Positions 1 to 37,145 of a stretch of DNA of 37,145 nt are shown piece after piece. The translations under genes and the position numbers were made by a program. Below the pieces are notes generated by a model that did not search any database, had not been told where the DNA came from, and saw nothing but the letters and a program-made list of their open reading frames with translations. Every line of letters begins with the position of its first letter. Positions within the stretch are counted from its first letter, which is position 1. Source of the DNA: a virus (taxonomy: Duplodnaviria > Caudoviricetes); IMG/VR virus record IMGVR_UViG_3300046786_000034, positions 1-37,145 of that record. One strand, given 5' to 3'.

Positions 1-127
1 CAGTGCCGCAGCCGCACGGCCTTTAGTGACTCCAGGGTTGCCCTCCGTGAACTGGTCATTGTCTGCACCGATCACGATCTTTGAGCCTGGGAACATTTCT
101 TTGGCACTCTTGGCCACCTTGGCCAAG
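1..127. repeat. Terminal direct repeat, copy 1 (circular assembly overlap)
   Basis: Bases 1-127 are identical to 37019-37145 and fall inside a continuous ORF. Confidence 0.97.
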
Positions 128-849
128 TTGCCACAGTCAAACGCCACCAGCACGGTGTACCCCGTTGCCTCATGGATTGATGCGCAAGTGGCAAACCCCT
201 CACCAATAAACACGATCTTGCGATTGCCCCTCAACTCGTAAAATCCACCCTCAATCTTGCCGCCTTTGAGAAACCTTTTGTTGCCGTCTGCATCAATGGT
301 TTGGTACGACAGGATTTCACCAGCTTGGTTGATCACTGGCACAACCAGCCTACCTGCGCGATCAATCTTGATGCCATTGGCGCCAACATGCTTGCGCACA
401 AGGTAAGGATGGTCGTCACTTGCATCTGCATAAGTGCCAACTTCATCCTCTGCACGCTCGGCAGCCACCGCCTGACTAGCCAAACGGTCAGCATCTTTCT
501 TAGCCTTGACCTCTGCCACCCACTTGTCATGCTCAAAGCGCTCAGTAAACGACATCGCACGGCCAGTATCTGCCACCCACTTGCTCTCAAACACTGGCTC
601 TTTCCAACACCCTGCAATGCCTACAGGAACCTTGCCACTGGTGTGCAAGATGTACCAACCATCCAATGCACCCTTCTTGGATGACACATGCGCCACACGG
701 TGAATCTCACCGTCAGCAATGATCTGGTCTTTGATCAGCAGGCCAGCCGCCTCACAATGTCGGCGAAACCCTTCCTCTGGGTTGATCAGGTCTTGGCTTT
801 CTGTTGCAGCAGCGAAGCCATTGGGAAAAATAGAAGTAAGGTTAGTCAT
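1..849 (-). CDS. Primase-helicase, N-terminal Toprim primase part (continues across the junction into 35819..37144)
   Basis: Absent from the ORF track; hand translation from ATG 849 gives MTNLTSIFPNG...HPYLVRKHV...LVVPVINQAGEILSYQTIDADGNKRFLKGG...IGEGFATCASIHEATG...AFDCGNL...IGADND, matching TraC/P4-alpha-type Toprim motifs. In frame with 35819..37144; about 682 aa in total. Confidence 0.9.
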   Translation of the reverse strand, partial: MTNLTSIFPNGFAAATESQDLINPEEGFRRHCEAAGLLIKDQIIADGEIHRVAHVSSKKGALDGWYILHTSGKVPVGIAGCWKEPVFESKWVADTGRAMSFTERFEHDKWVAEVKAKKDADRLASQAVAAERAEDEVGTYADASDDHPYLVRKHVGANGIKIDRAGRLVVPVINQAGEILSYQTIDADGNKRFLKGGKIEGGFYELRGNRKIVFIGEGFATCASIHEATGYTVLVAFDCGNLAKVAKSAKEMFPGSKIVIGADNDQFTEGNPGVTKGRAAAAL

Positions 850-1666
850 TAAATTCTTTCACTGAGTAATTTCCATGCTGTTGCTGCACAAAGTGGGACT
901 TGTCCATTTCCAATGGCTTTAAGTCTGTCCACTCTAGCGGCCACCCCATCAGCCACTCTACCCATGTTGGGTTCAAAATCCCACCAGTCTTGTTCTTGTC
1001 TATTAAAACAACTGTTCCAAGACCTGGTGATTGTCTCTTGAACTCCGATGGACTCCCCTTCTCGTTTGAATTGTGACAAGTTGGAGTAGGAAACTTCTCT
1101 TGTCTTTTCTTTAATGCTTTTCTGCTGTTGCTTCCACCGTCTAATCCTGTTGTGTTGGGTGTATGAAAGCTGTCCACGCCATTTGGCGACAATCCAGATT
1201 CTGTCCCTCTGATGGTTTGCTCCAATGTCCGCTGCTCCCAACACTCCCCATTTCGCATCAAACCCCATTGAGGCCAAGTCTCCGAGAACTCTTCCAAGTC
1301 CCCTAGAAGTGAGCATTGGTGAGTTTTCCACGAACACGAACTTGGGTCGTACTTCGTGAATGATCCTCGCCATTTCTCCCCACATTCCTGATCGCTCTCC
1401 TTCAATCCCTGCTCCTTTTCCTGCGGCTGAGATGTCTTGGCACGGAAATCCTCCAGATACGACATCAACAATTCCTTGCCACGGCTTTCCGTCAAAGGTT
1501 TGAATGTCATCCCAAATCGGGAAAGGCGGGAGAACTCCGTCATTTTGTCTGGCGACAAGTACGCAAGCTGCGTAGGGTTCCCATTCGACTGCGCAAACTG
1601 TACGCCATCCAAGCAAATGGCTTCCGAGAATTCCTCCACCAGCGCCTGCGAATAAAGCCAACTCAT
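842..1666 (-). CDS. Overlapping alternative-frame MTase chain (beta-like) carrying motif IX and TRD-like segments
   Basis: 274-aa ORF overlapping the MTase end to end. Contains GILNPTWVEWLMGWPLEWTD (motif IX-like) and FHTPNT/FPTPTC segments; its ATG directly follows the cro stop. Confidence 0.8.
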   Translation of the reverse strand: MSWLYSQALVEEFSEAICLDGVQFAQSNGNPTQLAYLSPDKMTEFSRLSRFGMTFKPLTESRGKELLMSYLEDFRAKTSQPQEKEQGLKESDQECGEKWRGSFTKYDPSSCSWKTHQCSLLGDLEEFSETWPQWGLMRNGECWEQRTLEQTIRGTESGLSPNGVDSFHTPNTTGLDGGSNSRKALKKRQEKFPTPTCHNSNEKGSPSEFKRQSPGLGTVVLIDKNKTGGILNPTWVEWLMGWPLEWTDLKPLEMDKSHFVQQQHGNYSVKEFND

Positions 1667-1670
1667 TCAC
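849..1670 (-). CDS. C5 cytosine DNA methyltransferase, catalytic (alpha-like) chain lacking motif IX
   Basis: GTG start at 1670. Motif I LFAGAGG, IV GGFPCQDIS, VI FVENS, VIII HQRDRIWIVA, X RLKAIGNGQVP. Confidence 0.92.
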   Translation of the reverse strand: MNELALFAGAGGGILGSHLLGWRTVCAVEWEPYAACVLVARQNDGVLPPFPIWDDIQTFDGKPWQGIVDVVSGGFPCQDISAAGKGAGIEGERSGMWGEMARIIHEVRPKFVFVENSPMLTSRGLGRVLGDLASMGFDAKWGVLGAADIGANHQRDRIWIVAKWRGQLSYTQHNRIRRWKQQQKSIKEKTREVSYSNLSQFKREGESIGVQETITRSWNSCFNRQEQDWWDFEPNMGRVADGVAARVDRLKAIGNGQVPLCAATAWKLLSERI

Positions 1671-1882
1671 GCCTGCCCCACCAACTCTGGCCAAATAGAC
1701 TGCCAGCTGCCCTGGCACACCATCTGGCGAGTCACCCGCCCCTCGGTCTGCTGCTCAACCCTCACGGCCTCCCATGCTGACATCTCACGCCTGCCGGTCA
1801 GGCACTGGTAGAGATATTGCTCGTTAATGCCAACTTTTTCTGCCAGTTGTCGGCGCTCATCTGGTGTTATTTGTGTGTTCAT
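1667..1882 (-). CDS. Cro/YdaS-like HTH regulator
   Basis: RRQLAEKVGINEQYLYQCLTGRR helix-turn-helix and VEQQTEGRVTRQMVC..W..IWPEL tail typical of Cro/YdaS proteins; first gene of the leftward operon. Confidence 0.85.
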   Translation of the reverse strand: MNTQITPDERRQLAEKVGINEQYLYQCLTGRREMSAWEAVRVEQQTEGRVTRQMVCQGSWQSIWPELVGQA

Positions 1883-1891
1883 AGGGCATCG

Positions 1892-1922
1892 ACTCTAGCA
1901 CATTGATAGACTTTTTTGGCAA
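1892..1922 (-). promoter_or_regulatory. Possible leftward promoter for the cro operon (extended -10)
   Basis: Minus strand TG-C-TAGAGT ending 9 nt before the cro ATG; TTGCCA lies 19 bp upstream. Confidence 0.45.
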
Positions 1923-1986
1923 TAGGGAAAACACCTATGAAAATAATTCTAGCAAGGGGCTTGACAACATCTAGCAAGTCGCTAGA
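1894..1986. promoter_or_regulatory. Three 17-bp operator-like palindromes TCTAGC-N5-G(C/A)T(A/T)GA
   Basis: 1894-1910 TCTAGCacattGATAGA; 1948-1964 TCTAGCaagggGCTTGA; 1970-1986 TCTAGCaagtcGCTAGA (perfect). Confidence 0.75.
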
Positions 1987-1988
1987 AT
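1961..1988 (+). promoter_or_regulatory. Sigma70-type rightward early promoter
   Basis: TTGACA (1961-1966), 16 bp, TAGAAT (1983-1988). Confidence 0.7.
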
Positions 1989-2052
1989 TCAAAGCGTGGC
2001 AGCGAAATAGTTCACTGACCATCACGCCGCAAGGCCATAAAGGAAACACAAA

Positions 2053-2265
2053 ATGACATTCTCTTATTCACGCCGCACACCAATCAATGTTTTGACTGTT
2101 GAAGCTAATTTTAATTTGGTTGAAGTTGGTGGTAAACGCTTAGACACATTGCGTGAAGATTTTTATGACTTGGCAGCCACTGCCACAGTTTCAAATCGTG
2201 TGCCTTATGTTTCTGCTTACGATTTTGCGTTGTCTGGTGGTGAGCCTTACGCCACTTGGAAGTAA
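2053..2265 (+). CDS. Hypothetical protein, first early gene
   Basis: 70-aa ORF preceded by an AAGGA ribosome-binding site, just downstream of the promoter. Confidence 0.7.
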   Translation: MTFSYSRRTPINVLTVEANFNLVEVGGKRLDTLREDFYDLAATATVSNRVPYVSAYDFALSGGEPYATWK

Positions 2266-2281
2266 TTAACTAAAACCAAAC

Positions 2282-2295
2282 GGGGCTTCGGCCCC
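2282..2295 (+). promoter_or_regulatory. cUUCGg tetraloop hairpin (stabiliser or weak terminator)
   Basis: GGGGC-TTCG-GCCCC with no U-tract downstream; the same 14-mer occurs on the minus strand at 22434-22447. Confidence 0.55.
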
Positions 2296-2307
2296 CGAAA
2301 GCACAAC

Positions 2308-2451
2308 ATGAAACACCACAGACACTTTCAATACCCCGAAGTCAAAAACGCCAAGCTGCACGCACGCGCAGACGCAGCCGTTGACTTTCTTGCCGCCGTT
2401 GCCATTGCCGTTGGCCTTGCAGTTCTTTTGGTCGCATGGTGGTCAACATGA
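2308..2451 (+). CDS. 47-aa single-TM membrane peptide
   Basis: Hand translation MKHHRHFQYPEVKNAKLHARADAAVDFLAAVAIAVGLAVLLVAWWST; ATGA overlap with the next gene. Confidence 0.7.
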   Translation: MKHHRHFQYPEVKNAKLHARADAAVDFLAAVAIAVGLAVLLVAWWST

Positions 2452-2603
2452 CCCAAGATGAAATCAATGCAATCCAACAACAAGTCAATTCGCTTAGAAC
2501 ACAAGCCCTTGCAATCATCATGAAGTTTTTGTGGGAAAAAGGATACGACAAAGAGATGGTTAAAAAAGCCGCTGACGCAATGATGAAAGCGAGGGAAGCA
2601 TGA
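2448..2603 (+). CDS. 51-aa hypothetical protein, MTQDEI cassette 1
   Basis: Hand translation MTQDEINAIQQQVNSLRTQALAIIMKFLWEKGYDKEMVKKAADAMMKAREA; ATGA overlaps at both ends. Confidence 0.7.
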   Translation: MTQDEINAIQQQVNSLRTQALAIIMKFLWEKGYDKEMVKKAADAMMKAREA

Positions 2604-2830
2604 CACAAGATGAAATCATTGAGATGCTGAGAGCATCATGCGACAAAGACAAGGTAGACCCTGAGCAAAATGGGTTTTGGGTAATCGTTACCGAAGAACT
2701 TGTGCGCTTTGCCAAGCTAGTAGCACAGCATGAGCGTGAGGCGTGTGCAAAGTTGATTGAAGATAAATATTACGTCATTGATGAAGACTTGGTTATTGCA
2801 GACGCAATCCGAGCAGGAGAGCACACATGA
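2600..2830 (+). CDS. Hypothetical protein, MTQDEI cassette 2
   Basis: MTQDEIIEM...FAKLVAQHEREACAK...AIRA; paralogue of the next ORF. Confidence 0.75.
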   Translation: MTQDEIIEMLRASCDKDKVDPEQNGFWVIVTEELVRFAKLVAQHEREACAKLIEDKYYVIDEDLVIADAIRAGEHT

Positions 2831-3072
2831 CACAAGATGAAATAATTGAGATGGCTAAACAGGCGGGAAAATTTAAAGATGGTATTTTTCCAGAGCCTTG
2901 GCTTCCGTTCTTTGTAGACTTTGCCAATCTAGTAGCACAACATGAGCGTGAGGAAATAGCACAGTTCATTGAGCAAACCAGACTTGGTTCATTGCCCATT
3001 GAGATTGCATTGCATTACGCAACTCTATTGGGGTCTTATGCAACAGCCATCCGAGCAAGGGGACAAGCATGA
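2827..3072 (+). CDS. Hypothetical protein, MTQDEI cassette 3
   Basis: MTQDEIIEM...FANLVAQHEREEIA...AIRARG. Confidence 0.75.
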   Translation: MTQDEIIEMAKQAGKFKDGIFPEPWLPFFVDFANLVAQHEREEIAQFIEQTRLGSLPIEIALHYATLLGSYATAIRARGQA

Positions 3073-3461
3073 CACAGACTGAAGCATTACGCCTTGCATT
3101 GGAGGCGTTTGAATACACAGGTTTGAAATGGCCTCAAGTTGAAGAAGCCATCACCGCCATTAAAGCCGCACTAGAAGCCAAGGATGAGCCTGTGGCGTGG
3201 CGCACATTTGATGGCGAAGGCGGTTATGACTACCGAACTTATGAAAACAACGAGGACTACGCCAACGATTGGGACAAGCGCAACCCAAAGCATAAAGGGT
3301 GGGTTGAGCCTCTCTACACCACCCCACCACAGCAAAAAGCGAAGGATGAGCGTGTGCAAGTGTCACCATTGCAGTTTGTTGAGATGGTGATGGAGAAGGA
3401 AGACTGCATTGGCAAACCAATAATTTGGGCTGAGTGGCCTAATAAGGAAAAGAACACATGA
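3069..3461 (+). CDS. Modular early protein with EPVAW...PLYTTPPQ segment (Eaa/Ead-like)
   Basis: EPVAW and PLYT-PP motifs are typical of mosaic accessory proteins of lambdoid early regions; ATGA coupling. Confidence 0.65.
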   Translation: MTQTEALRLALEAFEYTGLKWPQVEEAITAIKAALEAKDEPVAWRTFDGEGGYDYRTYENNEDYANDWDKRNPKHKGWVEPLYTTPPQQKAKDERVQVSPLQFVEMVMEKEDCIGKPIIWAEWPNKEKNT

Positions 3462-3733
3462 ACAGCACCCCATCATGCCCCCATGGGTTGATCGAATATG
3501 CCTGCGAAGTTGAAGGCGTTGATCTCGTTTGTTACTTGGAGTACACGCCAAACGAAGAAGGCGCGAGAGACAGCTATGGCTTACCGAGTGCGCCTGGCAC
3601 TGACGAAGATATGGACTTGGTCAACGCCTATGTTAAAGGCACTGACATTGACATTGGCCACTTGCTATTGCAGGGCATTGTTGACCACATTACAACCACA
3701 GCACTTGAGGAAATGAAAAATGACGATCTCTGA
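3458..3733 (+). CDS. Acidic hypothetical protein
   Basis: 91-aa ORF with AAGGA RBS and ATGA coupling. Confidence 0.7.
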   Translation: MNSTPSCPHGLIEYACEVEGVDLVCYLEYTPNEEGARDSYGLPSAPGTDEDMDLVNAYVKGTDIDIGHLLLQGIVDHITTTALEEMKNDDL

Positions 3734-4088
3734 ACTGGCAGCACAGCTGCGCAAGGCCAAGCAGGCCGAAGCCGACGCCAAGGCCGAGCGTCTGCGCATT
3801 GAGGGCTTGATCACCGAGCAGTTTGCCAAGCCCGAAAGCAACGAAGGCACGCACAACGACGAAGAGTTCACCATCACATGGAAACTTAACCGCACCGTGA
3901 ACACCGACCACTTGGCCGCTGACTATGACGATCTGCCGACCAACGCCAAGAACGCATTCCGCTGGAAAGCCGAAGTCAATCTGGCTTATCTGCGATCACT
4001 TTCCGAAATTGACCCCGCCGCCTACAACAAGGCTGCCGTGTTCATCACTAGCAAACCCGCAAAACCATCCATTGAACTGAAAGACTAA
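3720..4088 (+). CDS. Hypothetical protein with N-terminal coiled coil, recombination-module associated
   Basis: GAGG RBS; sits directly before the Sak4-like ATPase. Confidence 0.75.
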   Translation: MTISELAAQLRKAKQAEADAKAERLRIEGLITEQFAKPESNEGTHNDEEFTITWKLNRTVNTDHLAADYDDLPTNAKNAFRWKAEVNLAYLRSLSEIDPAAYNKAAVFITSKPAKPSIELKD

Positions 4089-4089
4089 C

Positions 4090-4836
4090 ATGGCCTTTGA
4101 TCTATCATCCATATCCAAAACCAAGCGCGTACGCTCACCCAAGATTGTTGTGGTGGGGCAGGGCAAGATTGGCAAAACAACCTTTGCCGCCATGGCGCCC
4201 AACGCCATTGGCATCTTGACCGAGGACGGGGCTGATGCCGTAGACGCAAACGCTTTTCCGCTGGCGTCCAGTCTGGCCGATGTTTACTCAGCCGTTGACA
4301 CGTTGATCAATCAGGATCATCCGTTCCAGACGTTGTTCATTGACTCGCTTGACTGGCTTGAACCCATGATCCAAGAGTATGTGTGCAAGCAGAATAACTG
4401 GAAGAACATTGAGCAGCCAGGCTTTGGTAAGGGATATGTGGCCGCCGCCGAAGAGTGGCGCAATCTTCTGTCTGGCTTGGAGGTGCTTCGCTCTGCCAAG
4501 GGCATGGGCATCATCTTGATTGCGCACGACAAGATCAAGCGCGTTGAAGACCCACTGACCGAAGGATACGACAGCCATGTGCTGAAACTGCACGACAAGG
4601 CCGCTGGCTTGGTTCAGGAATGGGCTGATGTCATTGGCTATGCAGGGTATCGCATTTTTACCAGCAAGACTGACGCAGGGTTTTCTAAGAAAGAAACCAA
4701 GGCCACCACCACTGGCGAACGCATCTTGCATGTAGAACCCCATCCGGCTCACTGCGGTGGTAACCGCTTTGGCCTGACCAATATGCCGCTTGACTGGACG
4801 GCATTCCAAGCTGCGCTGACACAGGCGCAGTCTTGA
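4090..4836 (+). CDS. Sak4-like AAA_24 ATPase (ssDNA-annealing recombinase)
   Basis: Walker A GQGKIGKTT, Walker B TLFIDSLDWLE, GFGKGY, IILIAH and EWADVIGY motifs. Confidence 0.88.
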   Translation: MAFDLSSISKTKRVRSPKIVVVGQGKIGKTTFAAMAPNAIGILTEDGADAVDANAFPLASSLADVYSAVDTLINQDHPFQTLFIDSLDWLEPMIQEYVCKQNNWKNIEQPGFGKGYVAAAEEWRNLLSGLEVLRSAKGMGIILIAHDKIKRVEDPLTEGYDSHVLKLHDKAAGLVQEWADVIGYAGYRIFTSKTDAGFSKKETKATTTGERILHVEPHPAHCGGNRFGLTNMPLDWTAFQAALTQAQS

Positions 4837-4875
4837 TCACACCAGTTCGTAACTTAACTTTTTAGGAAATTTATC

Positions 4876-5379
4876 ATGGCTCAGTTTAATTTTGACGCAT
4901 CCCAAGTCGCCCCCCAAGCATCTACAGGCCCACTGCCTGCTGGCACTTATTTGGCACACATCACAGAGTCTGATGTGCAGCCTTTGAAGTCTGGCAACGG
5001 CGAAGGCTTGAAGTTGACATTTGAGATCATTGAAGGCCAGTTTAAAGGCCGCCGTGTGTGGGAGAACTTGAACATTCGTCACAGCAACGAAGACACTCAG
5101 CGCATCGCACAAAGCCAGTTGTCTGCGCTTTGCCATGCGGTCAATGTCATCAAGTTGATGGACACTGGTTCTTTGCACTTTAAGCCAGTTCGCATCAATG
5201 TGACTGTGCGTGAAGCGCAGGGCATGTACAAGGCCAGCAACAACATCAAGGGTTATGAGTCTGCCGGTGGTGGTTTCAGCGCACCAGCTGCTCCCGCGCC
5301 TGCTGCCGAAACCCCTGCATGGCCAACAGCCGAGCAAGAAGCCGCCAAGCCTAAAGCACCAGCCTGGGCGCGTAAATAA
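4876..5379 (+). CDS. DUF669-type phage single-stranded DNA-binding protein
   Basis: PLPAGTY..I..S, LKLTFEIIEG..KGR.VW.NLN, N.IKGY and an Ala/Pro tail ending PAW; canonical Sak4 partner. Confidence 0.82.
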   Translation: MAQFNFDASQVAPQASTGPLPAGTYLAHITESDVQPLKSGNGEGLKLTFEIIEGQFKGRRVWENLNIRHSNEDTQRIAQSQLSALCHAVNVIKLMDTGSLHFKPVRINVTVREAQGMYKASNNIKGYESAGGGFSAPAAPAPAAETPAWPTAEQEAAKPKAPAWARK

Positions 5380-6464
5380 TGGCTTTACTTCCACAATCAG
5401 TTACTGATCCTGTGGCCGATGCCATCTTTGCCTACTACAAGGCAAAGTATGGCTCGGAAGCACAACGACCTTACCTTGGCGCCTCTGCCATTGGTAAGCC
5501 CTGTTTGCGCCAGCACTGGTATTCGTTCCGTTGGTCTAAGCCTGCACAGTTCTCTGGCCGCTTGTATCGAGTGTTTCAGTCTGGCCACTTACAAGAGCCA
5601 AGGGTTTATCAAGACTTGTCAAGTATTGGCTGCACGGTGTATCAGATCAACCTCGCCACGGGTAAGCAGTGGTCGTTTAGCGAACCTGAGACTGGCCACC
5701 ACTTTCAAGGCAACGCTGACGGCATCATTACTGGCTTGCCGCAGGCGCCAAAGTCTCCGCACATATTGGAGATCAAGACCGCATCTGACAAGATGTTCAA
5801 GGAAATGCAAAAAAATGGCGTAAAGAAGGCCAAGCCCGAACACTACGCGCAGATGCAAATATACATGAAATGGAGCATTGACCAGTTTGGCGAGGATGGC
5901 TGCCACCGTGCGCTGTACTTTGTGGTGAACAAGGACAACGATGACATTTATACCGAGCGCTTGGAGTACGACAAAGCCGAAGCGCAGGCCATCATTGACA
6001 AGGCCACAGCGGTGATCAACAGCATTGAGCCACCCGTTGGCGTGTCAACCGACCCGACATGGTTTGAGTGCAAGTTTTGTGATTACCAGGCGATCTGCCA
6101 TGGCACAGATGTGCCAGCGCCCACTTGCCGGTCATGCTTGCATGTGACGCCAGAGATGCAAGGCCATGCCCGTTGGTCATGCAACAGCCACGGCATTGAT
6201 TTGGCCGTAGAAGATCAGCGCAAGGGTTGCAGTCGCCACCGCTACATTCCTATTTTGTTGGCCAAGACTGCCACGCCAGTTGACAGCACCGAAGACTATG
6301 GCGTGGTCTACCAGATGGGCGACAAGCAGTTTGTCAATGGCGACCCAGAGTCTAATCCAGACTACATCAGCAGCGCTGAGATTCATGCCTGCGCAGACAA
6401 GGTGATGCTGACCGATTCACAGGCGCTTGAGTTGCGCAAACAACACAACGGAAGGTTTGTATGA
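5379..6464 (+). CDS. Cas4-like PD-(D/E)xK exonuclease with Cys clusters
   Basis: YLGASAIGKPC.R, GNADG, LEIKT, HYAQMQIYM, CKFCDYQAIC, plus an extra CRSC...C...C. Confidence 0.87.
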   Translation: MALLPQSVTDPVADAIFAYYKAKYGSEAQRPYLGASAIGKPCLRQHWYSFRWSKPAQFSGRLYRVFQSGHLQEPRVYQDLSSIGCTVYQINLATGKQWSFSEPETGHHFQGNADGIITGLPQAPKSPHILEIKTASDKMFKEMQKNGVKKAKPEHYAQMQIYMKWSIDQFGEDGCHRALYFVVNKDNDDIYTERLEYDKAEAQAIIDKATAVINSIEPPVGVSTDPTWFECKFCDYQAICHGTDVPAPTCRSCLHVTPEMQGHARWSCNSHGIDLAVEDQRKGCSRHRYIPILLAKTATPVDSTEDYGVVYQMGDKQFVNGDPESNPDYISSAEIHACADKVMLTDSQALELRKQHNGRFV

Positions 6465-6619
6465 ACACGCCACCGATCCAAGACATTACGCTCAGAGATT
6501 ATTTTGCCGCAGCTGCGTTGACTGGTTTACTGGCCAACGGCGACCGCAAAACAGCTGTAGAAAACGCTTACGCCATGGCTGACAAGATGATTGAGGAGCG
6601 CAAAAGTGAAGCTGCGTGA
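6461..6619 (+). CDS. 52-aa protein of the common phage 'LRDYFAA' family
   Basis: Hand translation MNTPPIQDITLRDYFAAAALTGLLANGDRKTAVENAYAMADKMIEERKSEAA. Confidence 0.8.
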   Translation: MNTPPIQDITLRDYFAAAALTGLLANGDRKTAVENAYAMADKMIEERKSEAA

Positions 6620-8276
6620 GTATCAATCCCGCGCAGTTACCGAGTTGTTTGACTGGTGGACAAAGCACCAAGGCGCGGCTGACATCCCTTTATTGGTGTT
6701 GCCAACTGCCGCAGGCAAATCGGTCATCTGCGCGGAGATTGTGCGCCAAATGTGGGAACAGTGGCCAGACTACCACCCGCGCACTGTGGTGCTGGTTCCA
6801 TCCAAGGAACTGGCCGAGCAGAATGCGGCCAAACTCAGAGCCTTGTTGCCCCACACCATCAGCGTGGGGTTTGTCAGCGCCAGCCTTGGCACAAAGAAGT
6901 ACAACGCCGATGTGATTGTGGCCACCATTGGCAGCATCCACAAAGCCGCGCACTTGCTTGGCAACATCAAGGCCGTGGTGATTGACGAGGCTCACTTAGT
7001 GAGCCAGAAGGCAGGCGATGCAGGCATGTACCGCACCTTTCTGTCCAAGCTGGGCGAGTTGTGCGAATTCAGAACCGTTGGCATGACGGCCACGCCTTTC
7101 AGGGGCAACCAAGTCTGGCTGACCGATGGCGATGATCCGCTATTCACCGGCATTGCAAGCCGTGTGTCCATGCGTGAGTTGCTTGACCAAAAGTTTATTG
7201 CGCCACTGGTTCCACCGACCGAGCGCATTGAGACACGCATTGATGCCAGCCATGTTGGTATCTCCAACGGCGACTACAAAGTTGGCGAACTATCCCGCGA
7301 GGTTGAAAAGTACCTTGCCAAAGTGGCCGTAGAAGCCACCAGAATCGCCTCAGAACGCAAGAAATGGATTGCCTTCACACCGAGTGTCGATAACGCCGAA
7401 AGCCTGTCTGACAGACTTAACGCGCTTGGCATTGTGAGTGCTGTTGTGTGTGGTGAGACACCCAAACAAGAGCGTGAAGACTTGATTCGCCAGTTTAAGG
7501 ATCACCAGATTCATTGCCTGGTCACCGTGCTAGCGCTTTCAGTTGGCTTTGATGTGCCAGATGTGGACTGCATTGTTTGGTGCAGGCCAACCAAGTCGCC
7601 AGTGCTGTATGTGCAAGGCATGGGCAGAGGCACACGCATTGCAGACGGCAAAACGGATTGCTTGGTGCTTGACTTTACCGACACGGTGGAGCGCCTCGGG
7701 CCCGTAGACACCATCCAAGGCAGGGCTAAGAAAAGGTCAGGCACGCAGGAAGCCCCATACAGCATCTGCCCAGATTGCGGCGAACGCAACGCACCAGCTG
7801 CGCTTGTTTGTGTGCATTGTGGCGCCCAGATCAGAGAAGAAGAAGCCAAGCCTATGGACGCCAAGGTGTCGTATGCAGCACTGTTGTCAAGTCAGACAGC
7901 CGTGGCCGAACTGGTTTGGCACGATGTATCAAGGGTTGACTACAAACTACACCGCAAAGAAGGCAAGCCAGACTCGATGCGCGTTGACTACTACTCAGGC
8001 ATCTTGTGTGTGGCCAGCGAATGGGTGTGCTTTAACCACACGGGTTATGCCAGGCAAAAAGCCGAGAGTTGGTGGTGGAAACGTGAACCAGATTACTTTC
8101 CACGAGATGTACAAACTATTTTAAATTGGGTAAAAGATCATCCAATTATTGAACCATCACGCATTGCAACCCGCAAAAACGGAAAATACACAGAGGTCAA
8201 AGATTATGAATTTAATAGAACTCAACGCCATCAAGAATCATTTGAATGGTCAGATAAAGCAGATCAATACAATTGA
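6606..8276 (+). CDS. RadD/YejH-like SF2 helicase with Zn ribbon
   Basis: LREYQ, PTAAGKS, DEAH, GMTAT, GFDVP.VD, YVQGMGRGTR and CPDC-x10-CVHC; GTG 6606 follows GAGGAG. Confidence 0.92.
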   Translation: MKLREYQSRAVTELFDWWTKHQGAADIPLLVLPTAAGKSVICAEIVRQMWEQWPDYHPRTVVLVPSKELAEQNAAKLRALLPHTISVGFVSASLGTKKYNADVIVATIGSIHKAAHLLGNIKAVVIDEAHLVSQKAGDAGMYRTFLSKLGELCEFRTVGMTATPFRGNQVWLTDGDDPLFTGIASRVSMRELLDQKFIAPLVPPTERIETRIDASHVGISNGDYKVGELSREVEKYLAKVAVEATRIASERKKWIAFTPSVDNAESLSDRLNALGIVSAVVCGETPKQEREDLIRQFKDHQIHCLVTVLALSVGFDVPDVDCIVWCRPTKSPVLYVQGMGRGTRIADGKTDCLVLDFTDTVERLGPVDTIQGRAKKRSGTQEAPYSICPDCGERNAPAALVCVHCGAQIREEEAKPMDAKVSYAALLSSQTAVAELVWHDVSRVDYKLHRKEGKPDSMRVDYYSGILCVASEWVCFNHTGYARQKAESWWWKREPDYFPRDVQTILNWVKDHPIIEPSRIATRKNGKYTEVKDYEFNRTQRHQESFEWSDKADQYN

Positions 8277-8406
8277 AGTTAATTGCTTACATTGCAACAA
8301 CTTTAAAACTGGCATGTGCGAGCAGTTTGGTGCAAAGCCACCAACAGAATGGATTCACGGCACGGTTGAGTGCGAACATTGGGAATGGGATCAGATCCCT
8401 TTTTAA
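8206..8406 (+). CDS. 66-aa Cys-rich protein ending DQIPF
   Basis: ATG 8206 after GAGG; CLHC-x7-C...C; C-terminus WEWDQIPF. Confidence 0.75.
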   Translation: MNLIELNAIKNHLNGQIKQINTIEVNCLHCNNFKTGMCEQFGAKPPTEWIHGTVECEHWEWDQIPF

Positions 8407-8417
8407 GGAGCAACATA

Positions 8418-8588
8418 ATGACATTACCCCCACACTCTAAAATCAGTTATCCATCCATCCCTTTAAAAGACCGCACGTTTAACTACCAACGCGGCTCAGA
8501 TGTGCAGGCGCTCTGGCGCAAACACGGCTGGACACCACCGTCCGAGAGCATGACGCCCCCACCGCCCGAGAAGGCGTATGTTGCATAA
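8418..8588 (+). CDS. 56-aa hypothetical protein
   Basis: TAAGGAG RBS before ATG 8418; DVQALWRKHGWTPPSE. Confidence 0.75.
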   Translation: MTLPPHSKISYPSIPLKDRTFNYQRGSDVQALWRKHGWTPPSESMTPPPPEKAYVA

Positions 8589-8733
8589 ATTTAAACTCTG
8601 CGACAAATGTCAACAAGAAAAACCGCCCGAGGGCGGTGTTGACATCAAACAAAAATGGCACTGCCAAAGGTGCTGGATTAACCGAACAACCAATAGACAT
8701 TTAAAACAAAATGCCACGCCCAAAACCGCTTGA
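8578..8733 (+). CDS. 51-aa Zn-ribbon protein
   Basis: Hand translation MLHKFKLCDKCQQEKPPEGGVDIKQKWHCQRCWINRTTNRHLKQNATPKTA (two CxxC pairs). Confidence 0.72.
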   Translation: MLHKFKLCDKCQQEKPPEGGVDIKQKWHCQRCWINRTTNRHLKQNATPKTA

Positions 8734-8902
8734 AGAACTAAAGCCTCGCTGGATGCGACTAAGCGATCGCCAAGTGATGATTTTTCAAGAACTTGGTGGA
8801 ATTGATTGGCTGCGCAAGCACTTGGACAAGAGCGCCAAGATGCCAGCCAAGTATTACCGCCGCGAAATGGACGCGCCGTCAAAAAGGGAAGTTAATGACT
8901 AA
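8711..8902 (+). CDS. Small DNA-binding protein, ribbon-helix-helix-like
   Basis: MPRPKP...WMRLSDRQ...LGGIDWLRKHLD pattern. Confidence 0.6.
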   Translation: MPRPKPLEELKPRWMRLSDRQVMIFQELGGIDWLRKHLDKSAKMPAKYYRREMDAPSKREVND

Positions 8903-9062
8903 TCAACCAGACTTTGCAACTTGGAGCCAAGCCAACTTGGCCAAGTTTGCGCAAGAATCCTACGCCAGACTGTGCCAACAGGATGACGTTATTCAGCAGC
9001 TTCAATGCGATCTGAAGACCGCCATTAAAGCGTATGAAGAGTTACTTAGCCGCGACGCCTGA
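8895..9062 (+). CDS. 55-aa coiled-coil hypothetical protein
   Basis: ATG 8895 overlaps the previous stop; last gene of the rightward arm. Confidence 0.65.
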   Translation: MTNQPDFATWSQANLAKFAQESYARLCQQDDVIQQLQCDLKTAIKAYEELLSRDA

Positions 9063-9461
9063 CTTCTTTTCATACGAGCGCATCGCGCCAAGACCAAGCA
9101 TTCCCAGCATGACTTGCATCGTTAGATCAGAGTCAATCGTTGGGAATGCGCCGTCGTACATGAACACAGTCATGGCCACAAAACGGCACACAGGCTCAAT
9201 CAGCGTGGAATAGATAAACGCAACGCCGCAGCCCCATCCAATAAATGGACGCCAGCCAGAGACAAAGAAATTAGCACTCTTGGCTTCTTCTTTGTTAACT
9301 TCAATCTGCGCCATGTCACCGGCCATGTCCAGCTTCTTTTCTTCAAGATCGAGTTTGCGCTGCTCAATCTCCATTTCCATCTTTTCTTTGTCGGTGGTGA
9401 TCAGGTCGCCTGCGACCTTGCCCACAGCTTCAATGATGGATCCAACGCCAAGCAAACTCAT
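9042..9461 (-). CDS. Holin of the 3-TM (GTA-holin-like) family
   Basis: FFVSGWRPFIGW and LGMLGLGAMRSYEK signature; adjacent to the endolysin. Confidence 0.82.
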   Translation of the reverse strand: MSLLGVGSIIEAVGKVAGDLITTDKEKMEMEIEQRKLDLEEKKLDMAGDMAQIEVNKEEAKSANFFVSGWRPFIGWGCGVAFIYSTLIEPVCRFVAMTVFMYDGAFPTIDSDLTMQVMLGMLGLGAMRSYEKKSGVAAK

Positions 9462-9973
9462 GCTAGACCTTTCAGTGTGCGGTTAATCCAGCCCAATAAA
9501 AATTTAGACTGAACTTTGTTTTTGTTGCATATTTCAGCGTATCTAGCAATCTTGGCCAAGGCATAAGATTCTTTGAACCGCTGGCCGTCTGGCACAGCGT
9601 TAAGTTTTTCTATGGTCTTAACGCCAATACCGCCATCTGGTGTAGCGCCTACAACCAACTGTGCCAACTTAACCGCCATGCCCATGCCAGCGTTGACGCC
9701 AAAATTAAAAATGGTGTTGGCCACATCTTGATTGGATATTTCGTTGCCGCGCATCTTGTCCCAGAACTCAGTGCGGTAGAACTCACGCACCATACCAGTA
9801 AGTGAGCCACCAAATTCTTTCTTGTCAACCAGTGGCCAGCCAGTCCACTGCGGGTTCTTGTTGCGTGCGATGCCTGCGTAGGTCATGCCGCCAGTGTCGC
9901 CTGGCACTTCGTGAAGGACATAGCCGCCTTCGTCTTTGATCATCTGCTCGAATGCGGGTTCAAACTGCGCCAT
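9458..9973 (-). CDS. Endolysin, glycoside hydrolase family 108
   Basis: EGGY...DTGGMTYAGI catalytic motif, FNFGVNAG, DGGIG.KT and FLLGWINR. Confidence 0.9.
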   Translation of the reverse strand: MAQFEPAFEQMIKDEGGYVLHEVPGDTGGMTYAGIARNKNPQWTGWPLVDKKEFGGSLTGMVREFYRTEFWDKMRGNEISNQDVANTIFNFGVNAGMGMAVKLAQLVVGATPDGGIGVKTIEKLNAVPDGQRFKESYALAKIARYAEICNKNKVQSKFLLGWINRTLKGLA

Positions 9974-9974
9974 G

Positions 9975-10229
9975 TCAATCTTTCTTGCAAGGTGGTGTCG
10001 ACTTCTTTTCGTCTTCTTGGTTCATTTTAATACCAGACAAGAACCCGATCATGCCGCCAATCAGCGTGGAAAAAGCGGGGCTGATCATCTTAAAAATTTC
10101 AGCGTTGTCTACTTCTTTGGCCCACAGACCAAGCATGAAAGCGATGACCATGGCCAACACGGAAATGCACAGCGTTGTGCTGACCATGAACGTAACCCAA
10201 AACGTCAATCTTTCTTTGGTGTTTTCCAT
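9975..10229 (-). CDS. 2-TM membrane protein (holin/antiholin candidate)
   Basis: Two hydrophobic segments and a charged C-terminus; lies in the lysis cluster. Confidence 0.7.
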   Translation of the reverse strand: MENTKERLTFWVTFMVSTTLCISVLAMVIAFMLGLWAKEVDNAEIFKMISPAFSTLIGGMIGFLSGIKMNQEDEKKSTPPCKKD

Positions 10230-10238
10230 TCCTCACCC

Positions 10239-10478
10239 CTATACAAATATCTGAAATCGCCTGCGGTTCTCAAACGATCCTAACTCAATCGTGTTCTGTC
10301 GTCCACGCTTGTTGTACAACTCGACTTCCATCTCAGCCGTTTTTTGTTCTAGTTTGTTGGCGGCGATTGCGTAATGGTGTTCTTCTTGAACTTTCTCAAC
10401 AGCCTTTTCAAACGCGATTGATTTGGCGTCGTAAGGCGTAGGGTGAACCATCGGGTACCATTTGTCAAAGGTGATCAT
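10239..10478 (-). CDS. Hypothetical protein
   Basis: 79 aa, ATGA-coupled to the upstream gene. Confidence 0.65.
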   Translation of the reverse strand: MITFDKWYPMVHPTPYDAKSIAFEKAVEKVQEEHHYAIAANKLEQKTAEMEVELYNKRGRQNTIELGSFENRRRFQIFV

Positions 10479-10753
10479 TTTCTTTGCATCGCCAGTTCAT
10501 AGTAATACAAGACCTTTACCCTTAGTTCTGCGCTATCCGCAGTCCCTGCCCACAAAGCCAAGTTGTTCCAGATTGTCACCAATTGCTCTGGCGTACAGTT
10601 CTCGCCGTTGGTGGTTAGCCACTGCGAGAGCCGCTGGTGGCGCTCACTTGGGTTTCCTATCCAGCTTAGACCATAGAAGTCGGAGACGATGCAAGGCGGC
10701 TTGGCTATAGCCCCTGGCAGTAGCAACAGCAGAGGAAATACCAGCCAACGCAT
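10475..10753 (-). CDS. Secreted protein with signal peptide
   Basis: MRWLVFPLLLLLPGAIA signal-like N-terminus; two Cys residues. Confidence 0.65.
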   Translation of the reverse strand: MRWLVFPLLLLLPGAIAKPPCIVSDFYGLSWIGNPSERHQRLSQWLTTNGENCTPEQLVTIWNNLALWAGTADSAELRVKVLYYYELAMQRK

Positions 10754-10975
10754 TCATTTATCGACCTTGTTGTCTAGTCTGTCAAAGATTTTGCCAAGCA
10801 TGTCTTTAACATCGCGTAAATCAGCGCGGTAATCATCGCGGGTAACATAGTTCAAAGGCATACCACGCACATCGCCATCAAGCCGGTCAATCGCTTGATA
10901 GATGCGGTTTAATGTCCAACCACCAAAAAAGCCAGCAACGGCCACGGCGATGTTAAATAAAACTTGGTAGTCCAT
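10754..10975 (-). CDS. Single-TM plus coiled-coil protein (lysis-associated)
   Basis: N-terminal TM followed by YVTRDDY...IFDRLDNKVDK. Confidence 0.72.
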   Translation of the reverse strand: MDYQVLFNIAVAVAGFFGGWTLNRIYQAIDRLDGDVRGMPLNYVTRDDYRADLRDVKDMLGKIFDRLDNKVDK

Positions 10976-12849
10976 TATGGGCGTCCAGAGGCCATGTTGT
11001 TAAGTTGCACTTTATATGGAGCCAACTGGTTTGGTTGTTGCAATGATTCTTGAAGTTGCTTTTTGTATTGACGCTCTCGGGCAAATTCGGCAGCCGTTTG
11101 TGCGCCAGGAATCTTGACAGGCAATTTTTGCAAGGCTTCAAGACCACGCAATACAGCGCCAGCCGTGTTGGGGTAGTTCACCGCGCCTGGCTCTTTTACC
11201 ATCACATCGCTAATTGCCTTCTTTAAATCAAGCAATGTATCTCGACCAGTTTTGCCAAACATGTAAGCAAGTTTGTCTTCTCGATCAAGTTGAGTCACAA
11301 AATTGTTGAAGTTATTCAAACGAATGTTGTCTGTTTCATCGCCTTGTTTGAGCAACAAATCTTTCATTCGTTGCAAGGTATAACCTTGCAATTCTTTGTA
11401 GGCCTGCTGACCTTGTTCTGTTTTCTTTAGCAATGATGTAACGGTTCTCATCTCTTCTAATGAGCCGTCAAGCACAATGTGGTTGTACACATCATCAAGA
11501 GCCACTTTACGATCTGCTTTGCCAGCTTTGGTGCTTAACAACTGATCAACTCTTTGAACATCTTCAAATTGTTTGGCCAACTGTTTGCGTTCTGTTCTGG
11601 CCGCACGGTACAAATCACCGCCAGCGCCTTCAGTCATGTCATTGATAACGCCCTTGACTTGACCCATAAATCTTGCAGCAGATGGATTGCCTTCAGCCAA
11701 ATTGCCAGCAACTTTATAAATGTTTTCTAGGTCGTCAATCGTTACTTGATTGCCAGTTGCTTTTTTAAGTGCGTCAAGTCTTGCACCAATACTTTGAATT
11801 TGCGGCACAGAAATGGCTTCTGGCGCGTTATCGGTCAGCCATTGTTCCAATTTACTGGTGTCAACAACTTGTTTTGTTTCGCCAGAATTTCTGGCAGCGT
11901 CATACGCTTCATTAACTTTTTTCAGTTTATCTTGATATTGCTTAACCAAGGCTTTGTCAACAACAGTGCCAACAGCACGAGGTGTGCTGCGATCAATTGT
12001 GCCGCCAACTTCTTCTGTCATGCGTTCAAACTGGTTAAGAATGTCTTGCTTTTGGCCAGTTTTAAATGCTCCGTATTGTCTGCCCAATTCAGCTTTAACA
12101 TCTTCAGAAACGCCAGGCAATGCGCCTCTTTGAACATCTGACTCAAACTGTTGTTTTTGCAAGTTCTTTTCACGCTCACCAGCTGTTGAACGAATATTAA
12201 ACTTATTCAAACGCTCTTGACGCAACAAATCTTCAGCCGTACTAGCCGCACCCATGCCAACCATGCCAGGCTGTTGGTCGCGTGTCATCATGCCAGCCAA
12301 GGCATTTTGAACTGGCGCTGTCGCTTGTCTTACAACAGGCCGTGCAAGTGCGTTGGCTTGCGTAACAGCGGCAGGCACTAACGCATTAAGAGTCGCACCA
12401 GTTGCGCCAAGTGTTGGCGGCAAAACATTACTGAGTGGTTGCAAGAACTCACCAATAGCACCCAAGGCTTCTCTGGCTGTCTGTGTGCGTGGCTGATACA
12501 TGACGGCTTTTGCAGCTTCTTGGCCAGCGCGAATGCCTTCTTGTGTGCCGTATTTACCACTGGTCAAAGTGCCAATAGCGCCAACAACTGGCGCAATTAC
12601 ACCACCGGCCAAAGTAGCGCCAAGTGCAAATGGGGTTTCAATTGTGCCCATGATGCGGTCACGCATAGACACTTCTGGTTTTGGCGCAGGCGCAACACCA
12701 AACTTGACGCGAATGGCTTGTTGAGTTTCTGGATTAGCGCCAGTAAAGTTTTTGTCTAATGCAGAAAACTTGTCAAAAATGGCCGCTTTAGTCGCTTCAT
12801 TTGCGTTGACATAATTCGGATCATTCAAAATTGACGATAGATCAGCCAT
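10975..12849 (-). CDS. DNA ejection/internal virion protein (large)
   Basis: 624 aa, helical and Ala/Gln-rich with a Gly-rich hydrophobic segment; third gene at the P22 gp7-gp20-gp16 position. Confidence 0.65.
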   Translation of the reverse strand: MADLSSILNDPNYVNANEATKAAIFDKFSALDKNFTGANPETQQAIRVKFGVAPAPKPEVSMRDRIMGTIETPFALGATLAGGVIAPVVGAIGTLTSGKYGTQEGIRAGQEAAKAVMYQPRTQTAREALGAIGEFLQPLSNVLPPTLGATGATLNALVPAAVTQANALARPVVRQATAPVQNALAGMMTRDQQPGMVGMGAASTAEDLLRQERLNKFNIRSTAGEREKNLQKQQFESDVQRGALPGVSEDVKAELGRQYGAFKTGQKQDILNQFERMTEEVGGTIDRSTPRAVGTVVDKALVKQYQDKLKKVNEAYDAARNSGETKQVVDTSKLEQWLTDNAPEAISVPQIQSIGARLDALKKATGNQVTIDDLENIYKVAGNLAEGNPSAARFMGQVKGVINDMTEGAGGDLYRAARTERKQLAKQFEDVQRVDQLLSTKAGKADRKVALDDVYNHIVLDGSLEEMRTVTSLLKKTEQGQQAYKELQGYTLQRMKDLLLKQGDETDNIRLNNFNNFVTQLDREDKLAYMFGKTGRDTLLDLKKAISDVMVKEPGAVNYPNTAGAVLRGLEALQKLPVKIPGAQTAAEFARERQYKKQLQESLQQPNQLAPYKVQLNNMASGRP

Positions 12850-12859
12850 GTTTGTCCTC

Positions 12860-14230
12860 TTATTTCAACAAAGGATTGGACAAGTCTACACCACCGCCAG
12901 CACTTGGTTGAAGTTGTTGAATGCTTTTTGCGCCTGGGCCAGCTTGCGTCTCAATTGCTTTAATTGCCAGTTTTCTAGCATTTTCTTTTTGCTTGATAAC
13001 CGCAGGGCTGTCATTAACTTGAGGAAAGTATTTTTTGTCTTCTCTGTCAAATTCAGAGTCTGAGATAACAGCGCCAGACTCTTTACGCAAAACAGCAGTA
13101 ATGAAGTTTGATTTGGCTTGGTTAACTTGTTGTTGTGCTTCGCTAGTACCACCAAGAACACTAGGCAATACTTTGCCTAATGACTCGCCTACAAGTGGAA
13201 CGCCTTCAATTAAGGCGCCTTTCAAAACGCCTTTTTTGGACAAATCATCCAAAATAGCATTGGCTTCTTTCATTCTCATGCCATAAGCCGTTGCGTTGCT
13301 TTGGCTTTCTGTCATTGGAGTGCCTTTGCCACGCAAAGGTGTGCCAGTAGCAGGCATACGCTCGCTTGGCATACCAGCGCCTGCAACTGGCGCAGCAGCT
13401 GCGGGAGCCGCACCGCCAACCGTAACAGGGAACGCTTCTAGCGTGCGCTTGTTGACGCCAACAATTGAGCCGTCTTCAGCTTCTTTGAGTTCAAAGCCAG
13501 GATTGGCTTTTTCCCATGCAAACTTCTGTTGATCAAATGCCAAACGAGCCGCAGCATTTATGTCAGCAAATGTTCTTGTTTTTGCAAATTCACTGCCTGG
13601 CACAACCGTAGCCGCGCCACCTAATCCTGGTCTTTCTAGGATACGGCCACCAGCGCCTGTATCTTGGGCAAATGTGACTGGTTTGTTTTGCTCGACAAAC
13701 TTAGTCATGCCAAGCGCAGTTTGCTTTTTCCAGTTTTCAAAACCAGCGGGGTCTTGAGGAATAGAACCTAGCACTTTCATTAAAGGCATGCGACTAATAG
13801 GCGTACCAGCCATGTCAGGATCGGTAGCCTGCAATTTCATAAACTCAATTGCTTCAGCAGGGTTATTGATATTGGCCACGGCATCGCGGTACATAGAAGT
13901 TTTATCAATTGCCAACTTTGCTTTACGCGCTGATTCTTCTGTACGCGCTTTGTCTAACTCGGTCAAACCTTTGGCAAACTCACGGCCAGTTTTACCAAAT
14001 TTAGACATCAAAGCGTTGCGTGTTTCCGTTGCTGTCAAGTCGGCGCCAGACAAATAGTTGCGCAAACCTTCTTCTTCCGTGCGAGCGCGTTCATACTCAG
14101 CCATTTGCATCTGACCAAGTCGATTAGCTTGTTGCACACCTTGGATCTGCGCCAACTGGCCGTACTGCGCCAACGGATTGGCCACTTCTATAGGGCGTAC
14201 ACCTAGCGCGATGTTTGTGTTAAGGGCCAT
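12860..14230 (-). CDS. DNA ejection/internal virion protein
   Basis: 456 aa, Gln/Ala-rich N-terminus, LRKESGAVIS.SE...YFPQ motif; position in the module. Confidence 0.65.
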   Translation of the reverse strand: MALNTNIALGVRPIEVANPLAQYGQLAQIQGVQQANRLGQMQMAEYERARTEEEGLRNYLSGADLTATETRNALMSKFGKTGREFAKGLTELDKARTEESARKAKLAIDKTSMYRDAVANINNPAEAIEFMKLQATDPDMAGTPISRMPLMKVLGSIPQDPAGFENWKKQTALGMTKFVEQNKPVTFAQDTGAGGRILERPGLGGAATVVPGSEFAKTRTFADINAAARLAFDQQKFAWEKANPGFELKEAEDGSIVGVNKRTLEAFPVTVGGAAPAAAAPVAGAGMPSERMPATGTPLRGKGTPMTESQSNATAYGMRMKEANAILDDLSKKGVLKGALIEGVPLVGESLGKVLPSVLGGTSEAQQQVNQAKSNFITAVLRKESGAVISDSEFDREDKKYFPQVNDSPAVIKQKENARKLAIKAIETQAGPGAKSIQQLQPSAGGGVDLSNPLLK

Positions 14231-14232
14231 GA

Positions 14233-14874
14233 TTAGTAACCTCCACCAGGCTGCATGGGCACTGTTGTGTTCATATTACTTGGTATCCCCGTTTGCGGGC
14301 GCAAAGCGTTTAACAAATTTTGGCTTTGAGTGTAGTTCAGGTATTGGTTCAAACCACCAGTCAGCGCGTTAGCGCCGCCAACATATCCAGAAGCGCGTGC
14401 GTTGGCTGCGCCCATGTAGTTCTGGCCTGCGTTGACACCAAAGTTGCCTGCGGCGTTGCCCATCGCACCAGTTGCTGTTTGGCCAATACCAGCCATAGCC
14501 GCAAGGCGGTTGTAAGCGTTGCCAAACTCTTGGGATGCGTAATCTTGGCCGTAGCGCTGTGCGGCCTTTAAAGCGCCACCAGAGATCAAACCACCACGAG
14601 CAGCAGCTTGGCGCTCTAGGGCTTTCATGCCTTCGCCCAAACGAAATTGGTAAGACGGATCCATGTAGTCCGACACCACGCCTTTTTGCATCTTAGCCAG
14701 CGCGTTGACGCCCGCTTCTTGGAATGGCCGTTGAAGTTCGAGTTGCTTTTCGAACATCTCGCGCTGAAGTTGCGTGGCTTGGTCAGCCGAAGCCGCCTGA
14801 GTCTTTGCAGCGCTCTTAGCCGCGCTTGCGCCAAGTAAGGCGCTTCCACCAATTGCTAGGGCCATCCATGGCAT
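14233..14874 (-). CDS. DNA ejection protein, P22 gp7-like
   Basis: ATG 14874 after AGGAG; hydrophobic Gly/Ala N-terminus, P.YQFRL.EG, AAARGGLISG.ALKA. Confidence 0.78.
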   Translation of the reverse strand: MPWMALAIGGSALLGASAAKSAAKTQAASADQATQLQREMFEKQLELQRPFQEAGVNALAKMQKGVVSDYMDPSYQFRLGEGMKALERQAAARGGLISGGALKAAQRYGQDYASQEFGNAYNRLAAMAGIGQTATGAMGNAAGNFGVNAGQNYMGAANARASGYVGGANALTGGLNQYLNYTQSQNLLNALRPQTGIPSNMNTTVPMQPGGGY

Positions 14875-14875
14875 A

Positions 14876-15217
14876 TCAGTTCTCCTGTAGGCATTGCGCC
14901 AATTTATGCGCTTGGTCGTTATCGCCAGGCGCAATCAAAACTTCATCAATCTCATCGGTATCGGTGCAGTCTGTGGCGTGAATGCAATACCACACAACGT
15001 CTGTGAGCGATTTTACGCCATGATGCTTGTCTGCTTCAATAGTCAAACAAGCTGGCGCGTGAACAATTCTTTTCTCGCCATCAACCATCAACTCAACTGA
15101 ACCACTTGCCAGAATAGACAAGTGGTCAAACTTGTGCTTGTGCTGCACCAAAATCTGACCCGCAGGGATCAGCGTCTCTTTGGCGTAGACACCAGCACTG
15201 AAGTGGTGGTTGATCAT
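14876..15217 (-). CDS. Cupin-fold protein
   Basis: HHFSAGVYAKE, HKHKFDH, ...KHHGV...WYCIHAT. Confidence 0.75.
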   Translation of the reverse strand: MINHHFSAGVYAKETLIPAGQILVQHKHKFDHLSILASGSVELMVDGEKRIVHAPACLTIEADKHHGVKSLTDVVWYCIHATDCTDTDEIDEVLIAPGDNDQAHKLAQCLQEN

Positions 15218-15549
15218 GTGATCTCGCGTCCACTCATGCGAAAGTTAATGCCTGTGGCGTTGCTAGCAATCACTGAAACAAAATCACCGGCGTTCAAAAT
15301 CTGACCAACAACTTCTGGCCAGATGTAAGTCTCTTTGGCCGCCAAGGTACGCTTGGCGATGTAGTAGGCGTCGCCCACTGAGCCGCCAGACGCCACAATG
15401 CTGATCGTCACAACACGCGACACGGTGTCGTAATTGGCCGTGGTGACTTTGTCAAGAATGGTCGTGGTGTTGGCTGGCGCGGTGTAGACGGTTGTGTCTG
15501 TTGCCGGAACAATCGTGCCTTCAACTAAGGTTTTTGCTGTTACTGTCAT
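15214..15549 (-). CDS. Small beta-rich virion protein
   Basis: TVYTAPANTTTI...ILNAGDFV...SGREIT; located among tail genes. Confidence 0.6.
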   Translation of the reverse strand: MTVTAKTLVEGTIVPATDTTVYTAPANTTTILDKVTTANYDTVSRVVTISIVASGGSVGDAYYIAKRTLAAKETYIWPEVVGQILNAGDFVSVIASNATGINFRMSGREIT

Positions 15550-15552
15550 TTT

Positions 15553-17607
15553 TTAAACTCCATAGCGCAGGGTGAACAAGGGGCTGCTGCCTGTTGCGTA
15601 GGTAACAGCAGGAAATGTAGCAGGCAGTGTGCCGTAGGTGGCTGAGCCTCTCATTACGGTGTCAGCCGTACCGATGGCGGCCACGCCAACGGCGGCCAAA
15701 GCGGCGTCGCTCAGTGTGCCTGCCTTGACAGTTGCGCCTGAGTTGTTGGCAAGAATAATGAGCGCGTACATGCCAGCAGGCAAGACTTGAGAAATTGTGA
15801 TCTCTTTAGTGCCTGACGACTCCAAACCCAACGCGCCAGCGTCTAACACTCGCGTTGTAGGGATGCCGTTCTCCATGCGGTAGATGCCAAGATACGCAAA
15901 CACGCCAGCCGTGCCAGTTGTGACATTGCAACCAATCTTTGTCCACAACTGTTGCTGACGCACAACGAATGGCGTGGCGTACATGGTGTTGGCGGCGATG
16001 GCCAAAGTGCCAGAGGCGGCAGGCGTGAGCGCCTCGCCAGCGTAGTAGCGACCAGCGGCGTAACCACCATAATCAAACACATCAAACGCGCCTGGGTTGT
16101 CGCGGAAGATTTGCGAGATGGACGCTTGGTTAGGCGTGACATAGATCGCTTGGCCAGATGTCCAAGTGTTGCCGTTCATTTGGTTGTCGTTGACCGTGAT
16201 GTACTGAGGGCCAGAAGCTGTGCCGTAGAAATACACAGCAGCGTAAGCATCGCTTGCGGGAGCCCACATGTTGTTGCCAACGATCAAGATGTAGCGTGGC
16301 TGGTTAGGGCTTGCGGTCAGTGAGATAAAGCCAACGCAGCTTGCGTTAGGGAATGAAGCGCTGTCGCGTCTTGGGTTATACAAAGTATTACCCGTGATCG
16401 TGGCGTACTGCACATCGGTAAGTGAGATGCAATCGCTGTCGGTGTCGCCAATAAAGTTGCCGCTGATCGTGTGGAAGCCGCCACCAACTTCAATGCCAGA
16501 CGCAGAGATGTACTTTTTAGTTTGACCGCTGATCCAGTTGTTAGAGATGACGTTGTTGCTGCCGGTCATAAAAATGCCCGACTCTTTGTTGCTCGACAAG
16601 TAGTTGCCAATGATCGACAAGCGGTTGCCGTTGGCGTACATGGCAGACCAGTTGTTGTTGTTAAAGTTACACTCGTTGACGCTGATGTCAAACGATATGG
16701 TGGTGTCGCCTGCTGGCCCCATCCACAGCGCTGCGCCGCCCTCAATGATGACGCTGTCGCTTCCGCACTCGCTAAACGAGCAACTTGACACGACAACAGC
16801 CAAACAACCAGCCAAAGCCAAGCCAATGTATTGCACGTTGTAGACTTGGCAATTAGTGATGTGCAAGTCGTTGACTTTGCCAAACGACACCAACTCAGCC
16901 GTGCGCGAACCTAAGTTGTTGCCGTCAAAACGGATGTTGCTAAGAGTAATACCAACGTCGGTGTAGGCGTAAGCCGTGCCAGACTGGTTAAAGTTCTTGA
17001 GCAGCGCAGTTGACGCGCCCAAAGTGCCTTTGGCCTTGATGATGGATGTTGTAGGCGAGTCGCCGTACATGTTTGTGCCGCTGTAGATTGTCAGGCCTGT
17101 GCAAAGGTATGTACCGGCGGGGACGTACAAAGATTTGCCAGCAGCCGCTGTCAGCGCGTTTTGAAACGCTGTCGTGTCGTCTGTCGTGCCGTCACCAGTA
17201 GCACCAAAGTCTTTGACGCTCAAGTTTTGGCGAAGTTTGGCCTGCACAGTTGTTGTGACCGCGCCAGTGCCAGATGGTGTGTAACCGACCAAAGACGCGC
17301 CAGTTGCGCCAGCCAAAGTCGTAATAAACGCATCAATTGATGTGATGTTGTCAACTGTCCAAATCTCAGTGTCTGTAGATGTGGTCAATTTAAATTTGTA
17401 CGAGCCAGAGCCAAGCCACACATTAGCTTCGCCACGCGAATCCAAGATAATTGGATTGGTGTTAGCAGTTACACCAGCCGAGTCAACGTAAGTCGCTAGG
17501 GGCGTTGTCGTGCCTGCTGCGTAGGTGTAGAGTTTGCCGCCAACTAGCAAGTCGCCGCTAGATGCAAAGAACTGTAGTTTTGGGCTGGGGGATAGCATTG
17601 CAGTCAT
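15553..17607 (-). CDS. Tailspike with head-binding N-domain and pectate-lyase-like beta-helix (putative depolymerase)
   Basis: ATG 17607 after AAGGA; GGKLYTYAAGTTTP...NPIILDSRGEA N-domain; SVKDFGATGDGTTDDTTAFQNAL...YVPAGTY; Asn-ladder repeats. Confidence 0.88.
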   Translation of the reverse strand: MTAMLSPSPKLQFFASSGDLLVGGKLYTYAAGTTTPLATYVDSAGVTANTNPIILDSRGEANVWLGSGSYKFKLTTSTDTEIWTVDNITSIDAFITTLAGATGASLVGYTPSGTGAVTTTVQAKLRQNLSVKDFGATGDGTTDDTTAFQNALTAAAGKSLYVPAGTYLCTGLTIYSGTNMYGDSPTTSIIKAKGTLGASTALLKNFNQSGTAYAYTDVGITLSNIRFDGNNLGSRTAELVSFGKVNDLHITNCQVYNVQYIGLALAGCLAVVVSSCSFSECGSDSVIIEGGAALWMGPAGDTTISFDISVNECNFNNNNWSAMYANGNRLSIIGNYLSSNKESGIFMTGSNNVISNNWISGQTKKYISASGIEVGGGFHTISGNFIGDTDSDCISLTDVQYATITGNTLYNPRRDSASFPNASCVGFISLTASPNQPRYILIVGNNMWAPASDAYAAVYFYGTASGPQYITVNDNQMNGNTWTSGQAIYVTPNQASISQIFRDNPGAFDVFDYGGYAAGRYYAGEALTPAASGTLAIAANTMYATPFVVRQQQLWTKIGCNVTTGTAGVFAYLGIYRMENGIPTTRVLDAGALGLESSGTKEITISQVLPAGMYALIILANNSGATVKAGTLSDAALAAVGVAAIGTADTVMRGSATYGTLPATFPAVTYATGSSPLFTLRYGV

Positions 17608-17615
17608 GTTTTTCC

Positions 17616-19550
17616 TTAAAGTGCGGCGATGACAAAAGCCAATAATTCTTCGTAACGCACGCCTAAACGAGTCTTGGAAGTTCCATCTAGTGTAGTCCAT
17701 GTGTCGCTACAAAACAAACCATATTTATAGGGATCCAGACCTTCCGCAACGAAAGCGTCATGGACATCTTGTGCGATCACACCAACGTGAATTCGCGCTC
17801 CGTCGCCCTTCTCGGCAACTGAATCATTGAATTTAAACTTACGGATCAAACCCTTAATGCGCTTGGCCACGGCCAACTCAGCGGCGTCAAGTTCTTCAAT
17901 CTGTTGTTTCTCGTTGCCGTCCGATGTCTGGATTGTGCCATTAACAGCGTACACTGCTGTCCAGCGCTGTGGGCCAGTACCAAGGCTGTAAGAAGCATCT
18001 GCGTAGGGTCTAAATGACACTGAGTCACCCACATAGCGAGGCGTGCCTGGGTAACTTGCGCCACTGGCCAACACCACACCATTAGCACCGCCCACAACGG
18101 CATAGGCGCTGTCTTCGCCAAGGTAAGCATTACTGGCTGACGCGCCGTCGGTTGTGGCGTAAGTGATGCCACGAAACTGGCTGGTGTAACTGGTAAACGA
18201 TTTTGCACCGCTGATTGTCTGGGCGTCAGTTGTCGTGACAATGCCTGCACCAGTTAACGAGGTTGCGCCAGTACCGCCGTAAGCCGTGCCGATAGCAGAA
18301 CCATTCCATGTACCACTTGTGACCGTACCGCTGATTGCCAAGTTAATGGTGTGCATACTGCTCCAGCGCTGGGTTCCAGTGCCGCAACTGTATGTAGCAT
18401 CTACAAAAGGCCGCCAAGAGATTGAGTCTCCAACGTACCGGCCAGTGCCAGGGAAAGTTGACCCACTGGCCACAACCAAGCCATTAACACCGCCAATCGT
18501 GGCATAAGCAGCGTTCTCGCCAAAGTATGCGTTATTGCCAGAGCCACCATCCGATGTCGTGAACGCCAGCGCCCTGAAATAGTTACTTGGGCCACTAAAG
18601 ATATTCTGGCCGGTAAAGGTGTTGTTGGCAGACAGCGTGGGGATGCCAGCCGCTGAAAGCGAACTAGCGCCAGTGCCGCCGTAGGCTGTGCCAATTACAT
18701 TACCATTCCATGTGCCGCTAGTTACCGTGCCGCTAACCGCCAAATTGACAGTGTGCATGCTACTCCACCGTTGCACGCCAGTACCGCAGCTATAAGTCGC
18801 ATCTATAAACGGACGCCAAGAAATCGAATCGCCAACATATCGCCCTGTTCCTGGGAAAGAAGTTCCGCTGGCCACAACCAATCCGTTAACGCCGCCAATT
18901 GTTGCGTAGGCGCTGTTCTCACCAAAGTAAGCATTGTTGCCTGAACCACCGTCAGATGTTGTAAAGGCCAGCGCCCTAAAGTAGTTGCTAGGCCCACTGA
19001 AAATGTTTTGGCCTGTAAAGGTGTTGTTGCCTGACAGCGTAGGGATGCCAGCGCCAGACAAAGATGTAGCCCCTGTACCGCCATTTGCCACCGGCAAAGG
19101 TATGCCGCTGTAGGAAATGGCAATAGTGCCGGTCGTGGTGATGGGTACGCCTGCAACATCCAAGAACGAAGGCACTGTGGCGTTGACGCTAGTGACCGTG
19201 CCTGCGCCAGACGAATCAATCACAAACGGCACGAGAGGCGGCTCAATACCAAAATTGGCAACGGGCTGAACCAAAGGTACAGCAGGGATGTTGCTAAAGT
19301 AGTCTGGCGAAGAGATTGGTTGCACAGGCGGCGTCAGGCCAAAGGCTTGTGCTAAAGCCAACTCAACCAAGTTTTGAGGTTGACCGGATGGTGGGCCGAC
19401 TTGCACATCGTCTAGACTAATCTGGTTGTTACCACTGCCGGTCAGCGTGAACAAATTTAAAAGAAAGCGATACCACTCACGCGAAATCAAGCCCGTGTTG
19501 GGGTCAATGAAAGGAACCCGTAAGGCAGGGATTTGCGTGACGTTAAGCAT
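17616..19550 (-). CDS. Tail fibre with three 134-aa repeats and C-terminal intramolecular chaperone (peptidase S74-like)
   Basis: TIQTSDGNEK cleavage motif, HVGVIAQDV and LGVRYEELLAF; internal repeats. Confidence 0.88.
   Translation of the reverse strand: MLNVTQIPALRVPFIDPNTGLISREWYRFLLNLFTLTGSGNNQISLDDVQVGPPSGQPQNLVELALAQAFGLTPPVQPISSPDYFSNIPAVPLVQPVANFGIEPPLVPFVIDSSGAGTVTSVNATVPSFLDVAGVPITTTGTIAISYSGIPLPVANGGTGATSLSGAGIPTLSGNNTFTGQNIFSGPSNYFRALAFTTSDGGSGNNAYFGENSAYATIGGVNGLVVASGTSFPGTGRYVGDSISWRPFIDATYSCGTGVQRWSSMHTVNLAVSGTVTSGTWNGNVIGTAYGGTGASSLSAAGIPTLSANNTFTGQNIFSGPSNYFRALAFTTSDGGSGNNAYFGENAAYATIGGVNGLVVASGSTFPGTGRYVGDSISWRPFVDATYSCGTGTQRWSSMHTINLAISGTVTSGTWNGSAIGTAYGGTGATSLTGAGIVTTTDAQTISGAKSFTSYTSQFRGITYATTDGASASNAYLGEDSAYAVVGGANGVVLASGASYPGTPRYVGDSVSFRPYADASYSLGTGPQRWTAVYAVNGTIQTSDGNEKQQIEELDAAELAVAKRIKGLIRKFKFNDSVAEKGDGARIHVGVIAQDVHDAFVAEGLDPYKYGLFCSDTWTTLDGTSKTRLGVRYEELLAFVIAAL
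17950..19082 (-). repeat. Three tandem 402-bp coding repeats (third divergent and truncated)
   Basis: GGTGA unit starts at 19082, 18680 and 18278; left boundary approximate. Confidence 0.85.
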
Positions 19551-21069
19551 TGGTTGCACTCGCGTGTAGTTCAGCGCCCATAATAGCAATCTTGATTGGG
19601 TCAGTGCCTGACAACTCGTAAACCCTGTCGCGCAGTTTGAGTGTCATGCCAAGGCGACGCCAAAAGATACGAGTGCCGTAAGCGCCCACAGCGCCACCAG
19701 CAGCCCAATGCTCGTTTGACCATGTGTGGCCACCATCATCTGACCAGCGCAACATAAACTGAGGTGCTATGTTGTAAGGAATTGTCCCTGAAGTTTGGCC
19801 AGTTAAATACTCGCCGTCTTCAGTAATTAAACGGTAGCCTTCTTCAGTAACAAGAAATTCAGCAACGGTTGTAGTGCCTAACAAAAGATGGCCAGCTTGA
19901 GCATCAAGTTGCAGGCTGTGGTGCGCTGAACGGTTCAGGTTGTTTTGTCCTGTTGGCAGCGCGCGCCATGAACGCAACCACTTTTGAATCTGGCCGTCAT
20001 CTGAGTAAACATCAAGGTCAAACGCATAGATGTTGCCGTTGGCGTAATCACCCACAACCACTTCGCTGTTAAACGCCATTTGGCAGTTTGACCAGTGGCG
20101 TGTGAAGTAACCATTGTCAAAGCCAGCACGCTCATGCCAAGCCTGTGTAGCCACATCGTACACCCAAGTGGCGTTGGCTGACGGAAAAGTCAGCACATAA
20201 AAGGCGTGACCGTCTTGTTGGTATGTGTAAGCGATGGCGTCAGAGATGTTGCCGTAGTCTTGGATCTGCCACTCAATCGCATGAGTAGAAACCCTAATGC
20301 CTGTGTAACCGTTAGCGCGGTAAACAATACCACGGCCACGGGCGTCAGCACCAAGCCAAAACAGGCCATTGTCAAGTTTTGCAACCGAGTAGGGGGCTAT
20401 GCAGCCAATCTCGTTAAACGCGCCTTGGATGCGCTGTAATGGGAAGTCAGGCGTGCCTGCGTCGTACCAAACCTCAACCGAGTTAGTGCCAAACAGCCAA
20501 GCCTCGCGGTGGTCAACAATCAACGCCACCAAACCGTCTGGCGCACCTTCAGCGCTTGCAAAATCAAGCGGGTCAACGGATGTGCCATCCAAAAGGCTAG
20601 TCACCCAGATTTGCTGACTGTTAGGCGGGTTGAAAACAAAGTAGCCGTCCAGATAGCCCACCGTCACAGCGCCTGGGAAGTCTGGGTCAGAGATCTGTAC
20701 AAACTGGCCAGTCTGCGTGTTGTAAATAAAGCCGCTTGGGTTGCAAGCAATAAAAATCTGCACACCGTTGTCAGACATGCTGACAGGGCCTGTGCCGTTA
20801 ACCGTGCCAAGCGCGGTGTATGTCCAATCTTTGTTTATCTGGTAGAACGTCTGGTCAGACACGGCGTAACCGTACTCGCCAAGCGTCCACAGGCCGCGAA
20901 CAGGGCCGTCGCCTACAGTGGCCAGCTTACGAAGGCCAGGCGCTCGTTGAAGGTACGCCGCCTCTTTGCCGCCCTCGGGGATCGCCTCGGGAAACAGATT
21001 GACCATGCGGTTGTCGGCAGCGTTGACGCTGCGTGCAACGTAACTGCTGCCAAGAATCGGCGTCTTCAT
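19543..21069 (-). CDS. Tail hub/DNA stabilisation protein, P22 gp10-like
   Basis: VGYLDGYFVF, FASAEGAPD, FGTNSVEVW, YTYQQDGHAFYVLTFP, TWVYD.ATQAWHER, LRWSDDGG.TW. Confidence 0.88.
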   Translation of the reverse strand: MKTPILGSSYVARSVNAADNRMVNLFPEAIPEGGKEAAYLQRAPGLRKLATVGDGPVRGLWTLGEYGYAVSDQTFYQINKDWTYTALGTVNGTGPVSMSDNGVQIFIACNPSGFIYNTQTGQFVQISDPDFPGAVTVGYLDGYFVFNPPNSQQIWVTSLLDGTSVDPLDFASAEGAPDGLVALIVDHREAWLFGTNSVEVWYDAGTPDFPLQRIQGAFNEIGCIAPYSVAKLDNGLFWLGADARGRGIVYRANGYTGIRVSTHAIEWQIQDYGNISDAIAYTYQQDGHAFYVLTFPSANATWVYDVATQAWHERAGFDNGYFTRHWSNCQMAFNSEVVVGDYANGNIYAFDLDVYSDDGQIQKWLRSWRALPTGQNNLNRSAHHSLQLDAQAGHLLLGTTTVAEFLVTEEGYRLITEDGEYLTGQTSGTIPYNIAPQFMLRWSDDGGHTWSNEHWAAGGAVGAYGTRIFWRRLGMTLKLRDRVYELSGTDPIKIAIMGAELHASATNA

Positions 21070-21782
21070 TAGTAGTTACCCGCATAGATGTTGAAGCGCT
21101 GGCGATTGGCCACCAAAGCGTAGGGCAGTGCCATCACATCGTCTGGGTTGTTGATGCGCTTCAAATTACGCTTAGAAGTCATGGCTATGCGCTGCACTTG
21201 TGGGCTTGGCTCAACGCCAAACTCAGGGGCAAATTCCATGGCCAAGTTGTAGGTGAAGGCACGCAGATAGCCAGGCGGGAAGTTCAGTTGCGTGTCAAGC
21301 GTTGCCGGTTGTGTCAACTCTTGCACAGAAACAAAGTGCCACTCCAAAACTTGCGTGGGTTTTGGATAGATGTACATCTCCACATTGGGATACGTCATGT
21401 TGACGAAAATCACTTGTGGGTATGTTGATGTGACATTCTTAACAGCAATACCGTTGTACTGCTGTTGATTGATAAATTTGATGCCGTATGACACACCACT
21501 TGGCGCTTTGAAATATGTCGCGTCGTCAAACAACACAGGACGGTTGCCGACAAAGTCGCCAGTTGGGCCAAGCGTGCGGCTAAGTACACTAGCAGGCCAG
21601 TTAAAAACTTGATCCTGAGTGCAAAACACAGACAAACGCTCCGTGTTCCACGACTCAATCATCTGGTTCATGGCCATCAAGGCGTCGTTGGACATGGATG
21701 CGGAAGGCGTCTCGCCTTCGGCCAGTATACCTAGCAGTCGCAATGCTCGGTTGATTTGCTCGCCAGCGGTATACGTTGCCAT
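21069..21782 (-). CDS. Head-tail adaptor, P22 gp4-like
   Basis: INRALRLLG...GET...DAL..MN.MIESW and FPPGYLRAFTYNLAMEFAPEFG. Confidence 0.8.
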   Translation of the reverse strand: MATYTAGEQINRALRLLGILAEGETPSASMSNDALMAMNQMIESWNTERLSVFCTQDQVFNWPASVLSRTLGPTGDFVGNRPVLFDDATYFKAPSGVSYGIKFINQQQYNGIAVKNVTSTYPQVIFVNMTYPNVEMYIYPKPTQVLEWHFVSVQELTQPATLDTQLNFPPGYLRAFTYNLAMEFAPEFGVEPSPQVQRIAMTSKRNLKRINNPDDVMALPYALVANRQRFNIYAGNY

Positions 21783-21784
21783 GT

Positions 21785-21979
21785 TCAGACTCCTTCGATT
21801 GTTTCCTCTACCGGCTTAGACCGGCGGCGCTTGATCTCCAACGTGTTCACCACGGGAGCCGCTTGTTCGGGCGTGTCTGGATTGTAGCGCGTCCAGCCAT
21901 TTTTTTCATCTGCTTCGGCCTCAAGTTCCATGGTGGCAACTTTAGCGCCGTGAACAGGGTGAATCATTGTAATGTTCAT
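21785..21979 (-). CDS. 64-aa hypothetical virion-module protein
   Basis: HP.HGAKV...GW motif and basic tail; lies between capsid and adaptor genes. Confidence 0.7.
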   Translation of the reverse strand: MNITMIHPVHGAKVATMELEAEADEKNGWTRYNPDTPEQAAPVVNTLEIKRRRSKPVEETIEGV

Positions 21980-21985
21980 ATTAAG

Positions 21986-22006
21986 AAGGGGGTGATTAGC
22001 CCCCTT
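21986..22006 (-). terminator. Hairpin, possible terminator after capsid accessory genes
   Basis: AAGGGGG-N7-CCCCCTT with only a weak U-tract. Confidence 0.55.
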
Positions 22007-22010
22007 TGGT

Positions 22011-22415
22011 TTAAACCGCGCCGTGAATAATGGCGAAGTTAATGATGACAGCTTCAGAGTAGGAAGTACCGCTTAGATTACGCAAAGTAACAACAGCAGA
22101 ACCAGAGGTCATGCTAGAGATGTACGTTGTGTAAGCGCCAGCCGTGCCGTTACCTGAGACATTGACAATGATTGTGTCGTTTGCGCTAATTGTTGAATTG
22201 GTAAGCGTAAACGATACGGCTGCACCGCCAGCCAAAGCAGCGTTGTTCATTGTGATGCGACCAGCAGACTTGTTTAGAGTTACCCCTGTGGACTTGTCTG
22301 TAGATTGCGTCACAGTGCCTTGAGCCGCAGCAGCGTAGCCGATTTCCTCGGTTGCGTACATTGTGCTGAATTCGGGATCCAGATATGCAACGCCGGTAGC
22401 TTTGGTATTTGACAT
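22011..22415 (-). CDS. Capsid accessory/decoration-like protein
   Basis: GTVTQ.T.KSTGVTLNK..G.ITMNNAALA; strong RBS; downstream of the coat gene. Confidence 0.6.
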   Translation of the reverse strand: MSNTKATGVAYLDPEFSTMYATEEIGYAAAAQGTVTQSTDKSTGVTLNKSAGRITMNNAALAGGAAVSFTLTNSTISANDTIIVNVSGNGTAGAYTTYISSMTSGSAVVTLRNLSGTSYSEAVIINFAIIHGAV

Positions 22416-22426
22416 AGTTTTTCCTT

Positions 22427-22448
22427 AAAAATAGGGGCCGAAGCCCCT
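22427..22448 (-). terminator. Intrinsic terminator
   Basis: AGGGGC-TTCG-GCCCCT followed by ATTTTT on the minus strand. Confidence 0.75.
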
Positions 22449-22454
22449 TTGGGA

Positions 22455-22850
22455 TTAGGAAATGCGGTATGCAGTCCAAGTACCATCGCCGGTTTTACGG
22501 GCGCGGAAGTGAGCAGAAGTAGACAGGGCAACAGCGGCAGCGCCGACAATTGTCCAGCCAGTGCCAACTGCCAGCGTAACAGCATCTGCGCCATCGGTAT
22601 TGATGACGAAGAAGTCGAACGCTGCGTTAACTTTCTGAGCGCTGCTGATGCTTGCTTCCAAGTCAGCAACTGTAGGCAAAGTCAAATTGCCAGCAGTGCC
22701 GTTGAAAGTAAACAAACCATTTGCCAACTGAGCCGCTGTAGCGGTAGCGGCAGCAGTCAACGCTGTAGGAGCGCCTTGCACGAACAGTTGTGCTTCACCG
22801 ACGTTACCGTCGCCGATCTGATAACCGCCTGCACCATTAGGTAATGCCAT
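22455..22850 (-). CDS. Capsid decoration/cement-like protein
   Basis: Ala/Thr-rich, LTLPT.ADL motif; immediately after the coat gene. Confidence 0.6.
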   Translation of the reverse strand: MALPNGAGGYQIGDGNVGEAQLFVQGAPTALTAAATATAAQLANGLFTFNGTAGNLTLPTVADLEASISSAQKVNAAFDFFVINTDGADAVTLAVGTGWTIVGAAAVALSTSAHFRARKTGDGTWTAYRIS

Positions 22851-22878
22851 GATAATTTTCCTTTAAAAGAATTACTGA

Positions 22879-24081
22879 TTAACCCCAGAGGCGGCAGGCC
22901 ATCTGTGGACGAATGGCGCTGTAGCCATACAAAACGTCGATACGGCAAGGCATACGATCGTTGTTAATGTCGTACTGACGAACAACGCGCAAGCTGATAC
23001 CGTTGTGAACAGCGCGGGCAGCCATGTCAACACCTTGGGGCAACAACAAGTCAGCGGTCGCAAATGTGATCGCATCTTTGTGGTAAACCAAGTTTTGAGC
23101 GTATTGGCTGGATGCTGCGCCAACGAACACGACAGCTTTGCTGTTACCAGGCAAAGAATCCACAGTTGCCAGCGCATTGCCAGAAGAGTAGATCGGAGCA
23201 ACGGTCACAGTGATGGAAGTGCTAACAGCAGTAGCGTCAGCAGCAGCAACGAACTGGAACAAAGAACCAGTTGACTCGCGTGTCTGTGGGTTAACAGCGT
23301 AGCAGTCAGCGATAGTGAATACATCGCCTTGCTTAACAGTCACGCCAGAACCAACGGTCATGGAGATGCTAGTTGCGCCTTCAGAAGTCACAGCAGCGGA
23401 GGTAGAGTTACCAGTTGCACCGCGAGTACCAGTTGTGAACTGCTTGATAGACTGAGACATGTTGACTTCGTCATAGCCCAACACGCCAGTACCCATCATG
23501 CCGTTCTTAAACTGCTTGCTGATGGTGTCTGTAGGATTGAACAGACCCTTCATGCCTTCAACCAAACCAGCGTTAGCGGCTGGGTTGACGGTGGCGTAAC
23601 GGGGGTTCATCACAGCGGCGTTTTCGTTCAGCTTCTGCTGGGCTTGGAGCAAGACCAAAGAAGTAGAAGGAGTTGTGCCAGGTGTGCCGACAGAGTTACC
23701 GATGTATTTGTACGCATTGGCCACATCAGCGTCGATAGAAGAAGCCAACTGGCTGATACGAGGCTTCAACACACGCTCTGCGAAGTCATCCAATTGCATG
23801 GTCAATTCAGCAGATGTGAAGTTGACGCCGATGTGCTTTTGGCTGGCAACGGTCAAAGTGGTGAACTGTTCGTTGTCGTCTTGAACTTGCAAGGCAGCGC
23901 CGTCAGTTACCAAAGCGCGGTCGGGTAAACGGATACGCAGTGTGGAGCCAATTTTGGCGCCTTCAACAGCGAAAGAATCGTCATATTGACGGTTCACGTT
24001 ACGGGTGAGAACGAGGTTGTTCTCCAAGATCTCAAGGGCCTTCCTTGTGATCATGTCAATCGTCAGAATACTATTAGACAT
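22879..24081 (-). CDS. Major capsid protein, P22 coat family
   Basis: MSNSILTIDMITRKALEILENNL, KIGSTLRIRLP, NLVYHKDAITFATADL, RIDVLYGY..IRP..ACR. Confidence 0.93.
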   Translation of the reverse strand: MSNSILTIDMITRKALEILENNLVLTRNVNRQYDDSFAVEGAKIGSTLRIRLPDRALVTDGAALQVQDDNEQFTTLTVASQKHIGVNFTSAELTMQLDDFAERVLKPRISQLASSIDADVANAYKYIGNSVGTPGTTPSTSLVLLQAQQKLNENAAVMNPRYATVNPAANAGLVEGMKGLFNPTDTISKQFKNGMMGTGVLGYDEVNMSQSIKQFTTGTRGATGNSTSAAVTSEGATSISMTVGSGVTVKQGDVFTIADCYAVNPQTRESTGSLFQFVAAADATAVSTSITVTVAPIYSSGNALATVDSLPGNSKAVVFVGAASSQYAQNLVYHKDAITFATADLLLPQGVDMAARAVHNGISLRVVRQYDINNDRMPCRIDVLYGYSAIRPQMACRLWG

Positions 24082-24101
24082 TTTAAATCCTTAAAAAAAA
24101 G

Positions 24102-24866
24102 TTAGCGGAGACGCTGTTGGGCTTCCCACTTTTTCACTTGTCTGGCACGTTCGGCTTCAATCCACTGCGAATCGGTCATGGTCTTGGTAGACCGTGGATC
24201 CGTAGTGTCATAGGCCGACACTCCAGCGGAGCGTGCTGTGACGGGTGAAATCGGCGGGGGAGCCGACGTTGTTTTCTTCATGGGAGGGCTAGAGTCCAAT
24301 TTGGCCTCAATCTTCCCAATCTCTTTTGCCTGCAAAAATGGCGATAAACGAGCGATACGTTCCGCTTCTTTGATGTTGGTTCCAAGGTAGTAAGCTACAT
24401 CGGGGCCAATCTCAGAGTTTTGGATCGTCTCGGCCATCACGCTTGTAATTGGCACTTTGGGGTTGTAGGCGACTTGTTCAAAGTCGTCGTACTTGTCCCG
24501 CGCTGCTTCTTCACGGTCGTGATACTGCTCTAAGACTTCGGCTTGCTGCTTGGCCGCTTCGCGTTTGGCGATCAGTTCTTCTGCCTTTTGCAAGGTCAGT
24601 GCATCGGGGGTGTCCTCTGCATACTGCTCGATTGGCGCTGGCTGCGTTTGCTTGGCTGCCTGTTCTCTTTCCCATTTGCGCTGTTCTCTTGCGAGGCGCT
24701 TGCCGATCATCGCGTCGATTTCTGCTTGGGAGTATTTTTTCTCCGCAGCTTCGTCGGGTTGACTTTCAGCGACTTCCGGCGCATTTTCTACAACTTCAGG
24801 AGTGGCCGTCACTTCCGTCGTTGGCACGGAGTCTACTTCCGCTAGGGCTTGGACTTCTTCAGTCAT
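24102..24866 (-). CDS. Scaffolding protein
   Basis: Acidic N-terminus, coiled coil and GPDVAYYLG.N..EA.RIA motif; directly upstream of the coat gene. Confidence 0.85.
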   Translation of the reverse strand: MTEEVQALAEVDSVPTTEVTATPEVVENAPEVAESQPDEAAEKKYSQAEIDAMIGKRLAREQRKWEREQAAKQTQPAPIEQYAEDTPDALTLQKAEELIAKREAAKQQAEVLEQYHDREEAARDKYDDFEQVAYNPKVPITSVMAETIQNSEIGPDVAYYLGTNIKEAERIARLSPFLQAKEIGKIEAKLDSSPPMKKTTSAPPPISPVTARSAGVSAYDTTDPRSTKTMTDSQWIEAERARQVKKWEAQQRLR

Positions 24867-24910
24867 GTGTTTGAATCCTGAGATTCCCTGGTGAACCGCG
24901 CCAGTACGGT

Positions 24911-25204
24911 TTAAATTGTATCTGCTCCATTGTCAGATGCAACAATTATTTGTATCTCTTGAACAACAGGTTCTGGCCTGATCTCAACACGCACAGTGTA
25001 TACCACGCCGTCCTCTAAATACGGCTCACAGCCAACAAGCATTTCAGTTGCGCCGTCATGGGGCTTGCTGTTGACGATCTTGTAGCAGTCGTGGTCTGCG
25101 TAGAACTCTTCGTTAAAGCCAGCGAAGGAGAATGATGTCTGCGGGAACATTGTCCAGTAGTCGTCGATCACAAGCTGGCCGTCAATCAGTTTTGCAATTT
25201 TCAT
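24911..25204 (-). CDS. Small acidic protein, possible fibre-assembly factor
   Basis: ATG 25204 (MKIAK...MFPQTSF...EPYLEDGVVYTV); follows the LamG gene. Confidence 0.6.
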   Translation of the reverse strand: MKIAKLIDGQLVIDDYWTMFPQTSFSFAGFNEEFYADHDCYKIVNSKPHDGATEMLVGCEPYLEDGVVYTVRVEIRPEPVVQEIQIIVASDNGADTI

Positions 25205-25215
25205 GTTGTTTGCCT

Positions 25216-27252
25216 TCAATTGTTAGGGAATGCCGCAGTTGGTGGCGTGAAATTGGTGGTGTACCGAGCCACGCCTCTGGTGATACGAAAGTCATCAATG
25301 TAACCATTGATACTGCGGCTAGCCCCTGCTTGACCGCCAATAATTGGCGTATCTGATGCCGAATAATATAAAGAAGCTGATGAAGTAACTGTAGTTTGGG
25401 CAATACCATTTTTATACGCAGTAAAAGTACTACCGTTTCGTACTAAACAAATATGCGTCCATGTTGAATCAGATACTGTCCAAGCTGACGAGTTACTTGC
25501 AATATCGTATGAACTGCCATTACTACTCAAATAAAGACCAATATTATTTGGTTCTGACCCACTGACGTTACTAGCTATGTTTATACCTGCATAAACATCG
25601 CCATTTCTTGTTTGAAATAAACGTGCGGACGTTTCGGGTGTTCCGGCTTTGTAATACCAAAATTCAATGGTGAAGTTGCCCGTGCCAAAAAAATATTGTG
25701 GCGATGCCTGCATTAAAAGATAATCCCCTGACCCATCAAAATACATTGACGCACTGCCGTACTTCTTAACGCTTGTAGAAATCTGTGCGTTACCTACAGT
25801 TTCTAAGTCGTTCATCATGGCGTTGTCTAAGATGCCAGCATTGGTGTAAGACAGAAGCAACTGAGTGCCAGTAATAGCAGTTAGTGGTGTTGTGCTTGGT
25901 GTAAATGCTGTTGTGTAGACTGCAGTAGTGCCGATCCTACTATTGGAAATATATCCTGCGCTACCAGAATAAACAGTTGCAGTTGGGTTGCCGTTTAGTT
26001 CAGCGTTAATATATGCAGTACCAGAAATAGTAGCTGACCAAGATGCTGAGTCAACTTGAACACCATTTAAATACGCTCTAAGTGTGTTTGAACTTCTGAC
26101 AAATGCAATATGATTCCATGAGTTTAATTGCGCTAATCCGCTTGTCCCAGCAAGTAGGTGTGCTTGGCTTGTATATACTCTTAAATATCCTGATGTATCA
26201 ACAAAAAATGTAGCGCCACCACTAAAGGTATCGTTACCTAAACCGAATACATAATTTCCATTTCCAGATGCTGTTGTTCGGTATATCCACCCTTCAACAG
26301 TAAAGTCACCACTTAAAGAAATAGAACTGCCAGCACTCAAATAATCCCCACTACCATCAAAATATGCAGAGCCACCAATCACGCTTGTGGAGTAGGCAGA
26401 TGTGGGGCTAAATGGGCTGAAGCGTTGGACGCTTGGTGAGCCGTTTATATCTAAAGTGTATGCGTTAGAACTGTTGTCAATAAATCTGTTTGATTGGCAA
26501 GTCAACAACTTTGTGTCTGAATCGTTTGTATAAGGCGTTATTGGAACAGTTGTCATTCCTGTACGAACAACATTTGAAATTCGAAAGTTAGATAAATAAC
26601 CAGTAAAGTCATACAAATATGAACTTGCTTCACAACCAATGTTTAATCCATAAGTTGCGTTGTTTGAAGAATATGCAAACCCTGTGTTTGAACTTGAACC
26701 TCTTTGCGTTCCGTTTATATAAAAAGTGCAAGTTTTTGTAGAAGTATTAAATGTAATACCTACATGATTCCATTGATTCGCCACAAGATTGCCAGTTGAT
26801 GAAAACTGTGCGTATGTACTTCCATTAAAAAAATAGAACGCTACATCATTTGTAACAACACTATTTAACTGTAATGTGAATCCAGTATTTGCAGTAATTT
26901 TTACATTAGATGCCAATACAGTTAAATTTGTAGTAGTTGGAAAAATATCAAATTCAATAGTAAAACTTGAGCCATTATGTAAAAAATTCCAATTCGTACT
27001 ACTGTTTTGATTCAATGCAGAGTTTGCACCATCAAAATAATTTGACCAATTACTACCATAAGGACTGAATGTTCCTTGAGTAGTATTGCCATTACGAGTA
27101 ATCGTAAAGTTATTGGTAGATGAGTCTACAAATGTATTGTTCTGTGCGCCATTAGTCCCATCGCCATGCAATAGCATAGTGACATAGTTAAAGTACGGAT
27201 CAAGCGTTTGAAAAGCCCTTTGAGCCGCCGCACGAAGCATGTGATGAAGCAT
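25216..27252 (-). CDS. Triple LamG/concanavalin-A-like domain protein (putative glycan-binding virion appendage)
   Basis: Three YFDG...FT(I/V)E...W.H...Y.NG...GY...R units; ATG 27252 overlaps the upstream stop. Confidence 0.85.
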   Translation of the reverse strand: MLHHMLRAAAQRAFQTLDPYFNYVTMLLHGDGTNGAQNNTFVDSSTNNFTITRNGNTTQGTFSPYGSNWSNYFDGANSALNQNSSTNWNFLHNGSSFTIEFDIFPTTTNLTVLASNVKITANTGFTLQLNSVVTNDVAFYFFNGSTYAQFSSTGNLVANQWNHVGITFNTSTKTCTFYINGTQRGSSSNTGFAYSSNNATYGLNIGCEASSYLYDFTGYLSNFRISNVVRTGMTTVPITPYTNDSDTKLLTCQSNRFIDNSSNAYTLDINGSPSVQRFSPFSPTSAYSTSVIGGSAYFDGSGDYLSAGSSISLSGDFTVEGWIYRTTASGNGNYVFGLGNDTFSGGATFFVDTSGYLRVYTSQAHLLAGTSGLAQLNSWNHIAFVRSSNTLRAYLNGVQVDSASWSATISGTAYINAELNGNPTATVYSGSAGYISNSRIGTTAVYTTAFTPSTTPLTAITGTQLLLSYTNAGILDNAMMNDLETVGNAQISTSVKKYGSASMYFDGSGDYLLMQASPQYFFGTGNFTIEFWYYKAGTPETSARLFQTRNGDVYAGINIASNVSGSEPNNIGLYLSSNGSSYDIASNSSAWTVSDSTWTHICLVRNGSTFTAYKNGIAQTTVTSSASLYYSASDTPIIGGQAGASRSINGYIDDFRITRGVARYTTNFTPPTAAFPNN

Positions 27253-29156
27253 TAAGCAACTCCAACGTATGCAGCATAAACTGTGCTGCCAACTTTCCAC
27301 AATTCAATGATGGTGTAGCCTGATGTGGCCAGCGTTGGAGCAGAGCCAGTCGCTGTTGCGCCCACCCATGTTGGGTTCACGGTTGACCAAGTAATCGCAT
27401 AAGACGCAGCATCGTCAATCATCAAAGTCACAGATTGACCAGACGTAAAGTTGGTCGCCGCTGGTGTGCGGTTAGCGCCCAAAGTGATGGTCTGGATACC
27501 GCCGTTGGCAGGGTTGATCTCAAAACCCGCACCGTCAGTGATCGCAAAGACAGTCTCTTTTGTGCCAGTAAGAGTCTTGTTTGTGAATGTCTCAGTACCC
27601 GCTAATGTGGCCAAAGTGCCAGTTGTCGGGAAAGTGACATTGGTTGTGCCAGTCAGTGTTCTGGTATACGCAAAGTTGCCAGAGGATGTGACCGTGGCAG
27701 ACGCATTGTTGGCCACGCCCGTGCCGCCAGAGGCAGGCGACAAGGTGGCAGACAAACCAGCCGCAGTGCCAGAAGTGTTCTGGTTGAATGTAGGCCAAGT
27801 AAATACACCAGTGCTGAAGTTACCAGACTGAGGCGTGCCCAAAGCCGGTGTTACCAAAGTAGGATTGGTAGACAACACCACTGAGCCAGTGCCAGTGCTA
27901 GTTGTAACACCAGTACCGCCATTAGAAACTGCCAAAGTGCCAGTCACGCCAGTTGACAGTGGCAAACCAGTCAAGTTTGTGGCTGTGCCGCTTGCGGGTG
28001 TGCCAAGAACGGGGCTGACAAGTGTTGGGCTGGTAGACAGCACAACATTACCAGAACCAGTGCTGGTTGTGACTCCTGTACCGCCGTTGGCCACTGCCAA
28101 AGTGCCAGCCAAAGTGATTGTGCCAGCCGCAGTGATGGGGCCGCCAGAAGTTGTTAAACCCGTTGTGCCGCCAGACACGGCCACGCTAGTGACTGTGCCA
28201 GAACCACCGGCTGAAATCCACTCAGCATCGGTTGCACCAACATTGACTGCCAAAACTTTGCCAGCGTTGCCGGTGTAAGACGGCAAGATGTTGCCGCGAG
28301 CCTGAGAAGCGCTAGATGCGCCCGTGCCGCCATAGGACAAACCAACTTCAGTGCCTTTCCAGACACCAACAGTCACCTCGCCTGAGTCGTTGATCACAAC
28401 GCCAGAGTTTTGGATGATCTTGCCAGTTGTGCTGTCAAAACGAGCAACAGCGTTGTCGGTGCTTGAACCTGGGCCAGTCACATCACCCGTGCCGCTTGCG
28501 GTTGAGTTAATGGTCTGGTTTGGCCATGTGCCGCTAACAGTGACATTAGTTCCGGCTACTATGCTTGGCGTTGCTGTGCCTGTACCACCGTTTGCGACTG
28601 GAAGTAGGCCAGTCACGCCAGTAGAAAGTGGCAGGCCTGTCAAATTTGTTGCAGTGCCGCTAGAAGGCGTACCCAAAGCACCGCCGTTGGTCAAGTACGA
28701 GCCAGCAGGCTGCTTGTTGTTAAATGTATTCCAGTCAGTCGATGCCAAGTAACCATTTGTTGAAGCGTTGGCCGCAGCCATGCTGATCACAGGCGCTGTG
28801 CCGCCACTAGACACCACAGGGGCAGTCGCTGTCACGCCCGTAACTGCGCCAGCAATTGAGTTAATCGTTTGGTTTGGCCAAGTGCCCGAAATAGTGACAT
28901 TGGTTCCAGCCACTAAAGCGGGTGTGGCTGTGCCAGTGCCGCCATGGTTGACAGGCAACACGCCAGTGGCCTGAGCAACAGGCACAAATGTGGCGTTGGT
29001 CAGATTGATTGCGGCGGGTGTGCCCAAGTTGGCCGAAGTAAACAGGCCGTTTACGGTGACTTGCTTGGTCGCTCCACTTTGAACAAGAGGGATCTGCTCA
29101 GACCCTGCCAGCGGCGTGGTGGCGGCTGGCAGTTGTGATATTTTTACGTCTGCCAA
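27252..29156 (-). CDS. Gly/Thr-rich fibre protein with repeated modules
   Basis: MADVKISQLP N-terminus; repeated LGTP.SGTATNLTGLPLSTGVTG.L.V.NGGTG and GTNVT.SGTWPNQTINS. Confidence 0.75.
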   Translation of the reverse strand: MADVKISQLPAATTPLAGSEQIPLVQSGATKQVTVNGLFTSANLGTPAAINLTNATFVPVAQATGVLPVNHGGTGTATPALVAGTNVTISGTWPNQTINSIAGAVTGVTATAPVVSSGGTAPVISMAAANASTNGYLASTDWNTFNNKQPAGSYLTNGGALGTPSSGTATNLTGLPLSTGVTGLLPVANGGTGTATPSIVAGTNVTVSGTWPNQTINSTASGTGDVTGPGSSTDNAVARFDSTTGKIIQNSGVVINDSGEVTVGVWKGTEVGLSYGGTGASSASQARGNILPSYTGNAGKVLAVNVGATDAEWISAGGSGTVTSVAVSGGTTGLTTSGGPITAAGTITLAGTLAVANGGTGVTTSTGSGNVVLSTSPTLVSPVLGTPASGTATNLTGLPLSTGVTGTLAVSNGGTGVTTSTGTGSVVLSTNPTLVTPALGTPQSGNFSTGVFTWPTFNQNTSGTAAGLSATLSPASGGTGVANNASATVTSSGNFAYTRTLTGTTNVTFPTTGTLATLAGTETFTNKTLTGTKETVFAITDGAGFEINPANGGIQTITLGANRTPAATNFTSGQSVTLMIDDAASYAITWSTVNPTWVGATATGSAPTLATSGYTIIELWKVGSTVYAAYVGVA

Positions 29157-29167
29157 GATATGCCCCT

Positions 29168-29434
29168 TTATTCGTAAGAGATGGTCGCTGCAACTGTGCC
29201 GCTAATTACAACGTACAAGCCTTTGTTGAAGTACAAGCCTTGAAAGAAGTTGTGGCCAGTGTTGCCAGTGGGCGTGAAAGTGGCCAAGATCACGGGGTCA
29301 GACGCGCTAGAAGCGGGTGAGTCGTACACAGTGATGGTGGGCGTGCTAGAAGCACTGCTGATGAAAATACCGTTGAGTTTGCCTGCGCCGACTTTGATCT
29401 GGGTTGTCGCTGAAATGGCGGTGTAATTAGACAT
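29168..29434 (-). CDS. 88-aa beta-rich virion protein
   Basis: TAAGGAG RBS; ITVYD...F.KGLYVVISGT motif. Confidence 0.7.
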   Translation of the reverse strand: MSNYTAISATTQIKVGAGKLNGIFISSASSTPTITVYDSPASSASDPVILATFTPTGNTGHNFFQGLYFNKGLYVVISGTVAATISYE

Positions 29435-29443
29435 GATGGCTCC

Positions 29444-29806
29444 TTATGCCAAGAAACGAAGTTTGTACAGGGTTGTCAAGTACAGTTCAACGATATTATC
29501 AATCAACTGTTGCAAAGATGAGTCGCTTTTGTCGCAAATTTCATATCTGCAATCTTCAATTTGCTTGAGCGAATCTTCCAAAAACTCAATAACATTGTTG
29601 GTCTTTTTTGCTGAGTGTAGCGTGATCGGGCCAATCAGTCCATGCCTGCCTTGATAGGCCTCGGCAAATGCGTCAGCATGGTCAATAATTTCGTCGTAAA
29701 ACGTGTTCAAAGCCACATGCTTGGAGTAGCTGCGGGTGTTCAAATGAACACTGTGCGCCACATCTCTGGCCAAAAACAGTTGACCTATAAATTCTGCTGC
29801 GTTCAT
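29444..29806 (-). CDS. Ferritin/Dps-like four-helix protein (DUF5856-like)
   Basis: H..H..T.SY..H.AL..FY......D.FAE.YQG and TLYKL.FL pattern. Confidence 0.7.
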   Translation of the reverse strand: MNAAEFIGQLFLARDVAHSVHLNTRSYSKHVALNTFYDEIIDHADAFAEAYQGRHGLIGPITLHSAKKTNNVIEFLEDSLKQIEDCRYEICDKSDSSLQQLIDNIVELYLTTLYKLRFLA

Positions 29807-31956
29807 TGTTGCATTTCTCCAGGTTCTTCAAGCACTTCAGGCATCTGGTTGATCATACCTTGCGACTCCAAAGCCGCAGCAACCACGCCCATGGCGATGT
29901 CTTGGATCTGCTCTTCCGTCATGCCAGCTTGCACGGCGCTGATGCGCTGGGTTTCGGCCTGATAAGCCTTAATTTCAGCTTCGTAAGTCTTGATGTCCAA
30001 GTCGCGCGCTTCCATGGACTGCTGGACATTCTGGAGCATCTGGTGCATCTGCTCCATCTCTTGACCCATGGCCTGCATCTGCATTTCAGCCGCTTGCAAG
30101 GCGGGTGACTTGTCGTTGTCTTCCATGATCTTAGGATCAATGGTCTTGGCAAAGCGCTTGGACATCTCCTGCGCCCCAGGCCAGTCCATGTTCTTCACAA
30201 ACAAGTCACCAGCCACTTGCCACAGTTGTGGGTTGCCCTGAAGCAGTTGCGCCATGGCCTCCAATGCCTCTTGGCGCTTGGTTGCATAGCCTGGGCCCGT
30301 CGTGGCCACTACGTCATATTTGCCGACGCCGGGGTTGTAAATCTTCTCAATCACAATCGCAGGGTTCTCCATGTCACGAATCTCGCGCACGGGTTCCTCT
30401 TGCTCTGGATTGATCTTGACCATCTTGGTTTCGCCGTCTTCACCAATGATGCGGGCGATACGCTGGGTGTCGTAAATCTTAGGAATCAGATCAACCAATT
30501 GACGGGCAACATGACGAACTGCACGGGTCAAGTTGTCGCCATAGTGGTATGTGCCAACATCACCCTCGCGCTGGCGTGCAAGGATCGCTTTACCGCTGCG
30601 CTCGTTGCTTCCCATGCCAAGTGATGCGTTGTATTGCCCTGTTGTGGACTTAATGTCCTCAGATGCGCCAGCTTTGGCCTGCAAAAGACCCGTAGAAGCC
30701 ATCGGCGGCTGGGCACGCTGGGGTAGTGGCAACACCGCGCCTTGGCCGTCTGTAACGTCAGGATTGACCTCCAAATAGGGCCAATTGTTCGTGTTTGCCG
30801 TCTTCCACTTGTCCTCATAGCCCTCAAACTGGCCACCATAGCCAATGAACGGTGCTTTGGGTGCCAAAGCCAGCATTTCAGCCTCTTGCGACACCCAATA
30901 GTTGTACATGCGCTGGGCGTCTTTGGCGTTGCGAACTAAGCCAGAGACATACAAGCGGCCATCGACCTCAAACTCGTTGCCGACCACACGAATCACGGGA
31001 ATCCACTGGCCTGCCCACTCTTTTTCTTCCAAGATTTCGTAGCCGTTGATCTTGCAATACTTCACACGGCGGCGCTCAGAGATACGGCTGCGCTTAGGTC
31101 TGGTGTAGATTATTTTAAGTTGCTTGTCTTCAGGCGTACCCTCAAATGCGGTCTGACCGCCTGGGTACATGTTCAGTGTCGCCTTGTCGTAATCGACATA
31201 GTAGTAACCAGCGATGCGAACCGTGTCTTCATTGAGCCAGTTGCTAATCGACTGGTCACCCACGCCAAGCGACTGGAGCGTTGAGATAGGCGCAGCGTCG
31301 GGATATTGACGCTCATACTCAGCTTTTGTCAGGTCTTCAGTGATAAAGCACCACTTGGCATCTGCGCCCGTGGGGTCTTGGATCAAAGGATCCATGTAGA
31401 CCGAGAATGAGTTGCGAATGCGGCCAATCTTGATGTCTTGATCAAATGTGGCAGGGTCGCAGTATTCGGTGTACAGCGTGATGTAACCCTCGCCATAGGC
31501 GACTTGGTTTTCACATGCTGTGTCGTAGGCCACATCCGCATCTGAGATGTATTCAATGTGGCGAATCATGCCGTTGAAAATCTCAGCAACTTGCACATCG
31601 GCGTTGTCATCTACGGGGATGACTTTAGCGCCAGGCCGGTTCTGACGCATGTCGTTCGTCACTTGACGGACATGCTGCGGCAGTTTGTTGATCGTAAGCG
31701 TCGGGCGGGCGTTGATCGTCTGACCCTGCACCGCACCGCGAGTGGCCAAAACATCGGCAGGCCATTGCCAGTGGTTGTCAGGTGAGCCAGCATAAAAGCG
31801 CAGATCGTCGATTTCGTCTTCACGACTTTCAGCCAGCGCTGAGACAGCCATATCAAGGCGTGCGCGAGCAACGGTCAATATGTCAGAGTCACTCTTTAGA
31901 GGTTTGCCGCCAGCAGCTACATTAGCTGCTGCGACTATGCCGGTTGGGTCTGCCAT
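29803..31956 (-). CDS. Portal protein, P22-like
   Basis: DLRFYAG...QW, RPTLTINKL, GLVRNAKDAQRMYNYW.S, ERSGKAILARQ, GKYDVV..TGP.YATKRQEA. Confidence 0.93.
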   Translation of the reverse strand: MADPTGIVAAANVAAGGKPLKSDSDILTVARARLDMAVSALAESREDEIDDLRFYAGSPDNHWQWPADVLATRGAVQGQTINARPTLTINKLPQHVRQVTNDMRQNRPGAKVIPVDDNADVQVAEIFNGMIRHIEYISDADVAYDTACENQVAYGEGYITLYTEYCDPATFDQDIKIGRIRNSFSVYMDPLIQDPTGADAKWCFITEDLTKAEYERQYPDAAPISTLQSLGVGDQSISNWLNEDTVRIAGYYYVDYDKATLNMYPGGQTAFEGTPEDKQLKIIYTRPKRSRISERRRVKYCKINGYEILEEKEWAGQWIPVIRVVGNEFEVDGRLYVSGLVRNAKDAQRMYNYWVSQEAEMLALAPKAPFIGYGGQFEGYEDKWKTANTNNWPYLEVNPDVTDGQGAVLPLPQRAQPPMASTGLLQAKAGASEDIKSTTGQYNASLGMGSNERSGKAILARQREGDVGTYHYGDNLTRAVRHVARQLVDLIPKIYDTQRIARIIGEDGETKMVKINPEQEEPVREIRDMENPAIVIEKIYNPGVGKYDVVATTGPGYATKRQEALEAMAQLLQGNPQLWQVAGDLFVKNMDWPGAQEMSKRFAKTIDPKIMEDNDKSPALQAAEMQMQAMGQEMEQMHQMLQNVQQSMEARDLDIKTYEAEIKAYQAETQRISAVQAGMTEEQIQDIAMGVVAAALESQGMINQMPEVLEEPGEMQQ

Positions 31957-32012
31957 TATTTATCACCTTTTTGGGTTATACTACGCAATAGCAACTTACA
32001 TTGGAGTAGCGT

Positions 32013-32438
32013 ATGCCTAACTATGGACACCCCACCGGAACAAACAAAATTTGTGAATGTTGCGGCGCAACTTATTACGTTCCCCCTTACAGGGCAGGGA
32101 AAGCAAAATATTGTTCTAGATCTTGTTTGGCAAAAATACATCTTGATCAATTCTCACATCTTCGGTTTCAACCTACAAACAAACCCAAACACACTTACAA
32201 AACCATGACTGTAAACGGGAAACAAGTGCGTGTCCATAGGTATATTATGGAACAACATTTGGGTAGAAAGTTGGCTTCGTGGGAACATGTTCATCACATC
32301 AATGGCGATTCGCACGATAACCGGATAGAAAATCTAGCCGTGCTGTCAAATGCAGCGCACCAAAAGGTTGAAGTTGAAGAACGCATGAGGCCTATTTGGA
32401 ACGCTTTGCAGCAGGAGCCTTTGCCGCCGCACGCTTAA
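32013..32438 (+). mobile_element. Free-standing HNH endonuclease gene, antisense to the late operon
   Basis: CECC...YCSRSC Zn motif, HRYIMEQHLGR.L...EHVHHINGD..DNRIENL; GGAG RBS; AT-rich. Confidence 0.88.
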
Positions 32439-32544
32439 CTGCATAGGCTATTGCCACACTCTGCGCCACGGGTTTGCCAGATTTTACTTCAGCGGCGACG
32501 TTTTTGCGGAAGGCTTCGGGTGATTTTGACTTGACAAGTGGCAT
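32392..32544 (-). CDS. 50-aa basic protein
   Basis: Hand translation MPLVKSKSPEAFRKNVAAEVKSGKPVAQSVAIAYAVKRAAAKAPAAKRSK. Confidence 0.75.
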   Translation of the reverse strand: MPLVKSKSPEAFRKNVAAEVKSGKPVAQSVAIAYAVKRAAAKAPAAKRSK

Positions 32545-32546
32545 GA

Positions 32547-32696
32547 TCACTTCTTCTTCGCTGTTTTGGCGGATTCTTTGAAAGCCTTAGCAGTGGGCGC
32601 GCCTTTGTCGCCTGGCTGGCGCATTTTTTCTTTAGAACCGGCGGCGATTCTTTCGCGTTTGGCGTGGATATTTGCGTAGAGTCCGGGCTTTTGCAT
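32547..32696 (-). CDS. 49-aa basic protein
   Basis: Hand translation MQKPGLYANIHAKRERIAAGSKEKMRQPGDKGAPTAKAFKESAKTAKKK; starts 1 nt after the terL stop. Confidence 0.75.
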   Translation of the reverse strand: MQKPGLYANIHAKRERIAAGSKEKMRQPGDKGAPTAKAFKESAKTAKKK

Positions 32697-32697
32697 T

Positions 32698-34224
32698 TTA
32701 ACTTCCCATCCATGAGGTTGTTACCACGCTTCGATCCACATAAGTGCGGCGCTGCGTGGGTTCACGCGCCTCACGATGCGCCACAGGGAAGGCAAAAGTC
32801 ACACAGATCGCGTCTGCCGCGTCGGGTGATGCCAGCCCCCTGGCTTTCATGTCCTTTTTCGACTCCAGAAAAATTGTACCCTTGGAGTCGGGCTTCATCA
32901 TAGGTGAAATTAGATCAGTTTTAAGAAACCTGTCAAGCGGTATTGAGGCCGTTTTGAGCCAATCTTTCATTTTTCCCCACATTTCAGCGCGTTTATTGCC
33001 CCACATGATAGGGTTTTTCGACTTGTTGCCAAAGTTAATGCCCTTGATTTTGTAGCGCTGCTCATTAAGCCTGTCAACAATGCCAGCACCCAGACCACCT
33101 TCGTCAATCACCACCAGTGCAGGGCTGAATTCTTCAATTGCCTCAATGATGTGGCCAACCACCGTCATGGTGTCATCACCTCGATGCCTGTCAATGCGCA
33201 CAATGTCTCTGCCTTGGCGAATCGCAATGACTGTTGCATCAGCGCCAAAGCGCGCAGGGTCAACACCAATGATGATGGGGGCTGTAATGTCCTTGTATTT
33301 GGGCCTATTCATGGCATCATCCACAATGTTGGCCGGAATAAACTGGTCGTCACCCTCAGATGGGAACATGCCATAAACCTCAACATGGGCTTGCGCACTG
33401 TCTGGGCCGTATTCGTCAATAATGCTTTGGTAAACTTGCTTGTCAGTGCCCTCAACCGTCCTGGCATCAACCACCTTGTTGCTCCAAAAGTCTCTTTTTG
33501 AGTTGAAGCACTCATAAAAGTAACCAGTGTTGCGCCGTGGATTGGAAAAAGCCAACCAAAGGCGGTTAGGCGTGTTCTCCGTGAAAAAACCAGCCGTGAC
33601 AGACCAAATTGAGTCGTCAATACCGCTGGCTTCGTCAAAAATCACCATCACACCATCGTAGTTGTGGACACCAGCGTAGGCATCTGGGTTTTCTGCTGAC
33701 CACAGGCGGCCTTCCACAGCCCAATAGCGTGTGCCTTTTTTGAGGTCTTTTTCAACCAGCTCAGTTAGCCAAGCAGCAGGGGTGATTTTGGTGGCTGCAA
33801 CCTCAAACCAGTGGCTGTTGATGCTCATGGCCAACCACTTTGTGATCTCAGCCCAAGTGACTGCACGCAGCTGGGCTTCTGAGTTGGCCGAAATAATGGT
33901 GGTCGAGCCTATGCGGGTGGATAACATCCAGATGGTGAGCCAACTGACTAAGGCTGATTTGCCAATACCACGGCCAGAAGAGACTGCGTGGCGCAAGGTT
34001 TCAAAGTCTATGCGGCCTTGCTGGCGCTTGATGTGGACTGCAATCTCGCGCAAGACCTCGCGTTGCCATTTGCGGGGGCCTTTGAAGTTTGCCAAGGGGG
34101 TGTTCTCTTGACCCCAAGGGAATGCAAACAAAACAAAGGCTTCTGGGTCGTCGGCGATTGCCGGTGTCCACAGCGTGGCCATCAACTCTTGTTCGTCTTC
34201 GGGCTTGTAGATCGTGGTTTGCAT
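32698..34224 (-). CDS. terL: Terminase large subunit
   Basis: Walker A SGRGIGKS, Walker B VIFDEASG, FSNP and nuclease motifs IGVDPARFGAD, SPDAADA. Confidence 0.93.
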   Translation of the reverse strand: MQTTIYKPEDEQELMATLWTPAIADDPEAFVLFAFPWGQENTPLANFKGPRKWQREVLREIAVHIKRQQGRIDFETLRHAVSSGRGIGKSALVSWLTIWMLSTRIGSTTIISANSEAQLRAVTWAEITKWLAMSINSHWFEVAATKITPAAWLTELVEKDLKKGTRYWAVEGRLWSAENPDAYAGVHNYDGVMVIFDEASGIDDSIWSVTAGFFTENTPNRLWLAFSNPRRNTGYFYECFNSKRDFWSNKVVDARTVEGTDKQVYQSIIDEYGPDSAQAHVEVYGMFPSEGDDQFIPANIVDDAMNRPKYKDITAPIIIGVDPARFGADATVIAIRQGRDIVRIDRHRGDDTMTVVGHIIEAIEEFSPALVVIDEGGLGAGIVDRLNEQRYKIKGINFGNKSKNPIMWGNKRAEMWGKMKDWLKTASIPLDRFLKTDLISPMMKPDSKGTIFLESKKDMKARGLASPDAADAICVTFAFPVAHREAREPTQRRTYVDRSVVTTSWMGS

Positions 34225-34340
34225 TGGGCGAATGGTAAATGATTTTTTAAAAAATAAAAATAAAAATGTTCGCGGGGCTACCGTTCCTGTTGCCCTTTCC
34301 CGCCGGCCCTCCCCCCTCCCCCTTCGCGGCTGGTGGGGCA

Positions 34341-34429
34341 TTGTCCACAGGGCGTTTTCCACAGTTGTCCACATTTGCATGTGGATAACTCAAACTGTAA
34401 TGCCTGAGTACTCAAATTTCTGTGGATAA
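34341..34429. promoter_or_regulatory. Cluster of five DnaA boxes
   Basis: TTGTCCACA 34341, TTTTCCACA 34355, TTGTCCACA 34365 on +; perfect TTATCCACA on - at 34380-34388 and 34421-34429. Confidence 0.8.
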
Positions 34430-34439
34430 CTTATAGTCA

Positions 34440-34467
34440 ACTTAACATAATGATGATTGTATTAAGT
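34440..34467 (-). other. dif-like XerC/XerD recombination site
   Basis: Minus strand ACTTAATACAA-TCATCA-TTATGTTAAGT; 11-6-11 geometry; XerD arm 10/11 identical to E. coli TTATGTTAAAT. Confidence 0.7.
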
Positions 34468-34578
34468 AGACGATGCTTTTCTTGTTGTTGGGCTTTCTTT
34501 TCGTTGCGTTTACGCAACACGCAGGCGCGTGCGCGTAACGCTACAAAATCTATGCAAAAAGCGCATAACCTTGTTGGA

Positions 34579-35094
34579 TTACGCTTCTTTGGCTTGCACA
34601 TCAACAACGCTGCTATCGTCATTCAACACGCGCTGCTTTGCCTCTTTAAGTGCATCCATCACGCTGATGCGTGTATCAGTTACAGCCACATCAATGCGAT
34701 CACCATAGGTTTTAGGCTTCAACTTACTTGCAACCCACTTGCGTGCATCGACTTGCATGCGCTTTTGTTGCACCCATGCAGACGCCATAGGGCCTTCTAA
34801 ACCGTCTGGCATCTCTTGGTCAGCCAGTTCAATGATTTCCTCTGCCAAACGGTCTGCACGGCTTTCTACGGCCTTTTCGTACATGGTTCTGAACTCTGGG
34901 CTGTTTCGCAACATAAGCATCACCAATTGGTACGACGGCATGTTTTCAGATGTCTTGAGTGCGGTACTTAAACTTTTGCCTTCTGAAATCTGTTCGCACA
35001 AGATTTGCCAACATGGATTTTCAATTCCATAAACAACAGGGCGACCGCCAGAATTCTTTTTAACCGTCAATTCAGACGCCAAGTTATCAGTCAC
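34579..35094 (-). CDS. terS: Terminase small subunit (Sf6-like)
   Basis: GTG 35094 after GAGGAG; GGRP, CEQISEGKSL, MPS, AEEIIELAD, DARKWVASKLKPKTYGD. Confidence 0.85.
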   Translation of the reverse strand: MTDNLASELTVKKNSGGRPVVYGIENPCWQILCEQISEGKSLSTALKTSENMPSYQLVMLMLRNSPEFRTMYEKAVESRADRLAEEIIELADQEMPDGLEGPMASAWVQQKRMQVDARKWVASKLKPKTYGDRIDVAVTDTRISVMDALKEAKQRVLNDDSSVVDVQAKEA

Positions 35095-35179
35095 TTGTAA
35101 ACTCCTCAAAAAAAGAAGGTACTCACACCGACTGGCGCTTTCCCAAAAACGTGTGGCAACTGCAAGGAAGCACACACGG

Positions 35180-35527
35180 CTATCCTATCACTTCAATCTC
35201 AACCTTGTACACATTCGGCCCACCAGACCTCTGACAATACTGCCAGTCCACCAGACTACTGCCATCATCCACGCCAAGCCAATCAGCCACACCGTCCCTG
35301 ACCGCCTTAAACCCAGACTGTAGGTTATCCCCATCCAAGCGCCTTGGAGCGACTCTGGTCAACACCACGGTGACTGGCAACACCTCAACCCCAAACGACT
35401 GCGCAACAGCTGCCAGTGCATTCCTAGTCTTTTGCCGCTGGGTCTTTGTCAACCTCGCCTTTGCCGCCCAATGCAACCGCATGTTGGCCACACTGACGAT
35501 TTTCATATCCATCTCAACTTCAATCAC
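35180..35527 (-). CDS. RusA-like Holliday junction resolvase
   Basis: S.AN...HW and RRLDGDNL...KAVRDGVA..LGVDDG acidic pattern. Confidence 0.78.
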   Translation of the reverse strand: MIEVEMDMKIVSVANMRLHWAAKARLTKTQRQKTRNALAAVAQSFGVEVLPVTVVLTRVAPRRLDGDNLQSGFKAVRDGVADWLGVDDGSSLVDWQYCQRSGGPNVYKVEIEVIG

Positions 35528-35572
35528 AAAATCTCCCCAATCGCATCAAACCCCCATGCCCAAAGTACGGAT

Positions 35573-35861
35573 GTACCGAACCCTTTATGTACCGAAACCG
35601 AAAGGGTTTGTATACCCTTTCGGTACGTTTCGGTACACCAGAGGTGGGTTGCTTCGGTACATTTCGGTACGTTTCGGTACATTTCGGTACACGGTTCGGT
35701 ACATTTGGCATGTACCGATGTACCGAACTCGGTACATTTCGGTACAGTTCGGTACTTTTTGAATGTAACCAAGTTACCATTTCGGTACAGTTCGGTACAA
35801 GTGCTTGGTAACTTTGTTTCATGTCACTTGATTTGGCTCTGTTTTCGGCACAGTTCGGTAC
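35573..35861. repeat. Iteron array, putative phage replication origin
   Basis: 13 TCGGTAC copies on + and 4 on -, many at 10-bp spacing, immediately downstream of the primase-helicase gene. Confidence 0.8.
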
Positions 35862-37144
35862 ATGCCCGCATTCTCAAAAACCATGGATTTTTTGGTTAGT
35901 GCATCCAAACATTCCTTAAATCTGCGTGAATTCAGACCATGCCCTTTGGCGCTTTCACGCCATTCATCATAATCAACCATGGCCGCAAACCCTTCAATTC
36001 CATCTGCCGCCCGTTTGGCTTCAATAGACACCAAAGAATTTAATGCGATCTTTTGATTACCCGATAACACAGCACGCTTCTGGATATTCCCCATCAGGCC
36101 GCTGATGTCCACAGCCGTCAGATATGCCCCCTTGACTGGCAGCCCATGCTTGTCTTGGATGGGCAGATCCACTTGGGTGATCTGGAAGTTCTTTGGCGCT
36201 GGCATCTCTGCGTCTTTCATCTTTTTGGACTCAAACGCAATAGTCTTTGTGCCTGCATCCAACTGGCATCGGTATTCAGCATCCAGTGCGCCCTTGAGAG
36301 CCGTGCTACCCCTAGACCGATCCTTGTCTGCCACGCCTGAGTGGTGAACCACCAGCACGCAGCACTTCCATGGTTGGCGTAAATAGACATCGAGGTGCTG
36401 AATAAACGCATTCATGTCTTGGGTGCTGTTCTCATCCCCACCATGGTTTCTGGCCAAGGTGTCAATGATGATCATGGATGGCACTGTGCCTGCTTGCGCT
36501 GACAGCTCTTTGATGCTCTCTGCCACCACCGCAGCCTCTGTGGCGTCATACAGCTGCGCCGCACGGTGGCTCTTGTACAGTGGCGCCCCATCAAGGGTCT
36601 GGCCATTGCCTAGCTGCCATGCCTTGAACCGTCTGGCCAAGCCGTTGTGCCCTTCGCCTGCGATGTAAAACACCGAGCCTTGCTTGACCTCATGGCCATG
36701 CCATGGCCGTCCAGTAGCCACGCAGCAAGCAAGGTCGATGCTGACGAATGACTTACCACCGCCTGGGTCACCAAACACTTGCGCCAAGCTGTCACTTTCT
36801 ATGTAGTCGTCAACAATCCAATTGATCTCTGCCAACTCAAGGCTATCAATTCTGGAGAACTCAAACGCCAGTTTGTCACGCATCGGGCCTGCCACGCGCT
36901 CGATCTGCTCTTTGACGGCATCAAGCCCTTGCAGGCAGTGAAGGTCATTAAAGTCCGTTGGTTTGTTGTCCACCATGTCCGACTCACCAAATTGTGGGTA
37001 CACAATCTCACCAAACACCAGTGCCGCAGCCGCACGGCCTTTAGTGACTCCAGGGTTGCCCTCCGTGAACTGGTCATTGTCTGCACCGATCACGATCTTT
37101 GAGCCTGGGAACATTTCTTTGGCACTCTTGGCCACCTTGGCCAA
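35819..37144 (-). CDS. Primase-helicase, C-terminal part (Toprim end plus AAA_25/RepA-like helicase)
   Basis: TDFNDLH, Walker A GDPGGGKS, YIAGEG, Walker B IIIDTLAR, DENS..DM, VVHHSG, RGSTALKGALD. Confidence 0.9.
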   Translation of the reverse strand: MAKVAKSAKEMFPGSKIVIGADNDQFTEGNPGVTKGRAAAALVFGEIVYPQFGESDMVDNKPTDFNDLHCLQGLDAVKEQIERVAGPMRDKLAFEFSRIDSLELAEINWIVDDYIESDSLAQVFGDPGGGKSFVSIDLACCVATGRPWHGHEVKQGSVFYIAGEGHNGLARRFKAWQLGNGQTLDGAPLYKSHRAAQLYDATEAAVVAESIKELSAQAGTVPSMIIIDTLARNHGGDENSTQDMNAFIQHLDVYLRQPWKCCVLVVHHSGVADKDRSRGSTALKGALDAEYRCQLDAGTKTIAFESKKMKDAEMPAPKNFQITQVDLPIQDKHGLPVKGAYLTAVDISGLMGNIQKRAVLSGNQKIALNSLVSIEAKRAADGIEGFAAMVDYDEWRESAKGHGLNSRRFKECLDALTKKSMVFENAGMYRTVPKTEPNQVT

Positions 37145-37145
37145 G
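37019..37145. repeat. Terminal direct repeat, copy 2
   Basis: Identical to bases 1-127. Confidence 0.97.

Follow-up and report, generated by a model that had tools for sequence, protein, structure and literature searches.

What does a phage methylase gene encode when a second frame on the same strand is open from one end of it to the other? The question is raised by a two-frame methylase locus in a freshwater phage, on the minus strand of a record of 37 kb with overlapping termini, the whole of which (37,145 nucleotides, hereafter the window) was analysed. Our preferred reading, to which we give a probability of about 85% from sequence comparison, is that both frames are kept open by selection and that they likely encode the two chains, alpha and beta, of an orphan C5 methyltransferase of the M.EcoHK31I lineage with a role in anti-restriction. 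The locus is laid out as follows.

1667 to 1882, minus strand: cro-like repressor gene, the upstream neighbour, with its TGA within GTGAATG
1676 to 1682, minus strand: Shine-Dalgarno-like GGTGGGG of presumed function, picked out by eye, lying 5 nt upstream of the GTG of alpha and 9 nt upstream of the ATG of beta
849 to 1670, minus strand: alpha chain, from GTG at 1670 to TAA at 849, 273 aa, which holds motifs I-VIII of C5 methyltransferases and then, past a linker of low conservation, the pre-X segment and motif X
842 to 1666, minus strand: beta chain, from ATG at 1666 to TAA at 842, 274 aa, in the +1 frame, with its ATG four bases past the alpha start
1 to 849, minus strand: 5' part of the primase (Toprim) gene, the downstream neighbour, with the remainder at the other end of the record (35819-37144)

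The two stop-free frames of 273 and 274 aa described in an earlier note on this DNA were confirmed, beta being the +1 frame of alpha on the minus strand, and the junctions are as that note had claimed, with the starts on the cro stop and the stops at the primase ATG. The two frames overlap end to end on the same strand over a stretch of about 830 bases. The alpha start, the TGA of cro (1669-1667) and the start of beta all fall within GTGAATG (1670-1664), and at the other end the alpha stop overlaps the primase ATG and the beta stop lies 7 nt further on. Synonymous recoding of the alpha of the window introduced 10.2 stops into the +1 frame on average, and 0 of 200 recodings remained open. The other frames over alpha contain 17 stops (+2) and 7-11 stops (the three reverse frames). 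Contigs of run X3, from another study, read the cassette intact and without gaps (overlapping pieces span it, most are identical and none is gapped), and the second frame is therefore not an assembly slip. RNA runs contained at most 0.17 of the words of the region.

Both frames are open and conserved under selection in the relatives. The viral sample consisted of 160 loci, the best 80 by alpha and the best 80 by beta, and after four cut loci and L140 were left out and duplicates were merged it held 117 distinct cassettes including that of the window. All 74 distinct relatives found by alpha alone have no +1 stop from codon 2 to motif X. Under synonymous recoding 10.9 stops per gene, or 805 in total, are expected in these 74 genes; none of 14,800 recodings was open in +1, and the +2 frame averages 18 stops. 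All 117 distinct cassettes start beta with an ATG at +4. As ranking by best hit is biased towards intact genes, a second sample was drawn by the DNA pattern of the first codons of alpha (its first 32 bases), which gave 120 loci, 47 of them too short and 73 scored. The wiring of the window was recognised in 62 of the 73 by HMM and in L312 by eye, and the remaining cassettes comprise one that is split differently, three shifted at G runs, two shifted elsewhere, three truncated and one with an alpha stop. Openness of the second frame in homologues was the check proposed in the earlier note, and the frequent stops that would have spoken against it were not found, either among the relatives found by alpha (0/74) or beneath an intact alpha in the pattern sample (0/73). 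Among bacterial-genome loci found by beta, 70 of 80 have the wiring of the window, and in 7 of these 80 prophage loci an alpha stop lies under an open beta. In L414 and L424 (alpha codon 166) and in L399 (codon 193) the alpha stop falls between motifs VIII and X while beta is open; an identical TAA is found in the two diverged copies L414 and L424, and TAA-ATG in the third. These three loci are candidate pseudogenes or a candidate three-chain form.

The alpha chain carries motifs I, IV (Pro-Cys), VI, VIII and X of C5 methyltransferases in order.

1635 to 1652, minus strand: FAGAGG, which we take to be motif I, the SAM-binding motif, aligned with LFAGLGG of M.HhaI
1434 to 1451, minus strand: motif IV (GFPCQD) with the catalytic Cys77, aligned with GFPCQ of M.HhaI; P76 and C77 are invariant in 68 sequences
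1320 to 1328, minus strand: motif VI (ENS), placed by the M.HhaI alignment and family conservation
1194 to 1211, minus strand: motif VIII (QRDRIW), placed by the M.HhaI alignment and family conservation
894 to 929, minus strand: motif X (DRLKAIGNGQVP), aligned with NRFRAVGNAV of an EcoHK31I-type alpha

A target-recognition domain (TRD) and motif IX between VIII and X in one chain are missing from alpha, and the elements assigned to them lie in beta. The Pfam DNA_methylase profile matches only alpha residues 4-197 (E 1.5e-34) and ends at profile position 196 of 324, the M.HhaI match covers residues 4-167, and alpha belongs to PHROG 363. The AlphaFold2 model of alpha as a single chain is poor (pLDDT 50.0, pTM 0.47). 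A search for longer fused forms returned 65 proteins, including intein-bearing or read-through alphas; inteins lie in motif IV (GFPC...CQD) of P0125, P0127 and further proteins from this search. The beta IX motif was absent from all six of the longer proteins examined; the search had a floor of 558 residues, above the usual size of single-chain enzymes. No viral locus was found when a distant alpha and an intein alpha served as scan queries.

The beta chain can be divided into segments as follows.

1367 to 1666, minus strand: beta 1-100, a stop-free N-terminal extension over alpha motifs I-IV, with the substitution phases of a one-frame control, absent or shorter in distant members
1184 to 1285, minus strand: beta 128-161, a predicted alpha-binding arm constrained in both frames, predicted from the match to an EcoHK31I-type beta and from deletion data described in PMC2836561
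977 to 1168, minus strand: variable region with two xPTP modules in beta (the predicted TRD), where alpha is a passive linker
938 to 976, minus strand: motif IX-like segment LNPTWVEWLMGWP of beta, overprinted on the alpha pre-X segment and profile-aligned to MLPSEYERLQGFP of an EcoHK31I-type beta

Beta matches PHROG 1008 'DNA methyltransferase' (E 2e-23). Searches of Pfam, PDB, NCBIfam and the Atlas returned nothing usable for beta, with no match in Pfam or PDB, and its AlphaFold2 single-chain model is also poor (pLDDT 55.5, pTM 0.24). The xPTP modules are about 37 aa long and occur in 0-4 copies per cassette, and in 225 cassettes all of them are in beta and none in alpha. The earlier note had assigned the IX-like and xPTP segments to beta, an assignment borne out by the profile alignment and by these counts. 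The position and variability of the modules suggest that they form the TRD. Alpha four-fold sites over the IX-like segment are 0.87 identical, against 0.25 for comparison.

The frame that carries the load differs along the gene. Substitution phases were counted in 19 independent close pairs, with a one-frame helicase as control, in which the +1 residue was kept in 8% of substitutions. In the variable region 197 substitutions fell at the beta wobble position and 41 at that of alpha, and the beta residue was kept in 66% and the alpha residue in 5%. The corresponding values were 61% and 33% in the IX-X region, 25% and 53% from alpha 101 to motif VIII, and 8-11% and 70-78% over alpha 2-100. Compared with the control, alpha 2-100 is no different (p 1.0 and 0.16) whereas the other regions differ (p 1.5e-4 to 3e-77). 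Substitution phases and xPTP counts together therefore indicate that alpha is a linker in the variable region, and that beta is the constrained frame there and at motif IX. Over beta 100-160 both frames are constrained.

The relation to M.EcoHK31I was examined through a primer-matched gene, L479 in NZ_CP023383.1, found with a published M.EcoHK31I primer from the supplement of PMC2836561. A gene of this type is present in 81 of 5,426 E. coli genomes, one of which was opened. In L479 alpha is 309 aa long, and a beta of 176 aa is nested in its +1 frame from alpha codon 104; both begin as the primers in the M.EcoHK31I paper do, and L479 adjoins a NotI-family endonuclease gene. According to PMC2836561, M.EcoHK31I needs both chains, and N-terminal deletions of 41-50 aa in beta raise the Kd and cut activity. 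Beta 128-161 of the window is 38% identical to L479 beta 34-67 (hhalign E 0.0066), which corresponds to the stretch cut in these deletions. The family beta profile scores L479 beta at 25.9 bits, above all 200 synonymous-recoding nulls (maximum 13.8), and places LNPTWVEWLMGWP on motif IX MLPSEYERLQGFP of L479 beta; a short profile of IX only gives it 1.3 bits, a score that 3 of the 200 nulls reach as well. The likeness to M.EcoHK31I noticed earlier is thus upheld by homology of both chains to this gene.

The N-terminal part of beta, about 150 aa, had been described as having no obvious function. It is in fact not of one kind: residues 1-100 show no excess constraint in close pairs, whereas residues 128-161 match the binding stretch of M.EcoHK31I beta as given in PMC2836561. 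Beta 1-100 is likely to be mostly a stop-free leader, for which some role is possible. Its mean four-fold identity is 0.38-0.51 and that of the helicase control is 0.47 at 70-80% protein identity, so that by this measure it is indistinguishable from a one-frame gene, the control being closer kin than the methylase set. In eight distant genes the last upstream +1 stop lies at alpha codon 13-93, and beta 1-100 is partly or wholly missing. A heterodimer in which beta 1-100 is a working extra domain, such as a binding surface or a regulator, instead of a leader is unlikely but deserves weight. The sequence MSWLFSQAL at the start of beta recurs in freshwater, enterobacterial, Vibrio and Ralstonia phages, and in 34 cassettes less than 75% identical beta 1-24 is 50% identical against 29% in the null, with F/Y5, L9 and a few other sites held. 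This conservation at the 5' end may be explained by shared ancestry or by a start-site signal, and both the substitution phases of the close pairs and the loss of the segment in the eight distant members argue against a working domain.

In the two-chain enzyme that we prefer, alpha likely provides the domain for SAM binding and catalysis (motifs I-VIII as well as X), while beta likely provides the alpha-binding arm, the target-recognition modules and motif IX. Both chains would be translated from two starts, probably with one ribosome-binding site, and beta 1-100 would mainly carry ribosomes through the +1 frame. Alpha and beta would bind each other, with the xPTP modules reading DNA, and the assembled enzyme, expressed in the cro-primase operon, would methylate phage DNA against host restriction. 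The placement of the TRD in beta is a prediction with no tested precedent, as the papers put the TRD of M.EcoHK31I in alpha (PMC2836561, PMC3404938). GGWCC and several palindromes of six bases are missing from the genome, a pattern that fits restriction pressure. Over positions 1-37145, GGACC and GGTCC are absent (about 20 expected each), AACGTT, ATGCAT, CGGCCG, AAGCTT and ACGCGT are also absent, and ACGT, CGCG, AGCT and CCGG are depleted; word counts over the same positions yield no target site. An adjacent cognate endonuclease gene, as in a Type II restriction-modification system, was not found, the neighbours being cro and primase.

The same DNA could instead be read as one chain through two programmed frameshifts or slippage events, with alpha I-VIII followed by a +1 shift for the TRD and IX, a return for X, and the front of beta left untranslated. 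The order I-VIII, TRD, IX, X in the DNA does match a single-chain enzyme, constraint on beta 1-100 is weak, and some relatives have slippery G/C runs just past motif VIII. Such a double shift is nevertheless very improbable, given the ATG at +4 with no stop from there on in all 117 cassettes and the cassette of the window, which is without a run of 5 or more. Moreover, beta 100-160, which precedes the first shift point, is still under constraint (p 1.5e-4) and matches EcoHK31I beta. Splits like that of M.AquI, with I-VIII on one chain and beta, IX and X on the other, are found in L140, L281 and Arthrobacter phage Andrew gp43/44, and indicate that IX and X belong to one enzyme. In Andrew gp44, IX stands 20 residues before X on one chain, whereas in the window the GN of X follows IX after only 26 nt, which makes a double shift unlikely. 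It is highly improbable that alpha is a complete or low-specificity enzyme and beta an unrelated overprinted protein. Beta does lack a curated family, but alpha is without IX and shows no constraint in its variable region, the beta of the EcoHK31I-type gene, a required chain, is a homologue of the beta of the window, and beta is fused to motif X in L140, L281 and Andrew gp44. A chance shadow of the alpha codons or an assembly artefact can be dismissed, being refuted by the pattern sample and the substitution phases, by the 14,800 recodings of which none was open, and by the intact cassette in the independent run X3.

The earlier note had also proposed that a 1:1 stoichiometry is set by double translational coupling, and this we could not support. 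A kin set of 28 records was taken by helicase and not by methylase, and 22 of them match cro. In 14 of the 22 the junction is empty and the cro stop overlaps the primase ATG directly (ATGA); in the other 8 the cassette stands at the cro-primase junction. The overlapping starts and stops are therefore attributable to the position of the cassette within a pre-existing ATGA junction. Upstream neighbours form 36 clusters, with a window-like cro in 3 of 113; among the 117 cassettes, 39 have the end of the upstream frame at +4 and 27 have it at +8. In 25 of the 117 the alpha start lies 3-9 codons before the aligned codon. Judging from these varied neighbours and alpha starts, upstream coupling is common but not required. 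The 3' overlap with primase presumably cannot set the alpha:beta ratio, and one shared ribosome-binding site, 5 nt before one start and 9 nt before the other, could equally well yield similar amounts. Double coupling is thus largely incidental.

In close kin the cassette is optional at the cro-primase junction and its variable region differs among them. Compared with the window, seven kin cassettes are 75-85% identical in the core and 71-100% in the last 35 nt, and only 22-44% of the variable region is shared. In L267 and L268 a distant cro-like gene (36-37% identity) stands upstream and the primase is 96-98% identical, which indicates that the upstream gene has been exchanged too. Divergent promoter-like sites lie at 1916-1988 between cro and the rightward early genes, one of which matches at 11 of 12 positions (plus strand, 1961-1988); no large repressor ORF adjoins these sites.

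The cassette of the window (842-1670) has no run of 5 or more, and thus lacks the simple repeat of a contingency locus, but such a repeat is present in 14 of 73 relatives. Six of eight kin cassettes, two of which look like one allele, depart from the register at C or G runs 9-15 long. In the pattern sample, runs of at least 8 G/C number 14 in 61 kb of cassette DNA against none in 157 kb of flank; in bacterial-genome loci they are not enriched (2 in 66 kb against 5 in 403 kb). The runs recur at cassette nt 46, 249-254, 493-503, 598-602 and 868, and their lengths differ between alleles 87-94% identical. Assembled lengths, which come from assemblies in which long runs are error-prone, are G11, G13, G14, G14 and G15 at one site, and C9 and C11 in alleles that are 94% identical. 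Runs of 8-15 at recurrent sites and in all three registers were seen in L247, L250, L252, L261, L262, L267, L271, L274, L278, L346, L282 and L421. Run-bearing cassettes make up 30 of 186, and 16 changes are needed on a quick tree of the core, so that several independent gains of runs are likely, recombination aside. The run-bearing relatives are candidates for phase variation. Contingency loci of phages T2/T4 and poly-G in a Bordetella phage methylase gene are described in PMC12633550. These share with the relatives long G/C runs, which here stand in and out of register. They differ in that one slip here would shift two proteins, and in that the cassette of the window has no run.

Taken together, the cro-primase junction may be an exchangeable epigenetic slot, either empty or filled by two-frame alleles whose specificity modules on beta are swapped between conserved ends, many of them with independently gained G/C runs that flip both chains. 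The result would be a bet-hedged and re-targetable anti-restriction methylome, in which a slip after VIII may re-wire the parts (I-VIII, TRD and IX on one chain) rather than switch the enzyme off. We put this forward tentatively, as a possibility with slightly less than an even chance.

If the two-chain reading is correct, then for a large class of C5 methylases in phages and prophages the annotated gene is only half of the enzyme. Beta-like proteins number at least 7,974 (90% clusters), an estimated 2,800 or so viral stretches have this 5' end, and in all seven phage records inspected one of the two frames is missing from the gene list. Predictions of specificity would then need the frame left out by annotation pipelines, and a gene of this kind recoded for expression would no longer yield the enzyme. 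The family also offers a natural data set, thousands deep, on the upkeep of an 800-base same-strand overlap, with the load on one frame, the other or both, segment by segment.

Several known systems can be compared with this locus. The two-subunit methyltransferase of an Stx prophage, as presented in PMC10810198, is an MT-A70 enzyme with a separate partner gene and is unrelated, and Che9d gp77, considered as a beta, is an amino-methyltransferase instead. Out-of-frame HNH insertions are described in methylases of phages ShiLan and Pacc40 (PMC11855218). An HNH-like ORF (CxxC, HH-D, CxxCH, by eye) likewise lies in the third frame just after IX in L140 (2497-3730) and L274 (cassette nt 875-1255), and in L140 it leaves alpha as I-VIII and joins X to beta. 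The window has no insert, and PMC11855218, as far as it was available to us, does not describe the alpha/beta two-frame enzyme. M.AquI, which we compare by its description in PMC3404938, has I-VIII together with a portion of the variable region on chain 1, and the rest with IX-X on chain 2. It shares with the window the separation of catalytic core and recognition part, but has both IX and X on the second chain, whereas the window keeps X on alpha.

Also among the closest known systems is M.EcoHK31I of E. coli HK31 (YGGCCR; Lee, Kam and Shaw 1995, here after the accounts in PMC2836561 and PMC3404938), in which alpha holds I-VIII, X and the TRD, and beta, in another frame, holds IX. As there, the second chain of the window is encoded in another frame, +1, of the alpha gene; alpha carries I-VIII and X and beta carries IX. 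Both chains are homologous and in the same phase, beta beyond the shadow of alpha. Beta begins at alpha codon 104 in the EcoHK31I-type gene, whereas that of the window starts 4 nt past the alpha start and is about as long as alpha. A TRD on alpha, where these papers place that of M.EcoHK31I, was not found, the constrained variable region being in beta. The EcoHK31I-type gene adjoins a restriction endonuclease, and the window holds a mobile phage cassette without one. An EcoHK31I-like layout with a later beta start was found in N15 gp58, Golestan, Rhynn, Che9d, S-H1, R9.1 and an archaeal plasmid. In L471 (N15 gp58), L474 and L476, which form a subfamily with a motif-I-like FAGIG after a YNE segment in alpha, an open +1 beta has WxTP modules and IX. 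Listings and abstract openings of open-licence papers gave no description of a phage family with this layout. Since two laboratory phages share the layout (N15 gp58 and mycobacteriophage Che9d gp80), a direct test is possible. The principle is already known from M.EcoHK31I, from which the present locus differs in the full-length overlap, the frame of the variable region and the mobile orphan cassette; new here are the homology test to an EcoHK31I-type beta, the segment map and the empty or filled junction.

Follow-up and report, generated by a model that had tools for sequence, protein, structure and literature searches.

Why should a tailed phage without an integrase hold, between its two terminase genes, a recombination site of the kind used by host XerC and XerD together with a tight array of DnaA-type boxes? 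The locus lies in a complete virus record of 37 kb with a 127-base assembly overlap, and the window referred to below is the whole of that record, 37,145 nucleotides. Genes were assigned by scanning 56 of the 241 listed ORFs, which yielded a P22-like podophage set (portal, capsid, ejection and tail-spike proteins) and, for replication, a block encoding a primase-helicase, Sak4, SSB, a Cas4-like exonuclease, a SNF2 helicase and RusA. The samples that gave sequences carrying phages of this type are freshwater metagenomes. An earlier sequence-only reading of the window had described the genome as lacking integrase, resolvase and par genes, and a search of the window genome for integrase, resolvase and ParA likewise found none. 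The sole regulator seen among the 56 ORFs is a 71-aa Cro/YdaS-like protein. The separate iteron origin claimed by that reading is also visible, as an iteron-like cluster 1.1 kb from the gap with about 17 CGGTAC repeats in both orientations, resembling the P4 origin, and this cluster is likely the phage's own origin. The identities given to the genes on either side of the gap were confirmed by PF20901, phrog_1482 and the relatives of terL; the real terS start probably lies a few codons inside the annotated ORF. The premise that terS and terL are normally adjacent does not hold in this group, however, since Ralstonia phages DU_RP_II and RpY1 are also gapped there, with G and A/T tracts.

On the minus strand the gap runs from the terS stop through the palindrome, the Xer site, 10 bp, five boxes, the G-tract and the A/T tract to the terL start. 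The features are as follows, with box distances counted from the XerD arm.

35560..35862, no strand: repeats of TTCGGTAC resembling iterons, downstream of the primase-helicase gene
34579..35175, minus strand: terS, Sf6-like small terminase (PF20901, E 2.9e-29; phrog_1482)
34503..34518, no strand: palindrome beside terS, lineage-specific
34457..34467, minus strand: predicted XerC-binding arm ACTTAATACAA; host consensus ACTT(T/C)ATACGA, kept in viral sites
34451..34456, minus strand: 6-bp core TCATCA; host core TGTATA, viral consensus YRWYCA
34440..34450, minus strand: predicted XerD-binding arm TTATGTTAAGT, identical to host dif
34421..34429, minus strand: DnaA-type box 1, perfect, +10 bp (a position occupied in 83 of 105 viral sites from a box-blind search)
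34380..34388, minus strand: DnaA-type box 2, perfect, +51 (56 of 105 viral sites)
34365..34373, plus strand: DnaA-type box 3, inverted, +66, facing box 2 (+65/66 in 80 of 105)
34355..34363, plus strand: DnaA-type box 4, inverted, +76, the least conserved (16 of 105)
34341..34349, plus strand: DnaA-type box 5, inverted, +90 (+88 to +90 in 64 of 105)
34268..34322, minus strand: G-tract and GC-rich motif, family-wide, outside the Xer unit, likely pac/terminus signal; its C-tract in the plus-strand reading spans 34293-34322
34236..34267, no strand: A/T tract after the G-tract, part of the same motif
32698..34224, minus strand: terL; nearest cultured relatives Ralstonia DU_RP_II (48%) and epsilon15/phiV10 (38%)

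All of the gap motifs lie where the sequence-only reading had placed them, and the box cluster and the Xer score fall far outside chance as judged by approximate shuffles. The boxes at 34380 and 34421 are perfect minus-strand copies of TTATCCACA, and those at 34341, 34355 and 34365 carry one mismatch each. Eleven boxes with at most one mismatch occur in the window, five of them, including its only two perfect copies, within these 89 bp; dinucleotide shuffles (20 of the whole genome and 2000 of the gap, approximate) never placed more than two boxes in 100 bp. With a matrix built from 94 host dif arms, the site scores 34.3 bits, against a minimum of 24.4 and a median of 41.8 for host sites, while the next independent place in the window scores -8.2 and the best of 20 shuffles 0.4. 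The palindrome is present at its claimed position, but its conservation proved to be at the level of the lineage, in 14 of 26 close relatives and 0 of 8 stretches from other groups. Searches for structured RNA at the gap gave no Rfam match of weight, and the fold of the G-tract had z = +1.06. Querying cultured phages with the gap, and plasmids with the cassette, by BLAST returned chance matches alone, the method being too insensitive for a 28-bp motif.

Under the rules for Xer sites (xrs) in bioRxiv 2024.04.05.588136, the site has the full structure of an 11-bp XerC arm, a core of 6-8 bp and an 11-bp XerD arm, with the XerD arm the better conserved. The pattern of the phage arms occurs at no fewer than 120 genome loci (about 310 estimated), mostly in Rhodoferax, Limnohabitans, Polaromonas and other Comamonadaceae. 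Among the matches listed, the same arms enclose the core TGTATA at 87 of 120 loci, and the XerC arm fits the host consensus in 83 of 120. This host-type site is single-copy in 4/4 complete chromosomes, at 50.1, 51.6, 55.3 and 53.3% of the way round from dnaA, and because it is single and lies 50-55% of the circle from dnaA it is read as chromosomal dif. XerD scored above its cut-off in 5/5 host-type genomes. Since the phage arms match Comamonadaceae dif, we infer from these sequences that the phage host is a Comamonadaceae bacterium. In this way, Xer arms could serve as a sequence tag for predicting to which family the host of an uncultured phage belongs.

While both arms are the same in phage and host dif, the core differs. 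The host core is found in 0 of 105 viral sites. A C occupies core position 5 in 186 of 192 viral sites, against T in the host, the last base, A, matches dif, and the first varies between T and C. In about half of the viral sites the first core base, or the first two, agree with the host; the first base is C instead of T in 74 of the 154 sites that were assigned. This base switches between T and C inside all four phage groups described below and thus seems not to be held to a match with dif. The phage core may resemble that of psi, a likeness for which the paper searched gave no confirmation. E. coli-type XerD arms were also tried as candidates and were rejected, since their 67 viral matches had scattered spacings and mostly no XerC arm, only 2 of them lying within the system. 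In two further stretches (L640, L680), a viral Xer site of this host type lacks boxes and has no terminase marker close to it.

The boxes are coupled to the Xer site. A search blind to boxes gave 105 distinct viral sites (119 minus 14 that were cut off or duplicate sequences). In 100 of these, a DnaA-type box lies no more than 100 bp from the XerD arm, in 83 of them at exactly +10; among host dif sites the count is 2 of 92. When spacings of 8-12 bp were allowed, 106 of 111 distinct matches had 10 bp, and the five at 11 bp were without a XerC arm. The letters of the 10-bp spacer vary across viral sites, and such an invariant distance combined with variable letters argues for a protein positioned against XerD. 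Boxes lie on the XerD side in 100 of the 105 viral sites and on the XerC side in 17. One set of conservation scores for boxes 2 and 3 was set aside as partly circular. The box variants TTGTCCACA and CTATCCACA are shared with box pairs at host dnaA starts, and under either of two search patterns a pair as tight as the phage's was seen in 0 of 4 host chromosomes; a search for oriC in the host genomes did not locate it. The joint conservation of site and boxes, which the sequence-only reading had put forward as a check, is borne out by the fixed spacing in relatives and in other groups. Additionally, about 12 sites have a second layout, with core CGGGCR or CGGACG and one box each at -28 and +20, immediately following terS (L570, L575, L578, L579, L598, L618 and others).

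Within the TerL clade of the window phage the full site is confined to close relatives, and a motif scan found the unit far outside that clade. Among 80 TerL relatives, the full site is present in 26 of the 29 at or above 89% identity, the three misses being contigs that start inside or after the site, and in 0 of the 51 below 89%, 33 of which have at least 2.9 kb upstream. Overall, the unit occurs once per genome in 10/10 near-complete carriers, which fall into four groups, A to D, with three unrelated TerL types. Group A is the window phage. Group B has group-A replication genes with an unrelated terL and portal, and its unit lies upstream of a small terminase-like ORF. Groups C and D have TerLs at 31% to that of A and 72% to each other, and their primases differ. 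A search for PF00589 was negative in 15 of 15 near-complete virus records, carriers and non-carriers alike, and in 5 of 5 further records, and ParA was found in 0 of 16 genomes. Several hundred stretches with the unit are stored in each of two collections.

Some relatives without the Xer site have related sequences in the same region. L034, L040, L045-L047, L049, L054, L064 and L066 have 7-17 TTGTCCACA/TTATSCACA repeats forming an iteron-like origin, about 570-1100 bp upstream of terL and just upstream of the G-tract. In L038, L042, L048, L050, L051 and L067, a lone perfect XerD arm with no recognisable XerC arm lies in the origin region, about 780-830 bp upstream of terL and upstream of terS.

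The unit behaves as a block that is separate from its surroundings. In L003 and L019 the Xer site and boxes are inverted together, and their neighbours, the DNA towards terS and the G and A/T tracts, have kept their place. A terminase, primase or resolvase marker accompanied 104 of 115 sites, which divide 70 versus 34 between the two orientations. Downstream of the Xer site, 75 of 87 cases have a G/C tract and then an A/T tract; 0 of 87 have them upstream. The same motif recurs in site-less relatives and in DSL-LC05. It is also present between terS and terL of Ralstonia phages DU_RP_II and RpY1, in a gap where reading the sequences revealed no Xer site or box. Because it is present in phages without site or boxes, the G/C + A/T motif is a family-wide signal and not a DUE. 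In four phage groups the unit is on the side of the motif that faces the replication genes, and insertions of 1.3-2.1 kb lie beyond the motif and not between it and the Xer site. The motif is likely a packaging (pac/terminus) signal, and the packaging mode of the window phage would be that suggested by family likeness. The Xer site itself is not needed for packaging, since none of the 51 relatives below 89% has it and the Ralstonia phages package without it. The sequence-only reading had regarded the locus as a miniature oriC. A cluster of DnaA boxes is indeed there, but an unwinding element with trios beside the boxes and an IHF site are essentially lacking: the A/T tract does not flip with the boxes and exists in box-less phages, DnaA-trio-like runs occur in 2 of 71 cassettes, and the IHF consensus occurs in 1 of 71.

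Contigs were used to look for genome ends. When those of four runs were placed on the window, their beginnings and ends formed no pile-ups and no junction appeared at the Xer site; gaps near 34000-34360 in X3 and X4 carry no weight as evidence. Contig starts showed no step upstream of the Xer site, remaining flat at about 5% per 200 bp. Downstream, 17 of 147 contigs end within 200 bp of the site, 13 of them from group C, with poly-C runs and some adapter letters. These ends were considered as virion termini and rejected, the scattered poly-C and adapter letters being read as sequencing dropout. KOPS number 0-6 per phage genome and show no skew toward the phage Xer site, a comparison of low power. 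The G-tract was likewise rejected as a KOPS element, since its two KOPS point away from the site and are also present in site-less relatives.

Based on these patterns, it seems probable, if by no means assured, that host XerCD acts on two copies of the phage site, with DnaA as a likely accessory factor, to close redundant injected phage DNA and to switch it between monomeric and multimeric forms in the course of lytic growth. XerCD and DnaA would bind the predicted site and boxes, and the altered core would allow exchange of the site with its own copy and block exchange with host dif. If the G/C + A/T motif is the packaging start, the Xer site would fall within the terminal redundancy, in parallel with loxP of P1. 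Redundant virion DNA with the site twice could then be closed into a circle by XerCD, and the same chemistry could convert multimers into monomer circles or the reverse. A use at the genome ends is suggested by the constant place beside the likely packaging signal. Of these two uses, end-joining on entry is slightly the likelier to be the selected one, just ahead of multimer processing during replication and packaging, though neither by itself is likelier than not. One option of the sequence-only reading had been Xer-mediated integration or concatemer processing tied to packaging; its processing half survives as the best reading, while its integration half is not supported, given the core mismatch and the failure to find an occupied dif or a hybrid.

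DnaA is proposed as the accessory factor because E. coli-type ArgR was found in 0 of 5 host-type genomes, KOPS show no skew, the 10-bp distance is invariant and the boxes match those at dnaA starts. On the XerD side, DnaA may bridge two sites or activate XerD where FtsK is not available, a job comparable with that of PepA, ArgR or ArcA at cer and psi. A more specific proposal is made tentatively: DnaA held 10 bp from the XerD arm, together with the phased array, might synapse two sites and license FtsK-independent XerCD recombination between incoming genome ends. With the same reserve, this control could be shared by unrelated Comamonadaceae phages and their satellites, as a third way besides FtsK and PepA/ArgR/ArcA. 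Several observations stand against parts of this scheme. The Sak4, exonuclease and RusA of the window could circularise redundant ends alone. A single spacing rule is contradicted by the roughly 12 second-layout sites and by satellites with boxes on the XerC side, and an accessory array on the XerD side contrasts with known accessory sequences, which adjoin the XerC side. Moreover, the position of the unit could partly reflect co-transfer of a terS-pac module, and in permuted headful DNA the site would be present twice in some virions only.

Several other explanations would relate the locus to a longer stay in the host. The sequence-only reading had suggested persistence as a host-paced episome, and a plasmid-like prophage or carrier state, with a dimer-resolution site and a DnaA-paced origin, is in keeping with the circular assemblies, with a non-host core as on plasmid Xer sites and with the frequent dependence of small replicons on Xer sites. 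This state is nonetheless unlikely, and the episome claim is not supported. ParA is found in 0 of 16 genomes, the Cro-like protein is the only regulator among the 56 window ORFs, and 401 genomes of the host family contain neither the cassette (0/401) nor a close terL prophage, the six terL matches being five at 39-42% and one 1.7-kb contig. The fixed place beside the packaging motif would also be left unexplained. That the site is an attP for XerC-first integration at host dif, in the style of VGJ-phi, is very unlikely, even though there is no integrase, about half of the sites share the host's first one or two core bases, and the XerD-side core of the VGJ-phi attP is likewise unlike dif (PMC5357621). 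The first core base is C in 74 of 154 sites and switches within groups, and integration would separate terS from terL. Prophage copies at host dif, which the sequence-only reading had proposed to look for, were not seen: none of 98 host-type dif loci, 51 of them flanked by 2 kb or more on both sides, has a phage marker next to it, and metagenome contigs gave 0 hybrids of host arm and box under a strict pattern versus about 300 cassettes. A phage-type core was present in 1 of the 401 host-family genomes, without boxes. Three chromosomal P4-like elements with their own integrase, one of them beside tRNA-Leu, each enclose an Xer site whose boxes are on the XerC side, and their genomes keep an intact dif on another contig, which fits a site recombining with its own copy. 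These elements are possibly satellites of the phages.

The remaining explanations give the boxes or arms a purpose other than recombination. It is improbable that the boxes form a DnaA sink, which the sequence-only reading had also listed, or a DnaA-dependent start-up origin, with the Xer site as a separate passenger. Four to five good boxes lie in 90 bp, no pair as tight was found in 4/4 host chromosomes with either search pattern, many phage copies would titrate DnaA, and conserved DnaA boxes have been described for the T5 terminal repeat (bioRxiv 10.1101/866236); but a sink neither requires the fixed 10-bp spacing to XerD nor predicts joint flipping. A start-up origin is countered by the scarcity of trio-like runs (2/71) and IHF sites (1/71), by an A/T tract independent of the boxes, and by the phage's own primase-helicase and iterons. 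A sink may possibly arise as a side effect. A non-recombining landing pad, at which XerD or XerCD with DnaA shields the genome end or unloads SMC-type complexes, would agree with the lone XerD arm upstream of terS in six site-less relatives and with the unloading of SMC by XerD away from dif, reported for B. subtilis and S. aureus in PMC9226527. Conservation of the XerC arm and the biased core YRWYCA, expected if strand exchange matters, makes it quite unlikely. Least plausible of all is that TerS or another phage protein binds the boxes and that their likeness to DnaA boxes is superficial. They adjoin terS and the likely pac, the TerS proteins of groups A, C and D belong to one family, phrog_1482, and iteron arrays in some site-less relatives are built on TTGTCCACA. 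However, the same boxes accompany TerS proteins 29-37% alike, the unrelated small ORF of group B and terminase-less satellites, G421 has a TerS of the same family and no boxes there, and box orientation tracks the Xer site and not terS.

The proposed XerCD recombination between phage sites, with DnaA as the accessory factor, can be compared with known systems. Like cer of ColE1 and psi of pSC101, the unit has an 11-6-11 core, presumably for host XerCD, that is unlike dif, no recombinase of its own and predicted fixed-position sites for a host DNA-binding protein beside the core. The accessory DNA of cer and psi spans about 200 bp next to the XerC arm, where PepA binds together with ArgR or ArcA, while chromosomal sites need FtsK. 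In contrast, the phage unit has a DnaA-box array on the XerD side, in a tailed phage and at a likely packaging locus. Moreover, the stably inherited plasmid that carries cer or psi has no counterpart in the genomes sampled (ParA 0/16, cassette 0/401). The IMEX phages (CTX-phi, VGJ-phi, TLC-phi, enterogokushoviruses and DJR vibriophages) also combine the lack of an integrase with a dif-like site for XerCD; all are non-tailed and found integrated at dif. The phages described here differ in being tailed, in having no integrated copy within the sampling and the strict hybrid pattern used, in a core that is seemingly not kept matched to the host and in the attached DnaA boxes. In phage P1, Cre/loxP near pac circularises terminally redundant DNA and resolves dimers; P1 encodes its own recombinase and is a partitioned plasmid as a prophage. 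The likeness lies in a tyrosine-recombinase site near a likely packaging start, and the differences in the use of a host enzyme and in the lack of Par here. In T5, the iss/terminal repeat holds precisely placed DnaA boxes in non-coding DNA near the end of a lytic genome, with a proposed function; there are eight, in pairs 3 bp apart, and the word 'Xer' occurs 0 times in the text on them (Davison, bioRxiv 10.1101/866236). Further sources were PMC12715192, PMC7062461, bioRxiv 10.1101/2024.04.05.588136 and 10.64898/2026.02.23.706985.

The sequence-only reading knew of no description of this combination at a terminase locus, and we also found none, nor any tailed phage with an arrangement of Xer site and DnaA boxes, in the mostly open-access literature searched. 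Xer hijacking has so far been described in non-tailed integrating phages and in plasmids, whereas the carriers here are abundant, tailed, apparently lytic freshwater phages. The design of the unit appears to avoid the host chromosome, and boxes of the replication initiator sit where accessory sites are expected. At about 100 bp, the unit is a small testable case for a new control of XerCD, and it may explain how phages that have short redundancy and no integrase circularise or resolve their DNA.

Several minor observations were made in the window and its relatives. Stretches of 45-61 bp are repeated at the starts of small early genes of the window (2418-3083 and 2700-2972; ATGACACAAGATGAA family). 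Many relatives have ORFs of 470-520 aa between the A/T tract and terL (L329:4358-5782, L332:7354-8904, L349:63-1634 and others); these match no PHROG, gave one weak ART-PolyVal match below the cut-off and likely encode virion-delivered proteins. L410 and L432 are one 68-kb contig with two cassettes 36.7 kb apart, likely a circular genome assembled twice over. The P4-like elements of Rhodoferax-type genomes (L107/L363:8503-19781, L116:3417-9978, L129:3309-8768 and L184) encode an integrase and a small regulator, with a primase-helicase in two, and are terminase-less. Their non-host-core Xer site lies 140-480 bp after the integrase, with a DnaA-type box about 125-135 bp upstream.
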